A stretch of 64,000 nt of DNA. Origin: an uncultured virus (IMG/VR IMGVR_UViG_3300024505_000864). Its lineage: Duplodnaviria > Heunggongvirae > Uroviricota > Caudoviricetes. The position numbers and the translations under genes are program-made. The first letter of the stretch is position 1. Each line of letters begins with the position of its first letter. The notes under the pieces were generated by a model. It saw nothing but the letters and a program-made list of their open reading frames with translations. It had not been told where the DNA came from and ran no database searches. Positions 1-64,000 of this stretch are shown piece after piece. The DNA lies in IMG/VR virus record IMGVR_UViG_3300024505_000864; one strand, given 5' to 3'.

Positions 1-115
1 GTCAAATGGTCTATGTTGTTGTCCTCAAAGTTAGTTTCCTCACGGATTTCCCAAGACAAACCATCCATATCTGCTGCGGTTTCTGTGAGAAAGTATTCAA
101 GTGTTTCAAGTAAAT

Positions 116-262
116 TCATTTTCTAATCACAGCAATTACTTTACGGTTTGGATACTTCTCTACAATTATATCACGAGCACTCTCATAATCAATAGCATCC
201 TTTACGGTTTCATAATACACAGTTTTATCTGCGTCATCCCAAGTTTGAACTTCGTAAGTCAT
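116..262 (-). CDS. Hypothetical protein (MTYEVQTWDD...), duplicated at 12590-12736
   Basis: ORF track; identity with the second copy stops at this ATG. Confidence 0.75.
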   Translation of the reverse strand: MTYEVQTWDDADKTVYYETVKDAIDYESARDIIVEKYPNRKVIAVIRK

Positions 263-493
263 TTCTTCTCCCAAAAAGGGTTTCATTTCAATCCACTCAC
301 ACAAATGGAACAAAGACAATCATCAGTTTTAGGAACTCTAAACATAATGTGATTTCCAGAGCAACAATCTCTATCACCACATTTCATACAATTATCACAA
401 ACCCACTCTTTTTGATTACGACATTTGACGAAATCTTCAAGAGTATAGTTTTGAAGAAGATTAGTCATTTCAGGTGTCTGTGTGTATAAGAGT

Positions 494-550
494 ATTATAG
501 GGCATCCAGAGGCACCCAGAGCATCCCCTGTGCCAGTTCTTCAAGTGTCC
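494..550 (-). promoter_or_regulatory. Early promoter module (dyad + 30 nt + TATAAT)
   Basis: GGACACTT-GAAG-AACTGGCAC, 30 nt spacer, TATAAT on minus strand. Confidence 0.8.
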
Positions 551-1579
551 TCAATAATTGTCGAAGCAACCATCATCATAAGCCTTATCATAGATTTCTT
601 GGGCAAACTTCACAAAGGCATCAAAGTTTCCAGAATACTCCCAACCATCATTCTCATCCCAATCTTCTTCAAAGTGTTCTTTTACAAGTTTTAGGATTTG
701 TTCTTCACTCATAGTGCCTCCAAATCTCCATTAATAATGTCTTTGACAATATTATACTTGATTTTATCAATTTCTTCATCCACCCACTTCTTTGTATTCT
801 CATTCAAATTTTTGAGTGAGGTTTCCCATTCTTCGTCAGTCATCGTTCAGCAACCACGATAAAGTCATTCATAGAAATACTCCTCTTACTTTTAGCAAGA
901 ATACCTTGATTTGGAAAATAAGGAACTGCTACAAGATTATAGAATGGTCTCAACTGCTCATAGAGAGTATAAAGGTGTCCGTCTTTCTTGTATCGGTAGA
1001 GTTTCATAGTGCCTCCAATTCATCAGCAAGTTCAAGAATGTTCTTTTCAGTAATACCGATATACTTGAGTTCTTCTACAACTTTACGAAGAGCAGCAGCA
1101 ACTCCATCTTTTGGAAAGTTGTAAGTATCCTCTGCTTCGTATGCTCTCATAATCTTTTTTGCTCGTTCAGTCATAGTGCCTCCAATTCGTTAGCAAGTTC
1201 ATAAAGTGCTTTTTTCTCAACTACAGTTACATCATTATTAGGCATAAAGATTGTGTATGATAATTCATCCGCAATTACACGAATAGCAGCAGCAAGTGCT
1301 TCTTTCATATCATCTGTGGGTTCTACAATCAATTCTGCTTTGAATGTTTCCCAGATTTGGTATGCGGTATTAGTCATTGTGGTTCTCCAAAAAGTCCAGT
1401 GTATCCAGTGGAATAAGATGTTTCGTAGCAACCATCATCATAACCCATTTGATAGATTTTTTGGGCAAACTTCAAGAGGTCTTCTTCATCACATTCCCAG
1501 TAAATGTCGTGTGTTGTTTTACTTATGTGCCTATCAAACCCATAGGTGTTAGCAAGTTTGATGATTTCTTCATTATTCA

Positions 1580-1789
1580 TCAGGCATCCTCCAAACGAAT
1601 GTACTTTTCAAATAATCCTCTCATATCATAAAAATACGATTTACCTCTCTCAAGAACAAAAGCATCATAATCTTCTTGGGTTGGTTCATCTTCCATTTCC
1701 ATATCCTTCCAACACTCCAAGAAATCTTCAACAGACATATGATATTCCAGAGGAATGTATGCTACTTTGGGAGTGATTGTGGTAGTCAT
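1580..1789 (-). CDS. Acidic hypothetical protein, paralogue of 12869-13081
   Basis: Shared YIPLEYHMSVEDFLE...EPTQEDYD. Confidence 0.75.
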   Translation of the reverse strand: MTTTITPKVAYIPLEYHMSVEDFLECWKDMEMEDEPTQEDYDAFVLERGKSYFYDMRGLFEKYIRLEDA

Positions 1790-1986
1790 TTCAGTTCTGG
1801 TGATTTTTCAGGAAGATTTTGATACAATTCATAACATCTTCAAGAGTAGGAGCACTACCCTCATAATAGAAATCTTGGTTGATTACATCAGTCACTTTGA
1901 GAGTGAAATGAAAATCTCCATCAGAAGAATACTGCTGAATGTTGATGTAGGTTTCGTAGTCCATCGGTTTGGTTGCTTATGAGAGT

Positions 1987-2043
1987 ATTATAGACCAGTA
2001 GGAGACCTTATGGGGTCTCCTTGTGCCAGTTCAAAAGGTGTCC
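1987..2043 (-). promoter_or_regulatory. Early promoter module
   Basis: Dyad, hairpin-containing 30 nt spacer, TATAAT. Confidence 0.8.
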
Positions 2044-2549
2044 TTCTCAAACTTCTCCTTGAGTTTCAGGTAGAGTTCATATTCTTCTTTGTTTTCTTTA
2101 TATTTCTTCAGTTCTTCTTCAAGTTCTTTAACCTTTTGAGAAAGTGAAGTATTATCTTGAGATTCTTCTTTCTTCTCCAGAATGGTTCCAGTTACATCAG
2201 CAAACTCAAGATCGGCACCGTTAAGATTGGCACCCTGAAGATTGACACCCCAAAGATAGGCACTCCGAAGATTGGCATCCCGAAGATTGACACCCTCAAG
2301 ATAGGCACTCCGAAGATTGGCACCCACAAGATTGGCACCCTCAAGATAGGCACTCCGAAGATTGGCACCCACAAGATTGGCACCCTCAAGATCGGCACCG
2401 TTAAGATTGGCACCCACAAGATTGGCACCCTCAAGATCGGCACCGTTAAGATTGGCACCCTGAAGATTGACACCCTCAAGATAGGCACTCCGAAGATTGG
2501 CACCCTGAAGATTGGCACTAGGTTTGATTTCGTAACCGTTGACTTTCAT
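2031..2549 (-). CDS. Pentapeptide repeat protein
   Basis: Tandem A[N/D/Y]LxG pentapeptides; start moved to MKVNG because the longer ORF overlaps a promoter module. Confidence 0.9.
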
Positions 2550-2573
2550 TGGAGTTTCTTTGTGTATGAGACT

Positions 2574-2630
2574 ATTATAAGGCATCACAGGGGCATTTGG
2601 AGTGTCCCTGTGCCAGTTCTTCAAGTGTCC
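2574..2630 (-). promoter_or_regulatory. Early promoter module
   Basis: Dyad + 30 nt + TATAAT. Confidence 0.8.
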
Positions 2631-2796
2631 TCAACATACCAATACTCCTCACAACATTTTACATAATCACTTTGAAGATAATGGAAGAACTCCCCATCAT
2701 CGTGGGTCATAGTATAACACCATTCCTCATAAATTTCACCGCACCAATACCACCCAGATTGGAGTTTATCAAAGACATTCATAGGTCTGTTGTATT

Positions 2797-3405
2797 TCAT
2801 TCATCTACCCAAACAAATCCCAAACAAGTTTTCATAAAGAACCTCGCAATCATATTTGGTTTAGTAGGCATATAATACCTGATATATCGTCCATTACCAA
2901 AAGTATAATAACCTTCGTGTTTGTTTCCTTGTTTGATTACAAAAGAGGTTTCAATACAAGAATTAACACTCAATCCAGTTCCATAAGTAAGGTTTAGTTT
3001 GAGTGGGAAGTTTCCATTCTCTTTTGCATACTCAAAGTCCTGAATAATCCTATCAAACTTTGTGTTGTATAATTTTTCTGAAATATACTTGGATTGATGG
3101 AACTTATTTTTGGTGTTCTCAATCAGTTTATCAATCTTCTCATCAAACTCTTGTGTGATTTCATCCAGAGTTTTTGGGTTTTCTGGGATTATGAGGAGAT
3201 ATTTTACCTCATCAAATCTTTCATTAGTTTCAGATATTTTCAATCCAATAGCAAAAAATAATGCCTCTACATCTTTGATAGAAGTTATTTTAGTAGTATC
3301 TACATCATACCACTTACTTCCAATATGTAAAGTTCCTACTGGTGGAATGTAAGTATCTGATACTGGTTGTCCTATGTTTTGTTCGGTTGGTTTCCAATCA
3401 GTCAT
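2797..3405 (-). CDS. Hypothetical protein, paralogue of 8909-9472
   Basis: Shared DTxKIxxxKDV, DFEYAxENG and KPN motifs. Confidence 0.8.
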   Translation of the reverse strand: MTDWKPTEQNIGQPVSDTYIPPVGTLHIGSKWYDVDTTKITSIKDVEALFFAIGLKISETNERFDEVKYLLIIPENPKTLDEITQEFDEKIDKLIENTKNKFHQSKYISEKLYNTKFDRIIQDFEYAKENGNFPLKLNLTYGTGLSVNSCIETSFVIKQGNKHEGYYTFGNGRYIRYYMPTKPNMIARFFMKTCLGFVWVDE

Positions 3406-5718
3406 AAATCACTCCACATAATGATACACAGGTTCTTTGTATTTTCTCAGTAGTCGTATTGATTCTTGTGCTTCTTCAAGTGTTTGGAATGTAGCATCTG
3501 AGTGAAGAACATATTTTTTTTCAGCAAGATGATAATATTGAATGAAAAAATAAGGTTTCAAAGTTTTCAAATTGAGGTCTTCTACAATTCGGTAATCATA
3601 AACTTTCATTATTTCCGTGCCTCCCAAAGTTTTCCTTCCTCACCACATCCACCATAAGGTAATCTCATATTATCACAGAATTTACGACCATTACTTTTTC
3701 CAGTCACCAGATTTTGACTTAATACTGGATTGTGGCAAGTATCAAATATAGTTCCAGCACCAGTAAGGTGTTCAAACCAATCTTTCTTATACCACTTACA
3801 ATCTTTACATAGACGAAGTTCAGTCATCTCAAATACCTGCGTCAGCATCAATAGTGAAGTTTGGTTTTTCTGTGATGACTTCTACACTCATACTATCCAT
3901 AATCACAGCAATCAAATCCCTCACATTCTCCCTTGACTTGGGAGTATAATAACCACTCCAGTTTGATACTGCTAGAGAATGAGTGAGTGTATCAGTAATA
4001 ACTGCTAATTCGTGTGCTGTCAGTTTCATTTCACAAAATCCTCAAGTTTAGGAATTTCACCACAATAAGAATTTACTTCTGTTGGACTTCTACCTTTGAA
4101 AGTAATACGACACTCCATAGATTTGTCGTAGGTTTTCTGATACAAACTTTGCCTCTGCATATCGGTATAGAAATACCCGTATATCATACCAACCATAATG
4201 GTAAATCCAAGCATAACACAGATAGCAACAAATACTTCTCTACCATCTACTTTCATTAATTTTCTCCATCAAATATCGTAGGGATGTTGGGGGTCTCTGG
4301 TCCAGAGTTTAGAATACACCAACCATTTCTCTTGTTTGTTATCCATCTCTGCAGACCAGTGGATACCATTCTCATCAATAGCATCAAGATAATGAATACC
4401 TTTGCGGTCATCAATCACACGGGTGACTGATACAAACTTAATTTTCTCAACCATAATCAATTGCACATAGGAAAATAAGCAGGACCATGAAGTTCTCCAT
4501 CTGGTCCCAAATAAGACCAATCACCTTTTTCTACATCCCACCAACAATCTTTGGGATAATCATTGTGAGCATCATAGTATTTTCTCACAGCATCCCATTG
4601 TTCTGGAGACCAGTTCTTCCAGTTACTCATCTTATCAGCAAGGAAATGATTTTCAATCTTTCGTTTGATGATAGCATCAGTAGTGGTGTTGTAAATCTCA
4701 ATCACATCAGAATGATTGAGATGTAGTGTCCAAACTCGTTCAGTCATAGTTCATCATCCTCCAGTTCATCAGCAAGACGCAGTATAGCATCCTTTACCCA
4801 GTTTTGTCCTTTGATGAAATGGTGTTTTTCAATAGAAAGTTCTTTTTCTGGTCTATCCTCAATATTGAGACCTTCAACTGCTTCACGGAGAGCAGCAGCA
4901 ACGGCAGAGTTATCATAGTAATATGGTCCTGGACCCAACTTACTATAATACTCATTCATTATTTGTTGTACTCTGGATTTTCTACTCATAATGCTTCTAC
5001 CTCATCAGCAATTTCACGCAACACAGATACGGGGTCTTCAAGTTCTCCACAATCAGTGCATAACCTATCAGCAACTTCATTGATTACACGAGCAATCAAT
5101 TTCTGCCTATCTTTACTTTTGGGTCTCATAGAGAGTTCCATTGTGGATTCCAAAATTTGCAGTGCTCTAGTAGTCATCACGATTTCTCCTGTACCATTCA
5201 AGGTCTCTTGGTCGTGCAGTAATTACACTCAAATCAAATTCAAATCTTTTGTATCGGATGAAAAATGAAAGCAACGTACTAGAGTTGATACACAAAGAAA
5301 ATTCTGGGAGGATAGAATCGGAACCAAAATCATCCCACTGAACTGTGATATCCAGTAGAGCAAACTTTTGGAATCTAAGGACTTGGAAAAACCACTCCTT
5401 CCCAAAATCTTCATAGGTTTCATAATCAAAGAGTTTCATACTTTGCCTCCACTTCTTTTACACGTTCCATAAAACTATCATCACCATGATCACCTGAATA
5501 CAGATAATCAATGTGCCTCATAATCTCTGCCATCTTACGAAGTTTAGGGAGTTGTGCCTTCATGTATTCAATACATTCTTCATCAAAGGCAGGATAGTAT
5601 TCTTCACCATAGTATCCACCATCCTCACGTTTCTGACCATTCTTGAGAATTTCTTCTTCAAGTTCATCAGCAAACTGTGCTACCTTGTAGTAATCATAAT
5701 CTCCAAAATGTCCTCCAC

Positions 5719-5877
5719 TCATTTTTTTAACCTCACTCGTGGTTCGATATCGTTGAGTTCATCATACAGCATCTTTGCAAACCCATAGTGGGGTCTTGTG
5801 CCAGTTTCAATACTGGTACTCGTTGCGACCGTCCACATTATATCAAGTTCTTTTTTATCTGGTAGAGGTTTCGTCAT
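5719..5877 (-). CDS. Small hypothetical protein (MTKPLPDKKELDIMWTVAT...), not in ORF track
   Basis: Manual translation; ATGA overlaps at both ends; paralogue at 15630-15785. Confidence 0.7.
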   Translation of the reverse strand: MTKPLPDKKELDIMWTVATSTSIETGTRPHYGFAKMLYDELNDIEPRVRLKK

Positions 5878-6733
5878 TTTAAATATCTTGGTTTTTCTGA
5901 GTCAAATTGGTAAAACTTAGCATCCCTCATATTCAAACACATCAAAACTGTTTGATGCTCTCTGTCGTAAAGTTCCCAATCTTTTTTAAGTTTGGCATTA
6001 TGTCTCCTTTGATAAGCACAACACCAAACATTATGGTATATCTTTGCTTTTTCGGAAATACTCATCAGTCATCATACTTATCGGGCCAATTATATCCAAG
6101 CAAATCAAAATCAATACCAAGTCGGTAAACCCAAAAAAGAACAGAAAGAAGTCTGCCACAACCAGATGAAACTTGAAAATAAGGCCAACCAGCATAATCA
6201 TTCCAATTCACAGAGAATTGGAAGAAAGACCGATTTTTACCTTTTAGAACACAAAAGTAATATTCGTGTCCAAAATCTTGAATATATTTAAATTTAATAA
6301 ATTTCATTCTTCTAGTTCTTTTGCTAACTCTAGCATATCATTTTTATCAAGAACAATCAAGTTGTTTTGGGCAGTGTAAAATTGAACATTTTCAGCAGCA
6401 ATACGAAGAACGGCAGCAATCAACTTTTCTTCTGTATCAGCACCAGAGTTTCTTGCTGCCCAAATCTCATCCATTAATTTTTTTGCTCTTTCATTCATTT
6501 TTTATTTTGTTTTTCTTCAGTTTGAGGTTTTGGTTGAGTGTAAGGAACTTTACCAGTTTCATTATACATCAAAATGTCATACTTGAACTTACATTCAAGT
6601 GGTTTTTGATTACACATTTTAAGTGTATTATTAGTGATTGTAGTGACAGAAGTTGTACCACCAATAGCATATCCAGTGATTGCAATCAAAATCAAAATAG
6701 GATAAGCAACATAAGGTTTAATAAACATAATAA

Positions 6734-7108
6734 TCAATCCCAAGAAATGTTTTCAACTAGAACTCCAGGCATCACATAAGTCCAACCAGAACCAGCAACT
6801 TTATAATCCCACTTATATTCATACTTATTATGACTATCCCAAGTCATATATCCTTTCTCTTTATCAAATCTACCCTTAATAGTTAGTGAAAATTTATTAG
6901 AGAAAATGTTACGGGTGCGTAAAGCACCATTTGATTCTCTAGTTTCAATCACTACGCAGGTATCTTCAAAAAAATAATTTTCTGTTTCCAATCCACAAGG
7001 AGTTTCATATCGAAAAGGACGATACCCTTTAGTTTCTTGTGCGAAAACAGGAGAAGTCAGAAGGAGTGTAGCAAGAAGAAAAATACTTTTCATCATATCA
7101 CTTAACAA
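6734..7108 (-). CDS. Putative exported hypothetical protein
   Basis: Signal-peptide-like N-terminus ending VFA. Confidence 0.65.
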   Translation of the reverse strand: MLSDMMKSIFLLATLLLTSPVFAQETKGYRPFRYETPCGLETENYFFEDTCVVIETRESNGALRTRNIFSNKFSLTIKGRFDKEKGYMTWDSHNKYEYKWDYKVAGSGWTYVMPGVLVENISWD

Positions 7109-7488
7109 TTTGCCAGTTAAAGTCTTGTTTTTTATCTAAGGTAAATTTGTACTTACCATTCACAGAAGTCAGAAACATAAGACCATCCTTTTCATCGTCC
7201 ACATAACAACTATGAAGATGGTCCATTTCTGTATCAAACCGAAGTTTTGCGACACTAGAAACAGGTTCAACACAGACAAATTTGCGTTTAATAGTTGTGG
7301 TCATTTTTCAAGAACAACGATATTATGAGGTGAAAAAATAGTACGTCGTAGATAAGATGCTCGAAGAACTTGCTTCAGTGTAGAAGACTCTACAAGTTCA
7401 ATGTCAGAGGGGGAAAGTTCCCCCCATCGAATAGATGCGATAAAAACTTTAATCGGATTCACTGCTAGACCTCCATGCGTATGAGAGC

Positions 7489-7546
7489 ATCATACGACAA
7501 AACCACCTCCTTGTGGGAAGTGGTGTGCCAGTTGTTAGAGTGTCAC
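7489..7546 (-). promoter_or_regulatory. Early promoter module
   Basis: Dyad + 30 nt + TATGAT. Confidence 0.75.
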
Positions 7547-7941
7547 TTTTGAATGTCAAAAGTGGGAACAGGTGCTCCACCATTACTCGGCACCATATAA
7601 ACAGTACGACTGGTGTTTTCTTCACCTTGAGTAATCCACAGATACTGAAGATAAGCAGGATTACCCTTTAGACTATCTCCGATAATGGAGTTTGCCTTAG
7701 CAACACCAGTAGCACGGATGATTTCAGCATCAGCAAGTTGTTGTGCCGAATCTTTCTTTGCTTGTGCTTCAAGCACTGCAATCTGTCGGTTACTTTCGGC
7801 ACGGGCAAGTTCTGCACGACCAGTTTGAGATTGTTCCCAAACTCGGTAAATCGGACCAACGATTGCATCAATAATAAACAGAGAGAGGATAAATGCGACT
7901 GCAATTGTAATCAAATTACGCATAAAGTTATCTTGTTTCAT
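7543..7941 (-). CDS. Membrane-anchored stomatin/prohibitin (SPFH)-like coiled-coil protein
   Basis: TM helix then AELxxAE...IIGDSLK...YLQYL; paralogue 16944-17351. Confidence 0.6.
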   Translation of the reverse strand: MKQDNFMRNLITIAVAFILSLFIIDAIVGPIYRVWEQSQTGRAELARAESNRQIAVLEAQAKKDSAQQLADAEIIRATGVAKANSIIGDSLKGNPAYLQYLWITQGEENTSRTVYMVPSNGGAPVPTFDIQK

Positions 7942-7960
7942 AATTTACCTCAAATAAAGT

Positions 7961-8383
7961 TTAGGGAATAATCCAATCATAACTACCAGGAGTTTCTACA
8001 CTCTCATATCCATCATACTCATCAATACGATAAGGACCAGAAACTTCATCAATACGAAGTTTAGCACACATTCCGTTTGCTTTGTCTTTCAGTTCTTCTA
8101 CAACTTGAACCAGAGCAGGATCGTGACGGACAGCATCACCATAATACCAAGATTGTGCCGAATATGCTTTATTGTAAGCAGTTAGTTCATCTTTACTCAT
8201 AGTAAGGATTTCTTTTGTGGTTTGTGGTTTCAGTCGTTGTTCAGGTGGAACTAACCAAACACTAAATCCCCACTCATTATCTTCAATCCAAACTTGTTGT
8301 CCTTTGATTTCCCAGTATCGTTGAACTGCTTCTTTAGAGAGACCGAACCCACCGTAGCAGGCATTATAAACAACTTTAGTCAT
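7961..8383 (-). CDS. Conserved phage hypothetical protein (NACYGGFGLS...RHDPxLVQVVEEL...IDEYDGxE)
   Basis: ORF track; motif pattern recognised from phage hypothetical proteins. Confidence 0.75.
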   Translation of the reverse strand: MTKVVYNACYGGFGLSKEAVQRYWEIKGQQVWIEDNEWGFSVWLVPPEQRLKPQTTKEILTMSKDELTAYNKAYSAQSWYYGDAVRHDPALVQVVEELKDKANGMCAKLRIDEVSGPYRIDEYDGYESVETPGSYDWIIP

Positions 8384-8408
8384 TTCAGGTGTCTGTGTGT
8401 ATGAGAGT

Positions 8409-8464
8409 ATTATAAGGCATCCAGAGGCACTCAGAGCATCCCCTGTGCCAGTTCTTCAAGTGTC
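8409..8464 (-). promoter_or_regulatory. Early promoter module, near-identical to 494-550
   Basis: Dyad + 30 nt + TATAAT. Confidence 0.8.
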
Positions 8465-8908
8465 TTTACACCGATGTAATGGAATACGAAGAAACTGAAA
8501 GAACCTTCCAATATATCCTATCTGTGCTCCACATTTAGGGCAACAATACGATGGGTAGGTCATTTCAATCCAATCAGTTTAGCAAAATCAGGAGTGATAG
8601 TAAGGTTTTGTTCTCTTACAAGATTACGAACTTCCTTACGAAGATTTATCCACTTATTGTAGTAATCTTGTGATGCTTTTTCTGCTCTGTTTTTAGCATC
8701 AAAGTCGCACTGGTGCTCGTAAGTTCTGGTTTCGTAGTATCTCATTTTTCATCCTTTCGTGGTTCTTTACCTTTACACCAAATCGTATGAAGTTCATCAA
8801 CACGATTTTCCCAAATCATAGTATCTACAATATAGTCATATGGGGTTTCATAAGTGTCTTCATACACTTCTCTAATGAAGATGGATTTATTCACTGATTG
8901 TGGGTATT

Positions 8909-9472
8909 TCATACATCTTTCCAAGTAAAGTCAAAGAAGATTTTAGCACAATTCCTCACCAACCAGTTAGGTTTCTTATTCATATAATATTTCACAATAC
9001 CAGCACCAATAGTATAATACCCTGCATTATCAGTTCCACACCTAATCACAAAACTGGAAGTAATATTACTACCAGTCGCAATAAGGTTAGAGTAATCTAA
9101 TGTTCCTGTAAGTTTAGGTGGGAAAAATCCATTCTCACGGGCATACTCAAAATCCTCATCCTGCTTCTTACAGAACTCCTCATACCTTTTTTTCTTATAC
9201 AACCAATTGTGCCCAATCCTATATTCAAGATGAGTTTTCTCAATCAGTTTCTCAAACTTTTCATCAAGTTCTTGTTGAATTTCTTCTAATGACTTTCGTG
9301 GTTCTTCCACATAAGGAATAACAAAGTATTCTTTAGCAAGTTCATATCTTGGGTCATTTTCTTCAAGAATGCTTATATCACAAATAATACCCAGACACTC
9401 AAAAATGTTTCTTACATCTTTGAGTGTTTTGATTTTACTTGTATCAATTACATAATCTTTTCTTTTAGTCAT
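8909..9472 (-). CDS. Hypothetical protein, paralogue of 2797-3405
   Basis: ORF track; shared motifs. Confidence 0.8.
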   Translation of the reverse strand: MTKRKDYVIDTSKIKTLKDVRNIFECLGIICDISILEENDPRYELAKEYFVIPYVEEPRKSLEEIQQELDEKFEKLIEKTHLEYRIGHNWLYKKKRYEEFCKKQDEDFEYARENGFFPPKLTGTLDYSNLIATGSNITSSFVIRCGTDNAGYYTIGAGIVKYYMNKKPNWLVRNCAKIFFDFTWKDV

Positions 9473-9480
9473 TTTTCATT

Positions 9481-10329
9481 TTATAGTGATTTGAGTTTTC
9501 TTGGAAGTTTTCCACGACCAGAAAACCAACCTTCTCCAGGACATTCTACATCAAATTTGGTATTACCGCAACCATCGTTCCACCATTTTTTTCCTTGTTT
9601 TGATGTACTACATTTTATTTTATGTTCTTTATTCATTCCCAAACCCCATCCTTCACCAGGACATTCTATTGAAAGTTTATTATTTCCACATCCATCATTC
9701 CACCATTTTCTTCCTTTCATCTTTTCACTTTGTTTTCTATTCATTTCTTCACTTATTCCAAGAACCCAACCTTCTCCTGGACAATCTGTAGATTGTTTTA
9801 CATTTCCGCATCCGTTATTCCACCATTTTTTTCCATAAGCAGGATGATTTTTACCACACTTTCTTTTTTTCTTATTCATTTCTTCATCCATCCCCAAAAC
9901 CCAACCTTCTCCAGGACATTCTATAGAAAGAACTACATTACCACATCCATCATTCCACCATTTCTTACCATAATTCTCCCCCCTTTTACCATAGTTTGGA
10001 TTATTTTTTCCTGTATTTACCTCACTTAATTTTCTTCTGGTTTTTTCACTTGGATTAGAATTTCCATCACCACCATCAGTTCTATTATATAAAATACCAG
10101 TTCCTAAATCCTTTCTACCAAGAACAGCAATCATATAGATTTCGTGCTTGAATGCTTCTTCTTCAGTTAAGTTCTGTTTGAGAAAAATTATTCTACTTTT
10201 GTCTTTTGGAGGTCTTACTTCACTCTTTTTCTTTACATACAATCTATTTTTAGTGCCTTTACCAACATAGTAAGGTGTTTTATCTGCCCGCAAATATGCG
10301 TAGGTATAAAATCTGTTAGGATTTACCAT
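9481..10329 (-). mobile_element. Free-standing GIY-YIG-like homing endonuclease with NUMOD3-like motif and four KWWNxGCGN...CPGEGW repeats
   Basis: FYTYAYLR...PYYVGKG...E..MI...LYNRTDGGDG; GKNNPNYGK. Confidence 0.85.
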
Positions 10330-10364
10330 TTCTATTCTATTGAAACCGCATTAGTATTTATAAT

Positions 10365-10434
10365 AGAAAAGGTGCCCAAAAGAGCACCTAATCTGTCCGT
10401 AGAGATTGCGGTTTCAACAGACATTTTTATTTAT
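10365..10434 (-). ncRNA. Putative small RNA antisense to the endonuclease 5' UTR
   Basis: ATAAATA promoter, stem-loop 10394-10423, terminator 10365-10389; loop complements 10337-10350. Confidence 0.55.
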
Positions 10435-13103
10435 GCTTCAATCTCTTCGTATTTTACATAAGGGCAAGTTCTCCATTCAGACCATTTCATATCAGGATTT
10501 GGTGGACACAAATAACCACCCTGACCCATAGAAAACAACATAAAACGATACTGGATTTCTGGGTTGATACGATTTTCGTGTAATACAACTCTCATTTCAA
10601 TCATTTGTATCCGTTCTCCAATAGGTAATCCTCATCAAAATCCCTCAAATCAGGGTCATAAGGTTCTTTACTATCCATTTTAGCATAGAGTTTATTATTC
10701 ATCTCATACCACCGAACATTCAACAAATACCAAAATGTAGCAGAATATCCATCATAATAACACAACCCTTCTGTATCAGCAGAAAGTCCCCACAAGATAC
10801 TATCTTCTGGTGCTTCCATCCAATATTTCCAGTAGTCAAATATCATTTTTGTGAGTTTCATTAGAGTTTTTCCAAGTTTAGTTTAGTTTGAAGTAGTTGA
10901 ATGTCTTTTTCTAATCTTGAAAGATTTTCTTGTGTTTCAGGGTCGTTTTGATTGAGTTTTTTGAGTAAATCGGCAAACTCAAGTTGAGATTTTAGTTGTC
11001 CTTGTAAAAACTCAACTTGTTCTGGTGTAAGGTCAGTCATAGTTATTTCAATACCCCATCAACTTCTTTAAACAACTTATCTGTTTCTTCCATTCGTTGC
11101 TCAATACCATCATAAAGAACCCAGAGATTATCATAATAATTCTTCTCCCAATCTGGGTCAAGTTCTTTCAGTTCTTTGATATAATCATCAAGTGAGTTTG
11201 GTGGTTGAGCAAGATTACCAAAGAAAACAGCACAATCAAAAACATCATAAGGATATTTAAGTATCATTTTCCAGTGCCGATAATCTTTGAGAACCATTTT
11301 CCAACCTTCAAGTATTTGGTTCATTTCTGGTTCTCTTGAAGTTTCAGGTAATCATACTGTATTTTACATTCCTTTGGTTGTTCCATACAATACACAATAC
11401 CAGCATCCTTTCCTACACTCATACCATTATATCCACCGATATTGAAACCAAGAAAGAATATCACAGTAGCAATCGTTGGAATACCAAGTATAAAAGGAAT
11501 AATAAGTCCTGGTTCAATCATTTCACAAAAGCTCCAATAGCAGGAACATCACCACAAATCTCATTCACTCTTCCTACTGTTTGGTCTTTGAGTGCTTGAC
11601 GACACTCCAAGTTCTTATTGTATGTTTGTTGAAAGAGTGTTCGTTGTTGTTGGGCATCATAAGTGATAACACCAGCAGCAACGATCATAATAAAGAATAC
11701 AGACAAAACTGCCCAATCAATTCCATCAAAGTTTCTCATTCAATTCTCCATTAATAATGTCTTTAATGATATTATACTTGATTTTATCAATTTCTTCATC
11801 TACCCATTTCTTCGCATACTCATTCATACTTTTGAGTGAGGTTTCCCATTCTTCATCAGTCATCGTTCAGCAACCACAATAAAGTCATTCATAGAAATAT
11901 TCCTCTTACTTTTAGCAAGAATGCCTTGATTGGGAAAATAAGGAACTGCTACAAGATTATAGAATGGTCTCAACTGCTCATAGAGAGTATAAAGGTGTCC
12001 GTCTTTGTTGTATCGGTAGAGTTTCATTTTGCCCTCATAGCAGCAATTACAGCATTTCTTACGGTTTTTCCTTTTAGATGGTTCATACGAGACCCACCAT
12101 TCATAAACACCCAATCACTTTCACCATTCATTTTGAGATTGTGTGCTTGGAACTGATTGAGTAGAAACTCAAGGATTTCTGTGTCTGTTGGTTCAGTCAT
12201 TTCAAATACCTGCGTCAGCATCAATAGTGAATTCTGTTTTGTCTGTGATAATCTCTACACTCATTTCACCCATAATGTCGGCAATCACATTCCTCACATC
12301 CTCCCTTGACTTGTGAGTATATACTCCACTCCAATTAGAAGTCCGCAAAGACTGATTGATAGTATCAATAATAATTGCGAGTTCGTGTGCTGTGAGTTTC
12401 ATTTCAGTTCCTCAATAATGGATTTGATTTGTTTGAGATTATCATAAAGTTCTTTATTGAAGTCATAACATTCAGTCAAATGGTCTATGTTGTTGTCCTC
12501 ATAGTTAGTTTCCTCACGGATTTCCCAAGACAAACCATCCATATCTGCTGCGGTTTCTGTGAGAAAGTATTCAAGTGTTTCAAGTAAAGTCATTTTCTAA
12601 TCACAGCAATTACTTTACGATTTGGATACTTCTCTACAATTATATCACGAGCACTCTCATAATCAATAGCATCCTCTACGGTTTCATAATACACAGTTTT
12701 ATCTGCGTCATCCCAAGTTTGAACTTCGTAAGTCATTCTTCAATCTCCACATTTCCCCAACGATTGAGTGCCTCACGAATAGTGTTTCTAACTTCGGGAT
12801 AAAGATTGTAATACCCTCCAATCTCATCCCAGAGTTCATCAATTTGTTCGTCAGTTGGGTTAGACATTTCAGTTGTCCTCCATCAAACGAATGTAAAGTT
12901 CAAGTTCTCCTCGCATATCATAAAAATACGATTTTCCCCTATCAAGAATAAAAGTATCATAATCTTCTTGTGTGGGTTCCTCTTCCATTTCCATATCCTT
13001 CCAAACTTCCAAGAAATCTTCAACAGACATATGGTATTCCAGAGGAATGTATGCGATTTTGGGAATGATAGGATTAGTCATCGGTTTGGTTGCTTATGAG
13101 AGT

Positions 13104-13160
13104 ATTATACAACAAAAAAGAGCACCTGCGAAGTGCCCTTGTTCCAGTTCGTCAAGTGTC
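13104..13160 (-). promoter_or_regulatory. Early promoter module
   Basis: Dyad + 31 nt + TATAAT. Confidence 0.75.
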
Positions 13161-13757
13161 TTCTTCACCCACAATCTCTCGCAGGGTCAAAGTCCAAGTA
13201 TTCTACAACAGGTTCTCTACAATACTCACAAAGTCGTTTCCGTGCTTCTTCTAGAGTATCGTATCCACCATCAAAATAAACCTCATAGGCAAAGATATTA
13301 TACCAACAATACAAAAATTTCTCTTGTGGATAATACTTTGTAGTATCACCATAAGTTTCTTTTTTGATACGATACTTTTTCATCTGTTCTGGTAGAAAAT
13401 CTTCACGGATAAGACGGGGTTTTGGGAAGGTTGGTTTATTCATCATATCCCCATTTTCTTTATACATCAATAATCATAAAAATCATCAACTACATTACCA
13501 TCCTTATCATAAGCAGTTCCACAATAAGGTTCTATTGAATTCACAGGTTCTTCATAATCAGCAGAAACATCATAACGATAGATGTCGTCATAATTTCCAC
13601 CATACCCAACAGAGATTTTGCCACCATCAGTAAGTTCTCCAACATAAGTAAAAGTATATTTGTAGTATGTGGAAAACTTAACCTTCACATCACCATACTT
13701 TTCAATAAATTCTTTTTTGGTCATTTCAGGTAATCAGGTTTCTGTGTGTATGAAAGT

Positions 13758-13813
13758 ATTATAAGGCATCACAGACCACTCTGGATGCCTACTGTGCCAG
13801 TTCTTCAAGTGTC
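13758..13813 (-). promoter_or_regulatory. Early promoter module
   Basis: Dyad + 30 nt + TATAAT. Confidence 0.8.
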
Positions 13814-14771
13814 TCTGCTGTTACCCATTCGGCAGTTTTCCATTCACTCCACACATACTCATGTGGAGGTGGGCATAATGCTCCATTTGCATCAACTCTA
13901 AGCATATGATGACGATACTGAATATCTGGTTTCATTCCCAGTTCATTCTCAACGATACGAAGTTCAATCATTTTCCAAGTTCCTTTTGAATACGATACTC
14001 ACACCATTCTGTATGATTTTTAAGTTCTCCGTTGATTTGTGGGTCACTTATCTTACAATAAGAACAGCAGTAATAAGGATTACCACCACCAATAGGTTCT
14101 TTTGGATAATCGTTATAATACTCATTCATTACTTGTTGTGCTCTGTTTTTTCTACTCATAATGCCTCCACCTCATCAGCAATTTCACGCAAAATCTCAAT
14201 AGGGTCTTCAAGTTCTCCGCAATCCGTGCATAACCTATCAGCAACTTCATTGATTACACGGGCAATCAACTTCTGTCTATCTTTACTTTTAGGACGCATA
14301 GAGAGTTCCATCGTGCATTCCAAGATTTGCAGTGCTCTGGTAGTCATTTGTCTCTAATCATTTTGAACCATTTAGAAAACTCTTCCCAGTGCTTATTATT
14401 TACTTCTTCTTGGAGAATGGAAGCACGGTCATCTTGACTAATTATATCAAATGCTTGCCTAATTTCACACTTAATCAAATATCGGTGCATTTCAAGCATC
14501 TTATCAATTTGTTCGTCAGTCATCAAAGTTTCTCCTGTACCATTCAAGGTCTCGTGCTTTTGAGTCAATTATACTACAATCAAATTGAAATCGTTTGTAT
14601 CGTATAAAAAATCCAAGCAAATGACTAGAACCAATACTCAATGAAATTGCTGGAAAGATTTCATCGGAACCAAAATCATCCCACTGAACTGTAATATCAA
14701 GCAAAGCAAACTTGGAAGATTTGAGAACTTGGAAGAACCATTCCTTTCCATAGTCCTCGTAGGTTTCGTAA

Positions 14772-15224
14772 TCAAAGAGTTTCATCAATTCTCTCCATTT
14801 TAGCAAGTGGTTGGTCTCCCCATTTCATAGGGTCATCATAGCATACCTGCATCATTTCAGGCCATTTGCGTGGAGAATCTTCACTCTCAATCAAACCATC
14901 TTCCACTGCCTGCTCCCAAGCAAGTTTGTGCCGAATGACGCAATGAAGGTCACGAAGAACTCCATTGTTCTTGGGAAGGTCTGGATGCCCAACACCCAAA
15001 GAACTTCCATATCCATCAATCTGATCTACCATATGTTCAGAAAGAATCTTACCAATAGTGCGACAGTCTTCGTGAAGTTTGGTATAATCTGTGGGTTTTT
15101 TGAGAGGCAACCAATCTACAATTTCTTCCCATTGTCCCAACTGAACTCGTTGGAGAAGATCAGTAGCATATTGGAGTGCCCGTGCCTGTTCTTCTGTGAT
15201 GGTTAGAGTGTAGGTTTTAATCAT
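14772..15224 (-). CDS. Hypothetical protein
   Basis: 150 aa ORF coupled to its neighbours. Confidence 0.75.
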   Translation of the reverse strand: MIKTYTLTITEEQARALQYATDLLQRVQLGQWEEIVDWLPLKKPTDYTKLHEDCRTIGKILSEHMVDQIDGYGSSLGVGHPDLPKNNGVLRDLHCVIRHKLAWEQAVEDGLIESEDSPRKWPEMMQVCYDDPMKWGDQPLAKMERIDETL

Positions 15225-15629
15225 TCTTCCAAATTTATTTCAATAACTGAATATGGATTCTTATTATACCAACCATCAACTTCTTTGATTACATCTTCTC
15301 TAGTTTGATCACTTCCGTAATCTATTGCAGATTGAAAGTGATTCTCAATAGTTGCAAGATACTGTTCTTTACTCAGTTTATCTGCTTCTTCTTGTGCATT
15401 TTCTTTAATTTTGTATGCACGAATGGGAAAATATCCGTTATGTATTATAACATAAATTTTCATTATTAATCCTCCAAAGGAAACATAGCATCATATTCTT
15501 CATCAGTGAGTGTGAGAAACTCTACATTAGCATAGTAGTGCTCTTCAGCATACACTAACTGATAATGTGCAAAACTAGCAGGGTCAGTACTGCCATATTC
15601 CACCACACCATCAACCAAGCACAAGTAGT

Positions 15630-15785
15630 TCATTCTGCAAGTCCTACTGGGGGTTTGATATCGTTGAACTCATCATACAGCATCCTGGCAAAAAGGATAT
15701 GGGGTCTTGTGCCAGTTTCCAAACTGGTGCTGGTAGCAACAGTCCACATAATATCAAGTTCCTTTTTGTCAGGTAAAGTCTTCAT
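15630..15785 (-). CDS. Small hypothetical protein, paralogue of 5719-5877
   Basis: Manual translation MKTLPDKKELDIMWTVATSTSLETGTRPH... Confidence 0.7.
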   Translation of the reverse strand: MKTLPDKKELDIMWTVATSTSLETGTRPHILFARMLYDEFNDIKPPVGLAE

Positions 15786-16144
15786 CATTTATCCAAATCC
15801 CAATTCTTATCATTATCTTTTGACATCCAAAAAGTAAAATTAGTTCTAATTGGTTTCAGTAGATACATTTTTTCTTTCTCTTCCAACAATTCACATGATT
15901 GAAGACCTAGCATTTTCCTATCGAAAAAGTCAAAAGCTTCTTCAGTCTTGGGTTTCAAATAAACAAACTTTTTCTTAGTGTTCATAATGAGTAATAATTA
16001 AATTAATTTTGATTATTTTTAGGTATTGCAAGTAAAGTAGTTAATGGAATCCAAGCTGGTGGTTCATCTTTGAACTGAACTTGAACTTCAGTAATGACTT
16101 GATCTTGAAATTTATCAAATGATTGTCGAGTGTTTTTTACTACA

Positions 16145-16564
16145 TCAAATGGATTGTTCATTTTGTTTCGATCTTTTTACAATTTCGTAGTCTTGCAGAA
16201 TTCCATTCTTAAAGTGAAGTCTACATCTAGGCCAATCTTCCCATTCACCTTCCCATTTTTCAGGATATATCTCTACATATTTTGTAATGTACCATGGTTG
16301 AAACTTTCCACGTTGTCCTGTAGGAATCCATTCAAAATTTAGGAACAATTTATCAGAATGGTATCGTGGATCATCCTCGTTGATTTTTTCAAAGGTGTGT
16401 GTGCCAATATAGCTAGGATACCACAATTGACCGACTGGATCTAACCAGTAACCAGTCATTGTTCCACCGATACCATCTTCAATGTCTTTGGTTTGACATA
16501 CTACATTTGTAAAGGTTGGACCTAGATCATAAGATGATTTTAGGTAGTCAAACATTCCCATCAA
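16145..16564 (-). CDS. Hypothetical protein (MGMFD...QTKD family)
   Basis: ORF track. Confidence 0.75.
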   Translation of the reverse strand: MMGMFDYLKSSYDLGPTFTNVVCQTKDIEDGIGGTMTGYWLDPVGQLWYPSYIGTHTFEKINEDDPRYHSDKLFLNFEWIPTGQRGKFQPWYITKYVEIYPEKWEGEWEDWPRCRLHFKNGILQDYEIVKRSKQNEQSI

Positions 16565-16947
16565 TCTTCTCCCGAAAGTTCATCCGAGTATATATCACCA
16601 ATAAGATTATTAATTCTATCAAAGAAATCTTCATCTAATGGAATAACTTCTTCCTTGCCAGTTCTTACATCTTCTGCCATTTGCATCAGTTCTTCAAGAA
16701 ACTCTTTAGGATAAACATCATCCTCATTGAGTGATGCCCAGAACCAATCAATACATTCCCCCTCTGGGTCATCTTCTTTAAGTAAGGCATAACCCTTGTA
16801 ATTTGATGCCATTAAGTCAGACCAAATTCTGAATGTCATGCCCATACTTTGCCATCCAGTCATCCAACAATGACCAATCCAGTATTCCCACCAGTTTAAG
16901 GTGGTTTTGTTTTTTTCCGTTCCTCTTACTGGTGTACTATACATCAC
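16561..16947 (-). CDS. Trp-rich hypothetical protein
   Basis: ORF track, ATGA coupling. Confidence 0.75.
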   Translation of the reverse strand: MMYSTPVRGTEKNKTTLNWWEYWIGHCWMTGWQSMGMTFRIWSDLMASNYKGYALLKEDDPEGECIDWFWASLNEDDVYPKEFLEELMQMAEDVRTGKEEVIPLDEDFFDRINNLIGDIYSDELSGED

Positions 16948-17351
16948 TTATTCATTTGAAGTGTAGGAACAGGCATACCACCTTCGGTCGGAACGTAGAT
17001 AGTTACGTTACCTTTGTTGCTGCCTTCTTCCAAACCAGTGATATACAGATACTGAAGATACTCACGGTTGTCCTTTAGACTGTCACCGATGATTTGGTTT
17101 GCTTTAGCAACACCCTGAGCACGAATCACTTCTGCTTCAGCAAGTTGCTGTGCAGAATCTTTCTTTGCTTGTGCTTCTAGCACTGCTACCTGACGAGTAT
17201 ATTCTGCTTTCTGGAGTTCTGCTTTACCAGCAAGAGATTGCTGCCAGACATTATATTGGGGACCACCAATAAAGATGAGAGCACCGAGCAAAACTACACC
17301 ACCAACTACAACAACTGCAGCAGGATCAATAAAACCGTTTTGTTGTTTCAT
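16944..17351 (-). CDS. Membrane-anchored SPFH-like coiled-coil protein
   Basis: Paralogue of 7543-7941. Confidence 0.6.
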   Translation of the reverse strand: MKQQNGFIDPAAVVVVGGVVLLGALIFIGGPQYNVWQQSLAGKAELQKAEYTRQVAVLEAQAKKDSAQQLAEAEVIRAQGVAKANQIIGDSLKDNREYLQYLYITGLEEGSNKGNVTIYVPTEGGMPVPTLQMNK

Positions 17352-17622
17352 TTTTTCACCTCATTGTAAATTTTCATAGCAAGGTCCATTATACAATAAC
17401 CAAAGGCAAATCCTGCCATAATTTCAATCATTTAGAGGAACCTCCAGAGTTGTAAGTAATCATATTAGCAAGAAGGATAATCAAAAAGTTCTGCCAGAAT
17501 GTCAGTGAGACACTAAACCAAGACAGAATGATTCCAAGAATCCACGATTGGAAGAAGAGTCCTGCCGTAGCAAGAACAATAACAGCAAAGGCAGCAGCAA
17601 CAGTAGCAGAAGTTTTCATAAA

Positions 17623-18000
17623 TTAACCAGCAAGTGATCCAGAAGGAATTTCAGCAATAGTAGGCATACGATCACCAAATTCATGACAATCATAGCATAC
17701 CCACTCACCATTTACAAACAGGTAAGCATACTCTTCACCTTCTGCCAAATAATCATATTTGTTGGCATCTAGACGAGGAGGGCAAACTTCACCACGGGTA
17801 GAATAATATGCTGGTTTATTGTCTTCATCCCAACATGTGCTCATGTCACCACCATCAATCAGTTCAGAAACTTTATCACGAGTGTTGTAGTGAGTTTTTA
17901 GAATACGACCCAACCATTCAGGATAACCATCCCAATGATGATAAACAGAAAGCACTGAACCATTCTTGAGTTCAATGCCGATGCGAGCACGAGTAGACAT
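17623..18000 (-). CDS. Conserved phage hypothetical protein (MSTRARIG...YHHWDGYPEWLG)
   Basis: ORF track; recognised motif. Confidence 0.8.
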   Translation of the reverse strand: MSTRARIGIELKNGSVLSVYHHWDGYPEWLGRILKTHYNTRDKVSELIDGGDMSTCWDEDNKPAYYSTRGEVCPPRLDANKYDYLAEGEEYAYLFVNGEWVCYDCHEFGDRMPTIAEIPSGSLAG

Positions 18001-18162
18001 AATAAAAATCAGATTTCAGAGTCAACAAAATAGTCAGTTTCTACAACTGATTCTTCATCAAAAATATCATTCAAATCATCGTAAATATCAAAGTTATCGA
18101 GTTCTTCAATTTGAGTTTCGTCAAGAAAAATCCGAGTCATGCACCTCTTTGATTACCTAGTA

Positions 18163-18219
18163 ATCATAGCACGACTCGGACTGGGTGGGAGACTTCAGTG
18201 GACGGTTTCCTGACTGTCC
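18163..18219 (-). promoter_or_regulatory. Divergent early promoter module
   Basis: GGACAGTC-AGGA-AACCGTCCA + 30 nt + TATGAT. Confidence 0.65.
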
Positions 18220-18863
18220 TCTGGATTATTATTTCTTTGTATATCAATCCCTATTGCAATCGTAATTCTTTCTTTATCACTCTTTGATGCTCGAATGGAA
18301 TGATTTACTATGGCAGGAAATATTACTAAATCATCTTCTTCAACATCTATTGTAATATCATTCCACATCCAAAGATTATTTTCATTATTTCGATCAAATA
18401 ATTCTTTTTTTTTGGAATAATGTAAATCTAAAACTAATCCATAAGAAGATGGATTATGAAATACCGTTGAAGTATGCTCATTAGAATCAAATTTCAAATA
18501 ATGAACTCCAGCAAATACCAAAGGAAAATGGTTATGAGGAAACATACATTGTCCTTTGGTAGTTACCGTATAATTCTGTATATCAAAGTGCCAGTATATT
18601 TCATCAACAAATTCAAACTGTGTGATAAATTCTTTTACTGCAGAATGATATAATGGTATTAACTTAGAATAATCAATTTTCTTAAATTTTTCATTATTCC
18701 AGTCATTATATTCATGGTGCAAATTAGAACTAGAGTTCCATTCATTTCTTGATGGATCTATTGAATAATTATTAAGCATAGAAGAAATTAACTCTTCTTT
18801 ATTGAAATCTTGTGAATTTATTTTTGTTTTGTAGTAAGGAAATTTAAATAAAGAATTTAGCAT
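18195..18863 (-). CDS. 2OG-Fe(II) oxygenase-like protein
   Basis: HNH...GVHYLKF...EEDDLVIFP...H...RITIA. Confidence 0.8.
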   Translation of the reverse strand: MLNSLFKFPYYKTKINSQDFNKEELISSMLNNYSIDPSRNEWNSSSNLHHEYNDWNNEKFKKIDYSKLIPLYHSAVKEFITQFEFVDEIYWHFDIQNYTVTTKGQCMFPHNHFPLVFAGVHYLKFDSNEHTSTVFHNPSSYGLVLDLHYSKKKELFDRNNENNLWMWNDITIDVEEDDLVIFPAIVNHSIRASKSDKERITIAIGIDIQRNNNPEDSQETVH

Positions 18864-19013
18864 TTTAATCTTTTATATCCTCTTTCAAAAAGTTCATTAG
18901 ATCCATATTCTCTGATTCATTATATAAATGGATTAAAAATTCATAAAAAGACAAATTTTCAAATCTTTATAATGAATAATTTTAGTAATAGTAATTAACC
19001 GTATCTATACATT

Positions 19014-19255
19014 AAAAGGGGCATTGCACCCCTATGTAAGTTTTGGATTAGAAGGAAACTTATAACCCCCTCACTCATTTAAGGTCAAACCAATGCGGTC
19101 TGACGAGTGAATGCAACAATGTTGTTTGCGTTTGTTTTTTGTCCCGTCAACAGATAATACGTACATCCCAGTCGATTCTATTTTACCCCCATGTAGTGGA
19201 GGTAATCGGTACTGCCCCGATGTGTTGGAATATAGAGGTTTATCCTCTTGAACAC
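19014..19255 (-). ncRNA. ssrA: Circularly permuted (two-piece) tmRNA, tag ANNIVAFTRQTALV
   Basis: 3' acceptor strand TACCTCC-A (19204-19197) precedes 5' strand GGGGGTA (19190-19184); G3-U70 pair; tag frame 19129-19085; terminator 19014-19033. Confidence 0.9.
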
Positions 19256-19260
19256 TTTAT

Positions 19261-19289
19261 ATAGTAGCAAAGTATTTGATTTTTGTAAA
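19261..19289 (-). promoter_or_regulatory. sigma70-type promoter of tmRNA
   Basis: TTTACA-17 nt-TACTAT. Confidence 0.7.
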
Positions 19290-19290
19290 G

Positions 19291-19363
19291 TGGAAGCATC
19301 GAGTCTCGAACTCGAAACCTCTTGAATGCAAATCAAGTGCTCTGCCAATTGAGCTATGCCCCC
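19291..19363 (-). tRNA. tRNA-Ala(TGC)
   Basis: Cloverleaf, anticodon loop TT-TGC-AT. Confidence 0.95.
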
Positions 19364-19385
19364 TATAAGAAACTATTTAGTTTCA

Positions 19386-19466
19386 TGCTCAAGAGAGGAT
19401 TTGAACCTCCAAGTCTTGCGACGGCAGATTCTAAGTCTGCTGCGTATACCGTTCCGCCACTTGAGC
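19386..19466 (-). tRNA. tRNA-Leu(TAG)
   Basis: Cloverleaf with variable arm, CT-TAG-AA. Confidence 0.95.
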
Positions 19467-19499
19467 ATTTATTGATAATAAAACAATTGCTCTCAACTG

Positions 19500-20099
19500 T
19501 CAAATCTTTTCCCACAAAACATTAAGAGATTTGTCAAAAACCATTAGATAACGATGCTTTTTAGTTCTAGGTCTCCACTCACCTTCAATACCTTTTATAG
19601 ACCCTCTAGAATGTTTAATGTATGAACCATCATTCTTCTTAATCCAAAAGTCTTTTTTGGATTCTGTCATGCCATAGTATTGAAAATTGCAAGCTCTGTA
19701 TATAACTCCAGTGTGCTTACTAGAGTCAGCATAACTAAGAATAGCACGAACTGAGGCATCTTTTCTAAATCTCCGAATACAACGACTAACGAACCAAGAA
19801 GTAATATTATATTCTTGGTTTTGAATATCTGGATGAATACAAAGACGTGATAATTCGTAAATTCCTTGCTGTTGATTTCTTTCTAGTCCAAAAGCACCTA
19901 CGGCAATTTCTGGAACTGGGAGACCAGTAAAAATGCAAGCACCAACACACCTGATAGGGTCAGTGAATGATTTACTATATAATCCATAATTGAAACCTGA
20001 TTTAAAATCCTTGGATTCATCTTTTAGATAGTGATAGGTATAAAGAAGTTCTTTGATTTCTTCTTTACCTACTCTATCTATAAAAAAATCAGATTTCAT
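19500..20099 (-). CDS. Mom-like GNAT-fold DNA modification protein
   Basis: HYL...ELSRLC...SWFVSR...SYAD...HTGVIYRACNF. Confidence 0.8.
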   Translation of the reverse strand: MKSDFFIDRVGKEEIKELLYTYHYLKDESKDFKSGFNYGLYSKSFTDPIRCVGACIFTGLPVPEIAVGAFGLERNQQQGIYELSRLCIHPDIQNQEYNITSWFVSRCIRRFRKDASVRAILSYADSSKHTGVIYRACNFQYYGMTESKKDFWIKKNDGSYIKHSRGSIKGIEGEWRPRTKKHRYLMVFDKSLNVLWEKI

Positions 20100-20312
20100 T
20101 TAGGTATTTTTACTCACTTTGTTTGGATTCTAACATATATTCGACAGTATTTGCAACATCATTCATTGCATCACGAAGATTTGGACGTTGACCCGATTCT
20201 TGTTTTACAATAGGACGATGATCATCAGTAAGAGTCCATCTCCACTGATTCATTTCTTTACAGTACCAAAGATTAATTTTCATTTGATATTATTTGGAGT
20301 ATTATAACTCAG

Positions 20313-20386
20313 AGCCCCCGATAAGACTTGAACTTACGACCTGAGCTTTACAAAAACCCTGCTCTATCCAACTGAGCTACGGAGGC
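20313..20386 (-). tRNA. tRNA-Thr(TGT)
   Basis: Cloverleaf, TT-TGT-AA. Confidence 0.95.
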
Positions 20387-20390
20387 ATGA

Positions 20391-20870
20391 TTAAGAGTAT
20401 TTAGTAGCAATAGTAAACCGATGTTTATTACGAAATGAAGTTGCTCGATGTAATATATTTGCATCAAAACATACCATTCTATTTGGAATTGGTAAAATTC
20501 CAGTCATCTCATCCTCAATTACAAATTGTGTTTCTCCTCCATCATTAATATCCCATTCAAGATTTGAATAATATAAACAAGTGATTCCAGAATCTCCATC
20601 AGTATGAAAATAAGGATTTTCACCTGGAGAGAAACAATTAATATACATTCTATGTATTTCCAGATCTTTTACTTCTGGAACATATTGTCTAATTTTAGAA
20701 TCAAATAAGTTAAATATAAATTCTGTAGAATTTATTGGAGAAATCATTCCAGTGGGAGGTGTATTTTTTCTATCAGTTTCTCCATATTGATAGGAAGAAT
20801 TATGACAGTACTCTACTGTATTTTTAAAATCTTCTTCAGATAAGAAGTCATCTAAAATAATAATCATCAA
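20391..20870 (-). CDS. 2OG-Fe(II) oxygenase
   Basis: HTD...GGET...NRMVCFD...H...RFTIA. Confidence 0.85.
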   Translation of the reverse strand: MMIIILDDFLSEEDFKNTVEYCHNSSYQYGETDRKNTPPTGMISPINSTEFIFNLFDSKIRQYVPEVKDLEIHRMYINCFSPGENPYFHTDGDSGITCLYYSNLEWDINDGGETQFVIEDEMTGILPIPNRMVCFDANILHRATSFRNKHRFTIATKYS

Positions 20871-21142
20871 TCAACAGGTAATAATTCAGGATTAACTAAA
20901 TCTAATTCATACATGAGAGGATGACATTCTTCTACAGTTAGGTATACAGAGGCACGATATAATTCTTCATCACTATACCTATGACTTGATGATGCTTCTA
21001 AAACGATGTTTGGATCATTTTGCATAACATCTGGAAGTTCATCGAATGTATATGGCATATCTTGAATGAAGTACATTTTAACAATGAAATTTTCCTCAGT
21101 AGTATCAACCCACCTATAAGCAGTACTTAGAGTGTATTTCAT
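20867..21142 (-). CDS. Hypothetical protein
   Basis: ORF track. Confidence 0.7.
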   Translation of the reverse strand: MKYTLSTAYRWVDTTEENFIVKMYFIQDMPYTFDELPDVMQNDPNIVLEASSSHRYSDEELYRASVYLTVEECHPLMYELDLVNPELLPVD

Positions 21143-21150
21143 GTTACTGT

Positions 21151-21618
21151 TTAGTATTTCAAATATTTATTTTTTCCCCTATATGTTTCTGTTTGAGCAT
21201 GGCAGTTTGGGCATAAAATACGAAGATTTTCTAAACGATTATCCCGAGGATTTCCATTTATATGGTCTAATTCAATTGGTGTTAGTTTTCCTCTCCATTT
21301 TATTATACCACATTCTTCACATTTGTGTTCTTTTATTCCGTCTTTAATAAGACGATTTTTCAATTTATATGATTGATGATAAGAATTTTCAGTTAAGTAA
21401 TATTCAATTGGTTTTGTTGTATGCCTATGAGTTTTTCCTTTTAACCAACCTTTTCCAGTAAAATGAGAAGTATCAAGATTTAATTTTTTAATTTTTTCTT
21501 GTGCTACCTTATAATTTCCTCCTGCTTCTTTAAGTCCTATTTTTGAAAGAACTTGTCGAATACTTGTTGAGGTTTTTACTGCTTCAATAAATTCATCATT
21601 TGTATATCTTAAAGACAT
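21151..21618 (-). mobile_element. Free-standing HNH endonuclease
   Basis: CEECG...ELDHINGNPRDNRLENLRILCPNCH; upstream hairpin with CTAAATA in its loop. Confidence 0.9.
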
Positions 21619-21664
21619 ATATTTAAAAGGTAAACCTAATTTTATTTAGGAATTTACCTTTTAA

Positions 21665-21937
21665 TAGGAGTGGTGGGATTCGAACCCACCCTGGATGGAT
21701 TTTCTTACCACTACAACTTTCGTTGCCTCATAGAGTTTGTGGTCTGGACTATACCTTCACCATACCTTTCGGTTTAGGTGTTCCCCGTCTAGTCTCTACA
21801 CCTTCATCTTACGATGCTTGGCTCGGTATTGCCATTTTACAGGTTTCACCGAATTTGAGGAATTACACTCATAAGGTTTCCCAAATGAGGCTCAATTTTT
21901 CATAAGTCCACTGCCTCTTCCGCTGGGCTACACTCCC
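21665..21937 (-). tRNA. tRNA-Leu(TAA), exons 21937-21904 and 21703-21665
   Basis: Spliced anticodon arm GTGGA-CTT/AAAA-TCCAT; intact D and T arms. Confidence 0.9.
21704..21903 (-). mobile_element. Group I intron (cyanobacterial tRNA-Leu UAA type), 200 nt, no ORF
   Basis: P AATTCGGTGAA, Q AATACCGAGC, R GTAGAGACTAGA, S AAGGTATAGTCC; terminal G; inserted after U34. Confidence 0.9.
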
Positions 21938-21944
21938 ATAAAAA

Positions 21945-22151
21945 TCAACCGTTGTAGGTGATAGGATTATACTTGAGGTACTCGAAAAATGTCAACTTCA
22001 TTTCTTTGAGTGACATTCCACAGTGCTTTGCTGCCTCAGGTAGATTCATTTTTGATGTAAATAATCCTTCATTTGCTTCTCTTACATTCTCAGGAGTTGT
22101 TTTAACGGGAACTTCCTTGAGATTTTTAGAACTAATAGGAATAAAATTCAT
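21945..22151 (-). CDS. Small putative HTH protein
   Basis: MNLPEAAKHCGMSLKEMK. Confidence 0.6.
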   Translation of the reverse strand: MNFIPISSKNLKEVPVKTTPENVREANEGLFTSKMNLPEAAKHCGMSLKEMKLTFFEYLKYNPITYNG

Positions 22152-22175
22152 CTTTTATTTTTAATAATTTTTTAA

Positions 22176-22351
22176 TGAGTAGTGAGTGTCCACTACTCGG
22201 CCAGACACTTGGCCCCGAATGTTTCACTGCATTAGAGGGCAGTGAATGAGCAGGGTGAACAATCCCCTGACCCAAGAAAACTTAGGATTTAGTAAGTCGG
22301 ATATGATGATCCCGACTTGTATGAAAGATCCAGACATTTCTAGACCTTTCA
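22176..22351 (-). ncRNA. manA-like structured RNA
   Basis: Seven hairpins, complementary loops AGTGTC/GACACT, directly 3' of tRNA-Asn. Confidence 0.7.
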
Positions 22352-22352
22352 A

Positions 22353-22424
22353 CTCCCCCGGCAAGATTCGAACTTGCGACCCATTGATTAACAGTCAACT
22401 GCGCTACCGCTGCGCCACAGGGGA
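22353..22424 (-). tRNA. tRNA-Asn(GTT)
   Basis: Cloverleaf, CT-GTT-AA. Confidence 0.95.
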
Positions 22425-22445
22425 ATGTGAACCTTAAAGGTTCAG

Positions 22446-22517
22446 AGCGGGGTATCGGAATCGAACCGACGACATCTAACTTGGAAGGATAGCGTTCTAC
22501 CGCTGAACTAACCCCGC
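22446..22517 (-). tRNA. tRNA-Gly(TCC)
   Basis: Cloverleaf, CT-TCC-AA. Confidence 0.95.
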
Positions 22518-22554
22518 ATATTTAAGGTTGAAACTCTGTCTCAACCACCCTTAA

Positions 22555-22612
22555 ACTATAAGGCATAGTGCCTTGTTTGTCAAGAGTCTTATGCCACTCT
22601 TTAAAGTGGCAT
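22555..22612 (-). promoter_or_regulatory. sigma70 promoter with upstream dyad
   Basis: TTGACA-17-TATAGT; ATGCCACTT-TAAA-GAGTGGCAT 30 nt from the -10 box. Confidence 0.75.
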
Positions 22613-22613
22613 A

Positions 22614-22687
22614 TCGGAATAATAGGATTCGAACCTACGGCCCCTGCTTCCCAAAAGCAGTGCTCTACCAAACTGAGCTACATTCCG
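22614..22687 (-). tRNA. tRNA-Pro(TGG)
   Basis: Cloverleaf, TT-TGG-GA. Confidence 0.95.
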
Positions 22688-22763
22688 TGGTGGGAAATGT
22701 CGGATTCGAACCAACGACTTTCTGCGTGTAAAGCAGACACTCTAACCGCTGAGTTAATCTCCC
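22688..22763 (-). tRNA. tRNA-Val(TAC)
   Basis: Cloverleaf, TT-TAC-AC, encoded CCA. Confidence 0.95.
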
Positions 22764-22778
22764 ATTTGAGACCCCTTT

Positions 22779-22837
22779 AATATACCAGATCTCTGAGTCA
22801 TTGTCAAGGGGTCTCAGGACACTTTGAAAAGTGTCCT
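22779..22837 (-). promoter_or_regulatory. sigma70 promoter with perfect dyad
   Basis: TTGACA-17-TATATT; AGGACACTT-N4-AAGTGTCCT. Confidence 0.8.
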
Positions 22838-22849
22838 TATGTGTTTTGG

Positions 22850-23284
22850 TTACTCAGTAAAAGAACGAAGCATCCAAACAAATTTTCCATGTGCTTCATT
22901 TAAATCATCAAGAAGATTTACTGTTCCTCTTGATTTTTGATTTTCTGCTTCTTCAGCAGCATCATTAAACATATCAATCATTTTTTTGTGACTTTCAAGT
23001 AAGTCACGGATCATTTCCATCTCGGAAATGTTGGTCTTTGCTTCAGAGACTCCAGAAACTTCTAAAACTCTTGACAAAGAACTGATAGGTTTAATTCCTA
23101 AAAATCTCATGTGCTCTGATAATCGATCAATCTCTTCTTGAATTGATTCGTACTGTTCTCCAAACAAATCATGAATTTGTTTAAAGTCAGGTCCTACAAT
23201 ATGCCAATGATAGACCCATGTTTTTTGAAATAATAAAAAGAGTGATGCTTGAGTATCAGAAAGTAACTTATAGAGATTTTCCAT
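22850..23284 (-). CDS. dps: Dps / ferritin-like DNA protection protein
   Basis: HWHIVGPDFKQIHDLFGEQY...IDRLSEH...KFVWML; true start MENLY. Confidence 0.9.
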   Translation of the reverse strand: MENLYKLLSDTQASLFLLFQKTWVYHWHIVGPDFKQIHDLFGEQYESIQEEIDRLSEHMRFLGIKPISSLSRVLEVSGVSEAKTNISEMEMIRDLLESHKKMIDMFNDAAEEAENQKSRGTVNLLDDLNEAHGKFVWMLRSFTE

Positions 23285-23327
23285 ACAATTTTTGTGTGTA
23301 TGGTTATTTATGCTCCTTATGGAGCAA

Positions 23328-23413
23328 AGGAAAGTCAGGGATTCGAACCCTGGGAGGCTACAAACCTCAGTAGTTTTCAAGACTACCACCATCAACCACT
23401 CGGTCAACTTTCC
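23328..23413 (-). tRNA. tRNA-Ser(TGA)
   Basis: Cloverleaf with long variable arm, CT-TGA-AA. Confidence 0.95.
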
Positions 23414-23478
23414 AATATAACAATCATACTATATGTAGTATAGATTGTCAAGCGTTCTCTTAATTCAAGAGAACAAGG

Positions 23479-23550
23479 CACAGGATAGAGGACTTGAACC
23501 TCTACTAAAAGTTTTGGAGACTCTCGTGCTACCAATTACACCAATCCTGC
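23479..23550 (-). tRNA. tRNA-Trp(CCA)
   Basis: Cloverleaf, CT-CCA-AA. Confidence 0.9.
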
Positions 23551-23551
23551 T

Positions 23552-23626
23552 TGGTTCCAGAACTAGGATTCGAACCTAGACGTACACCTTCAAAGGGTGC
23601 TGACCTGCCAATTAGTCGATTCTGGA
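23552..23626 (-). tRNA. tRNA-Gln(TTG)
   Basis: Cloverleaf, CT-TTG-AA, encoded CCA. Confidence 0.95.
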
Positions 23627-23627
23627 T

Positions 23628-23704
23628 TGGAGTTCAGGGTGGGATTTGAACCCACGATAAGAAGTTTTGCAGACTTCCGCATTCGACCACTCTGCCACCT
23701 GAAC
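23628..23704 (-). tRNA. tRNA-Cys(GCA)
   Basis: Cloverleaf, CT-GCA-AA, encoded CCA. Confidence 0.95.
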
Positions 23705-23736
23705 ATTGAACTATCTGGAATTTCCAGATAGTTGAG

Positions 23737-23807
23737 AGCCCAATAACAGAATTGAACTGTTCTCTGCAGTTTACTAAACTGCTGCATCACCACAATGCTT
23801 ATCGGGC
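23737..23807 (-). tRNA. tRNA-Thr(AGT)
   Basis: GCAGT-TTAGTAA-ACTGC anticodon arm; paired acceptor, D and T stems. Confidence 0.85.
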
Positions 23808-23809
23808 GG

Positions 23810-23881
23810 GGTGCCGTATGGGAATTGAACCCATCTAAGTAGTTCCACAAACTACTGCCTTAACCACTAGGCTAACGACAC
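23810..23881 (-). tRNA. tRNA-His(GTG)
   Basis: Cloverleaf, TT-GTG-GA, C73. Confidence 0.9.
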
Positions 23882-23882
23882 A

Positions 23883-23954
23883 AGGCAGTGGGTAGAATTG
23901 AACTACCGACGAAGAGGGTATGAATCTCTTGTTCTACCACTGAACTACACTGCC
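23883..23954 (-). tRNA. tRNA-Met/Ile2(CAT), non-initiator
   Basis: TT-CAT-AC; lacks initiator GGG/CCC stem. Confidence 0.85.
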
Positions 23955-23958
23955 AAGG

Positions 23959-24045
23959 CAGAAAGGAAGGGATTCGAACCCTTGAGGGGATTTCTCCCCC
24001 GAAAGTTTAGCAAACTTTTGCCTTCAACCACTCGGCCACCTTTCT
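23959..24045 (-). tRNA. tRNA-Ser(GCT)
   Basis: Long variable arm, TT-GCT-AA. Confidence 0.95.
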
Positions 24046-24064
24046 AAATTTTCCCTTACGGGAA

Positions 24065-24138
24065 TTGGAATGGTCGGACTCGAACCGACGACCTCACGAT
24101 TATCAGTCGTGCTCTCTAACCAACTGAGATACATTCCA
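24065..24138 (-). tRNA. tRNA-Ile(GAT)
   Basis: Cloverleaf, CT-GAT-AA. Confidence 0.95.
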
Positions 24139-24139
24139 T

Positions 24140-24214
24140 TGGTAGTCTCGAAGGGATTTGAACCCTCGTTTTTGCTGTGAAAGAGCAACGTCCTAACCAT
24201 TAGACGACGAGACC
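24140..24214 (-). tRNA. tRNA-Glu(TTC)
   Basis: Cloverleaf, CT-TTC-AC, encoded CCA. Confidence 0.95.
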
Positions 24215-24217
24215 ATA

Positions 24218-24291
24218 CGACGATGAGGGGATTTGAACCCCCGATCTCCTGCGTGACAGGCAGGCGCTTTAAGCCACTAAGCTACACCGTC
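24218..24291 (-). tRNA. tRNA-Asp(GTC)
   Basis: Cloverleaf, CT-GTC-AC. Confidence 0.95.
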
Positions 24292-24295
24292 AAGG

Positions 24296-24377
24296 TGGGA
24301 GGAGCAGGATTCGAACCTGCGAAGGCAGAGCCGACGGTTTTACAGACCGTTTCCATTAACCACTCGGACATCCTCCC
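24296..24377 (-). tRNA. tRNA-Tyr(GTA)
   Basis: Variable arm, CT-GTA-AA. Confidence 0.95.
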
Positions 24378-24475
24378 AGATGGACTATGTGTGATATACC
24401 TCATAAGGATATAACAGGGACATAGCCTCTATCTTGCTACGGCATTCTTGTTTAATCGACAAGTGCAAGTAGCAA

Positions 24476-24547
24476 TGGGTCTGGTGGGACTCGAACCCAC
24501 AACCTTCACCTTAAAAGGGTGTTATTCTACCATTGAATTACAGACCC
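24476..24547 (-). tRNA. tRNA-Lys(TTT)
   Basis: Cloverleaf, CT-TTT-AA. Confidence 0.95.
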
Positions 24548-24561
24548 ATATAATGTGGTAA

Positions 24562-24600
24562 CTATTCAGTTGTCAAGGTTCTTGGGGTCTCGTTCCCCCA
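24562..24600 (-). promoter_or_regulatory. rrn-like boxB/boxA antitermination signal
   Basis: Hairpin TGGGG/CCCCA followed by GAACCTTGACAACTGAATAG. Confidence 0.6.
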
Positions 24601-24611
24601 CCGACTCAAGT

Positions 24612-24669
24612 AATATACCCTGGATTGGACCCCAGTGGAAAATGATACGACCAGTTGAACAAGTGGCAC
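24612..24669 (-). promoter_or_regulatory. Early promoter module heading the tRNA operon
   Basis: GTGCCACTT-GTTC-AACTGGTCG + 30 nt + TATATT. Confidence 0.7.
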
Positions 24670-24676
24670 AAAGCAT

Positions 24677-24712
24677 AAAAAAAGAGGGAGAACCTTTTGG
24701 ATTCTCCCTCTT
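24677..24712 (-). terminator. Intrinsic terminator (attenuator 3:4 stem)
   Basis: AAGAGGGAGAA...TTCTCCCTCTTTTTT. Confidence 0.85.
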
Positions 24713-24735
24713 GATTGCTTTTATGGTTTGTTACT

Positions 24736-24837
24736 TTAACTTTGACTTACCATATTCGCAACCAAGAGAGATTCACCCATAAACCAGCAGGTAATGGGAC
24801 TAATATCACTCTTTGGTTGTGTATGAAGGTTAGTCAT
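24736..24837 (-). CDS. Putative 33-aa attenuator leader peptide MTNLHTQPKSDISPITCWFMGESLLVANMVSQS
   Basis: Manual translation downstream of TATAAATA (24865-24858); overlaps mutually exclusive stems. Confidence 0.65.
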   Translation of the reverse strand: MTNLHTQPKSDISPITCWFMGESLLVANMVSQS

Positions 24838-24896
24838 TGTTTTTATGTTGTATGGTTTATTTATACAAGTTTTTTTAAAAAATGTCAATATTAGGA

Positions 24897-25451
24897 TTAA
24901 ATTCTTTCAATAACAGTAAGTCCGTTATTATTAGTTCTATGAATTTTGAACTGCCATACTCCAGGATTCTCAATCATATAATGAATAATTGCAGGGAGGA
25001 GACCGTTGCTTCCTTTTTTCCCCTGAAATTCTTCAGATACGGTTCCATATGTTTGAGTATCATGGAATGCAATATACTTTCTTGCTTTTGGTGCATGTAA
25101 TCTAAGTTCTTGAATTAATTGATCATAGCAGTGCCATGTATCAATAAAAAGTAAATCAGTTTCTTCGATTTCTATGTCGAGTACGTTAGACTCTACATAA
25201 CTGACATCTTTTCCTGAATTTTTAGCATGTTCAAATAAACCATTTACACCAGAATCTAAAGATAAATCATAAGCACGTAGAATAACGTCAGAATTTAGAA
25301 ATGCCCGAGTACTTATTCCAGTTCGTGTGCCCATTTCTGTAACATGAGCACACTCATCTGCAAGTTCTTTTAAAACTTCTAAATGTTCATTGATATCTGA
25401 ATCATTTCTGATAGCAGATTCATATTCATTTTTTAAAAGGTCAGTTGTCAT
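24897..25451 (-). CDS. Class I SAM-dependent methyltransferase
   Basis: EMGTRTGIST...DLLFIDTWH...IAFHDT. Confidence 0.8.
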   Translation of the reverse strand: MTTDLLKNEYESAIRNDSDINEHLEVLKELADECAHVTEMGTRTGISTRAFLNSDVILRAYDLSLDSGVNGLFEHAKNSGKDVSYVESNVLDIEIEETDLLFIDTWHCYDQLIQELRLHAPKARKYIAFHDTQTYGTVSEEFQGKKGSNGLLPAIIHYMIENPGVWQFKIHRTNNNGLTVIERI

Positions 25452-25484
25452 TTTTATCTCAATATCTTATAGAATATGTATAAG

Positions 25485-25730
25485 CTATGGAGTAGTGCAA
25501 ATTCCTGAGGTTTCTGAGAATGGTTCAGGTTCTGGAGGAACTGGTTCGGGTTCAGGTGGAACTGGTTCTGGAACTGGTTCAGGTGGAACTGGTTCTGGAA
25601 TTGGTTCAGGTGGTGGGGGGAGTGGAATTGGTGGTTCTGGATAAAGTTTGTAACACAAACACCAATGTCCATCTTCATACTTAAGGTATGGCATATGATA
25701 TGCAAAGTAAGATCTATTTGAATGATTCAT
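25485..25730 (-). CDS. Pro/Glu-rich small protein
   Basis: GGAGG SD; PEPVPPEP repeats. Confidence 0.7.
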   Translation of the reverse strand: MNHSNRSYFAYHMPYLKYEDGHWCLCYKLYPEPPIPLPPPPEPIPEPVPPEPVPEPVPPEPEPVPPEPEPFSETSGICTTP

Positions 25731-25743
25731 TGTAACCTCCGGA

Positions 25744-25935
25744 TTAATTCATCCAACTATAATTGTAAGCATTTTGATAAACATTATTCATGTAACCATA
25801 ATTAACTAGATTTTGATCAATTGTAGAAATTTGACTACGATAAATGTTGTAATATGGACTATAATTATAATAATTTAAAGGATATGGCATCCTTCTATAT
25901 GGATAAGGACGATACTGGTTATAGTAGTATGACAT
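25744..25935 (-). CDS. Tyr/Asn-rich small protein
   Basis: AGGAG SD; ORF track. Confidence 0.75.
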   Translation of the reverse strand: MSYYYNQYRPYPYRRMPYPLNYYNYSPYYNIYRSQISTIDQNLVNYGYMNNVYQNAYNYSWMN

Positions 25936-25944
25936 TATTATCTC

Positions 25945-26091
25945 CTAGTAGGAATAGTATGGATAATAACGATATGGGTGATAATATGGATTATAATAAT
26001 ATGGATTGCAATATGGATTATAATAATATGGGTTATAACAATCGTAATCGCAATATCTTCTATAATATGGATAAGGTCTTGGGTAATACAT
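25945..26091 (-). CDS. 48-aa Tyr/Pro/Cys-rich peptide, not in ORF track
   Basis: GGAG SD; MYYPRPYPYYRRYCDYDCYNPYYYNPYCNPYYYNPYYHPYRYYPYYSY. Confidence 0.75.
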   Translation of the reverse strand: MYYPRPYPYYRRYCDYDCYNPYYYNPYCNPYYYNPYYHPYRYYPYYSY

Positions 26092-26836
26092 TTGAGTCTC
26101 CTGATTGATTGTTTATATCAAAAGTCCAAATGTCGTATCCTTCCTGTTTAATATAATCAAAGGGAATCCAACAGTACCCCCCGTTTCCCCAATTGGGACC
26201 AAAACTATTCTTTGCTAAGAATAATCTCTTTTTTAAATCATATCCAACCATGCACATAGCATGACCACCAAGACTTTTTTCTTTCCTAGATGGAAAACTT
26301 ACAGTAGAAATACGTTCATTTAGATCCATAAAACTATCATAAATTTCCATTCCGAATACAACTGGTTTGTTGTTGCTCAATACTTGAGTAATGTAGTAGG
26401 TGCTGATGAGTTTCTGATACTTTAGAACTTTTCTTTTCTTAGCATCTTCATAACATTCATCAGTGGGACGATCATCAAATTTTTCTATATCATAAGGCCA
26501 TAATTCTTCGGAGCAAACTCCAAATTTATTCAATGACTTTAACCCATCTCTCAGATACATTCCAGAATCTTCTTCAACTAAACTAGTTTCAAAACGAGTA
26601 TTATAATAAATGAATAACCTACTAAGTTGAGTAAAATATTCTGGATAATCACGTTTTACCATTAGTTCAAATGCATTTGTGAGTGCATTGGCAGAACAAC
26701 TACTAAGTAAATCCTGAGATTCGACAATAGTATCCCATTCACGAAGGTCTACAGATTCAGGTAGAACTTCTGTGCTATTACTATGGTAAATGTAATCTCT
26801 ATGATCTGGTAAAGATGGTTTGATATTAAAAGTCAT
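26060..26836 (-). CDS. Papain-family (C1) cysteine peptidase
   Basis: VDLR...Q...SSCSANA...GGHAMCMVGY...KNSFGPNWGNGGY. Confidence 0.9.
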   Translation of the reverse strand: MTFNIKPSLPDHRDYIYHSNSTEVLPESVDLREWDTIVESQDLLSSCSANALTNAFELMVKRDYPEYFTQLSRLFIYYNTRFETSLVEEDSGMYLRDGLKSLNKFGVCSEELWPYDIEKFDDRPTDECYEDAKKRKVLKYQKLISTYYITQVLSNNKPVVFGMEIYDSFMDLNERISTVSFPSRKEKSLGGHAMCMVGYDLKKRLFLAKNSFGPNWGNGGYCWIPFDYIKQEGYDIWTFDINNQSGDSNVLPKTLSIL

Positions 26837-26848
26837 TGTTCTATCGAA

Positions 26849-27460
26849 TTAGATGATTCTCCACTGTCCACCACGAAATACTATAGATACCGATTGATTC
26901 GGTACAGATATAATGTAATTGTTTGCATTATCAATCTTTTCAAGTCCAGATGGTTGGATAGTAATCTTTCCAGATCCTTGTCCATATTCATCTTTAATTG
27001 TATAAACTCTACCAGTAACTCCAATTGGAAGTGTGATTGTTACAGCTCCAGCACTATACACTCCAATGTATTCATCATTTACAGTTGCTGTATAGTTACT
27101 AGTGACACCAATTGTTGCAATTAAGTCTGCTCCAGCAGCAGATATAGTAATATTACCAGTAGAATTAGATATAGTAATACCATTTCCTGCAATTAAAGAA
27201 AGGACTCCAGTATTCGATACTGCAAAACCAACTGTGTTTCCAATTGAAACTAAGTTAGTAATTGTAACTCCAGCACCAGCAATTGGATTTACTGAAGTAA
27301 CTACATTACTTCCACCAATACTAACTTGATTAAAAGATACTGAAGAACTTGGTGATACATCTTGTTCTAAAGAAATAAATCCCTCTAAAACGTTGATGAA
27401 ACTACCAACTCCAACCACTCCATATTCTGTTTTTGATGTAGGTTGAGCTAAATATGCCAT
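26849..27460 (-). CDS. Beta-rich fibre-like structural protein
   Basis: AGxGxTI repeats; C-terminal YTATxxDxYIGV...W.II domain shared with the next gene. Confidence 0.65.
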   Translation of the reverse strand: MAYLAQPTSKTEYGVVGVGSFINVLEGFISLEQDVSPSSSVSFNQVSIGGSNVVTSVNPIAGAGVTITNLVSIGNTVGFAVSNTGVLSLIAGNGITISNSTGNITISAAGADLIATIGVTSNYTATVNDEYIGVYSAGAVTITLPIGVTGRVYTIKDEYGQGSGKITIQPSGLEKIDNANNYIISVPNQSVSIVFRGGQWRII

Positions 27461-27471
27461 TGTTTACTCCG

Positions 27472-28044
27472 TTAAATGATGTACCAATCTCCACCACGAC
27501 AAAATACATTGACCGATTGGTAAGGTACTTCCATAACATATTTGTCAGTTCCATCAATGTAACTACCGTCAGTTGTAGTAACTGTGACTTTACGATTACC
27601 TAAAGGTGGTCCCATTTCTGCCTTCACGATGATCTCACAGCAGTCGGTGCAGTTCTCAGGTAGTGAAATAGTAACAGGTCCTTCACTGTTGACACCGATG
27701 TAATAATCGTCACAAGTAGCAGTATAATCATTTGAAACCAGAATGCTTTTGCATTTGCAAGTACACACTCCTGGTTCCCCTTGGGGTCCCGGTGGTCCTT
27801 GTTCTCCTGGTGGTCCAGGAGGTCCTGGAGGTCCTGGAGGTCCTGGTGGACATTCATCAGGACAATCATCATCTTCAATGGTAATGCTAAGATTAGAAAC
27901 ACTTGTTCCCGATTTTGGAGGAACTACATCCAAAGCTTTTTGAATGTTCTGTAAGGCAGAATTTAGTTGCTCTTGAGAACCATGACCCTTAGCAGCAGTT
28001 AAAAGAGTGTTTAACTCTATAAGTTTTCTTTCGTAGTCATCCAT
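27472..28044 (-). CDS. Collagen-like protein with Cys-rich flanks
   Basis: Short (GPP)n/GXY tract; C-terminal domain paralogous to 26849-27460. Confidence 0.8.
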
Positions 28045-28098
28045 AGTTCATTCTCCTAAGAATAAAGGGGGGAATCCCCCCCATTTAACTATGAATAA

Positions 28099-28728
28099 TC
28101 AGCGGACCTGATTGGAAGTTGAGGATTGACCTACACCTGCCATGGTTCCAAAGTTATAGAGACCCTGACGAGTTTCTGATAAATTGGAGTTCAGAGCATT
28201 GATTTGAGAAGCAAGGGCAGCATACTGACCATTGCCATAGAGACCTTCGAAACGATCTGCCTCAGCACGATAGAAATTAACATCACTGTTTCTTTCAATC
28301 AGCATACGATTGAGGTCAGAATTCTTGAGGTCATTGATGAGAGCACGGGTCTTCTCACCATCCTCAGAGACATACTTCTGAGTTGAAAGAGCACTGATTT
28401 CAGCATTCTTATCAACAGCAACGGCAAGTCTTGATAGTTCAGCAAGATGCGCAGCATATGCTTGCTGTTGAGCAATGTAGAAATCTACTTGCTTACCAGC
28501 AAGACGATCTGCTTCGTCCTGAACTCTATCGGAAAGTGCCCAACCTGAGGACTTGATAGCATCATTTAATTCATCTGCTTTGGTAGCAACTTGCTCACGA
28601 GTTCTACCTGATTCAAAAGCAACATCAGTACGAATTGCTGCTGTGTGCTCTACTGCTTCTCTACGAATATCTGAGTGCTGCTATGAAAGTGCAGTCCAGG
28701 GATCTGGTGCGTAAATTGTGTCAGCCAT
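28099..28728 (-). pseudogene. 209-codon coiled-coil gene with in-frame TAG at codon 16 (nonsense mutation, readthrough or sequence error)
   Basis: AAGGAG SD, MADTIYAPDPWTALS*QHSDIRREA...DGEKTRALIND...NQVR; single stop at 28681-28683. Confidence 0.75.
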
Positions 28729-29028
28729 TTTTTTCTCCTTAAGGGATTAACATTTTTTATGAAGAGAGTGAAAATGTTAATCCCTCATGACATATTGCCA
28801 TGCAAGTCCCCCGTAGGCATGTGAGTTGCTTGGGAATACTTCTATCAGGATTAACATATATCACTAAGTTAGAGATATACGAACGTGTGAGGTCATTACC
28901 CAACCCATAAGGGTTTCGTGCGGGTATTTGGTTGCTCTTAATGGAGCTCTACTGAGGCATTAATGAGTGAACCAATGGATCACTTAGTAATACGTCTAAG
29001 CTCTAACGGGAGAAAAATCTCCTGTGAT

Positions 29029-29036
29029 TATTTATA
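29029..29036 (-). promoter_or_regulatory. T4-type late promoter for the cassette, about 290 nt leader
   Basis: TATAAATA. Confidence 0.7.
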
Positions 29037-29075
29037 ACAGATTAATAATGGTTTGACTGTTTCATAAAAAAGTGT

Positions 29076-29156
29076 TATAAATATGATAGTCCCTATCGGG
29101 ACGTGTGTGGTCAATACAATACCCCAGAGAAGTCGTGCTCTCTGGGGTATTTTTTT
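29076..29156 (+). ncRNA. Putative divergent small RNA of about 70 nt
   Basis: TATAAATA, GTCCC/GGGAC hairpin, seed, strong terminator with T-run. Confidence 0.6.
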
Positions 29157-29492
29157 ATTATTACATATAAGTTATTCTAATTGTTTTTTAAGAATTTTCA
29201 TAAATTCTCTAATTTTATTAATTCTTTCGGGAACAAAAGAATCTGAGTATCCTTTTTGATGTTCCAAAAGGATATCGTAAACATATTGTACAGTTTCTTT
29301 ATCAGTTTTAATATTCATAAGTTTAATTGTCTATAATGTCTAAAATGTTTCGATTTTCATCAATCAATCGATGCCTTTTACCTGTAGAATTTGCACGAGA
29401 TTGTGCAGTACGATAAGCATCTGCTTCATTATGTTTAGTTTGGTAATGTTTCCAATAACCAAACTGATCTTGATATTCTATATTAATTTTCA

Positions 29493-30371
29493 TTAGTCCG
29501 CAACTAAAAAGTCTATTAGGTTGAGTGTAGATCTTGTTGAATTCTCTGTATCGTAATTTGTTACCAGAAGTTCTGTCTTTACATTATCTTGAGTACCTTT
29601 TTCTCCACGATGAACCATTGAATATCTGAGTTTCCATTCTTTCAAATAATAATCCTTATACCTCTCTAGCAACCATTCATTTACATTATAAGTAATCATA
29701 AATTTGTGAGGACATTGATCTACATCATCAGCAAATCGTTGGTGTGAAAATGTTTCGTGTAATTTTCTGTCCGTTCCGTACAAGAAGTCTTTAATATCAT
29801 AAGGAGGATCAAGAAAGACAAAAACGTCTTCACCCTCTGCATTCATTACCTCCGCATAATCAATATTTGTAATTTTCCAATTTTTAATAATATTAGAAAA
29901 TTGTACAAGTTTTTGTGTTCCAATCAATGAAAAATTGGAACGAGATGCCTGAACTGAAAATGTAGAATTTTCAGTGAGTCCTGAATAAGAACACTTATTC
30001 ATTACAAAAAAAGCAACTGCTTGATTGAATGGATCTAATGACTCTATTTCTTTTTGGTAGTTATTGAATAATTGCTTATGTGCTTCATCATCACCATCTA
30101 CAGATAATTTGATGGAATGTAAAGAATCAGATAATTTTTGACCATTATCACGAAGTTGTACCCAAAAATTATACAAATAATAATATTTGTCATTTACCCA
30201 GATAGGAATATTTGGGTAATTTTGAGATACCAAGAGTGAGATACTACCACCACCCAAGAATGGTTCACGGAACTCTTTAAAATCAGTGGGAAACCAAGGT
30301 GCAAGAGTTTTTAGTGCTTTACTCTTTCCTCCAGGATACCTCAAGCAGGTCTTTAATGGAAATTGCTTCAT
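29493..30371 (-). CDS. dam: DNA adenine methyltransferase (Dam family)
   Basis: RYPGGKS, EPFLGGGS, FLDPPY. Confidence 0.92.
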   Translation of the reverse strand: MKQFPLKTCLRYPGGKSKALKTLAPWFPTDFKEFREPFLGGGSISLLVSQNYPNIPIWVNDKYYYLYNFWVQLRDNGQKLSDSLHSIKLSVDGDDEAHKQLFNNYQKEIESLDPFNQAVAFFVMNKCSYSGLTENSTFSVQASRSNFSLIGTQKLVQFSNIIKNWKITNIDYAEVMNAEGEDVFVFLDPPYDIKDFLYGTDRKLHETFSHQRFADDVDQCPHKFMITYNVNEWLLERYKDYYLKEWKLRYSMVHRGEKGTQDNVKTELLVTNYDTENSTRSTLNLIDFLVAD

Positions 30372-30382
30372 GTTACTATATT

Positions 30383-30625
30383 TTAGTTAGATTCTTGAAT
30401 AGAGATCAAAGTCCCATCTTTGCGAAGACCTGAAATAAACTTACCGAGACTCTCATTTGCATTCACAGTCTCTTCTAATTTTCCAATAAATTCATCCACA
30501 TCATCACATTGAAAATAGTAATACTTATCAGGATTGGCAGTAAATGCAACACCAATCTCTGAATCATCATGATCAAATGAGATCTTTGAAATTGCAGATG
30601 AATTAGTAAATTCAATCAGAGACAT
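30383..30625 (-). CDS. KTSC-like small protein
   Basis: NSSAISKISFD...F...Y.F...SLGKFI. Confidence 0.55.
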   Translation of the reverse strand: MSLIEFTNSSAISKISFDHDDSEIGVAFTANPDKYYYFQCDDVDEFIGKLEETVNANESLGKFISGLRKDGTLISIQESN

Positions 30626-30654
30626 TAACGTGGTTCTCCTTCTTTTGTCTTTTA

Positions 30655-30710
30655 ATTATACCACAATCCGAAAGGATTTGGAAGAGTCATGGACGGTTCA
30701 AAAAGTGTCC
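30655..30710 (-). promoter_or_regulatory. Early promoter module
   Basis: GGACACTT-TTTG-AACCGTCCA + 29 nt + TATAAT. Confidence 0.7.
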
Positions 30711-30721
30711 AGCATTTACTA

Positions 30722-31375
30722 TTAAATAGATTCCTTTTCCAATCTTTTATGTATACCTACAGGACCGAAATTAGGTACACCTAACTTCTGATTCAAATAA
30801 ATGAATGGTTGAATCATCCAACCGACAAAGAATAAGAATGCAATGGTTCCGATACCAAATGCACCACCAAGATACCAACCAACTGAGAAAAGAAGAACCT
30901 CTACAATTCCTTTATATACCCAAAATGGAAGTCCAGTCTTATCTACAAGTGCAATTGCCACAAGATCCATGGCACGAATACCAAAACCACTCATAATAAT
31001 CAAAGCACTTGCTTCAGTGCATAAGAATAGTGCAATAGCAAGTTCTACCCATGAATTAAGTGGTGTTTGTTCTCCAGTAAGGAACAAGAAGAAGTCAATC
31101 AAATATCCACAGAAGAAAAATGTTAGAAATGTGGAAATCGGTGGAACTTTCTTGAAGTTGTAAATGATTGACCAAATGATCAAACATGTAATTGCAAATA
31201 ATGATTGGGTTGTACCAATCAACAATCCTGTATGCTTTCTAACTCCAGTGGTGAATACATCCAGTGGATTTGTTCCCAAATTAGATGCAATAAAGAATGT
31301 TGCACCCAATGAGAACAATACACATCCCAAGATGTATAAAATATACTTAAAGTGTTTTCGAGTTCTGTTTGACAT
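30722..31375 (-). CDS. YczE/YitT-family membrane protein
   Basis: Multiple TM helices; LGTNPLDV...GGAFGIGT. Confidence 0.75.
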   Translation of the reverse strand: MSNRTRKHFKYILYILGCVLFSLGATFFIASNLGTNPLDVFTTGVRKHTGLLIGTTQSLFAITCLIIWSIIYNFKKVPPISTFLTFFFCGYLIDFFLFLTGEQTPLNSWVELAIALFLCTEASALIIMSGFGIRAMDLVAIALVDKTGLPFWVYKGIVEVLLFSVGWYLGGAFGIGTIAFLFFVGWMIQPFIYLNQKLGVPNFGPVGIHKRLEKESI

Positions 31376-31959
31376 TAATCTGGAACTCCACAATGAATAA
31401 ATTTAGTAATTGCAAATCTATAATTTTTTATAACCTCAGTGATCCCATGTCTGATCCATCCAGGAAAAACTACAGTCTTATTATGCTCACTTTTTATTAG
31501 ATAATTATGATTTGGGAAATATAAATCTCCACCTTCCAATTCATCTTTACAAAAAGTAGTAGAAACTAAAACATTTACCCATGTATCTTGATGTGGATCA
31601 TATTTAGTACCTTCACCATAATATCTTAATTTCGTATAATCGGATGATGAATGATCTATTGTATACCAATAGTCATTTTTTTCTATTAATTTTAAAAAAA
31701 GTTCATTACTAAAAATTTTATTTGAAAATGTCAATATGTCAGATATATCTCTATTTCTATAGACATTATCCAAAGTCATCCCATAAGAATTTGTCATAAA
31801 ACTTCCATCTGGGTTTTTTGCACCAGCAAAAACTGTTGGATCTGAAAGTTTAGGAAATAAAAATTCAATTTCTTTCCAAATTAACCCACATTCATCTTCA
31901 TTAAAATAATTTTCAATTATAATATGAGGAAATGGATCATTATTAATTTCAATATTCAT
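31375..31959 (-). CDS. 2OG-Fe(II) oxygenase (prolyl-hydroxylase-like)
   Basis: PFPH...HQD...GGDLYF...H...RFAI. Confidence 0.85.
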   Translation of the reverse strand: MNIEINNDPFPHIIIENYFNEDECGLIWKEIEFLFPKLSDPTVFAGAKNPDGSFMTNSYGMTLDNVYRNRDISDILTFSNKIFSNELFLKLIEKNDYWYTIDHSSSDYTKLRYYGEGTKYDPHQDTWVNVLVSTTFCKDELEGGDLYFPNHNYLIKSEHNKTVVFPGWIRHGITEVIKNYRFAITKFIHCGVPD

Positions 31960-31967
31960 TTTTACTT

Positions 31968-32378
31968 TTATTTATTGAGCATCCCTCGCATACCAGTTGC
32001 AGCAACAAAACTCTCAAGACCTTTGTTGATTGGACGCACTTTGATGTAAATCTCATCAGGAACTTCACCAAAGAATCCCTGCAACCAAGGGCACAACCAA
32101 ACAGGAACACACATTGTGGTATCAGTATAAGTTGTCCCTTCTTCATCAGACACTTCTTTCACAAGAAGAGTATCATAATCAGCAGGTTCTTCAAGGAAGA
32201 GAGAAATCTCAACTTCATCACCTTCAATCGGATACTTTCCAGTCTTGAAGTAGCAATGCTCATCAATTGCTTCTTCAGTTCCATTCATCAGCAGTTCTTC
32301 AACTGTGTCATTATGGGGATGGTCAAAGTGATACAGACCATCTTCACGTTTGATTGCTACAATTTTTAGATTTTTCAT
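31968..32378 (-). CDS. Hypothetical protein (WLCPWL...F..VP..IY motif)
   Basis: ORF track, start adjusted to MKNLK. Confidence 0.7.
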   Translation of the reverse strand: MKNLKIVAIKREDGLYHFDHPHNDTVEELLMNGTEEAIDEHCYFKTGKYPIEGDEVEISLFLEEPADYDTLLVKEVSDEEGTTYTDTTMCVPVWLCPWLQGFFGEVPDEIYIKVRPINKGLESFVAATGMRGMLNK

Positions 32379-32496
32379 TGAATTAACATTTGTATAGAAA
32401 AATTTTAGCACAGAAGTAAGTCCTTTTGGTGTCCAATTAGGGCAGTTTTTTGATTGACCCTCTCCCCAAAGACCAACCAAATCCTGGATTTTCTGT

Positions 32497-32553
32497 AGTA
32501 TAGCACAAAAAAAAGACCCCTTGCAGGGTCTGGGGACAGTTTATGGAGTGTCT
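32497..32553 (-). promoter_or_regulatory. Early promoter module
   Basis: GACACTC-CATA-AACTGTCCC + 30 nt + TATACT. Confidence 0.65.
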
Positions 32554-33953
32554 CACTGGGGCATTGGTTTTCCAGGAGTTCTACTTCTAGCAACTTGAGA
32601 ATTATATCTCCTTCTTTCATCTCCAGTTGGACCTGCACCTTGTCTTGGTTGCATACCACCTACACCACGGTCAATATGAGTATCACCTTGTTTAATTTTC
32701 TCCCTCTGACCTGGAGTTGTAGTTGTAAATGTCCCAGGAACTGGTTTATTTGGACCTACTCCAATATCAGTTCCAGGAATACTTAATGATGGTCTAACTT
32801 TCACTGAACCAGGAACTCCACCTTTCATAGCAATAACTTCTGCTTCGATAATTGTTTGTCTCCACTCTTCACTCATATTTGCCATAATGACTAATGCATT
32901 TTCATTAGTATCTGCATATCCTTCTGCAACCAGATACTCAAGAATAACATCAAACAAATCTGGTTCATATGAATTAGCAAGATTCTTTTTACCTTGTGCA
33001 ATTACCTGGTCTTTAGTCATACCAGTTGCTTTCATCTTTGCGGCACCACCACCAGCAGCAAAATCATCCATTGGTTTTTTTGGTGTAGATTGCTGTTGAG
33101 CAGGTTTGTTTATTCTATTTGAGAAATCTTGTTGTGCTTTTGCTTGCTTTGCTTTTTGTCCTGCATAAAGAACATCACTTACACTGCTTCCCTTTTTCAG
33201 TGCTGCTTGTCCACCACCTGCTTTGAGTCCTGCATATCCACCTCTATCAGAAAATTGCTTTGAACCAATCTGATTTGAAGCATATGCATTTCTTTGGGCA
33301 CTTGTAGTGAAACGACTATTTGGATTTATTGCCATTTCATCAATCTCATAATCATAGTCTTGCTTCAAGACATTACCAAGAGTTTCCTTTGCCTTATCAT
33401 ACATTCCCTGTGCTTGATTTCTTCCCCTTCTTCCACCTTCATTCTTAATAACATCACCAATAATAGGAACATTTGCACCAGGGACACTCTTTGCTTTTTC
33501 TCTGCCAATTACCTCACCAACTCTGCCTGCAGTATCTCTAGCAGCTTTATCTAATGAACCAAGGAGTCCACCAGCAGGTTTTGGTGCTTGTGCTACTGGT
33601 CCTGTTGGTCTTGGAGTTGTTACTGGACCACCAGGAGTTCTTACAGGTCCACCAGGAGTTCTAACTTGTCCACTGCCAGTAGTTGTTGGTTTTCTATCAA
33701 ATCTTGGATCAAACCCACCTCTTGCACTTACATCTCTACTTCTTATATCTTCTTCAATTTCTTCACCTTCTGGTTCATAAGCAGCATTTTGCAGTGTTGA
33801 TTTGGGAGTATATACCTTCTCTCCCTTTGGAATCATTTTTTGCAATTGATTCTTTGCATCACGGTCAGATGCACTCTTTAGAGGAACACCAATCTGCTGC
33901 TCATAAACATTAGTATATGCTTCGTAGAGATTGCGTAAGTCTTGGGAATCCAT
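32553..33953 (-). CDS. Low-complexity basic protein with acidic linkers, putative internal virion protein
   Basis: LYEAYxxVYE N-terminus, YEPEGEEIEE-type linkers, late promoter upstream. Confidence 0.6.
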   Translation of the reverse strand: MDSQDLRNLYEAYTNVYEQQIGVPLKSASDRDAKNQLQKMIPKGEKVYTPKSTLQNAAYEPEGEEIEEDIRSRDVSARGGFDPRFDRKPTTTGSGQVRTPGGPVRTPGGPVTTPRPTGPVAQAPKPAGGLLGSLDKAARDTAGRVGEVIGREKAKSVPGANVPIIGDVIKNEGGRRGRNQAQGMYDKAKETLGNVLKQDYDYEIDEMAINPNSRFTTSAQRNAYASNQIGSKQFSDRGGYAGLKAGGGQAALKKGSSVSDVLYAGQKAKQAKAQQDFSNRINKPAQQQSTPKKPMDDFAAGGGAAKMKATGMTKDQVIAQGKKNLANSYEPDLFDVILEYLVAEGYADTNENALVIMANMSEEWRQTIIEAEVIAMKGGVPGSVKVRPSLSIPGTDIGVGPNKPVPGTFTTTTPGQREKIKQGDTHIDRGVGGMQPRQGAGPTGDERRRYNSQVARSRTPGKPMPQ

Positions 33954-33969
33954 ATTTATAGTTTTTTAT

Positions 33970-34668
33970 TTATTTAGGTTTAGTCCATCCTTTATGTTGT
34001 TTTTGTTTTCCACATAAAACTCTACGAATACAACTATAATTTAAATTATTTTCAATACAAAATTTAGTAAGATTAACTTCTTCTACTATATTTCCATCTG
34101 GACTAATAATTTTAAATTTCTTCCAAAAATGTGGTTTGGATTTTCCTTTATGTAAATCACTTAACTTTTTTCTAGTTTCTTCAGTAAAAACTTGATTTGC
34201 TCTCTTTTCTTTTATTTTTCGTTTTGCTTCTTCGGTATGCTTTATTCCAGTTCTTCCTTTTTTTATTTTTTCTATAACTTCTGGGGGTCTCTTTTTACCT
34301 ATTAATGCTTTACTTATTTTCAATTTTGTTTCATCAGTAAATTTTTGAAGTGCTCTTTTTTCTTTAATTTTTTGTTTAGTTTCTTCACTCATATTACAGA
34401 CACCATCACCACCATTAGTTTTGTTCTGTAAAATTCCCATTCCCAAATCTTTCCTTCCATAAACAGAAATCATATAAATCTCGTGCTTATAGGCATTTTC
34501 TGCTGTAATATTCTTTTTAAGAAAAATTATTCTAGATTTATCTTTCGGGGGCTTAATATCTGTTGCTTTTCTTTTATGTATTCTATTCCCACTACCTTTA
34601 CCTATGTAGTAAGGTGTTCTATCTTCACGCAAATATGCATAGGTATAAAATCGGTTAGGATTTACCAT
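33970..34668 (-). mobile_element. Free-standing GIY-YIG-like homing endonuclease with NUMOD3 repeats
   Basis: MVNPNRFYTYAYLR...PYYIGKG; repeated [H/F]TEE.K.KI motifs. Confidence 0.85.
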
Positions 34669-34705
34669 TTCTACTCTTAAATTGGTTCGCAATAGTATTT
34701 ATACA

Positions 34706-34772
34706 AGAAAAGGAGCATTTCTGCTCCTCCTCTACCTTAAAGATGCGAACCAATTAAGGCATTACTATTTAT
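34706..34772 (-). ncRNA. Putative small RNA antisense to the endonuclease 5' UTR
   Basis: ATAAATA, stem-loop 34734-34760, terminator 34708-34728; loop complements 34676-34691. Confidence 0.55.
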
Positions 34773-35616
34773 CAACTGCTCCAGTCATTAGTCCCGTTTT
34801 GTTGCTCTTATCACTGCTTCTCTTGCCAAACACTTTCTTATAAAGTTTTGCTCTCTTTGCTACTCCAGTCTTTTGATCTTCACCAGACATCACTGCTGTT
34901 GGTTTTCCAACTACAGTCTCACCTTTCTTTGCACCTGCTCTCTTGAGATGCTTTGGAGTATCTTTTAGTGCTTGAATAAAGTTTCTACCTCTTTCCATTT
35001 GATTATCTGGGTCACCTTTTCCGACATCACTATCACGGTGCATAATATCTACAGTATGAACTGGACCTCTCTTATTAGCACCTGATTTAGAGATTTGCTT
35101 TTTCAAATCCTTTACTCTTCTTACACTTTCACTTGAAGGTGCAGTTTTCAATCTAGTCATTCCAGTTGGAGTTTTTCCTGCTGTTTTGAACTTACGGATT
35201 AACTGTTCTCCCTTTGCTGCTTTTCTTGCTGATGCGTGAGTACGAATGTAATGATCCTGCTCGGTGCTGCCATAATCATCTTCAGTATCTTCACTATCAT
35301 AAGTTGTGTAGTCTTTTGCTTTGGTTCTCAAATCTTTGGTGGAATACTTACCAGTTCCTTTGAGTCCTGCTTTCTTTGCAATCGCAGCAGTAGATCTTTC
35401 TTGCCTTGTCATATCAGCACCACGACCACGAGCAAGAGTTACCTTGCCTCGTGTTCTTCTACCACTTCTTTCACCAGTTGAACTCTCTTCAAGTTCTTCA
35501 ATATCTTCTTTCACACAACGATTATAAGTCTTCCCAAAGAGTTTTTGTGTCCCTTTCTTCTTATAACCAGGCCAGCACTTTTTTGCTTCAGAAATAAATT
35601 CCTGATATGTCTTCAT
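34765..35616 (-). CDS. Putative internal head protein with T4 capsid-targeting sequence
   Basis: N-terminus MKTYQEFISEA; very basic. Confidence 0.7.
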   Translation of the reverse strand: MKTYQEFISEAKKCWPGYKKKGTQKLFGKTYNRCVKEDIEELEESSTGERSGRRTRGKVTLARGRGADMTRQERSTAAIAKKAGLKGTGKYSTKDLRTKAKDYTTYDSEDTEDDYGSTEQDHYIRTHASARKAAKGEQLIRKFKTAGKTPTGMTRLKTAPSSESVRRVKDLKKQISKSGANKRGPVHTVDIMHRDSDVGKGDPDNQMERGRNFIQALKDTPKHLKRAGAKKGETVVGKPTAVMSGEDQKTGVAKRAKLYKKVFGKRSSDKSNKTGLMTGAVDK

Positions 35617-36086
35617 TGTCCACCACCCATTGAACGTGATCTTTGTGCTCTCTTCAATGCAACTTTATATTCTGGGGATGGACCTGAACCAATAGGTCTT
35701 TCTCCTTTTTCTCTCTTTGCTCTTTCTATTTTTTGTTGTTCCAACTTACCAACACCTCTCTTTCTTCCAGGTGCTTCTGCACCACTTCCACCACCTCCAT
35801 GTGCATGTCTCTTATAAGTTCCAAGAACTTCATAACGAGAAGCATAGGGATTAGTTGCAGTGTCAATCATCCCTTGTTTAGTTCTACCTAATGATGCTTC
35901 ACGAGATACAGTTTTCTTTTCTGACTTTTTTAATTTCCACTTTGTATCACTACCTTCAGGTTGTCTTTCAACTCTAGCAGACTTTACAGTTGTATAAAGA
36001 GGAGTCTTTTTCTTTCCAGCAACTTTATCTTCTTTACGCATTTCGTAAAGATGTGCTTCTTCTAGAAACTCTTTAAAGGTCTTCAT
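35613..36086 (-). CDS. Putative internal head protein
   Basis: N-terminus MKTFKEFLEEA; basic. Confidence 0.7.
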   Translation of the reverse strand: MKTFKEFLEEAHLYEMRKEDKVAGKKKTPLYTTVKSARVERQPEGSDTKWKLKKSEKKTVSREASLGRTKQGMIDTATNPYASRYEVLGTYKRHAHGGGGSGAEAPGRKRGVGKLEQQKIERAKREKGERPIGSGPSPEYKVALKRAQRSRSMGGGQ

Positions 36087-36113
36087 CTTTTTATAACTTT
36101 TATTTTTATTTAT

Positions 36114-37133
36114 CTAGGATTTTGCTTTTGCTTTTTTCTTTTGTCTTCTCACTGCTGCAGAAAGAAGTTCTTTATGAGGAATTGAACCAGAAACAATATC
36201 TTTTGTTTTTGATTCTATTTCATGTGCTCCACCCTTTCTATGATAAATTCCAGGTTTATCTGAAGGATCAGTAGATCTCTTAGCACCCATTATATTTCTT
36301 GGATGATGTCCATGATAAACCCCTTGCGAAGCATCTTTTTTTACTCGTTCTTTCCACTCTGCATCACTCATAGATGACTTCAATTTTGAAGAATAATGTA
36401 GTGGAGTAATATGATGTGCTTCTAATCCTTTAGACTTCAATTTTCTTATTTTAGTATCTGCAGTTCTTCTTTCTTCACTCGAACTTAAATTTTCAATTCT
36501 TTCTTTTCTTCTTCCTCTTTCACCTACACCTCCAGATTTAGGTTTAAGTCTCCATTTTGGATTTTCAGTGCTGCCAGCATTATTAGCATAATAACCTGAT
36601 GGAATCCCACCATGATGTTTTTCTAATTCAGATCTACTTGAAAAATATCTCTGTGCTTCAATTAAATATACTTCTTCAAAAAACTCTTTAAATGTTTTTT
36701 TCTTATTTCCCCAATTCTTTGCTCCTACTTTTCTACACTTAACTAATGCTCCAGAAGCATAAGCACTTGGCCATACACTATAACGAGATTTTACTTTATG
36801 ATAACATGCATCTTTTTCTTCAGTTGCAACCATTTTTGCTTTCCCTCTCTTATTTGGGTCTGGATCTTGACGATTCTTACGTTCAAAAGCTTTCTGCTCT
36901 TCTTCATCAGAAAGTGCTGCTTTCATCTTGCTAGAACCACACTTCGGTTTTGTAGTTTGTCCTGGTTGTTTTGCACAAGGTTTTCCTGCATATCTTCCAC
37001 CCAACTGAACCCAACCAGGTTTACCATCTGATGACTTACTTTTAGTAAACCAATCATGAAGAGAATAATCTCCAGATTTTCTACCTTCATAGATATTATC
37101 AAAATCTAAAAAAAACTCTCTAAAACCTTTCAT
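36114..37133 (-). CDS. Putative internal head polyprotein with C-terminal HNH-like domain
   Basis: MKGFREFF, internal KKTFKEFFEE, EAHHITP...N...H...H. Confidence 0.6.
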   Translation of the reverse strand: MKGFREFFLDFDNIYEGRKSGDYSLHDWFTKSKSSDGKPGWVQLGGRYAGKPCAKQPGQTTKPKCGSSKMKAALSDEEEQKAFERKNRQDPDPNKRGKAKMVATEEKDACYHKVKSRYSVWPSAYASGALVKCRKVGAKNWGNKKKTFKEFFEEVYLIEAQRYFSSRSELEKHHGGIPSGYYANNAGSTENPKWRLKPKSGGVGERGRRKERIENLSSSEERRTADTKIRKLKSKGLEAHHITPLHYSSKLKSSMSDAEWKERVKKDASQGVYHGHHPRNIMGAKRSTDPSDKPGIYHRKGGAHEIESKTKDIVSGSIPHKELLSAAVRRQKKKAKAKS

Positions 37134-38227
37134 ATTCTAATATCTTTTAAAATATTTAGTAATTTGTAGGTTTTTCTTGATTTGAATAATCTCCTTTTCC
37201 AACAAGGGACTGGACAAATAATTCAGTAAATTTTTCCATTTTATCTGGATGTACTGATGCTGGATTGTATGAAATTGCATCCTTAAGTGCTACAAGTTCT
37301 TCCCAATCGTTGTTTTTCATTTTTGTCAGGGTTTCAAAACATTCCTACTATATTTAGAACAAAATCATAGAAATTGCAAGGGTTTTAGAGGGGTTTAACA
37401 ATCTCTAAAGATTTTAAAAATCATTCAAAATTGATAATTTCTTGATTCTGATAAAATTCCCATAATGCATTATGTAAATTTGAGAGATCCATAATCCAAA
37501 ATCCTTGGGGATAAATTCCTAATTCTTTCTGCAATTGTCTATGTGAACAACCAGATTTCTCTGCTTCACATGCGATTTCAATTACTGCTTGAACTGCAGA
37601 AAACCTATCCTCATCTGATAGATTTTTATACCACTCTAAAGATTTTTCCCTACGTTCTTTTATCAAATTTTGCAAATTTTCTAGGTTTTTTTCAACCTTC
37701 TCTATAACTTCAACTTTAGATTCAGAGTCCATCATTAGAAAATTCCTCCAAAGAAATCCTTTCCATCTTTGCTACTAAATTTTTCTTCAACTTTATCCAT
37801 AAATTTATCAGTTTTAATCAAAGAATCGATTCTATAAATAAGATCCGAAATTTCTCTGGAAACAAAAGGTTTTTCTTGCCTTGCAGCATATGCTAATGCA
37901 TTTCTTAGACATTGTTCTGCTTCCTTTAGTGATCCTTCTACTGATTGGGAAAGTGCCATTATTCCATTCTCCGATAATGATTTTGCAATACTTCAATTAA
38001 TCTAGCAGTAATTTCTTTATTTAACAAGATTTCTGAAAATGCTCCAGAATTATAACTAGATCTTTTACCTAAAATATAGTTAAAAGCATACTTTAACCTA
38101 TTCCAAAACCCAACATCAGACAAATGAACTTCTACATATAGATCATTATAATCTTCATCATCATCGAAAGAAGTAATAATAAATTGATGATCTACACTAC
38201 CACAAGAACATACAAACAATTCTTGTT

Positions 38228-39001
38228 TCATGATTCTTTAATCCAAAATCCATCAGCAGTCATTGTCCAACCTTCTGCAATCATTTCATCATAAGTTTTA
38301 TATTTTTCAGGTTGATTATTATCTACTTTTTGAAGTTTGAATGATCCATCTCGATTATCAATCCACTCTAGAGTATCACCCTCTTTCCAACCAATTTCAT
38401 TCAATAGACTCTCGGGAAGAATAAGATTATAGTCATCGTCAATCGTCACTTTCCATTTTTTTGTTATATTTCTGCGATAATCTTTTGGTGGAAACATTTT
38501 ATCAAATTCATCATTATTTACATTTTTCCAACCAAAATGTATTTGATGTGGAGGTAATGGACTCTTAGATGCATAATCTAGTTCTACTCTTTTATTATAA
38601 TATTCTGCTTCACGTAGATTATATTCTCTACATTGTTCTTTTTCTTCATCGGATGCTGCTTTATCGCACATTGCATCCAATTCTTCTTCAGTATATTGCG
38701 AGTTTGCTTTATTTAAATTGTTATTATTTTCAATAAAAGATTGTCCAGTTAGAATATCAATTCGAGTTTCTAGTGAATTTTCCAAACGATATAGTTCATT
38801 TGTCGTTGATAGGTTTTCTTCTTCAAGTACATTTACTCGATCATATAATTCCCTATTCTTATGCTCTAGACTAGAAATCCTAGTCATCAATTGATCAATA
38901 AAATCCGACAAATTGGTCTTCTGACCAGTGATCATATCATTTATATTAACTTGATAATCTTCAATTGTATTTTCTTTTGTAAGATTTTTAATAATATTCA
39001 T
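38228..39001 (-). CDS. Coiled-coil protein with AbrB/MazE-like domain
   Basis: VTIDDDYNLILPESLLNEIGWKEGDTLEW. Confidence 0.7.
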   Translation of the reverse strand: MNIIKNLTKENTIEDYQVNINDMITGQKTNLSDFIDQLMTRISSLEHKNRELYDRVNVLEEENLSTTNELYRLENSLETRIDILTGQSFIENNNNLNKANSQYTEEELDAMCDKAASDEEKEQCREYNLREAEYYNKRVELDYASKSPLPPHQIHFGWKNVNNDEFDKMFPPKDYRRNITKKWKVTIDDDYNLILPESLLNEIGWKEGDTLEWIDNRDGSFKLQKVDNNQPEKYKTYDEMIAEGWTMTADGFWIKES

Positions 39002-40620
39002 AATATACGATTAGATTTTTTTACTTTAATGTTAATTAGTTAAAAAGTCAAGATTTTTTTACAGGAGTAACACATTCACTACAATAAGTATCTTCCAATA
39101 ACTCAACTTCATCTGATGAAACTACTGTCCATTCTCCTGATTTATCGCAAAAATGTTCCCAAATTGGAATATTTTCCGATTCCATACGACGATATTGCTT
39201 TCCTCTATAGGGTTTAAAATAATCCCCAGTAAAATGTCTAGAAACTTCTAATTTTTGAATTTGCATAGATTCTACTATTCTTTGAAGTTCTACTATTTGT
39301 TTTTGAATTTCTTCGATAGTCATAATAGTTCTTATGTGTGGTTAATACTATTTAATCTTATTAAATTTTTTATATAAATTGTACATTTCTAGAAAGTGTT
39401 ATTCTTTTACATGATTTATCATCTTTAATAATTTCTACAAGATCTGCAAAGTAATCTTCAACCTCAGATAATCCAGAGGAACAACCATATTCCCATGCTT
39501 TTTCAAATAATTTATTTGCTTTTGGATGATGAGTAATTTCATACTTTTTAATAAGATCACAACAAAATTCATCTTGTAATCTTTTGTTTTCTCTATGATA
39601 ATGTTCCAAGTGTGTTTGATATGAAACTTCGTCTAAAACTTTTTCTTCTACACAGTTTTTTGGTGATTCAAAGTCTTCATCAAATTGTCTTTTCATTGCT
39701 ACCATTACCCCCTTTCGGTAATAATAGATGGTCATATATTTGTCTTTTGTTGGAACCGAAACTGTATTATTTTGATAACATGAATAAGGTCTCATAAAAT
39801 ATTCATTTGTTTTTTCGATAGGTTAGTTCAAGATCGATTGGTCAATCTTGAAAAAACTATAAGATATAAAGATTATAGTGTCTATACCTTTTTTTGGAAA
39901 TATTGCAGCATAAATGACGCATTATAAGAGAGTCTTATTGTTCCAAACACCTATTCAATCTTCCAAATAGTAAATATTTTCCTTTGGTCTATTTTGTTGT
40001 TTTTTAATGAATTTAGTTGCACTTTCAAGTGAATAAAATTCTATTCTTTTTGGAGGAAAGTCAAAATCCCAAAAATCCCACCACATAAAATATTTTTTAT
40101 ATTGTGGATAGAAAACTAAATCTCCAGAAAAATTTGATCGTTCTACAATTCGAAATTTCATTTTTTTAATTCAGGTACTTCTTTTTGATAATCTACATCA
40201 TTCCAATGCCGAATTACTCCAGCTACAATAAAACAATTTGTAATCAAATATGTTGCAAATATAACGGTTCTTACAATAGAAATAATATCTGCTTCCCTAT
40301 CATCTTTTCCGTGTTTTTCACCCAAAGAATAACTCCACAATCTCCAAATCGTTTTTCTTTGCTTTTTCATTGATAATTATTCTTCTAATTTCTTTGGTTC
40401 AGTATCATAGACATCAAATGATCCTTTTTTTAAGTTATGTCTAGATATGTATTTTTTTAAATGATCTTCGCAAACGAAATAACAGTATTTTTTATCTTTT
40501 CCTTCTTTATAAAATAATGTTATTGGAAAAAATTCATGAAAAGGTGGGACCTGCATATCTATACTAGAAGCAGTCCCACCTGTTTTTATTATTTTAGACT
40601 TCGATTTCCTTTTCATAAGT

Positions 40621-41229
40621 CTAATCCAAAGTAAGATTGAAAGAGAATGTCATTCTCATATTATCTTTGTGATAATCATATGATGTGACAGAGTGTTCAA
40701 AATATGGAGGAAACAATAAAACATCACCATCTTCTACGGATGGTGAAAAATCGGAATAGTAAAAATCATGCAATTCACAATCTTCATAACCAGGAAATAA
40801 CTGGGTACTATACATTTTATTTGGTCTATAAAACTTAGTAGGTGAAGCATTTTTATTGTAATATACTCCAGACCAATAGATAGCCTTATGCCCAGGGACG
40901 GCTAAATGATTATGAGTTTCCTGTCCTTGATTGTCATGATATATGTTATACCAGAAATCAGAAAAATAATAATTCAATGGGCATTTTAATTGAATGAGAA
41001 CTTCATCAATATCTTTAGTTAGATCTAAAATCATTTGTTCCCTGACTTCAGAAGGAACAAGAAGATCATCATCAGGAATATTCGGGAAAGTAGAGTTCAA
41101 TGGAACTATCCATCCCTTTGGTAGGTTTACCTGTTTTTCAATGTCATTGAAAAAATATTTGTGATGTTCTTTAAATCTAAATTTAATAATTGGAATAGGA
41201 AATAAAGCTAAAACATTAAAATCTATCAT
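40621..41229 (-). CDS. 2OG-Fe(II) oxygenase-like protein
   Basis: LFPIPI...WYNIY...HNH...SGVYY...EDGDVLLFP...H...RMTFSFN. Confidence 0.85.
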   Translation of the reverse strand: MIDFNVLALFPIPIIKFRFKEHHKYFFNDIEKQVNLPKGWIVPLNSTFPNIPDDDLLVPSEVREQMILDLTKDIDEVLIQLKCPLNYYFSDFWYNIYHDNQGQETHNHLAVPGHKAIYWSGVYYNKNASPTKFYRPNKMYSTQLFPGYEDCELHDFYYSDFSPSVEDGDVLLFPPYFEHSVTSYDYHKDNMRMTFSFNLTLD

Positions 41230-42867
41230 TTAAGTTTAGAAAGTTCACGAATTTTGTAATAGTTTAACAGATCTTCTATAAATTCCAAAGAAACATTATA
41301 ATATTCTGAGATCATTTCATTAGTCCAATTGGAAGAATTGACGAATTGTGCTAATTGTAATGGATCATAAGATTCAAAGGTCGTACTCTTTGTTCTTTTT
41401 CTGGTTTTTTTCGTGGAAGTTTTAAGTTTCATTGTGTGTGCTCTCTGTAAATAATGATTTGAAATACTGATTATAACGAAAAAATCGTGAAAGACTTGGG
41501 GTAACACCAAGACTCTCACAACATCTTATATATGAGACAAATTCATACCAAGGTGCAGTCTCATCAGTATCAGTCATAGTTTTCCACCAACTACTCCTTC
41601 ATATTTAACAGTATTTTCAGACCACCCTTCTTGAATACCTTTTAGATAAAAACGAGTTGCATTTATACATTGTTCTTCAGTCAATGAAGTTACAATACAT
41701 TTGCCTTCCTTATTATAAGAGTCCCAGGTTCCCCACTTCTTTTGTTCTACACGAAAACAATCATCAATCCAAGTATACTCTTCCATTAAATTACAACTCC
41801 ATATTTTTCACGTAAGATCTTTTTATAAGGTAAACCTTCCTTTTTCAAATCTCTTACTAGTTTAAGTTTTTGATATAGTTGAACATTTCCTCCAACTCCA
41901 AGTGCATAAAGAATTGTATCCAATTCTTTATCATCAATAGGTAAATCCATAAAATTCAATCTTCAGAATCCAATCCTTCAATCATACTAACTGGAACTTC
42001 ATTTCCTGCAATAGAGTAATAATGCTCACCTTCACGAATTCCAAGATATTGAAGATCGGAAAAAGTATGCTCTCTAAGGAGTGCCTGAAGTTGTAGATGC
42101 ATTAATTCATTTTTGCTTGGCACTTTCACTATTTTGTTTCTCTTGGTTTTGAATAAATTTTTTAAGTTCGGGAGTTTCTTCCCAAATCCAAACCGTTCCG
42201 TTTTTTTGTTCAAATGTTTTAGTTGCCATTAGACATAATCTCCTACAATAAATTCTTCTTCAGTTACTTTACCATTTTCTATAAGATTTTCAATCATTTC
42301 CCAATAAATCAGTGCTTGATCTTCATCTCCTTCAAACAATGCCTCTTTACGAAGTTCAATCAATTTGAGATAATCACTCATCCTCTAATTTAAGAAAACA
42401 GACACTATTAAATTTACCATTCACTCCTTTTAAAGTCAATTTTGTATGATAAGAATGAACTTCAATTTTTTCTACAATATAAGTATTATTTTTAATTAGA
42501 ATCCCATTTGGGTCATCATTATTTCCCCAATTAATTTGTTCCTTTAAACATCCAATAAAGACTACAATATCTCCCTCAATAATCTTCTTCATCTATAATT
42601 TCCCATTCTAAATCATAGTTAATTGCTTCAATATATTCTCTTACTGCTTCAATTGGATTTTCCATATAAATTCCAGATCCAATATCACTTATATGCTCAG
42701 CAACATCAGAAAGATTTACTAAAGCATAGCATACTGCTGGACCATATTCGTCAGGTTCAAATCTAGTTTGCCTATGTGTCAAAACCATGTCTTCGACAAT
42801 TGCCTTTACATAAGCAGTCTCATAATTTTCAAGACTTACTTCAAGAATTTCTACGTTAGACATAAAC

Positions 42868-43176
42868 TCACATTACAATTTTTGTAGTCTCACCTGGACA
42901 AACATCTGGTGTTTCTAGATTCTGAAACATTAAATGTGGTCCATGATAATAAATGTAAACATCACTTAAATCTTCCATGGTAAGATTAGGATATTTCTTC
43001 AAAACATCCTTCTGACTTAATCCTGAATTTGCAAGATTTGCTATAGTTTTTACTAAAACTTCAGTTCCACGAATGCATGGTTTTCCACCACAACGATTTT
43101 TTTGAATCGTGATCCGAGGACACAAATAGGATACAGGATACTCTTTAGTAAATTCAAATTCCATTTTCATCTTCAC
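42868..43176 (-). CDS. DUF433 domain protein
   Basis: CGGKPCIRGT..LV...G.S...VL..YPNLT.EDL. Confidence 0.8.
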   Translation of the reverse strand: MKMKMEFEFTKEYPVSYLCPRITIQKNRCGGKPCIRGTEVLVKTIANLANSGLSQKDVLKKYPNLTMEDLSDVYIYYHGPHLMFQNLETPDVCPGETTKIVM

Positions 43177-44493
43177 TCAAATCTTCATTGTAAAATTCCT
43201 TGGTATAAAATTCACATCCATCGTAGAAAGATTTTTCACAATATCCAACTGCTAGTACATATGACTTAAAAAGATTAAACAATTGCCAAATAGTCATGTC
43301 ATCATCATTGGATGTAATTGTTACATTCTGATCACGCAGACTTCCCTCATAAATTTTAAGTGGAGGGTTATCATTCTTATAAATGTAAGAAAATGTGTGT
43401 GTAACTGATGTATCGAAATTCATAGATCTCCTTTTATCTATAACCATTATACGACGTTATGGGTGACATCTCAAGTCACTTTGTGCCAGAGTCTGGATCG
43501 TCCACCTTACCATAAGACATCATTTTAAGATGCTTTTGATATGAAATTTTTTTGTATCTTTTCGCAATAGGATCAGGAATCCAATGGACTTCAACATAAT
43601 CTGCACGTTGAAGTTTCATGAATTCTTCTAAAGTTGAATGAAAAAATCCAAGTTGAACATTTCCATCATGAGTTATCAATGTAGTTTCACTGGTGCGAAC
43701 AACATATAAAGTCAATCTTCAAATTCCTTTCTCAGTTGCTTTGCAATTTTAGCATATTCCCACCTTTTGATCAAATTTGTAATGGGGTTTTTAGGATGAA
43801 ATCTTATCATCCAGTAAAATCTTTTTGTATTTACTTCTAAAAGTTTATACAACAAAATTACATACTTTGCAACACTTTCATCTGTTGCTATAAAGTATGC
43901 AATTACAGAAAATATTGACAACCATACGTAATATGTGGTCATATTATTTTTTTAAATTGTCTATTATATATTGAAATTTTTTTGCCTTTGATTTATGATC
44001 AGAAGCAAATTCATTTAAGATATCTAATATATCGTCTAAAACAACTTCTGGAGAAATCTCGTCGTCAAAATACTTTTGTATTGCTTCAGACAAGTAACGT
44101 TTTCTACTCCATTCTATTGTATAAGGTTTGTAGTCCATTCTAAAAAGTCATATAGTTCAAACTATAGAATATCTATTTTTCGTTGTCAAGTTCTTTTAAA
44201 TAATCCGTCCACCATTTTGGATCTTTCTGACACTTCCAGTTGGGAACTTCCTTTCCCATCTCAAAATACCATTCCCATATTGCTTGATCAATAATATCTG
44301 CGACTTCAATCTTCCTCATCCTCTTTATCAACATCTGCATATGCTCCCTCCACGTAAGGTCCGTGTTCTCGTTTGGCATCTTCTCTGACATAATTGATCT
44401 CCGAAGCACTAGAGGACAACCATAAAGATACTTTCATAATCACATAAATGATTGCAAGGGGGAGAAAACATAGTGAAAGGATGATAGTATTTT

Positions 44494-44694
44494 TCATTGA
44501 TTTTTTCTGTCATATTGATGCCATTTACACCAACCATCTGGTGAGATTTTACCACTTACTGCAGTGCAAGCATTTGGAGGTCTCCACATGTTACAATTGG
44601 AACATTTTTCATTTCCTTTTGGTTCATTTTGATATTTTGCAATCGATTTAGATGCTTTTTCTTCCTCGAAAAGAAATTCTTTAAATGTTTTCAT
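44494..44694 (-). CDS. High-potential iron-sulfur protein (HiPIP) with capsid-targeting-like N-terminus
   Basis: YQNEPKGNEKCSNC...PPNAC..VSGKISPDGWC; MKTFKEFLFEE. Confidence 0.8.
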   Translation of the reverse strand: MKTFKEFLFEEEKASKSIAKYQNEPKGNEKCSNCNMWRPPNACTAVSGKISPDGWCKWHQYDRKNQ

Positions 44695-44893
44695 TCATCA
44701 ATTTCCCAACATTTTTCGAATTTATATCTTAGTTCGTTAAGTTTCATTTCTTCCCAATACTTTAACAGATGTTGATTTATTTCCTTCTCCTGCTCACTAA
44801 ACTCTAATCGATATTTATGTTTAATATTTATTAAATGTGCCATATCATCCAAAAAAGTAGTTGGCATATCCAAAAACTCTTCATAATCCATCT

Positions 44894-45214
44894 TTAATCT
44901 CTTTGACGCCAATCATCGGGTTTATCTTCCGTCCACCAATCTATCATATCATCAATATCATCAAATCCTCTTTTTCCAAATCTTTCGTGCCCTAATCCAC
45001 CAATATCAAGTTGATTCAAAAAATCATCCATATCACCTTCTTGCATATCAGGATTTTCTGCCTTTCTCCTAGCCTGACGAAGTATAGTAGAAGCAGAACG
45101 ATTTGATTTTGCAAGTTTTTCGGCCCAAATCATGTCCTCTAAACTTACTTCTTGATGTAAAGCAATCTTTTTACAAATTGCTTCAAGACGAAGACGATAT
45201 TGTGTAGATAGCAT
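44894..45214 (-). CDS. Cyanophage-type hypothetical protein
   Basis: ORF track; late promoter CTAAATA at 45242-45236. Confidence 0.75.
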   Translation of the reverse strand: MLSTQYRLRLEAICKKIALHQEVSLEDMIWAEKLAKSNRSASTILRQARRKAENPDMQEGDMDDFLNQLDIGGLGHERFGKRGFDDIDDMIDWWTEDKPDDWRQRD

Positions 45215-46919
45215 AAATTACTCCAGATATAGGGTTATTTAGATTATCAAACAAATTTACGAATAGTTTTCAAATAGTCTAAAACATTTTCCCTAATTTC
45301 CATAAATTCATTATAACATTTTTGATCATGTGAACATTGACGAAGTTCCTGATCTGGTTTTAATACAGATTCCACAAAGAGATCCAAACCTCTGTTCCAT
45401 TTTATGTCTTTAGATTCTTCACTATAACTTAATTGTTGATTGTTCATCTTTTTTCAATCCTAATGGGACAAGATGGAATAGTTTTCTTTACTTCCAAAAC
45501 AATTTCATTTTTTTGTTGTTCGGTAAGACCTACTATTTTTTGCAACCTATTGATAATACTAAGTGCCTGAGTACAGGAAATCACGGTTGTAGAAATTAAT
45601 ACAACCATAACTTTCGATATATACTGTTAATATTTAACAATGTCACCAACTATCCTTTTCTTTTTTTCTAAGTGATTTTAATTCTTGATATAAAGACTTA
45701 ACCTGTTGATGTGCATCTTCTGGACTTAATTTTCCAGAAATTTCGAGTCCTGCTATAATAGCAACACGATCGCCAAAATTTGCAAGTGCTATTTCATATG
45801 GGGAAAGTTCTTTATACATTTTTAAAATCCTTTTTTTGTTGATTTATCGTGAACAGTGATAATATCTAAAAAATCTGGAATTCTGCAATTTTCAAACCAA
45901 AAATTTCTTACATCTTCATAATAATCAAACTTCTTTGTTGTATTATTTTTTAATAATACTTTATAATAATGTCTATCATAAAGACCATCCGAAGTTTGAG
46001 AAAACAAACTTGGTAAATTAACCATTATGCAACCAAAAGCAAATCATCAGACCAAACTGGAATAAACGAATTCCAATCCAATTCTTTATCTTCAAGATAA
46101 TAGCACAGTTCATCCTCATCTTCAGGAAGTTGTTCAGAATTCAAAAGAAAGAAGTCTGAAATTCCCAATGTTTGTTTCCCATCTTCATCTTCAATGGTAG
46201 CAACCACTTCTACATGATTTTTAATTTGACGAACAGTTTCAATAAGATTCACGTAAATCATTTTTTAGTTTTCCTCTGTTGTTTGGCAATAAAGTTTTTT
46301 GCAGATTGTAGATTATTAGCTGTATGGACTTGATATCCATTATTAATAATCACATATTTAGTGTTACCATATGGAATTGCAGCCCACATTCCATCTCTAG
46401 TTACATAAGAAGAATAAGGTTCTGGTTCTTCCAAAGGTCTAAATGCAACAATGGTCATCGAGAGTAATCATCGAAATCAAGATCAAAGTATAGTTCTTCC
46501 AAGTCTTCGGTGTCAATTCCCAAATAACTTGCAAATTCATCCAGATCCTTGTTTTTAATTTCGGTTAAAATTTCTTGCTCTAACTGGTTGTTCATGAGAC
46601 ATTTTCTCCATTAGTATCCATATCTGGAGATCATATCATCCATTCGATCATTATCACGATATTCATCTTCGAAGTCTTCAAGATCTTCACTGCTTTCATT
46701 TACGAAAAGTTCTTCGTAAATTGTATCTGAATCTTTTTCTAGATAGATTTTTGAAGTCATAAGAAGAAAGAAGGGTACAAGTTTATATAGTAGACACAAT
46801 CACAGTTTTATGGTTGTGTCTTAATATCTTAACGATTGTATTCTCATATGTCAAGATAAAAACCAAGATACCCCCCGTATGAAAAAATTAAAATAGTATA
46901 TCAATATTTTATTGCCTTA

Positions 46920-47189
46920 TCACTCTGCAGCAGGCCAAATGTCCTCAGCAAGTTTTGCTTCGCCAGTTGTAATTGCAGATTGTAGATCTGAAATATCTTC
47001 TCCAGAATTAACAATTTCTTCATCAGAAACAACAAGTTTCAGATGCCCAACATTACGTTCAATATTAGATTTTAATTCTTTAGAAGGTGTTTTTCCCCCA
47101 TCTAATTTTGCAATAGTATCTTCAATCACCCAAACACTATCTCTAGCTGCAGTAATTGTTCGTAAAATTTGTTCTTGAGTTCTTTCCAT
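46920..47189 (-). CDS. Hypothetical protein, last gene of the fibre-modification cluster
   Basis: ORF track; adjacent to the sulfotransferase. Confidence 0.7.
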   Translation of the reverse strand: MERTQEQILRTITAARDSVWVIEDTIAKLDGGKTPSKELKSNIERNVGHLKLVVSDEEIVNSGEDISDLQSAITTGEAKLAEDIWPAAE

Positions 47190-47190
47190 T

Positions 47191-48105
47191 TTAAGATCCT
47201 ATAAAGTTACTAGACTCTTCTGAGTCTTGATTGTTTATATTTATATTTATATTAACTTCACTATTTTTATCTAATTCAAGATCTCTCCAAAATTCAAGAC
47301 CTTTACATCTTGATAAAATACTTTCCGAGAGTACTTCTTCTGGAGGTAAAGAAGTTTTTTTCAATTCTTTTCTGACTTGATGCATATCACTCAAACCATA
47401 AGTAGCAGCATCATTCTCATTATTGATATTAATGAGATTATTGAATTCGTGTTCATAATATTCTTCATCGAGAAACTCATAAATTTCTTTCATCGTTTCT
47501 TCTGGAGAATTAACAAGATTATCGTATTCAACAAAATGTAAATATTTTTCTTGTCCTTTCATTAATACATTTCTAATTCCCAAATAACTTTGTCCAAGAA
47601 TTCCAGATTCACTAACAAGAAATTCACATCGATTATCATCTGTTAATGGAATATTAGATTTAATCAACATCTCATCAATAAAATTTATTTTTCCATTTAC
47701 TTCATATGGATTGCGATGATGTATCGAAATAAAAGATGCTAAAATTTCATCAATATTTCTAACGGGGCAAATAATCTTTGGTGTAATTCCTAAGTAACCT
47801 TCGATATAATGAATTCGATTGACCCAAGATCTATTTTTATCAAAAATTACTGGTTTTTCTACATCATAATAATACTGTTGAATGATATTAGAAATAATCA
47901 TCGATGCTTGTTCTGGTTTTGGATATGCCAAAAACAATTCATCCTGAGACAATTGTTGTTCTAGCATAGCCATTAACCCAGTTACAGGAGAACTGGGTCC
48001 AGAATAAAATCTTGGATTTTGATTTAAAATACTAGATAAAATTGTGCTTCCCGAACGAGGAAGTCCTGCCATAAAATAATATGTTTTTTGCATGGGTTCT
48101 GTCAT
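47191..48105 (-). CDS. Sulfotransferase
   Basis: GLPRSGST PAPS-binding loop; DK.R.W; VEYDNLV..PEET. Confidence 0.85.
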   Translation of the reverse strand: MTEPMQKTYYFMAGLPRSGSTILSSILNQNPRFYSGPSSPVTGLMAMLEQQLSQDELFLAYPKPEQASMIISNIIQQYYYDVEKPVIFDKNRSWVNRIHYIEGYLGITPKIICPVRNIDEILASFISIHHRNPYEVNGKINFIDEMLIKSNIPLTDDNRCEFLVSESGILGQSYLGIRNVLMKGQEKYLHFVEYDNLVNSPEETMKEIYEFLDEEYYEHEFNNLININNENDAATYGLSDMHQVRKELKKTSLPPEEVLSESILSRCKGLEFWRDLELDKNSEVNINININNQDSEESSNFIGS

Positions 48106-48114
48106 GGTGTTAAT

Positions 48115-49017
48115 TTACTGAGCATCAACGGATTTAACAATTTCATGGAAATCGAATAGTTCTATCCCTTCTTCGTAGGGATACTCAACTTCATTACCAT
48201 TAAAATCAAAATCAAAAAGATAACTTCCTGGCAATTTAAAATCATATGGTACTGTTGTGCAGATATTGTGGTGAATATCATATCCAAATACTTTTGGACT
48301 AGTCCCATTCCACAAAACTGTCGATGATTTATTTAGGGCAGCAGATGCATGTTGCACACAGGAATCAATTAAGATTCTTTTTTTTGCATGGAGGACAATA
48401 CTAAAATACTCCATTAAACTTAATGAGTTTTCTGGTGTTGCAAAAATATGTTCTGCACCCTCTAACTTTGGAGAATTAATTTTTGTAAGTTGAATAATAT
48501 GATATTCTGATTTGTAATAATCCGCAAGTCTTTCTGCGAGATCAAATGGCATATCTCTTGTCCAGGAATATGGTTTTGCATCGGCAGTCATGAGTCCACC
48601 ATTAGTGTGGATAATCATGACTGGTTTTTCTCTCTGCCAAAATTCCTTTGATATACTATGTTGAAGTTTATTAAATCTTATTTCTGGTTTTTCTCCAGAA
48701 TATTTGATGCCATACAAATCACACCAATTCTCGATTAAACGTTTGCGTTTGTGAATATGGTTAGTTGTATAATATGGTTCATTATGGAATAAAATAGAAT
48801 CTTTATCTTGAATATATTCTTGATAAAAATATTGCGTCGATCCTAGAGTATAAACTCTATGAACATACGGAAGATTTATAAAAATATCCGCATATGCACA
48901 GACTACAACTAGTTTTCTATCTGGATGGTTTGCTTTAATTGCTTTTGCTACTGCAGTTGCTGCAATGTGCTTACCAATGCCACCTTGAACATGAAAAATA
49001 CTATACTTTGATTTCAT
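48115..49017 (-). CDS. GT9-like glycosyltransferase
   Basis: GGIGKHIAAT...IDSCVQHASAAL...VLW. Confidence 0.7.
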   Translation of the reverse strand: MKSKYSIFHVQGGIGKHIAATAVAKAIKANHPDRKLVVVCAYADIFINLPYVHRVYTLGSTQYFYQEYIQDKDSILFHNEPYYTTNHIHKRKRLIENWCDLYGIKYSGEKPEIRFNKLQHSISKEFWQREKPVMIIHTNGGLMTADAKPYSWTRDMPFDLAERLADYYKSEYHIIQLTKINSPKLEGAEHIFATPENSLSLMEYFSIVLHAKKRILIDSCVQHASAALNKSSTVLWNGTSPKVFGYDIHHNICTTVPYDFKLPGSYLFDFDFNGNEVEYPYEEGIELFDFHEIVKSVDAQ

Positions 49018-49065
49018 ACCGAATAATCAATTTATCTAAACTATGTATAACGATATTATGATCGA

Positions 49066-50364
49066 TTAAATTAAAGCATCTCTCTTTAAAATTGTTAATC
49101 CATTATTGTTTGTTTTATACTTATAAAATTTCCAATGAGGATTCATCATTACAAACTCAATAACTGCAGACAATAATCCTCTATTGTCCTTTCCATCTTC
49201 TCCTTTGAGACCAAATGTATGTGTATCATGAAATGCAATATACTTTTGTGCCTTGTTTCCGTGAAGATTTAATTCTTGTTTGAGTTGATTGTATACGTGG
49301 AAAGTATCGATAAACAATAAATCAACCTCTTCAATTTCTATATCAAGAACATCTGCTTGAATATATTCAACAGATTTTCCTTGTTGTTTAGCAATATCAA
49401 AAAGTTTTTTGACATTTGAATCCAACACAATATCAAAAGAAAGGAGTTTGACATCTGTATTCAAAAATGCCCTAGTACTAACTCCTGTTCTTACTCCCAT
49501 TTCTACTACAGTCTTACATTCATTTGCTAATTCATAAAGTTCATGAACGTTTTCGTTGATATCACTTGTTATTTTTCTTGCTCTTTGATATTCTAAATCA
49601 AATATATCAGTCTTTACACTTTTATTTTTACGTTGTTGTGCATAAAAATTTATCATATTATGCGGGATGTCCCAGTTTTTTCCGTTGATAAAATGATCAT
49701 ATGATATCAAATTCTTTGAATCTAATTCAATCCGTTTTGAAATATCACTATCGGGATCGTTAAACTTTGTAAGAGTTTCTGAAATAGTCCCTTTGATTTT
49801 ATTTGAATTGATTGCGTAAATATTTTTTGCAGACTGTGCAAAGAAATCATCACCATACCAGACTTGATATAAAGATGGTATTATTTTATATGATTCTCTT
49901 AGCATAAACATACAAATTCCAAATGCCCACGACTGAGATCCAATAGGTCTTTTGGGATCATAATTTAATTTTACAATCTCTTCCTTTGTATCAATATAGT
50001 CATCAATTTTATAATTATTTTGCCTTCCCTGTAAATTTACACCAATTAAGTCTCCATCCGAAAGATTAAAATCAATAATCATATCAAATACTTCAGAAGA
50101 TACTTCAATATCGTCGTTTAATATACCTATAATTTTAGATTTTGATCTATAATATCCTTCATTCCAAGCAGGATTTACGAAAATATTTTTGCCATATGAA
50201 ATGATATCAATTTTTGGGTGATTTAAAATCTCGTATGATGGTCTTTTTGATTGGTTGTTATCAATAATAATAATTTTATTAATTGATTTGTGGTCGGCAT
50301 AAATTTGCAGAGATTCTTTGAAGTTATTTGCAAACCACATAGTTGGAATAATAATATCAATCAT
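49066..50364 (-). CDS. GT2-like glycosyltransferase fused to a SAM methyltransferase
   Basis: IIIPT...IIIDN...AWNEG...LNDD; C-terminal EMGVRTG...LFIDT. Confidence 0.8.
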   Translation of the reverse strand: MIDIIIPTMWFANNFKESLQIYADHKSINKIIIIDNNQSKRPSYEILNHPKIDIISYGKNIFVNPAWNEGYYRSKSKIIGILNDDIEVSSEVFDMIIDFNLSDGDLIGVNLQGRQNNYKIDDYIDTKEEIVKLNYDPKRPIGSQSWAFGICMFMLRESYKIIPSLYQVWYGDDFFAQSAKNIYAINSNKIKGTISETLTKFNDPDSDISKRIELDSKNLISYDHFINGKNWDIPHNMINFYAQQRKNKSVKTDIFDLEYQRARKITSDINENVHELYELANECKTVVEMGVRTGVSTRAFLNTDVKLLSFDIVLDSNVKKLFDIAKQQGKSVEYIQADVLDIEIEEVDLLFIDTFHVYNQLKQELNLHGNKAQKYIAFHDTHTFGLKGEDGKDNRGLLSAVIEFVMMNPHWKFYKYKTNNNGLTILKRDALI

Positions 50365-51002
50365 AGATTATAACTCTTTTCAAAATTTCCTTTATACATT
50401 TTATTACCAATATGAGATACTGTGTGCTTTGGGTTTAACCAAATATCGTATCCCAACTCAGTTATTTTTTTAGTTAATGCAATATCTTCTCCAACAAAAC
50501 TTCCGTTTTCAAAGGTATACTCACAAATATTTTTTAAAGGCTTGTTGCGAAACAGTAATTCTGTGTTTGTATTCCACAAATCAACAATAACTTTACGAGT
50601 CAATTTGAGAAATCCTGTCCCGCATTTTTTAATTTTGATGTATCCATCAACATCTTTTTGTATATCATCATTTAACCACACGTTATATTCAATTTTTTTA
50701 TCTCCCTTATTTACGACAGGGACCGTTATAACATCTTTTTCTGATTGGATAATTTCAATTAATGCTCTTTCATCCCAATATTCATCATCATCGATGAATA
50801 CCATTACATCATAATTTTCGTCATAAGCAAGTTTAAAAAGTTCATTCCTAGCCATCGGAAGAATACTTTCATTTGCTAGAAAAACACATTTAATATCTAA
50901 ATTGTTTTTAAGTCCTAATTTAATAGATTCACATAAACTATGGACGAAATAAGCATCAACTTTTTGATCAAGACACGGTGTAGCAATTAAAACTTTTTTC
51001 AT
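50361..51002 (-). CDS. GT-A fold glycosyltransferase
   Basis: VLIATP...ARN...FIDDD...GTGF...GED...HIG. Confidence 0.8.
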   Translation of the reverse strand: MKKVLIATPCLDQKVDAYFVHSLCESIKLGLKNNLDIKCVFLANESILPMARNELFKLAYDENYDVMVFIDDDEYWDERALIEIIQSEKDVITVPVVNKGDKKIEYNVWLNDDIQKDVDGYIKIKKCGTGFLKLTRKVIVDLWNTNTELLFRNKPLKNICEYTFENGSFVGEDIALTKKITELGYDIWLNPKHTVSHIGNKMYKGNFEKSYNL

Positions 51003-51042
51003 ATAGTCTCATACATCATATACTATGTATGAGACTATAATA

Positions 51043-54000
51043 TCAAGAGTTTTCTAGTAAATCTAATCTAGTTTTTAATATATCAACTTCTTCTGATAAT
51101 TCCTTCACTGCATTTACAAGAACTGGAATCATATGATCTGATGTCAGTTTTAGATTTTCTGGATCTTTTGAATCCACAATAACAGGATTTTCTCCTTCTG
51201 CTTCTAAAACATTCTGAGCACTGAATCCATATCTGCGTTTTCCTTCATCATCTTTTAATTCACCAGTTTCACGGTTTTTGAATGCATATTCAATAGGAGT
51301 AATATTTTGAAGGAATCCTCTACCGTGAGGAACAGGTCCAAAAATACACTTATCACGACAGTCAGAAACTACTGTCCAAGCAACTTGAATAAGAGCATTT
51401 GTATGAGCATTATTTCCCATAATAATGTGATTGTTTTGTGTTGTGACATTACACAATCCACCCACTCCAACTCCAGAACTACATCCAAAGAAGATATTAT
51501 TGGATCCAGTGGTGTTGTTGCGACCAGCAGCAGTTCCAAAGAAGTTGTTGTAGCATCCAGTGGTGTTGCAGCAACCAGCATTAAATCCAAAGAAGTTGTT
51601 GTTGGATCCAGTGGTGTTGGAGTAACCAGCATATCTTCCAATAAAGGTGTTGTAGCATCCAGTGGTGTTTCTGAAACCAGCACTTTCTCCAAAGAAGTTG
51701 TTGCAGGATCCATTGGCGTTGCAGTAACCAGCACTACTTCCAAAGAAGTTGTTGTTGCATCCAGAGGTGTTAAATCGACCAGCATTACATCCAAAGAAGG
51801 TGTTGTTGGATCCAGAGGTGTTGGAGAAACCAGCACTTTGTCCAAAGAAGTTGTTGTGGCATCCAGTGGTGTTGCAGTAACCAGCACTATTTCCAATAAA
51901 GGTGTTGTAACGTCCAGTGGTGTTGTATCGACCAGCACTACTTCCAATGAAGGTGTTATTGGATCCAGTGGTGTTGGAGAAACCAGCACATCTTCCAATA
52001 AAGGTGTTAGCGACTCCAAGGGTGTTGCATCGACCAGCACTCTCTCCAAAGAAGTTGTTGAAGTTTCCAGTGGTGTTGCTGGATCCAGCAAATGGTCCAA
52101 AGAAGTTGTTGTTGATTCCAGTGGTGTTGGAGAAACCAGCACTATTTCCAAAGAAGTTGTTATTGTCTCCAAAGGTGTTGCATCGACCAGCATATCTTCC
52201 AATAAAGGTGTTGCTGTTTCCAGAGGTGTTGGAGCAACCAGCACTTAATCCAAAGAAGGTGTTATTGGCTCCAGCGGTGTTGGAGCAACCAGCACTTCTT
52301 CCAATAAAGGTGTTGTGGCATCCAGTGGTGTTGTTGCGACCAGCATTACATCCAAAGAAGTTGTTGTAGGATCCAGTGGTGTTGTATCGACCAGCATTAC
52401 GTCCAATAAAGGTGTTGTTGGATCCAGTGGTGTTGCATCGACCAGTATAACATCCAAAGAAGGTGTTGTAGGATCCAGTAGTGTTGTATCGACCAGCACC
52501 ATATCCAATAAAGGTGTTGTTAGTTCCAGTGGTGTTGCAGTAACCAGCACTAGCTCCAATAAAGGTGTTGTTGGATCCAGTGGTGTTGTATCGACCAGCA
52601 AAAGGTCCAAAGAAGTTGTTGTTAAATCCCGTGGTGTTGGAGTAACCAGCATATCTTCCAATAAAGGTGTTGTAGACTCCAGTGGTGTTGCAGTAACCAG
52701 CACTTATTCCAAAGAAGTTGTTGTCACGTCCAGTGGTGTTTCTGAAACCAGCACTTTCTCCAAAGAAGTTGTTGCAGGATCCAGTGGTGGTGCAGTAACC
52801 AGCACATCTTCCAAAGAAGTTGTTGTTAAATCCAGTGGTGTTGTATCGACCAGCTTTGGATCCAATAAAGGTGTTGTGGCATCCAGTGGTGTTTCTGCAA
52901 CCAGTATATTGTCCAAAGAAGTTGTTGTTGGATCCATCGGTATTGCACTGACCAGCACAATAACCAGCAAAGAAGTTGTGTAATCCATAGCCACCACCAT
53001 TTCCTGCTTCTGAACTATAGATGGTTCCACAAGAACCACTTAAAGTGAATTCTCCACTAAATGCAGATCCATTAATAAAAAGACCATTATCATTAACCTT
53101 TAGTCTTTCACAAGTACCAGCAGCAAGAACTACAGTATTTGTAAGTCCATAAGTTCCAGTATAAGTACCAATTATGAGGTTATTAGATCCTATTACTACG
53201 GAGCAACCAGCATTACATCCAAAGAAGGTGTTGTTGGATCCAGAGGTGTTGGAGAAACCAGCACTTTGTCCAAAGAAGTTGTTGTGGCATCCAGTGGTGT
53301 TGAAGCCACCAGCACTAAGTCCAAAGAAGTTGTTGTAGCATCCAGTGGTGTTGAAGAAACCAGCAGCATTTCCAAAGAAGGTGTTGTTGGATCCAGTGGT
53401 GTTTAAGGCACCAGCACTTTGTCCAATAAAGGTGTTGTAGGATCCAGTGGTGTTGGAGGAACCAGCACCTTGTCCAAAGAAGTTGTTGTTGCATCCAATG
53501 GTGTTGGAGCAACCAGCAGAAGGTCCAAAGAAGTTGTTGTTGAATCCAGAGGTGTTTTGGTTACCAGCCCAGCCTCCAAAGAAGTTGTTATTGGTTCCAG
53601 TGGTGTTGTTTTCACCAGCAGCACGTCCAATAAAGGTGTTGTAGGATCCAGTGGTGTTGCATCGACCAGCACAATAACCAGCAAAGAAGTTGCTGCCTCC
53701 ATAACCACCATTTCCTGCTTGTGAACTATGAATGGTTCCACAAGAACCACTTAAAGTGAATTCTCCACCACCACCACCAGTAAATGCAGATCCATTAATA
53801 AAAAGACCACTATCATTAACCTTAAGTCTTTGGCAACTACCAGCAGCAAGAACTACAGTATTTGTAAGTCCATAAGTTCCACAATAAGAACCAATTATGA
53901 GGTTATTAGATCCTGTTACTACGGAGCAACCAGCATTACATCCAAAGAAGGTGTTGTTGGATCCAGAGGTGTTGGAGAAACCAGCACTTTGTCCAAAGAA

Positions 54001-55212
54001 GTTGTTGTGGCATCCAGTGGTGTTGTATCGACCAGCATTACATCCAAAGAAGGTGTTGTAGGATCCAGAGGTGTTGGAGAAACCAGCAGCATTTCCAAAG
54101 AAGGTGTTGTTGGATCCAGTGGTGTTTAAGGCACCAGCACTTTGTCCAATAAAGTTGTTGTAGGATCCAGTGGTGTTGGAGTAACCAGCAAAAGGTCCAA
54201 AGAAGTTGTTGCTGCCTCCACTGGTGTTGGAGTAACCAGCATTATATCCAAAGAAGGTGTTGTTGGATCCAGTGGTGTTGAAGAAACCAGCATTACATCC
54301 AAAGAAGGTGTTGTAGGATCCAGAGGTGTTGGAGAAACCAGCATAATATCCAAAGAAGTTGTTGTAGTATCCAGTGGTGTTGTTTTCACCAGCACCACGT
54401 CCAAAGAAGTTGTTATGCCTTCCAGAGGTGTTTTTGTAACCAGCACCATCTCCAAAGAAGTTGTTGTTCGATCCAGAGGTGGTGCAGTAACCAGCACATC
54501 TTCCAAAGAAGTTGTTGTTCGATCCCCAGGTGTTGTAGAAACCAGTATATTGTCCAAAGAAGTTGTTGTTGGATCCATCGGTATTGCACTGACCAGCACA
54601 ATAACCAGCAAAGAAGTTGTGTAATCCATAGCCACCAGTTCCTGCTTCTGAACTATAGATGGTTCCACAAGAACCACTTAAAGTGAATTCTCCACCTGCA
54701 CTAAATGCAGATGTAGTAACTCCAGTAACAAGACCCTTTGCGTTAACAGTAATGCTTGGAATTGAAGTTGAAGAACCAAAAGTTCCTACATCAGTATTAA
54801 CAGTTGCAAGAGTAGTAGTAGTATTAACTGAAGTAACATCGCCAGTTAAATTAGGAATATTTGTTGTACTAGTAGCAGTACCAGTAAGACTTCCTACAAA
54901 TCCACCTGAAGAAGTAATGATGCCACTAAAGTTTCCTGATGTTGCAGTGATAATACCAACAGAAATATCAGGAGTTCCAGTAAGTCCTTGAGCATTAGTA
55001 GCAATACCTGCAGTAGTTGCATAGGTTGCTATTCCTGCTGAAGATGCATAAGTTATTGCCACATATGGCAAATTAGTCCAAGAAGTTGTTCCAGTTCCTA
55101 TTTTAAATTTATTAGTATCAAGCTCAAGTCCCAATTCTCCTTCTGCAAGAACTGGGTTTATATTGGTCCATTCTGTAGAAGATCCTCTTCTAAATTGAAT
55201 TTGAGTTGCCAT
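51043..55212 (-). CDS. Long tail fibre with Cys-rich 14-aa repeats and C-terminal S74-type chaperone
   Basis: QIQFRRG...EGELG N-terminus; tandem NTTGxxN[N/T]F[F/I]GxxAG; SDCRDK...GFSAQ...LVNAVKEL. Confidence 0.85.
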   Translation of the reverse strand: MATQIQFRRGSSTEWTNINPVLAEGELGLELDTNKFKIGTGTTSWTNLPYVAITYASSAGIATYATTAGIATNAQGLTGTPDISVGIITATSGNFSGIITSSGGFVGSLTGTATSTTNIPNLTGDVTSVNTTTTLATVNTDVGTFGSSTSIPSITVNAKGLVTGVTTSAFSAGGEFTLSGSCGTIYSSEAGTGGYGLHNFFAGYCAGQCNTDGSNNNFFGQYTGFYNTWGSNNNFFGRCAGYCTTSGSNNNFFGDGAGYKNTSGRHNNFFGRGAGENNTTGYYNNFFGYYAGFSNTSGSYNTFFGCNAGFFNTTGSNNTFFGYNAGYSNTSGGSNNFFGPFAGYSNTTGSYNNFIGQSAGALNTTGSNNTFFGNAAGFSNTSGSYNTFFGCNAGRYNTTGCHNNFFGQSAGFSNTSGSNNTFFGCNAGCSVVTGSNNLIIGSYCGTYGLTNTVVLAAGSCQRLKVNDSGLFINGSAFTGGGGGEFTLSGSCGTIHSSQAGNGGYGGSNFFAGYCAGRCNTTGSYNTFIGRAAGENNTTGTNNNFFGGWAGNQNTSGFNNNFFGPSAGCSNTIGCNNNFFGQGAGSSNTTGSYNTFIGQSAGALNTTGSNNTFFGNAAGFFNTTGCYNNFFGLSAGGFNTTGCHNNFFGQSAGFSNTSGSNNTFFGCNAGCSVVIGSNNLIIGTYTGTYGLTNTVVLAAGTCERLKVNDNGLFINGSAFSGEFTLSGSCGTIYSSEAGNGGGYGLHNFFAGYCAGQCNTDGSNNNFFGQYTGCRNTTGCHNTFIGSKAGRYNTTGFNNNFFGRCAGYCTTTGSCNNFFGESAGFRNTTGRDNNFFGISAGYCNTTGVYNTFIGRYAGYSNTTGFNNNFFGPFAGRYNTTGSNNTFIGASAGYCNTTGTNNTFIGYGAGRYNTTGSYNTFFGCYTGRCNTTGSNNTFIGRNAGRYNTTGSYNNFFGCNAGRNNTTGCHNTFIGRSAGCSNTAGANNTFFGLSAGCSNTSGNSNTFIGRYAGRCNTFGDNNNFFGNSAGFSNTTGINNNFFGPFAGSSNTTGNFNNFFGESAGRCNTLGVANTFIGRCAGFSNTTGSNNTFIGSSAGRYNTTGRYNTFIGNSAGYCNTTGCHNNFFGQSAGFSNTSGSNNTFFGCNAGRFNTSGCNNNFFGSSAGYCNANGSCNNFFGESAGFRNTTGCYNTFIGRYAGYSNTTGSNNNFFGFNAGCCNTTGCYNNFFGTAAGRNNTTGSNNIFFGCSSGVGVGGLCNVTTQNNHIIMGNNAHTNALIQVAWTVVSDCRDKCIFGPVPHGRGFLQNITPIEYAFKNRETGELKDDEGKRRYGFSAQNVLEAEGENPVIVDSKDPENLKLTSDHMIPVLVNAVKELSEEVDILKTRLDLLENS

Positions 55213-55217
55213 TATTT

Positions 55218-56072
55218 TTAAACTCCTCCTCCGTTTATTGAAGTAATGCCACCATATACCGAACTTGGAACACCACCATCAAGATTTATATAAGGATCTA
55301 TTAAAATATTTGCCACAGATGACGATGAAGAAGAAACAGATACTCCAGTACCAACAAAATTAATAGTAGTAAATCCTAATCCAACCAATACATAATTATC
55401 ACGAATTGCTATTCCATTAAAACTATTTATTAAACCACCAGGTCCATAAAAAGAAGAAGCAGTAACTGATCCAGTGACATTAGTATTTCCATTAACAATC
55501 AGAGCAGTAGATCCAGATCCAACAATAATGCTACCCGACTGTGCTCCATAACCTAATGTAGAAATTCCACTTACATTTAAATTATTAAAATTATTTGGAG
55601 CAATTTCAATCGCAGACTCAATCGTTGCTAATGTAGTAGAATCTAAAGAAGTAATATTTTTGAGTTGGAAATTACTACTAATAACTTCAGTAGATCCAAT
55701 ACTTAAACTTCCTAGGGTTCCAATTCCCAGATAACTTAAATTTGTACCAGATAGATTAGTAACAATTCCAATGTTACCATTTAAAGAAGTAAATCTACCT
55801 GTACTATAAGTTAATGTAGTTCCACTAATAGATGATACATCTGCACTCGAAGTAACAGTTAAATTAGATACAGATGCAATCCCACCAATTACATTAGTTG
55901 CAGTGGTTATAGTACCAACAATTGTCGGTACTGTTAAAGTTCCAGTAAAAAACCCATCCCCAACGACATGTAATTCTACCGTTGGAGATGAAGTTTTAAT
56001 ACCTATTTTGTCTACATCAATGACCATTCTCTGGTCATTGATGATTGGTAAACCTAGTATTTCTAGTGCCAT
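55218..56072 (-). CDS. Tail fibre-associated structural protein
   Basis: IGIKT..P...LHVVG and GIxT motifs. Confidence 0.7.
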   Translation of the reverse strand: MALEILGLPIINDQRMVIDVDKIGIKTSSPTVELHVVGDGFFTGTLTVPTIVGTITTATNVIGGIASVSNLTVTSSADVSSISGTTLTYSTGRFTSLNGNIGIVTNLSGTNLSYLGIGTLGSLSIGSTEVISSNFQLKNITSLDSTTLATIESAIEIAPNNFNNLNVSGISTLGYGAQSGSIIVGSGSTALIVNGNTNVTGSVTASSFYGPGGLINSFNGIAIRDNYVLVGLGFTTINFVGTGVSVSSSSSSVANILIDPYINLDGGVPSSVYGGITSINGGGV

Positions 56073-56131
56073 TTATTTCCCACTAGACAGTGTGCTACTA
56101 CTATTTAGCAGTAGCACACATTCGTCTATTA

Positions 56132-57967
56132 TCAACCTAGTTTTGCTTTCAGTTCAGCAACTTCTGCAGAAAGTTCCTTAACAGATTCGATAAGAAGACC
56201 AATCAGACCGTTATAGTTAACAGTCTTAGTTTCCCCATCACTTACCAGTTCAGGAAGAACTACTTCTACGTCTTGTGCAATAACACCACCAGATGATTCA
56301 CCATTCTCTTTCCATGTGAAGGTTACACCGTTAATTTGTGCAACTTTAGCAAGAGGTTCTGCAATAACAGTGATATTATCCTTGAGTCTTCTATCAGAAG
56401 TTGAGTTGAAGTCTCCTGCAGTTATGATTCCAGTAACACTAACGTCACTGTTAACAGTAACTTGCTGACTAAATGTTGCAATTCCTGCAACGGCCAACCA
56501 ACCACCAACGTTCAGGTTCTTCTCAATTCCTACACCACCCTCAACAACAAGAGCACCAGTGTCTTTATCAGTTGACTGAGTAGTAGTACTGATTCCGACT
56601 TCCTTAACAAAAGTTGAAATTCCAGAAACTGTGATATCATCAAAGTTATTTGGTGATATCTGCAGTGCTGCTTCCAGAGTTGCCTTGGTTGTTGCGTCAA
56701 TGGTAGCAATATTTTGAAGTTCCTTAGTAGAACTTACAATCTGACTTCCAGCAATACTTAAGGAATTAGCAGATACAGATCCAGTAATTCTTGCGTTACC
56801 TTGTACATTGAGAGTCTCAGTGAGGGAAGTAGTATTGATACCCAATCTATTAGTAGATGGATTAAATCTAATTCCTTCATCAACTCTTAAAGTTTCAGAC
56901 AGAGTTGAAGATGAATTCTCTACAAATGAGAGGTAGTATGAAGCATCTGTAGAAGTTGCAGTTGTGTCAATTAAAGTAGCACGAGTTGCAGTAGATGCTG
57001 TACCAGTAACTGTACCACTAAAAGAACCAGAGAATGTGGTAGCAGTGATAACACCAGTAGAATAAATATTACCGGAATTTACAATACCAAGAGTAGTAAC
57101 ACCACTTACATTCAGATTTGTAGCATTAACAGTAACTGCAGTTACAATACCAGTTGAATTGACATTACCAACATCAAGTTTGCCAAGAGTGCCAACAGAT
57201 GTCAGTGAAGAATTAACAACTCCTGATCCAAGAGTAGTTGCAGAAAGTACGGAAGTTCCGTTAATTTCATAAGATTTTCCAGTTGCAAGACTTAAATTCT
57301 CACTTGAAGTCCAAGCATCAGTTGTATCAGACCAAGTAAATGTCTTATCAGTTGTACCGTATAGTAAAAGACCACCACCATCGGCAGTAATATCAGATGG
57401 AGAACTGGTAGATCCAATACCAATTACTTTGTCTGCAATGTCTACCTGAGTAGAATTAACGATAGTTTGAGTACCATCAACAATCAGGTCACCCTTAATT
57501 CTAACTGCACCAGTATTGTCACCAACTGCTGAAGGATCAAGATAGAGTACAGATGGACCACTAATGGTATTAGAGTTAACTCTAATTGCAGATCCTGAAG
57601 CACCAGTGTGGAATTCAGTAGCAGTTACTATACCTGTACTGTTTAAACTGGTTGCAGTAATATTTCCTGCACTTAATGTTCCTACTGTGGATAGTCCAGA
57701 AACATTAAGTTGAGTGACATCTGCTCTACCACCGATTACATTAGTAGCAGTAGTAGCAGCTGCCACTGCTGCGTTAATTTGAATGCCGTCTAAATTCAGA
57801 TATCTACCATCACCATAATAGGTAACAACACCAGTAGTTGCGGTAACAATACCTGATGCTACTTTCAGGGTCCCTAAGGTGGAAACCCCTGCTACGTTCA
57901 GATTCTGAATGTTTAAAATATTCCTGCTATCATCAATAACAGGCGTCCCTAAAACCTTATATGCCAT
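56132..57967 (-). CDS. Tail fibre protein with S74-type intramolecular chaperone
   Basis: SDRRLKDNI...GVIAQDVE..LPELV...VNYNGLIGLLIESVKEL. Confidence 0.85.
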   Translation of the reverse strand: MAYKVLGTPVIDDSRNILNIQNLNVAGVSTLGTLKVASGIVTATTGVVTYYGDGRYLNLDGIQINAAVAAATTATNVIGGRADVTQLNVSGLSTVGTLSAGNITATSLNSTGIVTATEFHTGASGSAIRVNSNTISGPSVLYLDPSAVGDNTGAVRIKGDLIVDGTQTIVNSTQVDIADKVIGIGSTSSPSDITADGGGLLLYGTTDKTFTWSDTTDAWTSSENLSLATGKSYEINGTSVLSATTLGSGVVNSSLTSVGTLGKLDVGNVNSTGIVTAVTVNATNLNVSGVTTLGIVNSGNIYSTGVITATTFSGSFSGTVTGTASTATRATLIDTTATSTDASYYLSFVENSSSTLSETLRVDEGIRFNPSTNRLGINTTSLTETLNVQGNARITGSVSANSLSIAGSQIVSSTKELQNIATIDATTKATLEAALQISPNNFDDITVSGISTFVKEVGISTTTQSTDKDTGALVVEGGVGIEKNLNVGGWLAVAGIATFSQQVTVNSDVSVTGIITAGDFNSTSDRRLKDNITVIAEPLAKVAQINGVTFTWKENGESSGGVIAQDVEVVLPELVSDGETKTVNYNGLIGLLIESVKELSAEVAELKAKLG

Positions 57968-58011
57968 GGAAATTTTTATGTATATTTCTTTTTATATTTA
58001 TAATTATAATT

Positions 58012-60105
58012 TTAAATTGCCGAAATTGAAATCCCTTCAAAACTAACCCCAGAAATAGTAGTAGTACTATCAAATGCATAGGGATTAAAAAGTACTCTAC
58101 TCGTAGAACCTCTTAAATTACCATTACCTCTAAGGTTGTATGAGTCACCAGCAGAATCAGGATAATCCGTTAGTGCATTATAAGTCTGTGACCAATAACC
58201 AACTTCATTTGGATCAGGATATGGATCTGACATGTTTATGTCTCTACTTCCATATAATTCTAACCAATCGTGAACATCACTTTGACTTGCACTTCTATTT
58301 TGTTGCAGATACAATGCTATAACTGAGCAAGCATTTGGACCAGCTGAACTTGTTCCATTGAACCAAGTATCATAAAAACTTGTATTATCTTGTCTTACAA
58401 AATCTTCATAAGTAGAAGTATAACCAGCAGCCATAGTCATTTCTGCAGGTGCCCAAACATTAATCATTGGACCATTTGCAGAATAACAAACTTTTCTGAC
58501 AGAATAAGGAGCAGATCCTTGTCTAGAACCTACAGGTTCTACACCACAATCTAAAGCACCAACTCGAATTGTTCCTTGCTTTCGAGTCTCAACATTTGCA
58601 CCACCTTTTTGAACTCCACCAACTCGATTAATATAATTAGTACTAGTGGAATACCAATTATTATAATCTATATCATTAACATCCGAAAGTTTTTGATTGG
58701 TATTTCCAGCAGAAGAAACTACTATACATCCTGCAGCAATTGCATTTTCTGCTCCAGCATTATCAGCACCAGCAGGTGAAAGAGGAGAATACTGTCCAGT
58801 TCCAGAATAAGCAGTAGTGCTAGTAGTAACTCCCGTGTTATAAGTAAAATACTTATGATTCCTACATGCTCCAGAGTTTGCTGGTGGATTTAATAGACTC
58901 GCATTTCCTACATAAGTTAATGTAGAACCCCTATATCCATGAGTATAAGTAGTGCCACTATTATTACCTGTAGATGAAGTCCACCCATAACTATTATTAA
59001 TTAATGTTGGATCTGGATCTCCATTTTGAGATATTTTTTTTGCATTGTGGAACATAGCACAAATATTTAATGCTATCGATGCATCAATAATTCCCCCAAC
59101 ACCACCTAAAGCAATTCTGAATCCCCATACATTACATTCATATGCCAATCCAAAAGATTTTCCTCCAATTTGAGAAGCACATGCAGTTCCATGCCCATCT
59201 ACAAGTTGATTTCCATTGGAATTTGGTGTTTTAGTTGAAGTATGAGCTAAAGTATATAAAGAACTAAATGTGGCATACCCAATACCACTAAATTGTGGAG
59301 ATCTATTGGATGGATTTGACCACCAACTATGTGCAGCAGTAGTTGCAATTCCAACTCCCAAATTTACTCCATCTACGATTTTTGTATAAGTTAATCCTCT
59401 AGAATTAAAATATTCAGGATCTACTTTGTAAGGACCATCTAATATAACATCTTTAACTCTAGTAGATCCATCAGCATTTCTAAATTCTGGATGTAAAGGA
59501 GTTACACCAGAATCTATAATTACACAATCAACATTAGCACCAGTAACTGTATAGTCTATGTCAGTGTCTACTCGTGTTGTAGATGCAATACCAACACCAC
59601 GAAAAGGTTCACTGGAAGGATTATTTACAAAAAGATGTCCCCAATTTGATCTTACACCATTTGTATGAGTTACTGTATGAAATCTATTTGTTGCCATGAA
59701 GGGGGCAGCAGTAAATCCTGGTTTATTAAAAGCTACATCTTTACCATACCTTCTTAATACAAAAAGTGATTTAGGTTGAGGATATATGGATGGATCTAAA
59801 ACTACACTTTCAACTTTAGGATGAGTCCTGAGGATTTCAGCCTCTTCAGGACTCATAGTATAAACAGAGGTTCTCAATGAATATTCTTCAATATTTTCAC
59901 ATTCAATTTTTCGATTAGGAATACCATCAATTTCATTTTCATTCACAATGTAATTATGAATTTCTTCCCAATCATTCTCATCCTTAACTATTACTTTATA
60001 TGAATCAATTTCATTTGGAGTATATTCTATTGGAACAGTATCTGGAGAAATCTCTATGATACGTTCACGTTCTAATTGGTTTTCACTAAGAGATATATTT
60101 TGCAT
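58012..60105 (-). CDS. Subtilisin-like (S8) serine protease
   Basis: IIDSG, HGTACAS, SAGN, NGTSSAGP. Confidence 0.85.
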   Translation of the reverse strand: MQNISLSENQLERERIIEISPDTVPIEYTPNEIDSYKVIVKDENDWEEIHNYIVNENEIDGIPNRKIECENIEEYSLRTSVYTMSPEEAEILRTHPKVESVVLDPSIYPQPKSLFVLRRYGKDVAFNKPGFTAAPFMATNRFHTVTHTNGVRSNWGHLFVNNPSSEPFRGVGIASTTRVDTDIDYTVTGANVDCVIIDSGVTPLHPEFRNADGSTRVKDVILDGPYKVDPEYFNSRGLTYTKIVDGVNLGVGIATTAAHSWWSNPSNRSPQFSGIGYATFSSLYTLAHTSTKTPNSNGNQLVDGHGTACASQIGGKSFGLAYECNVWGFRIALGGVGGIIDASIALNICAMFHNAKKISQNGDPDPTLINNSYGWTSSTGNNSGTTYTHGYRGSTLTYVGNASLLNPPANSGACRNHKYFTYNTGVTTSTTAYSGTGQYSPLSPAGADNAGAENAIAAGCIVVSSAGNTNQKLSDVNDIDYNNWYSTSTNYINRVGGVQKGGANVETRKQGTIRVGALDCGVEPVGSRQGSAPYSVRKVCYSANGPMINVWAPAEMTMAAGYTSTYEDFVRQDNTSFYDTWFNGTSSAGPNACSVIALYLQQNRSASQSDVHDWLELYGSRDINMSDPYPDPNEVGYWSQTYNALTDYPDSAGDSYNLRGNGNLRGSTSRVLFNPYAFDSTTTISGVSFEGISISAI

Positions 60106-60125
60106 TTATTGAGTACTAATAAAAA

Positions 60126-61991
60126 TTATAGTTGACGAGAACTATTTGGTTTTAATTGTGCAACTTCAGATTCAGAAATTTCGGAAATAGTTGGATCATC
60201 ATCTGTTTTTTCAGGTTCTATAATGACTTTTCCATTTTCATCTGTCCAATCTGTATCAATCATATGTTTATCTTTTCTTTCTCCAATAACAATCCATGAA
60301 ATGTTATCTATAGAATTTGGATTCTGACATTCAATAGTTAAAATATTTCCATTTACTGCACCTCTCACTTGATCCCATCCACTTTCATTTGTAGTAAAGC
60401 ACTGAACATCTCTACATAAAGCCGAGAAAGTTCCTTCAGTCATTCCAGAAACTTCATCAATATTTACAGAAGCAGTTCCATTTACAAGATTAACTTTCCC
60501 CCTGTAAATAAGATCAGCTTTAGGTCCTTCTATAAATGAATGAACCAAATAATGTGTATCCTTCTTATCCTCTAATGGGTGATCAATTTTAAATGATCCT
60601 GATCCTTTTGATAAAGCTCCAGTTACGTACAAACTATCCCATATAGTGGTACTAAAAGAACCTCCAGCGGAAACTTTTGCTTGGAAATGTCCATAAAAAG
60701 AACCATTTCTTCTCAAATACATTGTATTAGTAGAAACCCCGGCAAGAGATATTCCAGTACTATCAGATGCTTGCATCCAAGAGTCTCCACCATACATTAT
60801 AATATTCTGATCTGTAAGTATAGCCATTACAGATCTATTAGTAGAAACTCCAGTAGTAGTTTCAAAAGTTGTTATAATTGCCTCACTTTCATTAACTTTA
60901 AATACTAAATCAAGGGCATTTCCAAAAGTATCTGGAGTTGTAGGATAAATTGCAAGTCTATTTGTTCCAGATTTATCAGTTATGTAGAACAAAGTTTCAT
61001 AATCTGTTCCAGGTGTTAGAAAATCAAATATAGAAATACCAGGTGTTGATATTTGAGGAAGTACTGTAGATCCAATTCCAACGGTCAGTAATTCATTTTG
61101 TTTACTATAACGGTACCAATCACCAACGGTTACACCAGATGAAGGAATTTTAATTTGATTTCCTGCATCAGAATAAACAACACTTGAAACATCATAATAA
61201 AGAACACTAGGAGTATCTTCAGTTATTAAAATTTCAGTGTATTTTGGAATATTAGATACTGTAACACCATTAGTATATTCTTCTGTTCTTGCTTCATCGA
61301 TATAGAATTTTATTCTACCTAATGAAAAAGCACTGCTATCAGATTCATTAAAACGATAGGTTTTTCCTGGTAAAAATGTTAAATATGGAGCCTCTACACC
61401 ATCAAAAACATATGATTTATTTTTTCCTACTCCAGATGGATATCTATGGTTACTAGTTTTATTAGCTACAGTAACTATAATTTCTATCGGATTTCCATTA
61501 TTAACAGAATGAGGCTCTGCATAATATCCACCACTTAAAGGTCCAGAACTTATAATTCTACTGGAAGAAACATTAGTTGCAGTAAGAATTCCAGTAAAGT
61601 TTGCATCACCAGAAGAATTAACTAATTCATTAGATCCTACACTAATTCTACCAGCATCTGCATCTATACTAAGTTGAGAACCAATATTAATTTGATTACT
61701 CGTTGGATCTAAAGTAATAGTAGCAGTACCAATTGAAAGAATTCCAGTGATTCTAGCATTACCATTTACAAGTAAATCAGTTCCTGCTGTACCAATTACA
61801 ACATTCCCTACAGTGACTATTCCAACTACGTTTGATAGATCAGATTTTGCTAATTCATGTCCACCAGCATTTACACCATCATGAACACGAAGAGAATTAT
61901 TGTCAGTATTTACTGAAATTTCCCCAGAACCACCTGTAAAATTGTTATTCTGGGATTCATCCCCTCTTCTAAATTGTACTTGTGTAGGCAT
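60126..61991 (-). CDS. Tail fibre / virion structural protein
   Basis: QVQFRRG...GE...HDGV..GG N-terminal domain; KGSGSFKIDHPL C-terminal domain. Confidence 0.8.
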   Translation of the reverse strand: MPTQVQFRRGDESQNNNFTGGSGEISVNTDNNSLRVHDGVNAGGHELAKSDLSNVVGIVTVGNVVIGTAGTDLLVNGNARITGILSIGTATITLDPTSNQINIGSQLSIDADAGRISVGSNELVNSSGDANFTGILTATNVSSSRIISSGPLSGGYYAEPHSVNNGNPIEIIVTVANKTSNHRYPSGVGKNKSYVFDGVEAPYLTFLPGKTYRFNESDSSAFSLGRIKFYIDEARTEEYTNGVTVSNIPKYTEILITEDTPSVLYYDVSSVVYSDAGNQIKIPSSGVTVGDWYRYSKQNELLTVGIGSTVLPQISTPGISIFDFLTPGTDYETLFYITDKSGTNRLAIYPTTPDTFGNALDLVFKVNESEAIITTFETTTGVSTNRSVMAILTDQNIIMYGGDSWMQASDSTGISLAGVSTNTMYLRRNGSFYGHFQAKVSAGGSFSTTIWDSLYVTGALSKGSGSFKIDHPLEDKKDTHYLVHSFIEGPKADLIYRGKVNLVNGTASVNIDEVSGMTEGTFSALCRDVQCFTTNESGWDQVRGAVNGNILTIECQNPNSIDNISWIVIGERKDKHMIDTDWTDENGKVIIEPEKTDDDPTISEISESEVAQLKPNSSRQL

Positions 61992-62022
61992 CTTTCTTAT
62001 CTTTTTAAGTATTTAGTATAAT

Positions 62023-63912
62023 TTATAAAACCCCGAAATCAAATGAGGGTAAAAATCCTGCAGGATCTGTTAAACAATCAAAGACACTAATGATAGAAAT
62101 TCCAAAAGCATCATAATTAGAAGATAAATTACCATAATCACCTAATGGTAATGATGAAGTATGAATTCCAGAAACTTTATTTGCTCTCACTGTATTTTGG
62201 TTGCCATCAATAATTACACTTGACTGACCTACTGTTAAAATTCCAGTAACTCTAGCATTACCATTAACCATTAATGTGGTTCCAGATGCACCTACTGCAC
62301 CAACTTCCAAAGCAAATCTTGCATTTGTAGTTCCTATACCAACTCCAGAACTGTTAATTCTTACATACTCTTGAGTTTCTGATTTATCGGTAAAAATAAT
62401 ATCTTCAGATCCAATAGTAATATTAGAACCTGTTGAGATTCCATTATAATCTGTGACAATTTTTAAATCACCATTTGAAGTAAAGATTCTTGCTACTCCT
62501 CCAGTACCAGGAATTCCCCCAAAATTATCATAAATGAAACCAAGATGATCTTCACCACTTCCATCAATATTTTGACCTAAAGTAAAAGTAGCAGGTAAAC
62601 CAGAAGCAGAAGATGTAATAGAAATAGTAGGAAGAGTGAACGTCTGTGGGAACAGAGAATTTAATGAAATTACACCAGAATTCAGTATAAATGTGTCAAC
62701 ATCAGTTTGAAAATATCCTCCAGGAGTATTGATTGCAATATTAGGAGCATAAACACTTAAAAGAGGTGTAGAAATATCTACAATTGATGTGCCAATTCCA
62801 ACTGAGGTAAATGTATTGCCGTCATTACAATCAAAATTTACTGTTCCTAAAACATCTAATTGTGATATTGGGTCTGTGGTTCCAATACCAATGTTTCCAC
62901 TAAAAATAGAAACATCAGAAACACTTAAAGTTTCAAGAGAAGTATCACCTTTTACTGTAAGAGCACTTGTTGGATTTGTGGTTCCAACACCAACATTAGA
63001 TAATGTGTGGATTCCTGATGCTGTTGTGACCCACTGAGAAGAAATAGGTAACTGCGAATTACCCCAAATACCAGTAGAAGAATCATAAATTAAAACGTCA
63101 TTATCTGATAATGTTGTAGTATCAATCCCAACATCATGAAGATCATTTAAAAAGAATCCAAATGTAGGTCTAACTAAAATAATCCCAGCATTCTGATGAG
63201 ATCTAAGAACTGCTGCAATTTGAATAGAGTGATTTGGTGCAGATGGCTGCACATTTGTCATAACACCTACATTATTTGGATCAGCATAAAGAATATCACC
63301 TACATTCCATTCTTCAGTATTAAGATCTCCGACTTTACCAAAACTAGTAACATATCCAAAATCATTAGTTGCAAAATCTTGAGTTGCAACACCCATAATG
63401 TAAGTATCTCTGAATCCCACTGATTGTAAATCTGATGGGGTTATGAGTGCATGATCCCCCTGGACTCCCGCAAACATTATAAGTTGACCATTAGTTATTG
63501 GTGCTACAGCTTTAGCATAAAAATATTGCTCTTGCCCCACTTGAAGTGTGACATCATTCAATAATCCAATATCTAAAGTTCCTTCAGAACTATTCCAAGA
63601 AAGATCTCCCGCACTTATAGTTGCTACAGTATCTGTTTTAAATCCAATGGAAGTAAATTCCGATATCACTGTAGATAAACCTACAGTTGAAATACCAGAA
63701 TTATAAGATATTGAAAAATTATTATCAAAATTAAATGTAGTAGTAGCACCCACTACAGCATTATTACTTTCTAATGCAACAGAAGATGCATTATAATTTA
63801 CAGTCAACGATGTTGAATATCCCACCCACTGTTTCCCATTCCAAATAAAAGAATTTTCACCACTAGTAAAAATTTGATATAGTGTTGGTGAACCTGGGAA
63901 ATTTATTGCCAT
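62023..63912 (-). CDS. Tail fibre / virion structural protein
   Basis: MAINFP..P; repeated VG[I/V]GTTNP motifs. Confidence 0.8.
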   Translation of the reverse strand: MAINFPGSPTLYQIFTSGENSFIWNGKQWVGYSTSLTVNYNASSVALESNNAVVGATTTFNFDNNFSISYNSGISTVGLSTVISEFTSIGFKTDTVATISAGDLSWNSSEGTLDIGLLNDVTLQVGQEQYFYAKAVAPITNGQLIMFAGVQGDHALITPSDLQSVGFRDTYIMGVATQDFATNDFGYVTSFGKVGDLNTEEWNVGDILYADPNNVGVMTNVQPSAPNHSIQIAAVLRSHQNAGIILVRPTFGFFLNDLHDVGIDTTTLSDNDVLIYDSSTGIWGNSQLPISSQWVTTASGIHTLSNVGVGTTNPTSALTVKGDTSLETLSVSDVSIFSGNIGIGTTDPISQLDVLGTVNFDCNDGNTFTSVGIGTSIVDISTPLLSVYAPNIAINTPGGYFQTDVDTFILNSGVISLNSLFPQTFTLPTISITSSASGLPATFTLGQNIDGSGEDHLGFIYDNFGGIPGTGGVARIFTSNGDLKIVTDYNGISTGSNITIGSEDIIFTDKSETQEYVRINSSGVGIGTTNARFALEVGAVGASGTTLMVNGNARVTGILTVGQSSVIIDGNQNTVRANKVSGIHTSSLPLGDYGNLSSNYDAFGISIISVFDCLTDPAGFLPSFDFGVL

Positions 63913-64000
63913 TTTTACCCTTTCTAATTATTTATTATAAACTCCACGAGGGAATACTTGACCTTGTGAAGGTCTTCTTCCTGTCAAGTATCCAGGTCTA

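What the first reader, a model, noticed from the sequence alone, without database searches (positions are those of the whole stretch)
24677..24865. Leader-peptide attenuator that appears to sense tRNA shortage and switch on the phage tRNA operon
Seen in sequence (minus strand): late promoter TATAAATA (24865-24858), then an unannotated 33-codon ORF (24837-24736), then an intrinsic terminator, then the tRNA array. The RNA has three mutually exclusive pairings. 1:2 pairs CAACCAAAGAG (24819-24809) with CUCUCUUGGUUG. The 2:3 antiterminator pairs UCUCUCUUGGUUGC (24771-24758) with GCAAUCAAGAGGGA (24718-24705): 14 contiguous bp, two of them G-U. 3:4 is the terminator. Established: this is the architecture of trp/his-type ribosome-mediated attenuators, whose leaders repeat one amino acid. 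Here the leader does the opposite and uses 18 different amino acids. Its first 22 codons include cognate codons for 11 of the 12 tRNAs in the first downstream block (Lys, Asp, Glu, Ile, Ser-GCT via AGT, Met, His, Thr-AGT via ACT, Cys, Gln, Trp; only Tyr is absent). Inference: loss of any of these tRNAs, for example through host anticodon nucleases or late tRNA decay, stalls the ribosome, frees segment 2 and lets late transcription read into the tRNA operon. I know of no described equivalent.
Basis: partly seen in the sequence, partly recalled or inferred. Interest (0 to 1): 0.92.

Follow-up and report, generated by a model that had tools for sequence, protein, structure and literature searches.

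The report
Leader-peptide attenuator before phage tRNA genes
Just upstream of this cyanophage's main block of tRNA genes lies a conserved switch made of a short translated reading frame, two competing RNA hairpins and a terminator; the short frame uses almost every amino acid once, as if it tests the cell's tRNA supply before letting transcription run into the tRNA genes.

Summary
The interpretation passed every comparative test its author named.

- **Conservation.** The same layout (TATAAATA promoter, ORF of 32-37 codons, terminator) occurs in S-PM2, in S-CREM1, in 45 of 47 IMG/VR loci found by a spacer motif, and in 76 of 80 loci found by a terminator motif. It is nearly always followed by a tRNA-Lys-led array (71 of 74 loci with enough downstream DNA).
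- **ORF.** It stays open in 9 of 9 subtypes. In 47 type-C variants the third codon position varies about twice as much as the others, so the frame is translated.
- **2:3 antiterminator.** It forms in 12 of 12 representatives (-24 to -31 kcal/mol). It sequesters 6-14 nt of the terminator's 5' arm, and 17 of 20 pairs show compensatory changes.
- **Leader content.** Of 65 distinct leaders, 59 carry at least 18 different amino acids and 9 carry all 20 (null mean 14.1). Leader codons cover 261 of 274 downstream tRNAs.
- **Read-through.** In S-PM2, contigs from four RNA libraries bridge the terminator into tRNA-Lys.

Regulation itself was not tested. The 1:2 pairing is type-specific and absent in type D. 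The spacer may hold promoters of its own. I read this as a new variant of ribosome-mediated attenuation: phage-borne, controlling tRNA genes, with a maximally diverse leader.

The parts
24883..24888 (-). TTGACA, a sigma-70-type -35-like hexamer 17 nt upstream of TATAAA
   Evidence: Read. A TTGAC[TA] at this position is seen in many relatives but not all (read from the sequences).
24858..24865 (-). TATAAATA, a T4-type late-promoter box
   Evidence: TATA[AT]ATA lies 26-30 nt before the ATG in 45 of 47 loci. NATAAATA is named as the S-PM2 late promoter in PMC2984593 (passage). In S-PM2, two RNA-library contigs begin 6-7 nt after the box (a weak hint only).
24736..24837 (-). Leader ORF, 33 codons plus TAA
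   Evidence: Open in 9 of 9 subtypes, with P(open) of 0.09-0.33 each under shuffling. Third-position bias in 47 type-C variants. 18 different amino acids in the window's copy; up to 20 in relatives.
24809..24819 (-). Segment 1, the 5' strand of the 1:2 anti-antiterminator
   Evidence: Paired with segment 2 in the MFE. In per-sequence folds, most of segment 2 is paired upstream in types A, A2, C, C2, C3, B and F. No cross-type consensus was recovered.
24776..24798 (-). Apical hairpin between segments 1 and 2
   Evidence: MFE.
24758..24771 (-). Segment 2, which pairs with either segment 1 or segment 3
24722..24754 (-). Upper stem of the 2:3 hairpin (UAUGGU 24754-24749 with ACCAUA 24727-24722); the stop codon lies in its apical loop
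   Evidence: All 6 pairs show a compensatory change in A7.
24705..24718 (-). Segment 3, the 3' strand of the antiterminator, overlapping the terminator's 5' arm
   Evidence: 11 of the 13 nt of the terminator's 5' arm are sequestered in the window's copy.
24677..24712 (-). Intrinsic terminator: 13-pair stem, 5-nt loop, T run
   Evidence: Hairpin energy -20.2 kcal/mol.
24549..24676 (-). Conserved spacer: a hairpin just after the T run, a TATATT box, and a GGUGGGGGAACGAGACCCC hairpin (19-mer at 24604-24586)
   Evidence: The function of the boxes is unknown; they may be promoters or RNA structure.
23477..24548 (-). First tRNA block: Lys, Tyr, Asp, Glu, Ile, Ser(GCT), Met, His, Thr(AGT), Cys, Gln, Trp

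Best explanation
This is a ribosome-mediated transcription attenuator placed between a late-type (TATAAATA) promoter and the phage's tRNA-Lys-led tRNA array.

**Proposed mechanism**
1. Transcription starts a few bases after TATAAATA, and a 33-codon leader is translated.
2. The last third of the leader (segment 2) can pair with the first third (1:2) or with the sequence just upstream of, and inside, the terminator's 5' arm (2:3).
3. If the ribosome runs through the leader without delay, it covers segment 2 while the polymerase makes segments 3 and 4. The terminator then forms and a leader RNA of about 175 nt is released.
4. If nothing translates, 1:2 forms and the terminator forms again.
5. If the ribosome is held up in roughly the first half of the leader, segment 1 is masked and segment 2 is free. 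The 2:3 hairpin is more stable than the terminator and is complete before segment 4 exists, so it forms first. The polymerase then reads on through the spacer into the tRNA genes.

**What the leader would sense.** It carries about one codon for nearly every amino acid, and for about 95% of the tRNAs encoded downstream. It would therefore report slow decoding at any of many codons. That would make it a meter of tRNA supply that feeds back on the phage's own tRNA output.

**Shown:** the parts, their conservation, covariation of 2:3, translation-type constraint on the ORF, extreme amino-acid diversity, codon coverage, and RNA contigs bridging the terminator in S-PM2.

**Inferred:** that stalling controls read-through, where stalling must occur, and that tRNA shortage is the natural signal.
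For: **Architecture in the window**. See the observation check.

**Conservation.**
- S-PM2 and S-CREM1 have the same layout upstream of a syntenic Lys-Tyr-Asp-Glu array.
- 45 of 47 loci found by the spacer 19-mer have it. 46 of 47 have a + strand tRNA downstream within the flank, tRNA-Lys first in 45.
- 76 of 80 loci found by a terminator motif have it, and only 17 of these carry the 19-mer. Of 74 with more than 450 nt downstream, 71 have a + strand tRNA within 450 nt, and 67 start with tRNA-Lys(ttt).

**ORF.**
- Open in 9 of 9 subtypes, while the other frames carry 0-5 stops.
- Entropy by codon position is 7.4 / 8.1 / 14.8 in 47 type-C ORFs.

**2:3 hairpin.**
- 12 of 12 representatives fold into it at -24.2 to -31.4 kcal/mol (z -2.9 to -7.6), against terminators of -13.4 to -23.0.
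- It sequesters 6-14 nt of the terminator's 5' arm.
- On A6 (types A and C, 19 distinct rows), 94.9% of cells pair against 86.1 +/- 1.0 in shuffles (0 of 500) and 39-60% when slid; 7 of 20 pairs are compensatory.
- On A7 (A2, C, B, D, E, F; 22 distinct rows), 88.8% pair against 77.2 +/- 1.0 (0 of 500); 17 of 20 pairs are compensatory against 7.7 +/- 1.5 (0 of 500).

**Ribosome-mask folding.** P(terminator) falls from 0.94 to 0.22 with the A site at codons 10-11 in the window, and from 0.97 to 0.17 at codon 8 in L055.

**Amino-acid diversity.** The 65 distinct peptides carry 20 amino acids (9), 19 (33), 18 (17), 17 (3), 16 (2) or 15 (1). The null is 14.1 +/- 2.3, with P(>=19) = 0.003 and no case of 20 in 50,000 draws.

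**Codon coverage.**
- 261 of 274 downstream tRNAs have a cognate codon in their own leader.
- Random ORF windows cover about 60%. Composition-matched open shuffles cover about 70% (per-locus P 0.003-0.22). The true frame exceeds both other frames in 15 of 16 loci and ties one in the 16th.
- In 37 further leader/array pairs, 258 of 259 tRNA amino acids occur in the leader.

**RNA contigs.** Contigs at 1247-1849, 1246-1591, 1270-1593 and 1343-1556 of L089 bridge the S-PM2 terminator (about 1395-1428) into tRNA-Lys, which starts at 1547.
Against: - No experiment shows regulation.
- At equilibrium the terminator stays the favoured structure in 8 of 10 representatives wherever the ribosome is placed, and also when segment 1 is deleted. 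The model therefore needs kinetic control.
- The 1:2 pairing is type-specific. RNAalifold finds no common 1:2 helix. In type D, 0-9 of 20 segment-2 bases pair upstream. In type E, segment 2 pairs with the start-codon region instead.
- Diversity is not universal: S-PM2-type leaders have 15-16 amino acids, S-CREM1 has 17, and type E has 17-18.
- Against composition-matched shuffles the diversity signal is weaker: mean about 16.2, P(20) of 0.003-0.007, P(19) of 0.02-0.13.
- The share of leader codons readable by the array's tRNAs is not raised (P 0.002-0.46). Only the evenness is unusual.
- Fine tracking of arrays is weak. Permuting leaders among loci gives P = 0.015, and related loci are counted repeatedly. 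The window's own leader lacks Tyr although tRNA-Tyr follows.
- Two of 47 loci (L061, L063) lack the leader altogether, yet keep a terminator, the spacer and the array.
- The spacer has conserved TGGTATATT / TGGTATTCT boxes that could be promoters.
- Conserved amino acids in type C (for example D14, W18, H19, G22, P24) could also point to a function of the peptide itself.
- The CM-made alignments lean towards the modelled structure.
- The RNA contigs come from one study. Contigs cannot show levels, and DNA carry-over cannot be excluded.
Confidence: 0.55

Rival explanations
1. The attenuator is real, but it senses general translation status (ribosome availability, transcription-translation coupling, amino-acid starvation, or translation inhibitors) rather than tRNA supply. 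On this view the diverse leader merely avoids dependence on any one amino acid.
For: It rests on the same structural evidence. The share of leader codons readable by the array's tRNAs is not raised. Codon-level tracking is weak. Type D lacks 1:2, which gives a simple two-state switch: ribosome on segment 2 means termination, no ribosome there means read-through. From recall, and from the search listing (PMC4191407), ribosome-stalling attenuators that answer to translation inhibitors are known.
Against: The regulated genes are tRNAs, which is the output that fits a tRNA-supply signal. Near-complete coverage of the downstream tRNAs (261 of 274; 258 of 259 at amino-acid level) and leaders carrying all 20 amino acids go beyond what avoiding bias would need.
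Confidence: 0.2
2. The promoter, ORF and terminator form a self-contained small late gene (micro-protein) or small RNA. The terminator only insulates it. The tRNA array is driven by promoters in the spacer, and the 2:3 complementarity serves RNA stability or processing.
For: The spacer has conserved extended -10-like boxes (TGGTATATT, TGGTATTCT), each followed by a hairpin. One search scores TTTCCA-18-TATATT at 24641-24612 as 9 of 12. L061 and L063 keep terminator, spacer and array without a leader. Later tRNA blocks in the window have near-consensus promoters of their own. Type-C amino acids are conserved through synonymous change.
Against: - The 2:3 helix overlaps the terminator's 5' arm in every type and covaries, which is the signature of a switch.
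- Peptide sequence differs greatly between types while ORF length and stop position hold.
- RNA contigs run through the terminator into tRNA-Lys.
- The element is tied to tRNA arrays in 71 of 74 loci ascertained independently.
Confidence: 0.15
3. The nascent leader peptide is itself the sensor. A conserved Asp/Cys/Arg/Trp/His core would arrest the ribosome in response to a small molecule, as TnaC does with tryptophan (recalled).
For: Amino-acid identity in the core (L13 D14 C15 R16 W18 H19 I20 E21 G22 P24 L25 F26) is kept through synonymous changes in type C. A Trp is present in types A, B, C, D and F.
Against: The core is not conserved across types: type A has ITCWFMGES, type D has SDWNSCGHIACES, and type E has no Trp or Cys. 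A stall at codons 18-26 would cover segment 2 and favour termination.
Confidence: 0.05

Closest known systems
trp/his/thr/ilv-type leader-peptide transcription attenuators of bacteria (mechanism recalled; PMC1183508 seen in the search listing)
   Same: A short translated leader, three overlapping pairings (1:2, 2:3, 3:4), and an intrinsic terminator ahead of the regulated genes. The position of the ribosome decides which pairing forms.
   Different: - It lies in a phage, after a T4-type late promoter.
- It controls tRNA genes, not biosynthetic enzymes.
- The leader has no run of one regulatory codon but near-maximal diversity (18-20 amino acids in 32-37 codons).
- The stop codon lies in the apical loop of 2:3, not between segments 1 and 2.
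- The 1:2 pairing is missing in one type.
T-box riboswitches (recalled)
   Same: A transcription attenuator that reports tRNA status through an antiterminator/terminator choice.
   Different: T-boxes bind an uncharged tRNA directly, need no ORF, and precede aminoacyl-tRNA synthetase or amino-acid genes. Here an ORF is conserved, and no Rfam family matched the leader (24677-24865) above its gathering score in the E<=1 scan of 18500-25500.
Ribosome-stalling attenuators that respond to translation inhibitors, for example bmrCD (PMC4191407, search listing only)
   Same: Stalling at more than one kind of codon in a leader frees an antiterminator.
   Different: Those respond to antibiotics and control resistance genes. 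No link to tRNA genes or to pan-amino-acid leaders is known to me.
Attenuator-derived sRNA rnTrpL and leader peptide peTrpL of Sinorhizobium (abstract starts seen: 10.1101/606483, PMC7298713)
   Same: The terminated leader RNA and the leader peptide can act in trans. The conserved type-C peptide core leaves room for that here.
   Different: No target is known here, and the peptide is not conserved across types.
Phage tRNA arrays as codon supplements or as a counter to tRNA-targeting defences (PMC3152331 and PMC10264068, search listings and abstract starts only)
   Same: They supply the rationale for a phage to adjust its tRNA output to tRNA shortage.
   Different: As far as I saw them, those works concern the tRNAs themselves, not a cis-acting control element upstream of the array.

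Membership tests
Ribosome-mediated (leader-peptide) transcription attenuator | Short ORF with a start codon close to the transcription start, conserved as an open frame | tested here: met
   ATG lies 26-30 nt after the start of TATA[AT]ATA in 45 of 47 loci. The ORF is found in 76 of 80 loci and is open in 9 of 9 subtypes. Third-position bias of 7.4 / 8.1 / 14.8.
Ribosome-mediated (leader-peptide) transcription attenuator | Intrinsic terminator between the leader and the regulated genes | tested here: met
   Stem 24712-24682 plus T run. Terminator hairpins of -13.4 to -23.0 kcal/mol in all 32 distinct leaders.
Ribosome-mediated (leader-peptide) transcription attenuator | Antiterminator (2:3) mutually exclusive with the terminator, and conserved | tested here: met
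   12 of 12 representatives. 6-14 nt of the terminator's 5' arm are sequestered. 17 of 20 pairs are compensatory, with 0 of 500 shuffles reaching that. The alignment was fitted to the model.
Ribosome-mediated (leader-peptide) transcription attenuator | Anti-antiterminator (1:2) that sequesters segment 2 when the leader is not translated | tested here: inconclusive
   Seen in per-sequence folds of 13 of 17 representatives with partner codons 1-14. Type E pairs segment 2 with the start region. In type D, 0-9 of 20 bases pair. No common helix by RNAalifold.
Ribosome-mediated (leader-peptide) transcription attenuator | Run of regulatory codons for the amino acid that the operon supplies | tested here: not met
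   The opposite is found: 59 of 65 distinct leaders have 18-20 different amino acids, and the window's leader has 18 of 20.
Ribosome-mediated (leader-peptide) transcription attenuator | Read-through depends on translation of the leader | not testable with these tools
   Only the existence of RNA-library contigs bridging the terminator in S-PM2 could be shown.
T-box riboswitch | Specifier loop and T-box antiterminator recognised by the Rfam model | tested here: not met
   The scan of 18500-25500 at E<=1 lists no T-box. Within 24677-24865 only sub-threshold sraL (22.7 bits against a gathering score of 39) and STnc320 (25.3 against 50) appear.

The most novel reading that the evidence does not exclude
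The leader is a built-in tRNA-supply meter. It carries about one codon for nearly every amino acid, so shortage of any one tRNA stalls the ribosome early in the leader and opens late transcription into the phage's own tRNA array. Such shortage could come from the mismatch between phage and host codon usage, from decay of host tRNA after host shut-off, or from cleavage by a host anticodon nuclease. As the phage tRNAs accumulate, the leader is read faster and the array shuts itself down again. That would be the first product-feedback attenuator for tRNA genes, and a sensor-coupled counter-defence.
Probability: 0.3. Interest if true: 0.92.

Novelty: new variant of a known kind. Interest (0 to 1): 0.85.

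Why it matters
Why phages carry tRNA arrays is still debated (codon supplement or counter-defence), and how the arrays are regulated has hardly been described.

A conserved translated switch in front of the array would show that at least one clade of cyanomyoviruses adjusts tRNA output to how well translation is running.

A leader that samples nearly all amino acids would also be a new design principle for attenuators: it would sense any slow codon instead of one amino acid.

The idea is directly testable in a cultured system, S-PM2 on Synechococcus WH7803 (host as written in the phage record). About 125 metagenomic variants serve as natural mutants.

Tried and rejected
- **Synteny through the upstream gene (24897-25451).** 45 relatives were found in IMG/VR. 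None but the window's own contig carries the leader by blastn. In several, the gene is followed directly by tRNA-Ile(tat). This route led nowhere.
- **Phage-collection searches.** tblastn with that protein found no match. blastn with the window region and with a type-C leader found only S-PM2, plus S-CREM1 by its tRNA-Lys.
- **Equilibrium folding with segment 1 removed.**
- **RNAalifold on MAFFT alignments.** It recovered only 5 pairs of 2:3 and no 1:2 helix. The alignments are not structural, so I turned to covariance models.
- **Alignment A5.** Discarded because it mixed in reverse-strand matches.
- **Alignment A7.** The 7 type-A rows, including the window, had to be left out because their reverse-strand matches outscored type D. 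They are covered by A6.
- **Hairpin just after the T run.** 6 pairs, 1 compensatory, consensus energy -2 kcal/mol. Too weak to use as evidence.
- **TTGACA at 24575.** Rejected as the array's promoter: in relatives the same box lies 12-14 nt from the tRNA's first base, which leaves no room for a -10 box and a start site.
- **RNA contigs.** No run covers 1187-1227 of L089 (the bins on either side are only partly covered), and two contigs stop near 1591-1593. No conclusion is drawn from uncovered parts or contig ends.
- **Rfam.** No family covers the leader or the spacer.
- **Earlier findings of this scan.** Nothing on record.
- **Scripts.** timed out and was rerun with fewer shuffles. One search stopped with an error after printing the type-C table, because my filter caught no type-A ORFs.
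Full report
**What is in the window.** All elements lie on the minus strand.
- The 184-codon gene at 25451-24897 is followed by TTGACA (24888-24883), a 17-nt spacer and TATAAATA (24865-24858).
- An ATG at 24837 opens a 33-codon frame that ends at TAA 24738-24736.
- A 13-pair hairpin (24712-24682) with a T run follows.
- After a 128-nt spacer, tRNA-Lys begins at 24548 and heads a block of 12 tRNAs down to 23477.
- The leader RNA folds far better than shuffles (z -6.5). Its MFE holds 1:2 plus the terminator.
- Rfam has no family for it.

**Relatives.**
- The window matches an IMG/VR contig at 100% over the queried region.
- Its tRNA order (Lys-Tyr-Asp-Glu-Ile-Ser-Met-His...) is that of Synechococcus phages S-PM2 and S-CREM1 (Kyanoviridae).
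- In both phages the DNA before tRNA-Lys has the same layout: TATAAATA or TATATATA, a 34- or 32-codon ORF, then a terminator.
- In S-PM2 this frame is not annotated. In S-CREM1 it is a hypothetical protein.
- A 19-base motif from the spacer found 47 IMG/VR loci. 45 have the box, an ATG 26-30 nt later, an ORF of 32-37 codons and a terminator. 46 have a + strand tRNA downstream within the flank, tRNA-Lys first in 45.
- That sample was chosen by a motif next to tRNA-Lys, so I repeated the search with a terminator motif of types C, D and E. 80 loci were read out of at least 120 matches, and only 17 carry the 19-mer.
- In this second set, 76 of 80 have promoter and ORF. Of 74 with more than 450 nt downstream, 71 have a + strand tRNA within 450 nt, and 67 start with tRNA-Lys(ttt).
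- The link between the element and the tRNA array is therefore not an artefact of how the loci were found.
- Two loci of the first set (L061, L063) have no leader. There a protein gene and its own terminator precede the same spacer and array.

**The reading frame.**
- The leaders fall into about seven sequence types whose peptides are barely alignable.
- The frame is nevertheless open in 9 of 9 subtypes. Dinucleotide shuffles stay open with probability 0.09-0.33 each, and the other two frames carry stops.
- In small samples the variable sites showed no codon-position bias.
- In 47 distinct type-C ORFs the summed entropy is 7.4, 8.1 and 14.8 for positions 1, 2 and 3. Many codons change only synonymously, for example Gly22 with four codons and Leu13, Arg16, Pro24 and Ala27.
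- That pattern is what translation under selection leaves, and RNA structure alone does not explain it.
- Codons 3-7 and 12 are hypervariable.

**The alternative structures.**
- With segment 4 left out, as it is before the polymerase has made it, 12 of 12 representatives fold into one long hairpin. It joins the last third of the ORF to the sequence upstream of and inside the terminator's 5' arm.
- Its energy is -24.2 to -31.4 kcal/mol (z -2.9 to -7.6), against -13.4 to -23.0 for the terminators. The stop codon sits in its apical part, and 6-14 nt of the terminator arm are sequestered.
- Sequence-based alignments were not structural enough for RNAalifold. I therefore built covariance models on the window-type helix and let them align the other types.
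- On types A and C (19 distinct rows), 94.9% of cells pair, against 86.1% in shuffles (0 of 500) and 39-60% when the partner is slid. 7 of 20 pairs carry compensatory changes.
- On A2, C, B, D, E and F (22 distinct rows; type A was left out because its reverse-strand echoes outscored type D), 88.8% pair against 77.2%. 17 of 20 pairs carry compensatory changes against 7.7 +/- 1.5 (0 of 500).
- These alignments are fitted to the model, which favours the structure. The slid controls and the per-sequence folds point the same way.
- The 1:2 pairing is less secure. In per-sequence folds most of segment 2 pairs with codons 1-14 in types A, A2, C, C2, C3, B and F. It pairs with the start-codon region in type E and hardly at all in type D. 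No common helix is found across types.
- At equilibrium a ribosome mask lowers the probability of the terminator strongly in only two of ten representatives: the window (0.94 to 0.22 at codons 10-11) and L055 (0.97 to 0.17 at codon 8). The switch, if real, must therefore be kinetic, as recalled for the classical attenuators.

**What the leader encodes.**
- The relatives make the point much stronger. Among 65 distinct leader peptides of 32-37 residues, 9 contain all 20 amino acids, 33 contain 19 and 17 contain 18.
- Windows of this phage's long ORFs give 14.1 +/- 2.3, with P(>=19) = 0.003 and no case of 20 in 50,000 draws.
- Against open dinucleotide shuffles of the leaders themselves the mean is about 16.2 and P(20) is 0.003-0.007. 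Part of the effect is composition.
- Over 22 distinct leader/array pairs, 261 of 274 downstream tRNAs have a cognate codon in their own leader. The figure is about 60% for random ORF windows and about 70% for open shuffles. The true frame exceeds both other frames in 15 of 16 loci and ties one in the 16th.
- In 37 further pairs, 258 of 259 tRNA amino acids occur in the leader.

**Limits of the codon evidence.**
- The share of leader codons that the array can read is not raised, so evenness rather than preference is what stands out.
- Swapping leaders among loci lowers coverage only slightly (254.6 +/- 2.8, P = 0.015, relatedness not corrected).
- S-PM2-type, S-CREM1 and type E leaders have only 15-18 amino acids.
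- Val is missing in 42 of 65 leaders.

**Transcripts.**
- Four RNA libraries of one study hold the S-PM2 stretch as contigs.
- Laid on L089, contigs at 1247-1849, 1246-1591, 1270-1593 and 1343-1556 each bridge the terminator (about 1395-1428) and reach tRNA-Lys, which starts at 1547.
- Two of them begin 6-7 nt after TATAAATA (1233-1240).
- Contigs cannot give levels or true ends, and DNA carry-over cannot be excluded. This shows only that a continuous molecule through the terminator exists in RNA libraries, and it is a weak hint at the start site.

**The promoter and the spacer.**
- NATAAATA is the late-promoter motif reported for S-PM2. Overlapping early and late promoters are thought to give a middle mode of transcription there (PMC2984593, passages).
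- The leader promoter of the window and of many relatives has both a TTGAC[AT] at -35 and TATAAATA.
- The spacer is modular. It has a weak hairpin just after the T run. One or two units follow, each made of TGGTATATT or TGGTATTCT followed by a GGUGG...CCACC hairpin. Then CACCTTGACAA leads up to the tRNA.
- The window and S-PM2 have the short one-unit form.
- The boxes look like extended -10 elements and could give the array a promoter of its own. I could not decide this.

**Mechanism and rivals.**
- Best reading (0.55): a ribosome-mediated attenuator in which unhindered translation, or in most types no translation, gives termination. A ribosome delayed in the first half of the leader lets 2:3 form and the polymerase read into the tRNA genes. 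The near-pan-amino-acid leader makes the switch answer to slow decoding at many different codons, that is, to tRNA supply.
- Rival 1 (0.2): the same switch sensing general translation status.
- Rival 2 (0.15): a self-contained small gene or sRNA with an insulating terminator, and an array driven from the spacer.
- Rival 3 (0.05): a nascent-peptide sensor.

**Comparison and novelty.**
- It works like trp/his-type attenuators and meets four of their structural criteria. It fails the one that defines their specificity, a run of regulatory codons, and it controls tRNA genes in a phage.
- It is not a T-box.
- Four full-text searches found no description of such an element: covering cyanophage/tRNA/attenuation/leader peptide, S-PM2/tRNA/terminator, phage tRNA genes/attenuation/antiterminator, and S-PM2/ncRNA/late promoter.
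- The S-CREM1 genome paper has no occurrence of 'attenuat', 'leader' or 'terminator'. A survey of structured RNAs in viruses has none of 'attenuat' or 'leader peptide'. Supplements were not read.
- I file it as a new variant of a known kind.

Noticed in passing
window 19018-19270 (-); also L056 2878-3019: A cyanobacterial-type permuted tmRNA gene lies at the far end of the phage's tRNA region (72.4 bits against a gathering score of 70; tmRNA_permuted 52.4 against 47). A relative's locus has one too (74.7 bits, cut by the locus end).
   Followed up: no
window 21727-21913 (-): Group I intron match (61.8 bits against a gathering score of 50) between tRNA blocks. The gene it interrupts was not examined.
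   Followed up: no
window 23451-23423, 22807-22779, 22583-22555 (-): Three near-consensus sigma-70-type promoters (11 of 12 matches, TTGACA-17-TATGAT/TATATT/TAGT-like) lie directly upstream of the later tRNA blocks (Ser-TGA; Val-Pro; Gly-Asn). Only the first block is preceded by the leader and terminator.
   Followed up: partly
window 24549-24676; L050-L096 spacers: The spacer between terminator and tRNA-Lys comes in a short form (118-130 nt; window, S-PM2) and a long form (about 208-222 nt). The long form has a second unit of 'TGGTATTCT box plus GGUGGUUGAGAGACCACC hairpin'. These could be tandem promoters with 5' hairpins or a structured RNA; undecided.
   Followed up: partly
L091 (spacer of 700 nt), L061 and L083 (about 300 nt): Some relatives have insertions between the spacer units and tRNA-Lys. 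The largest, in L091, is long enough to hold a gene.
   Followed up: no
L053, L056, L067 and others, about 50 nt upstream of the leader promoter: In about 20 loci a tRNA-Arg(tct) ends just before the promoter, so the leader lies inside the tRNA region. The stretch between -35 and -10 there is an A/T inverted repeat (GACTTTTTTCCAAAAAAGTC).
   Followed up: no
L083 598-808; L056 1101-1137: A manA RNA motif (100.9 bits) and an abiF RNA motif (40.3 bits against a gathering score of 37) lie among the tRNAs upstream of the leader in relatives.
   Followed up: no
window 24897-25451 (-): The 184-codon gene upstream of the leader has 45 relatives in IMG/VR (39-74% identity apart from the window's own contig) but none in the isolate-phage collection. 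In several relatives a tRNA-Ile(tat) follows it directly. No family search was run.
   Followed up: partly
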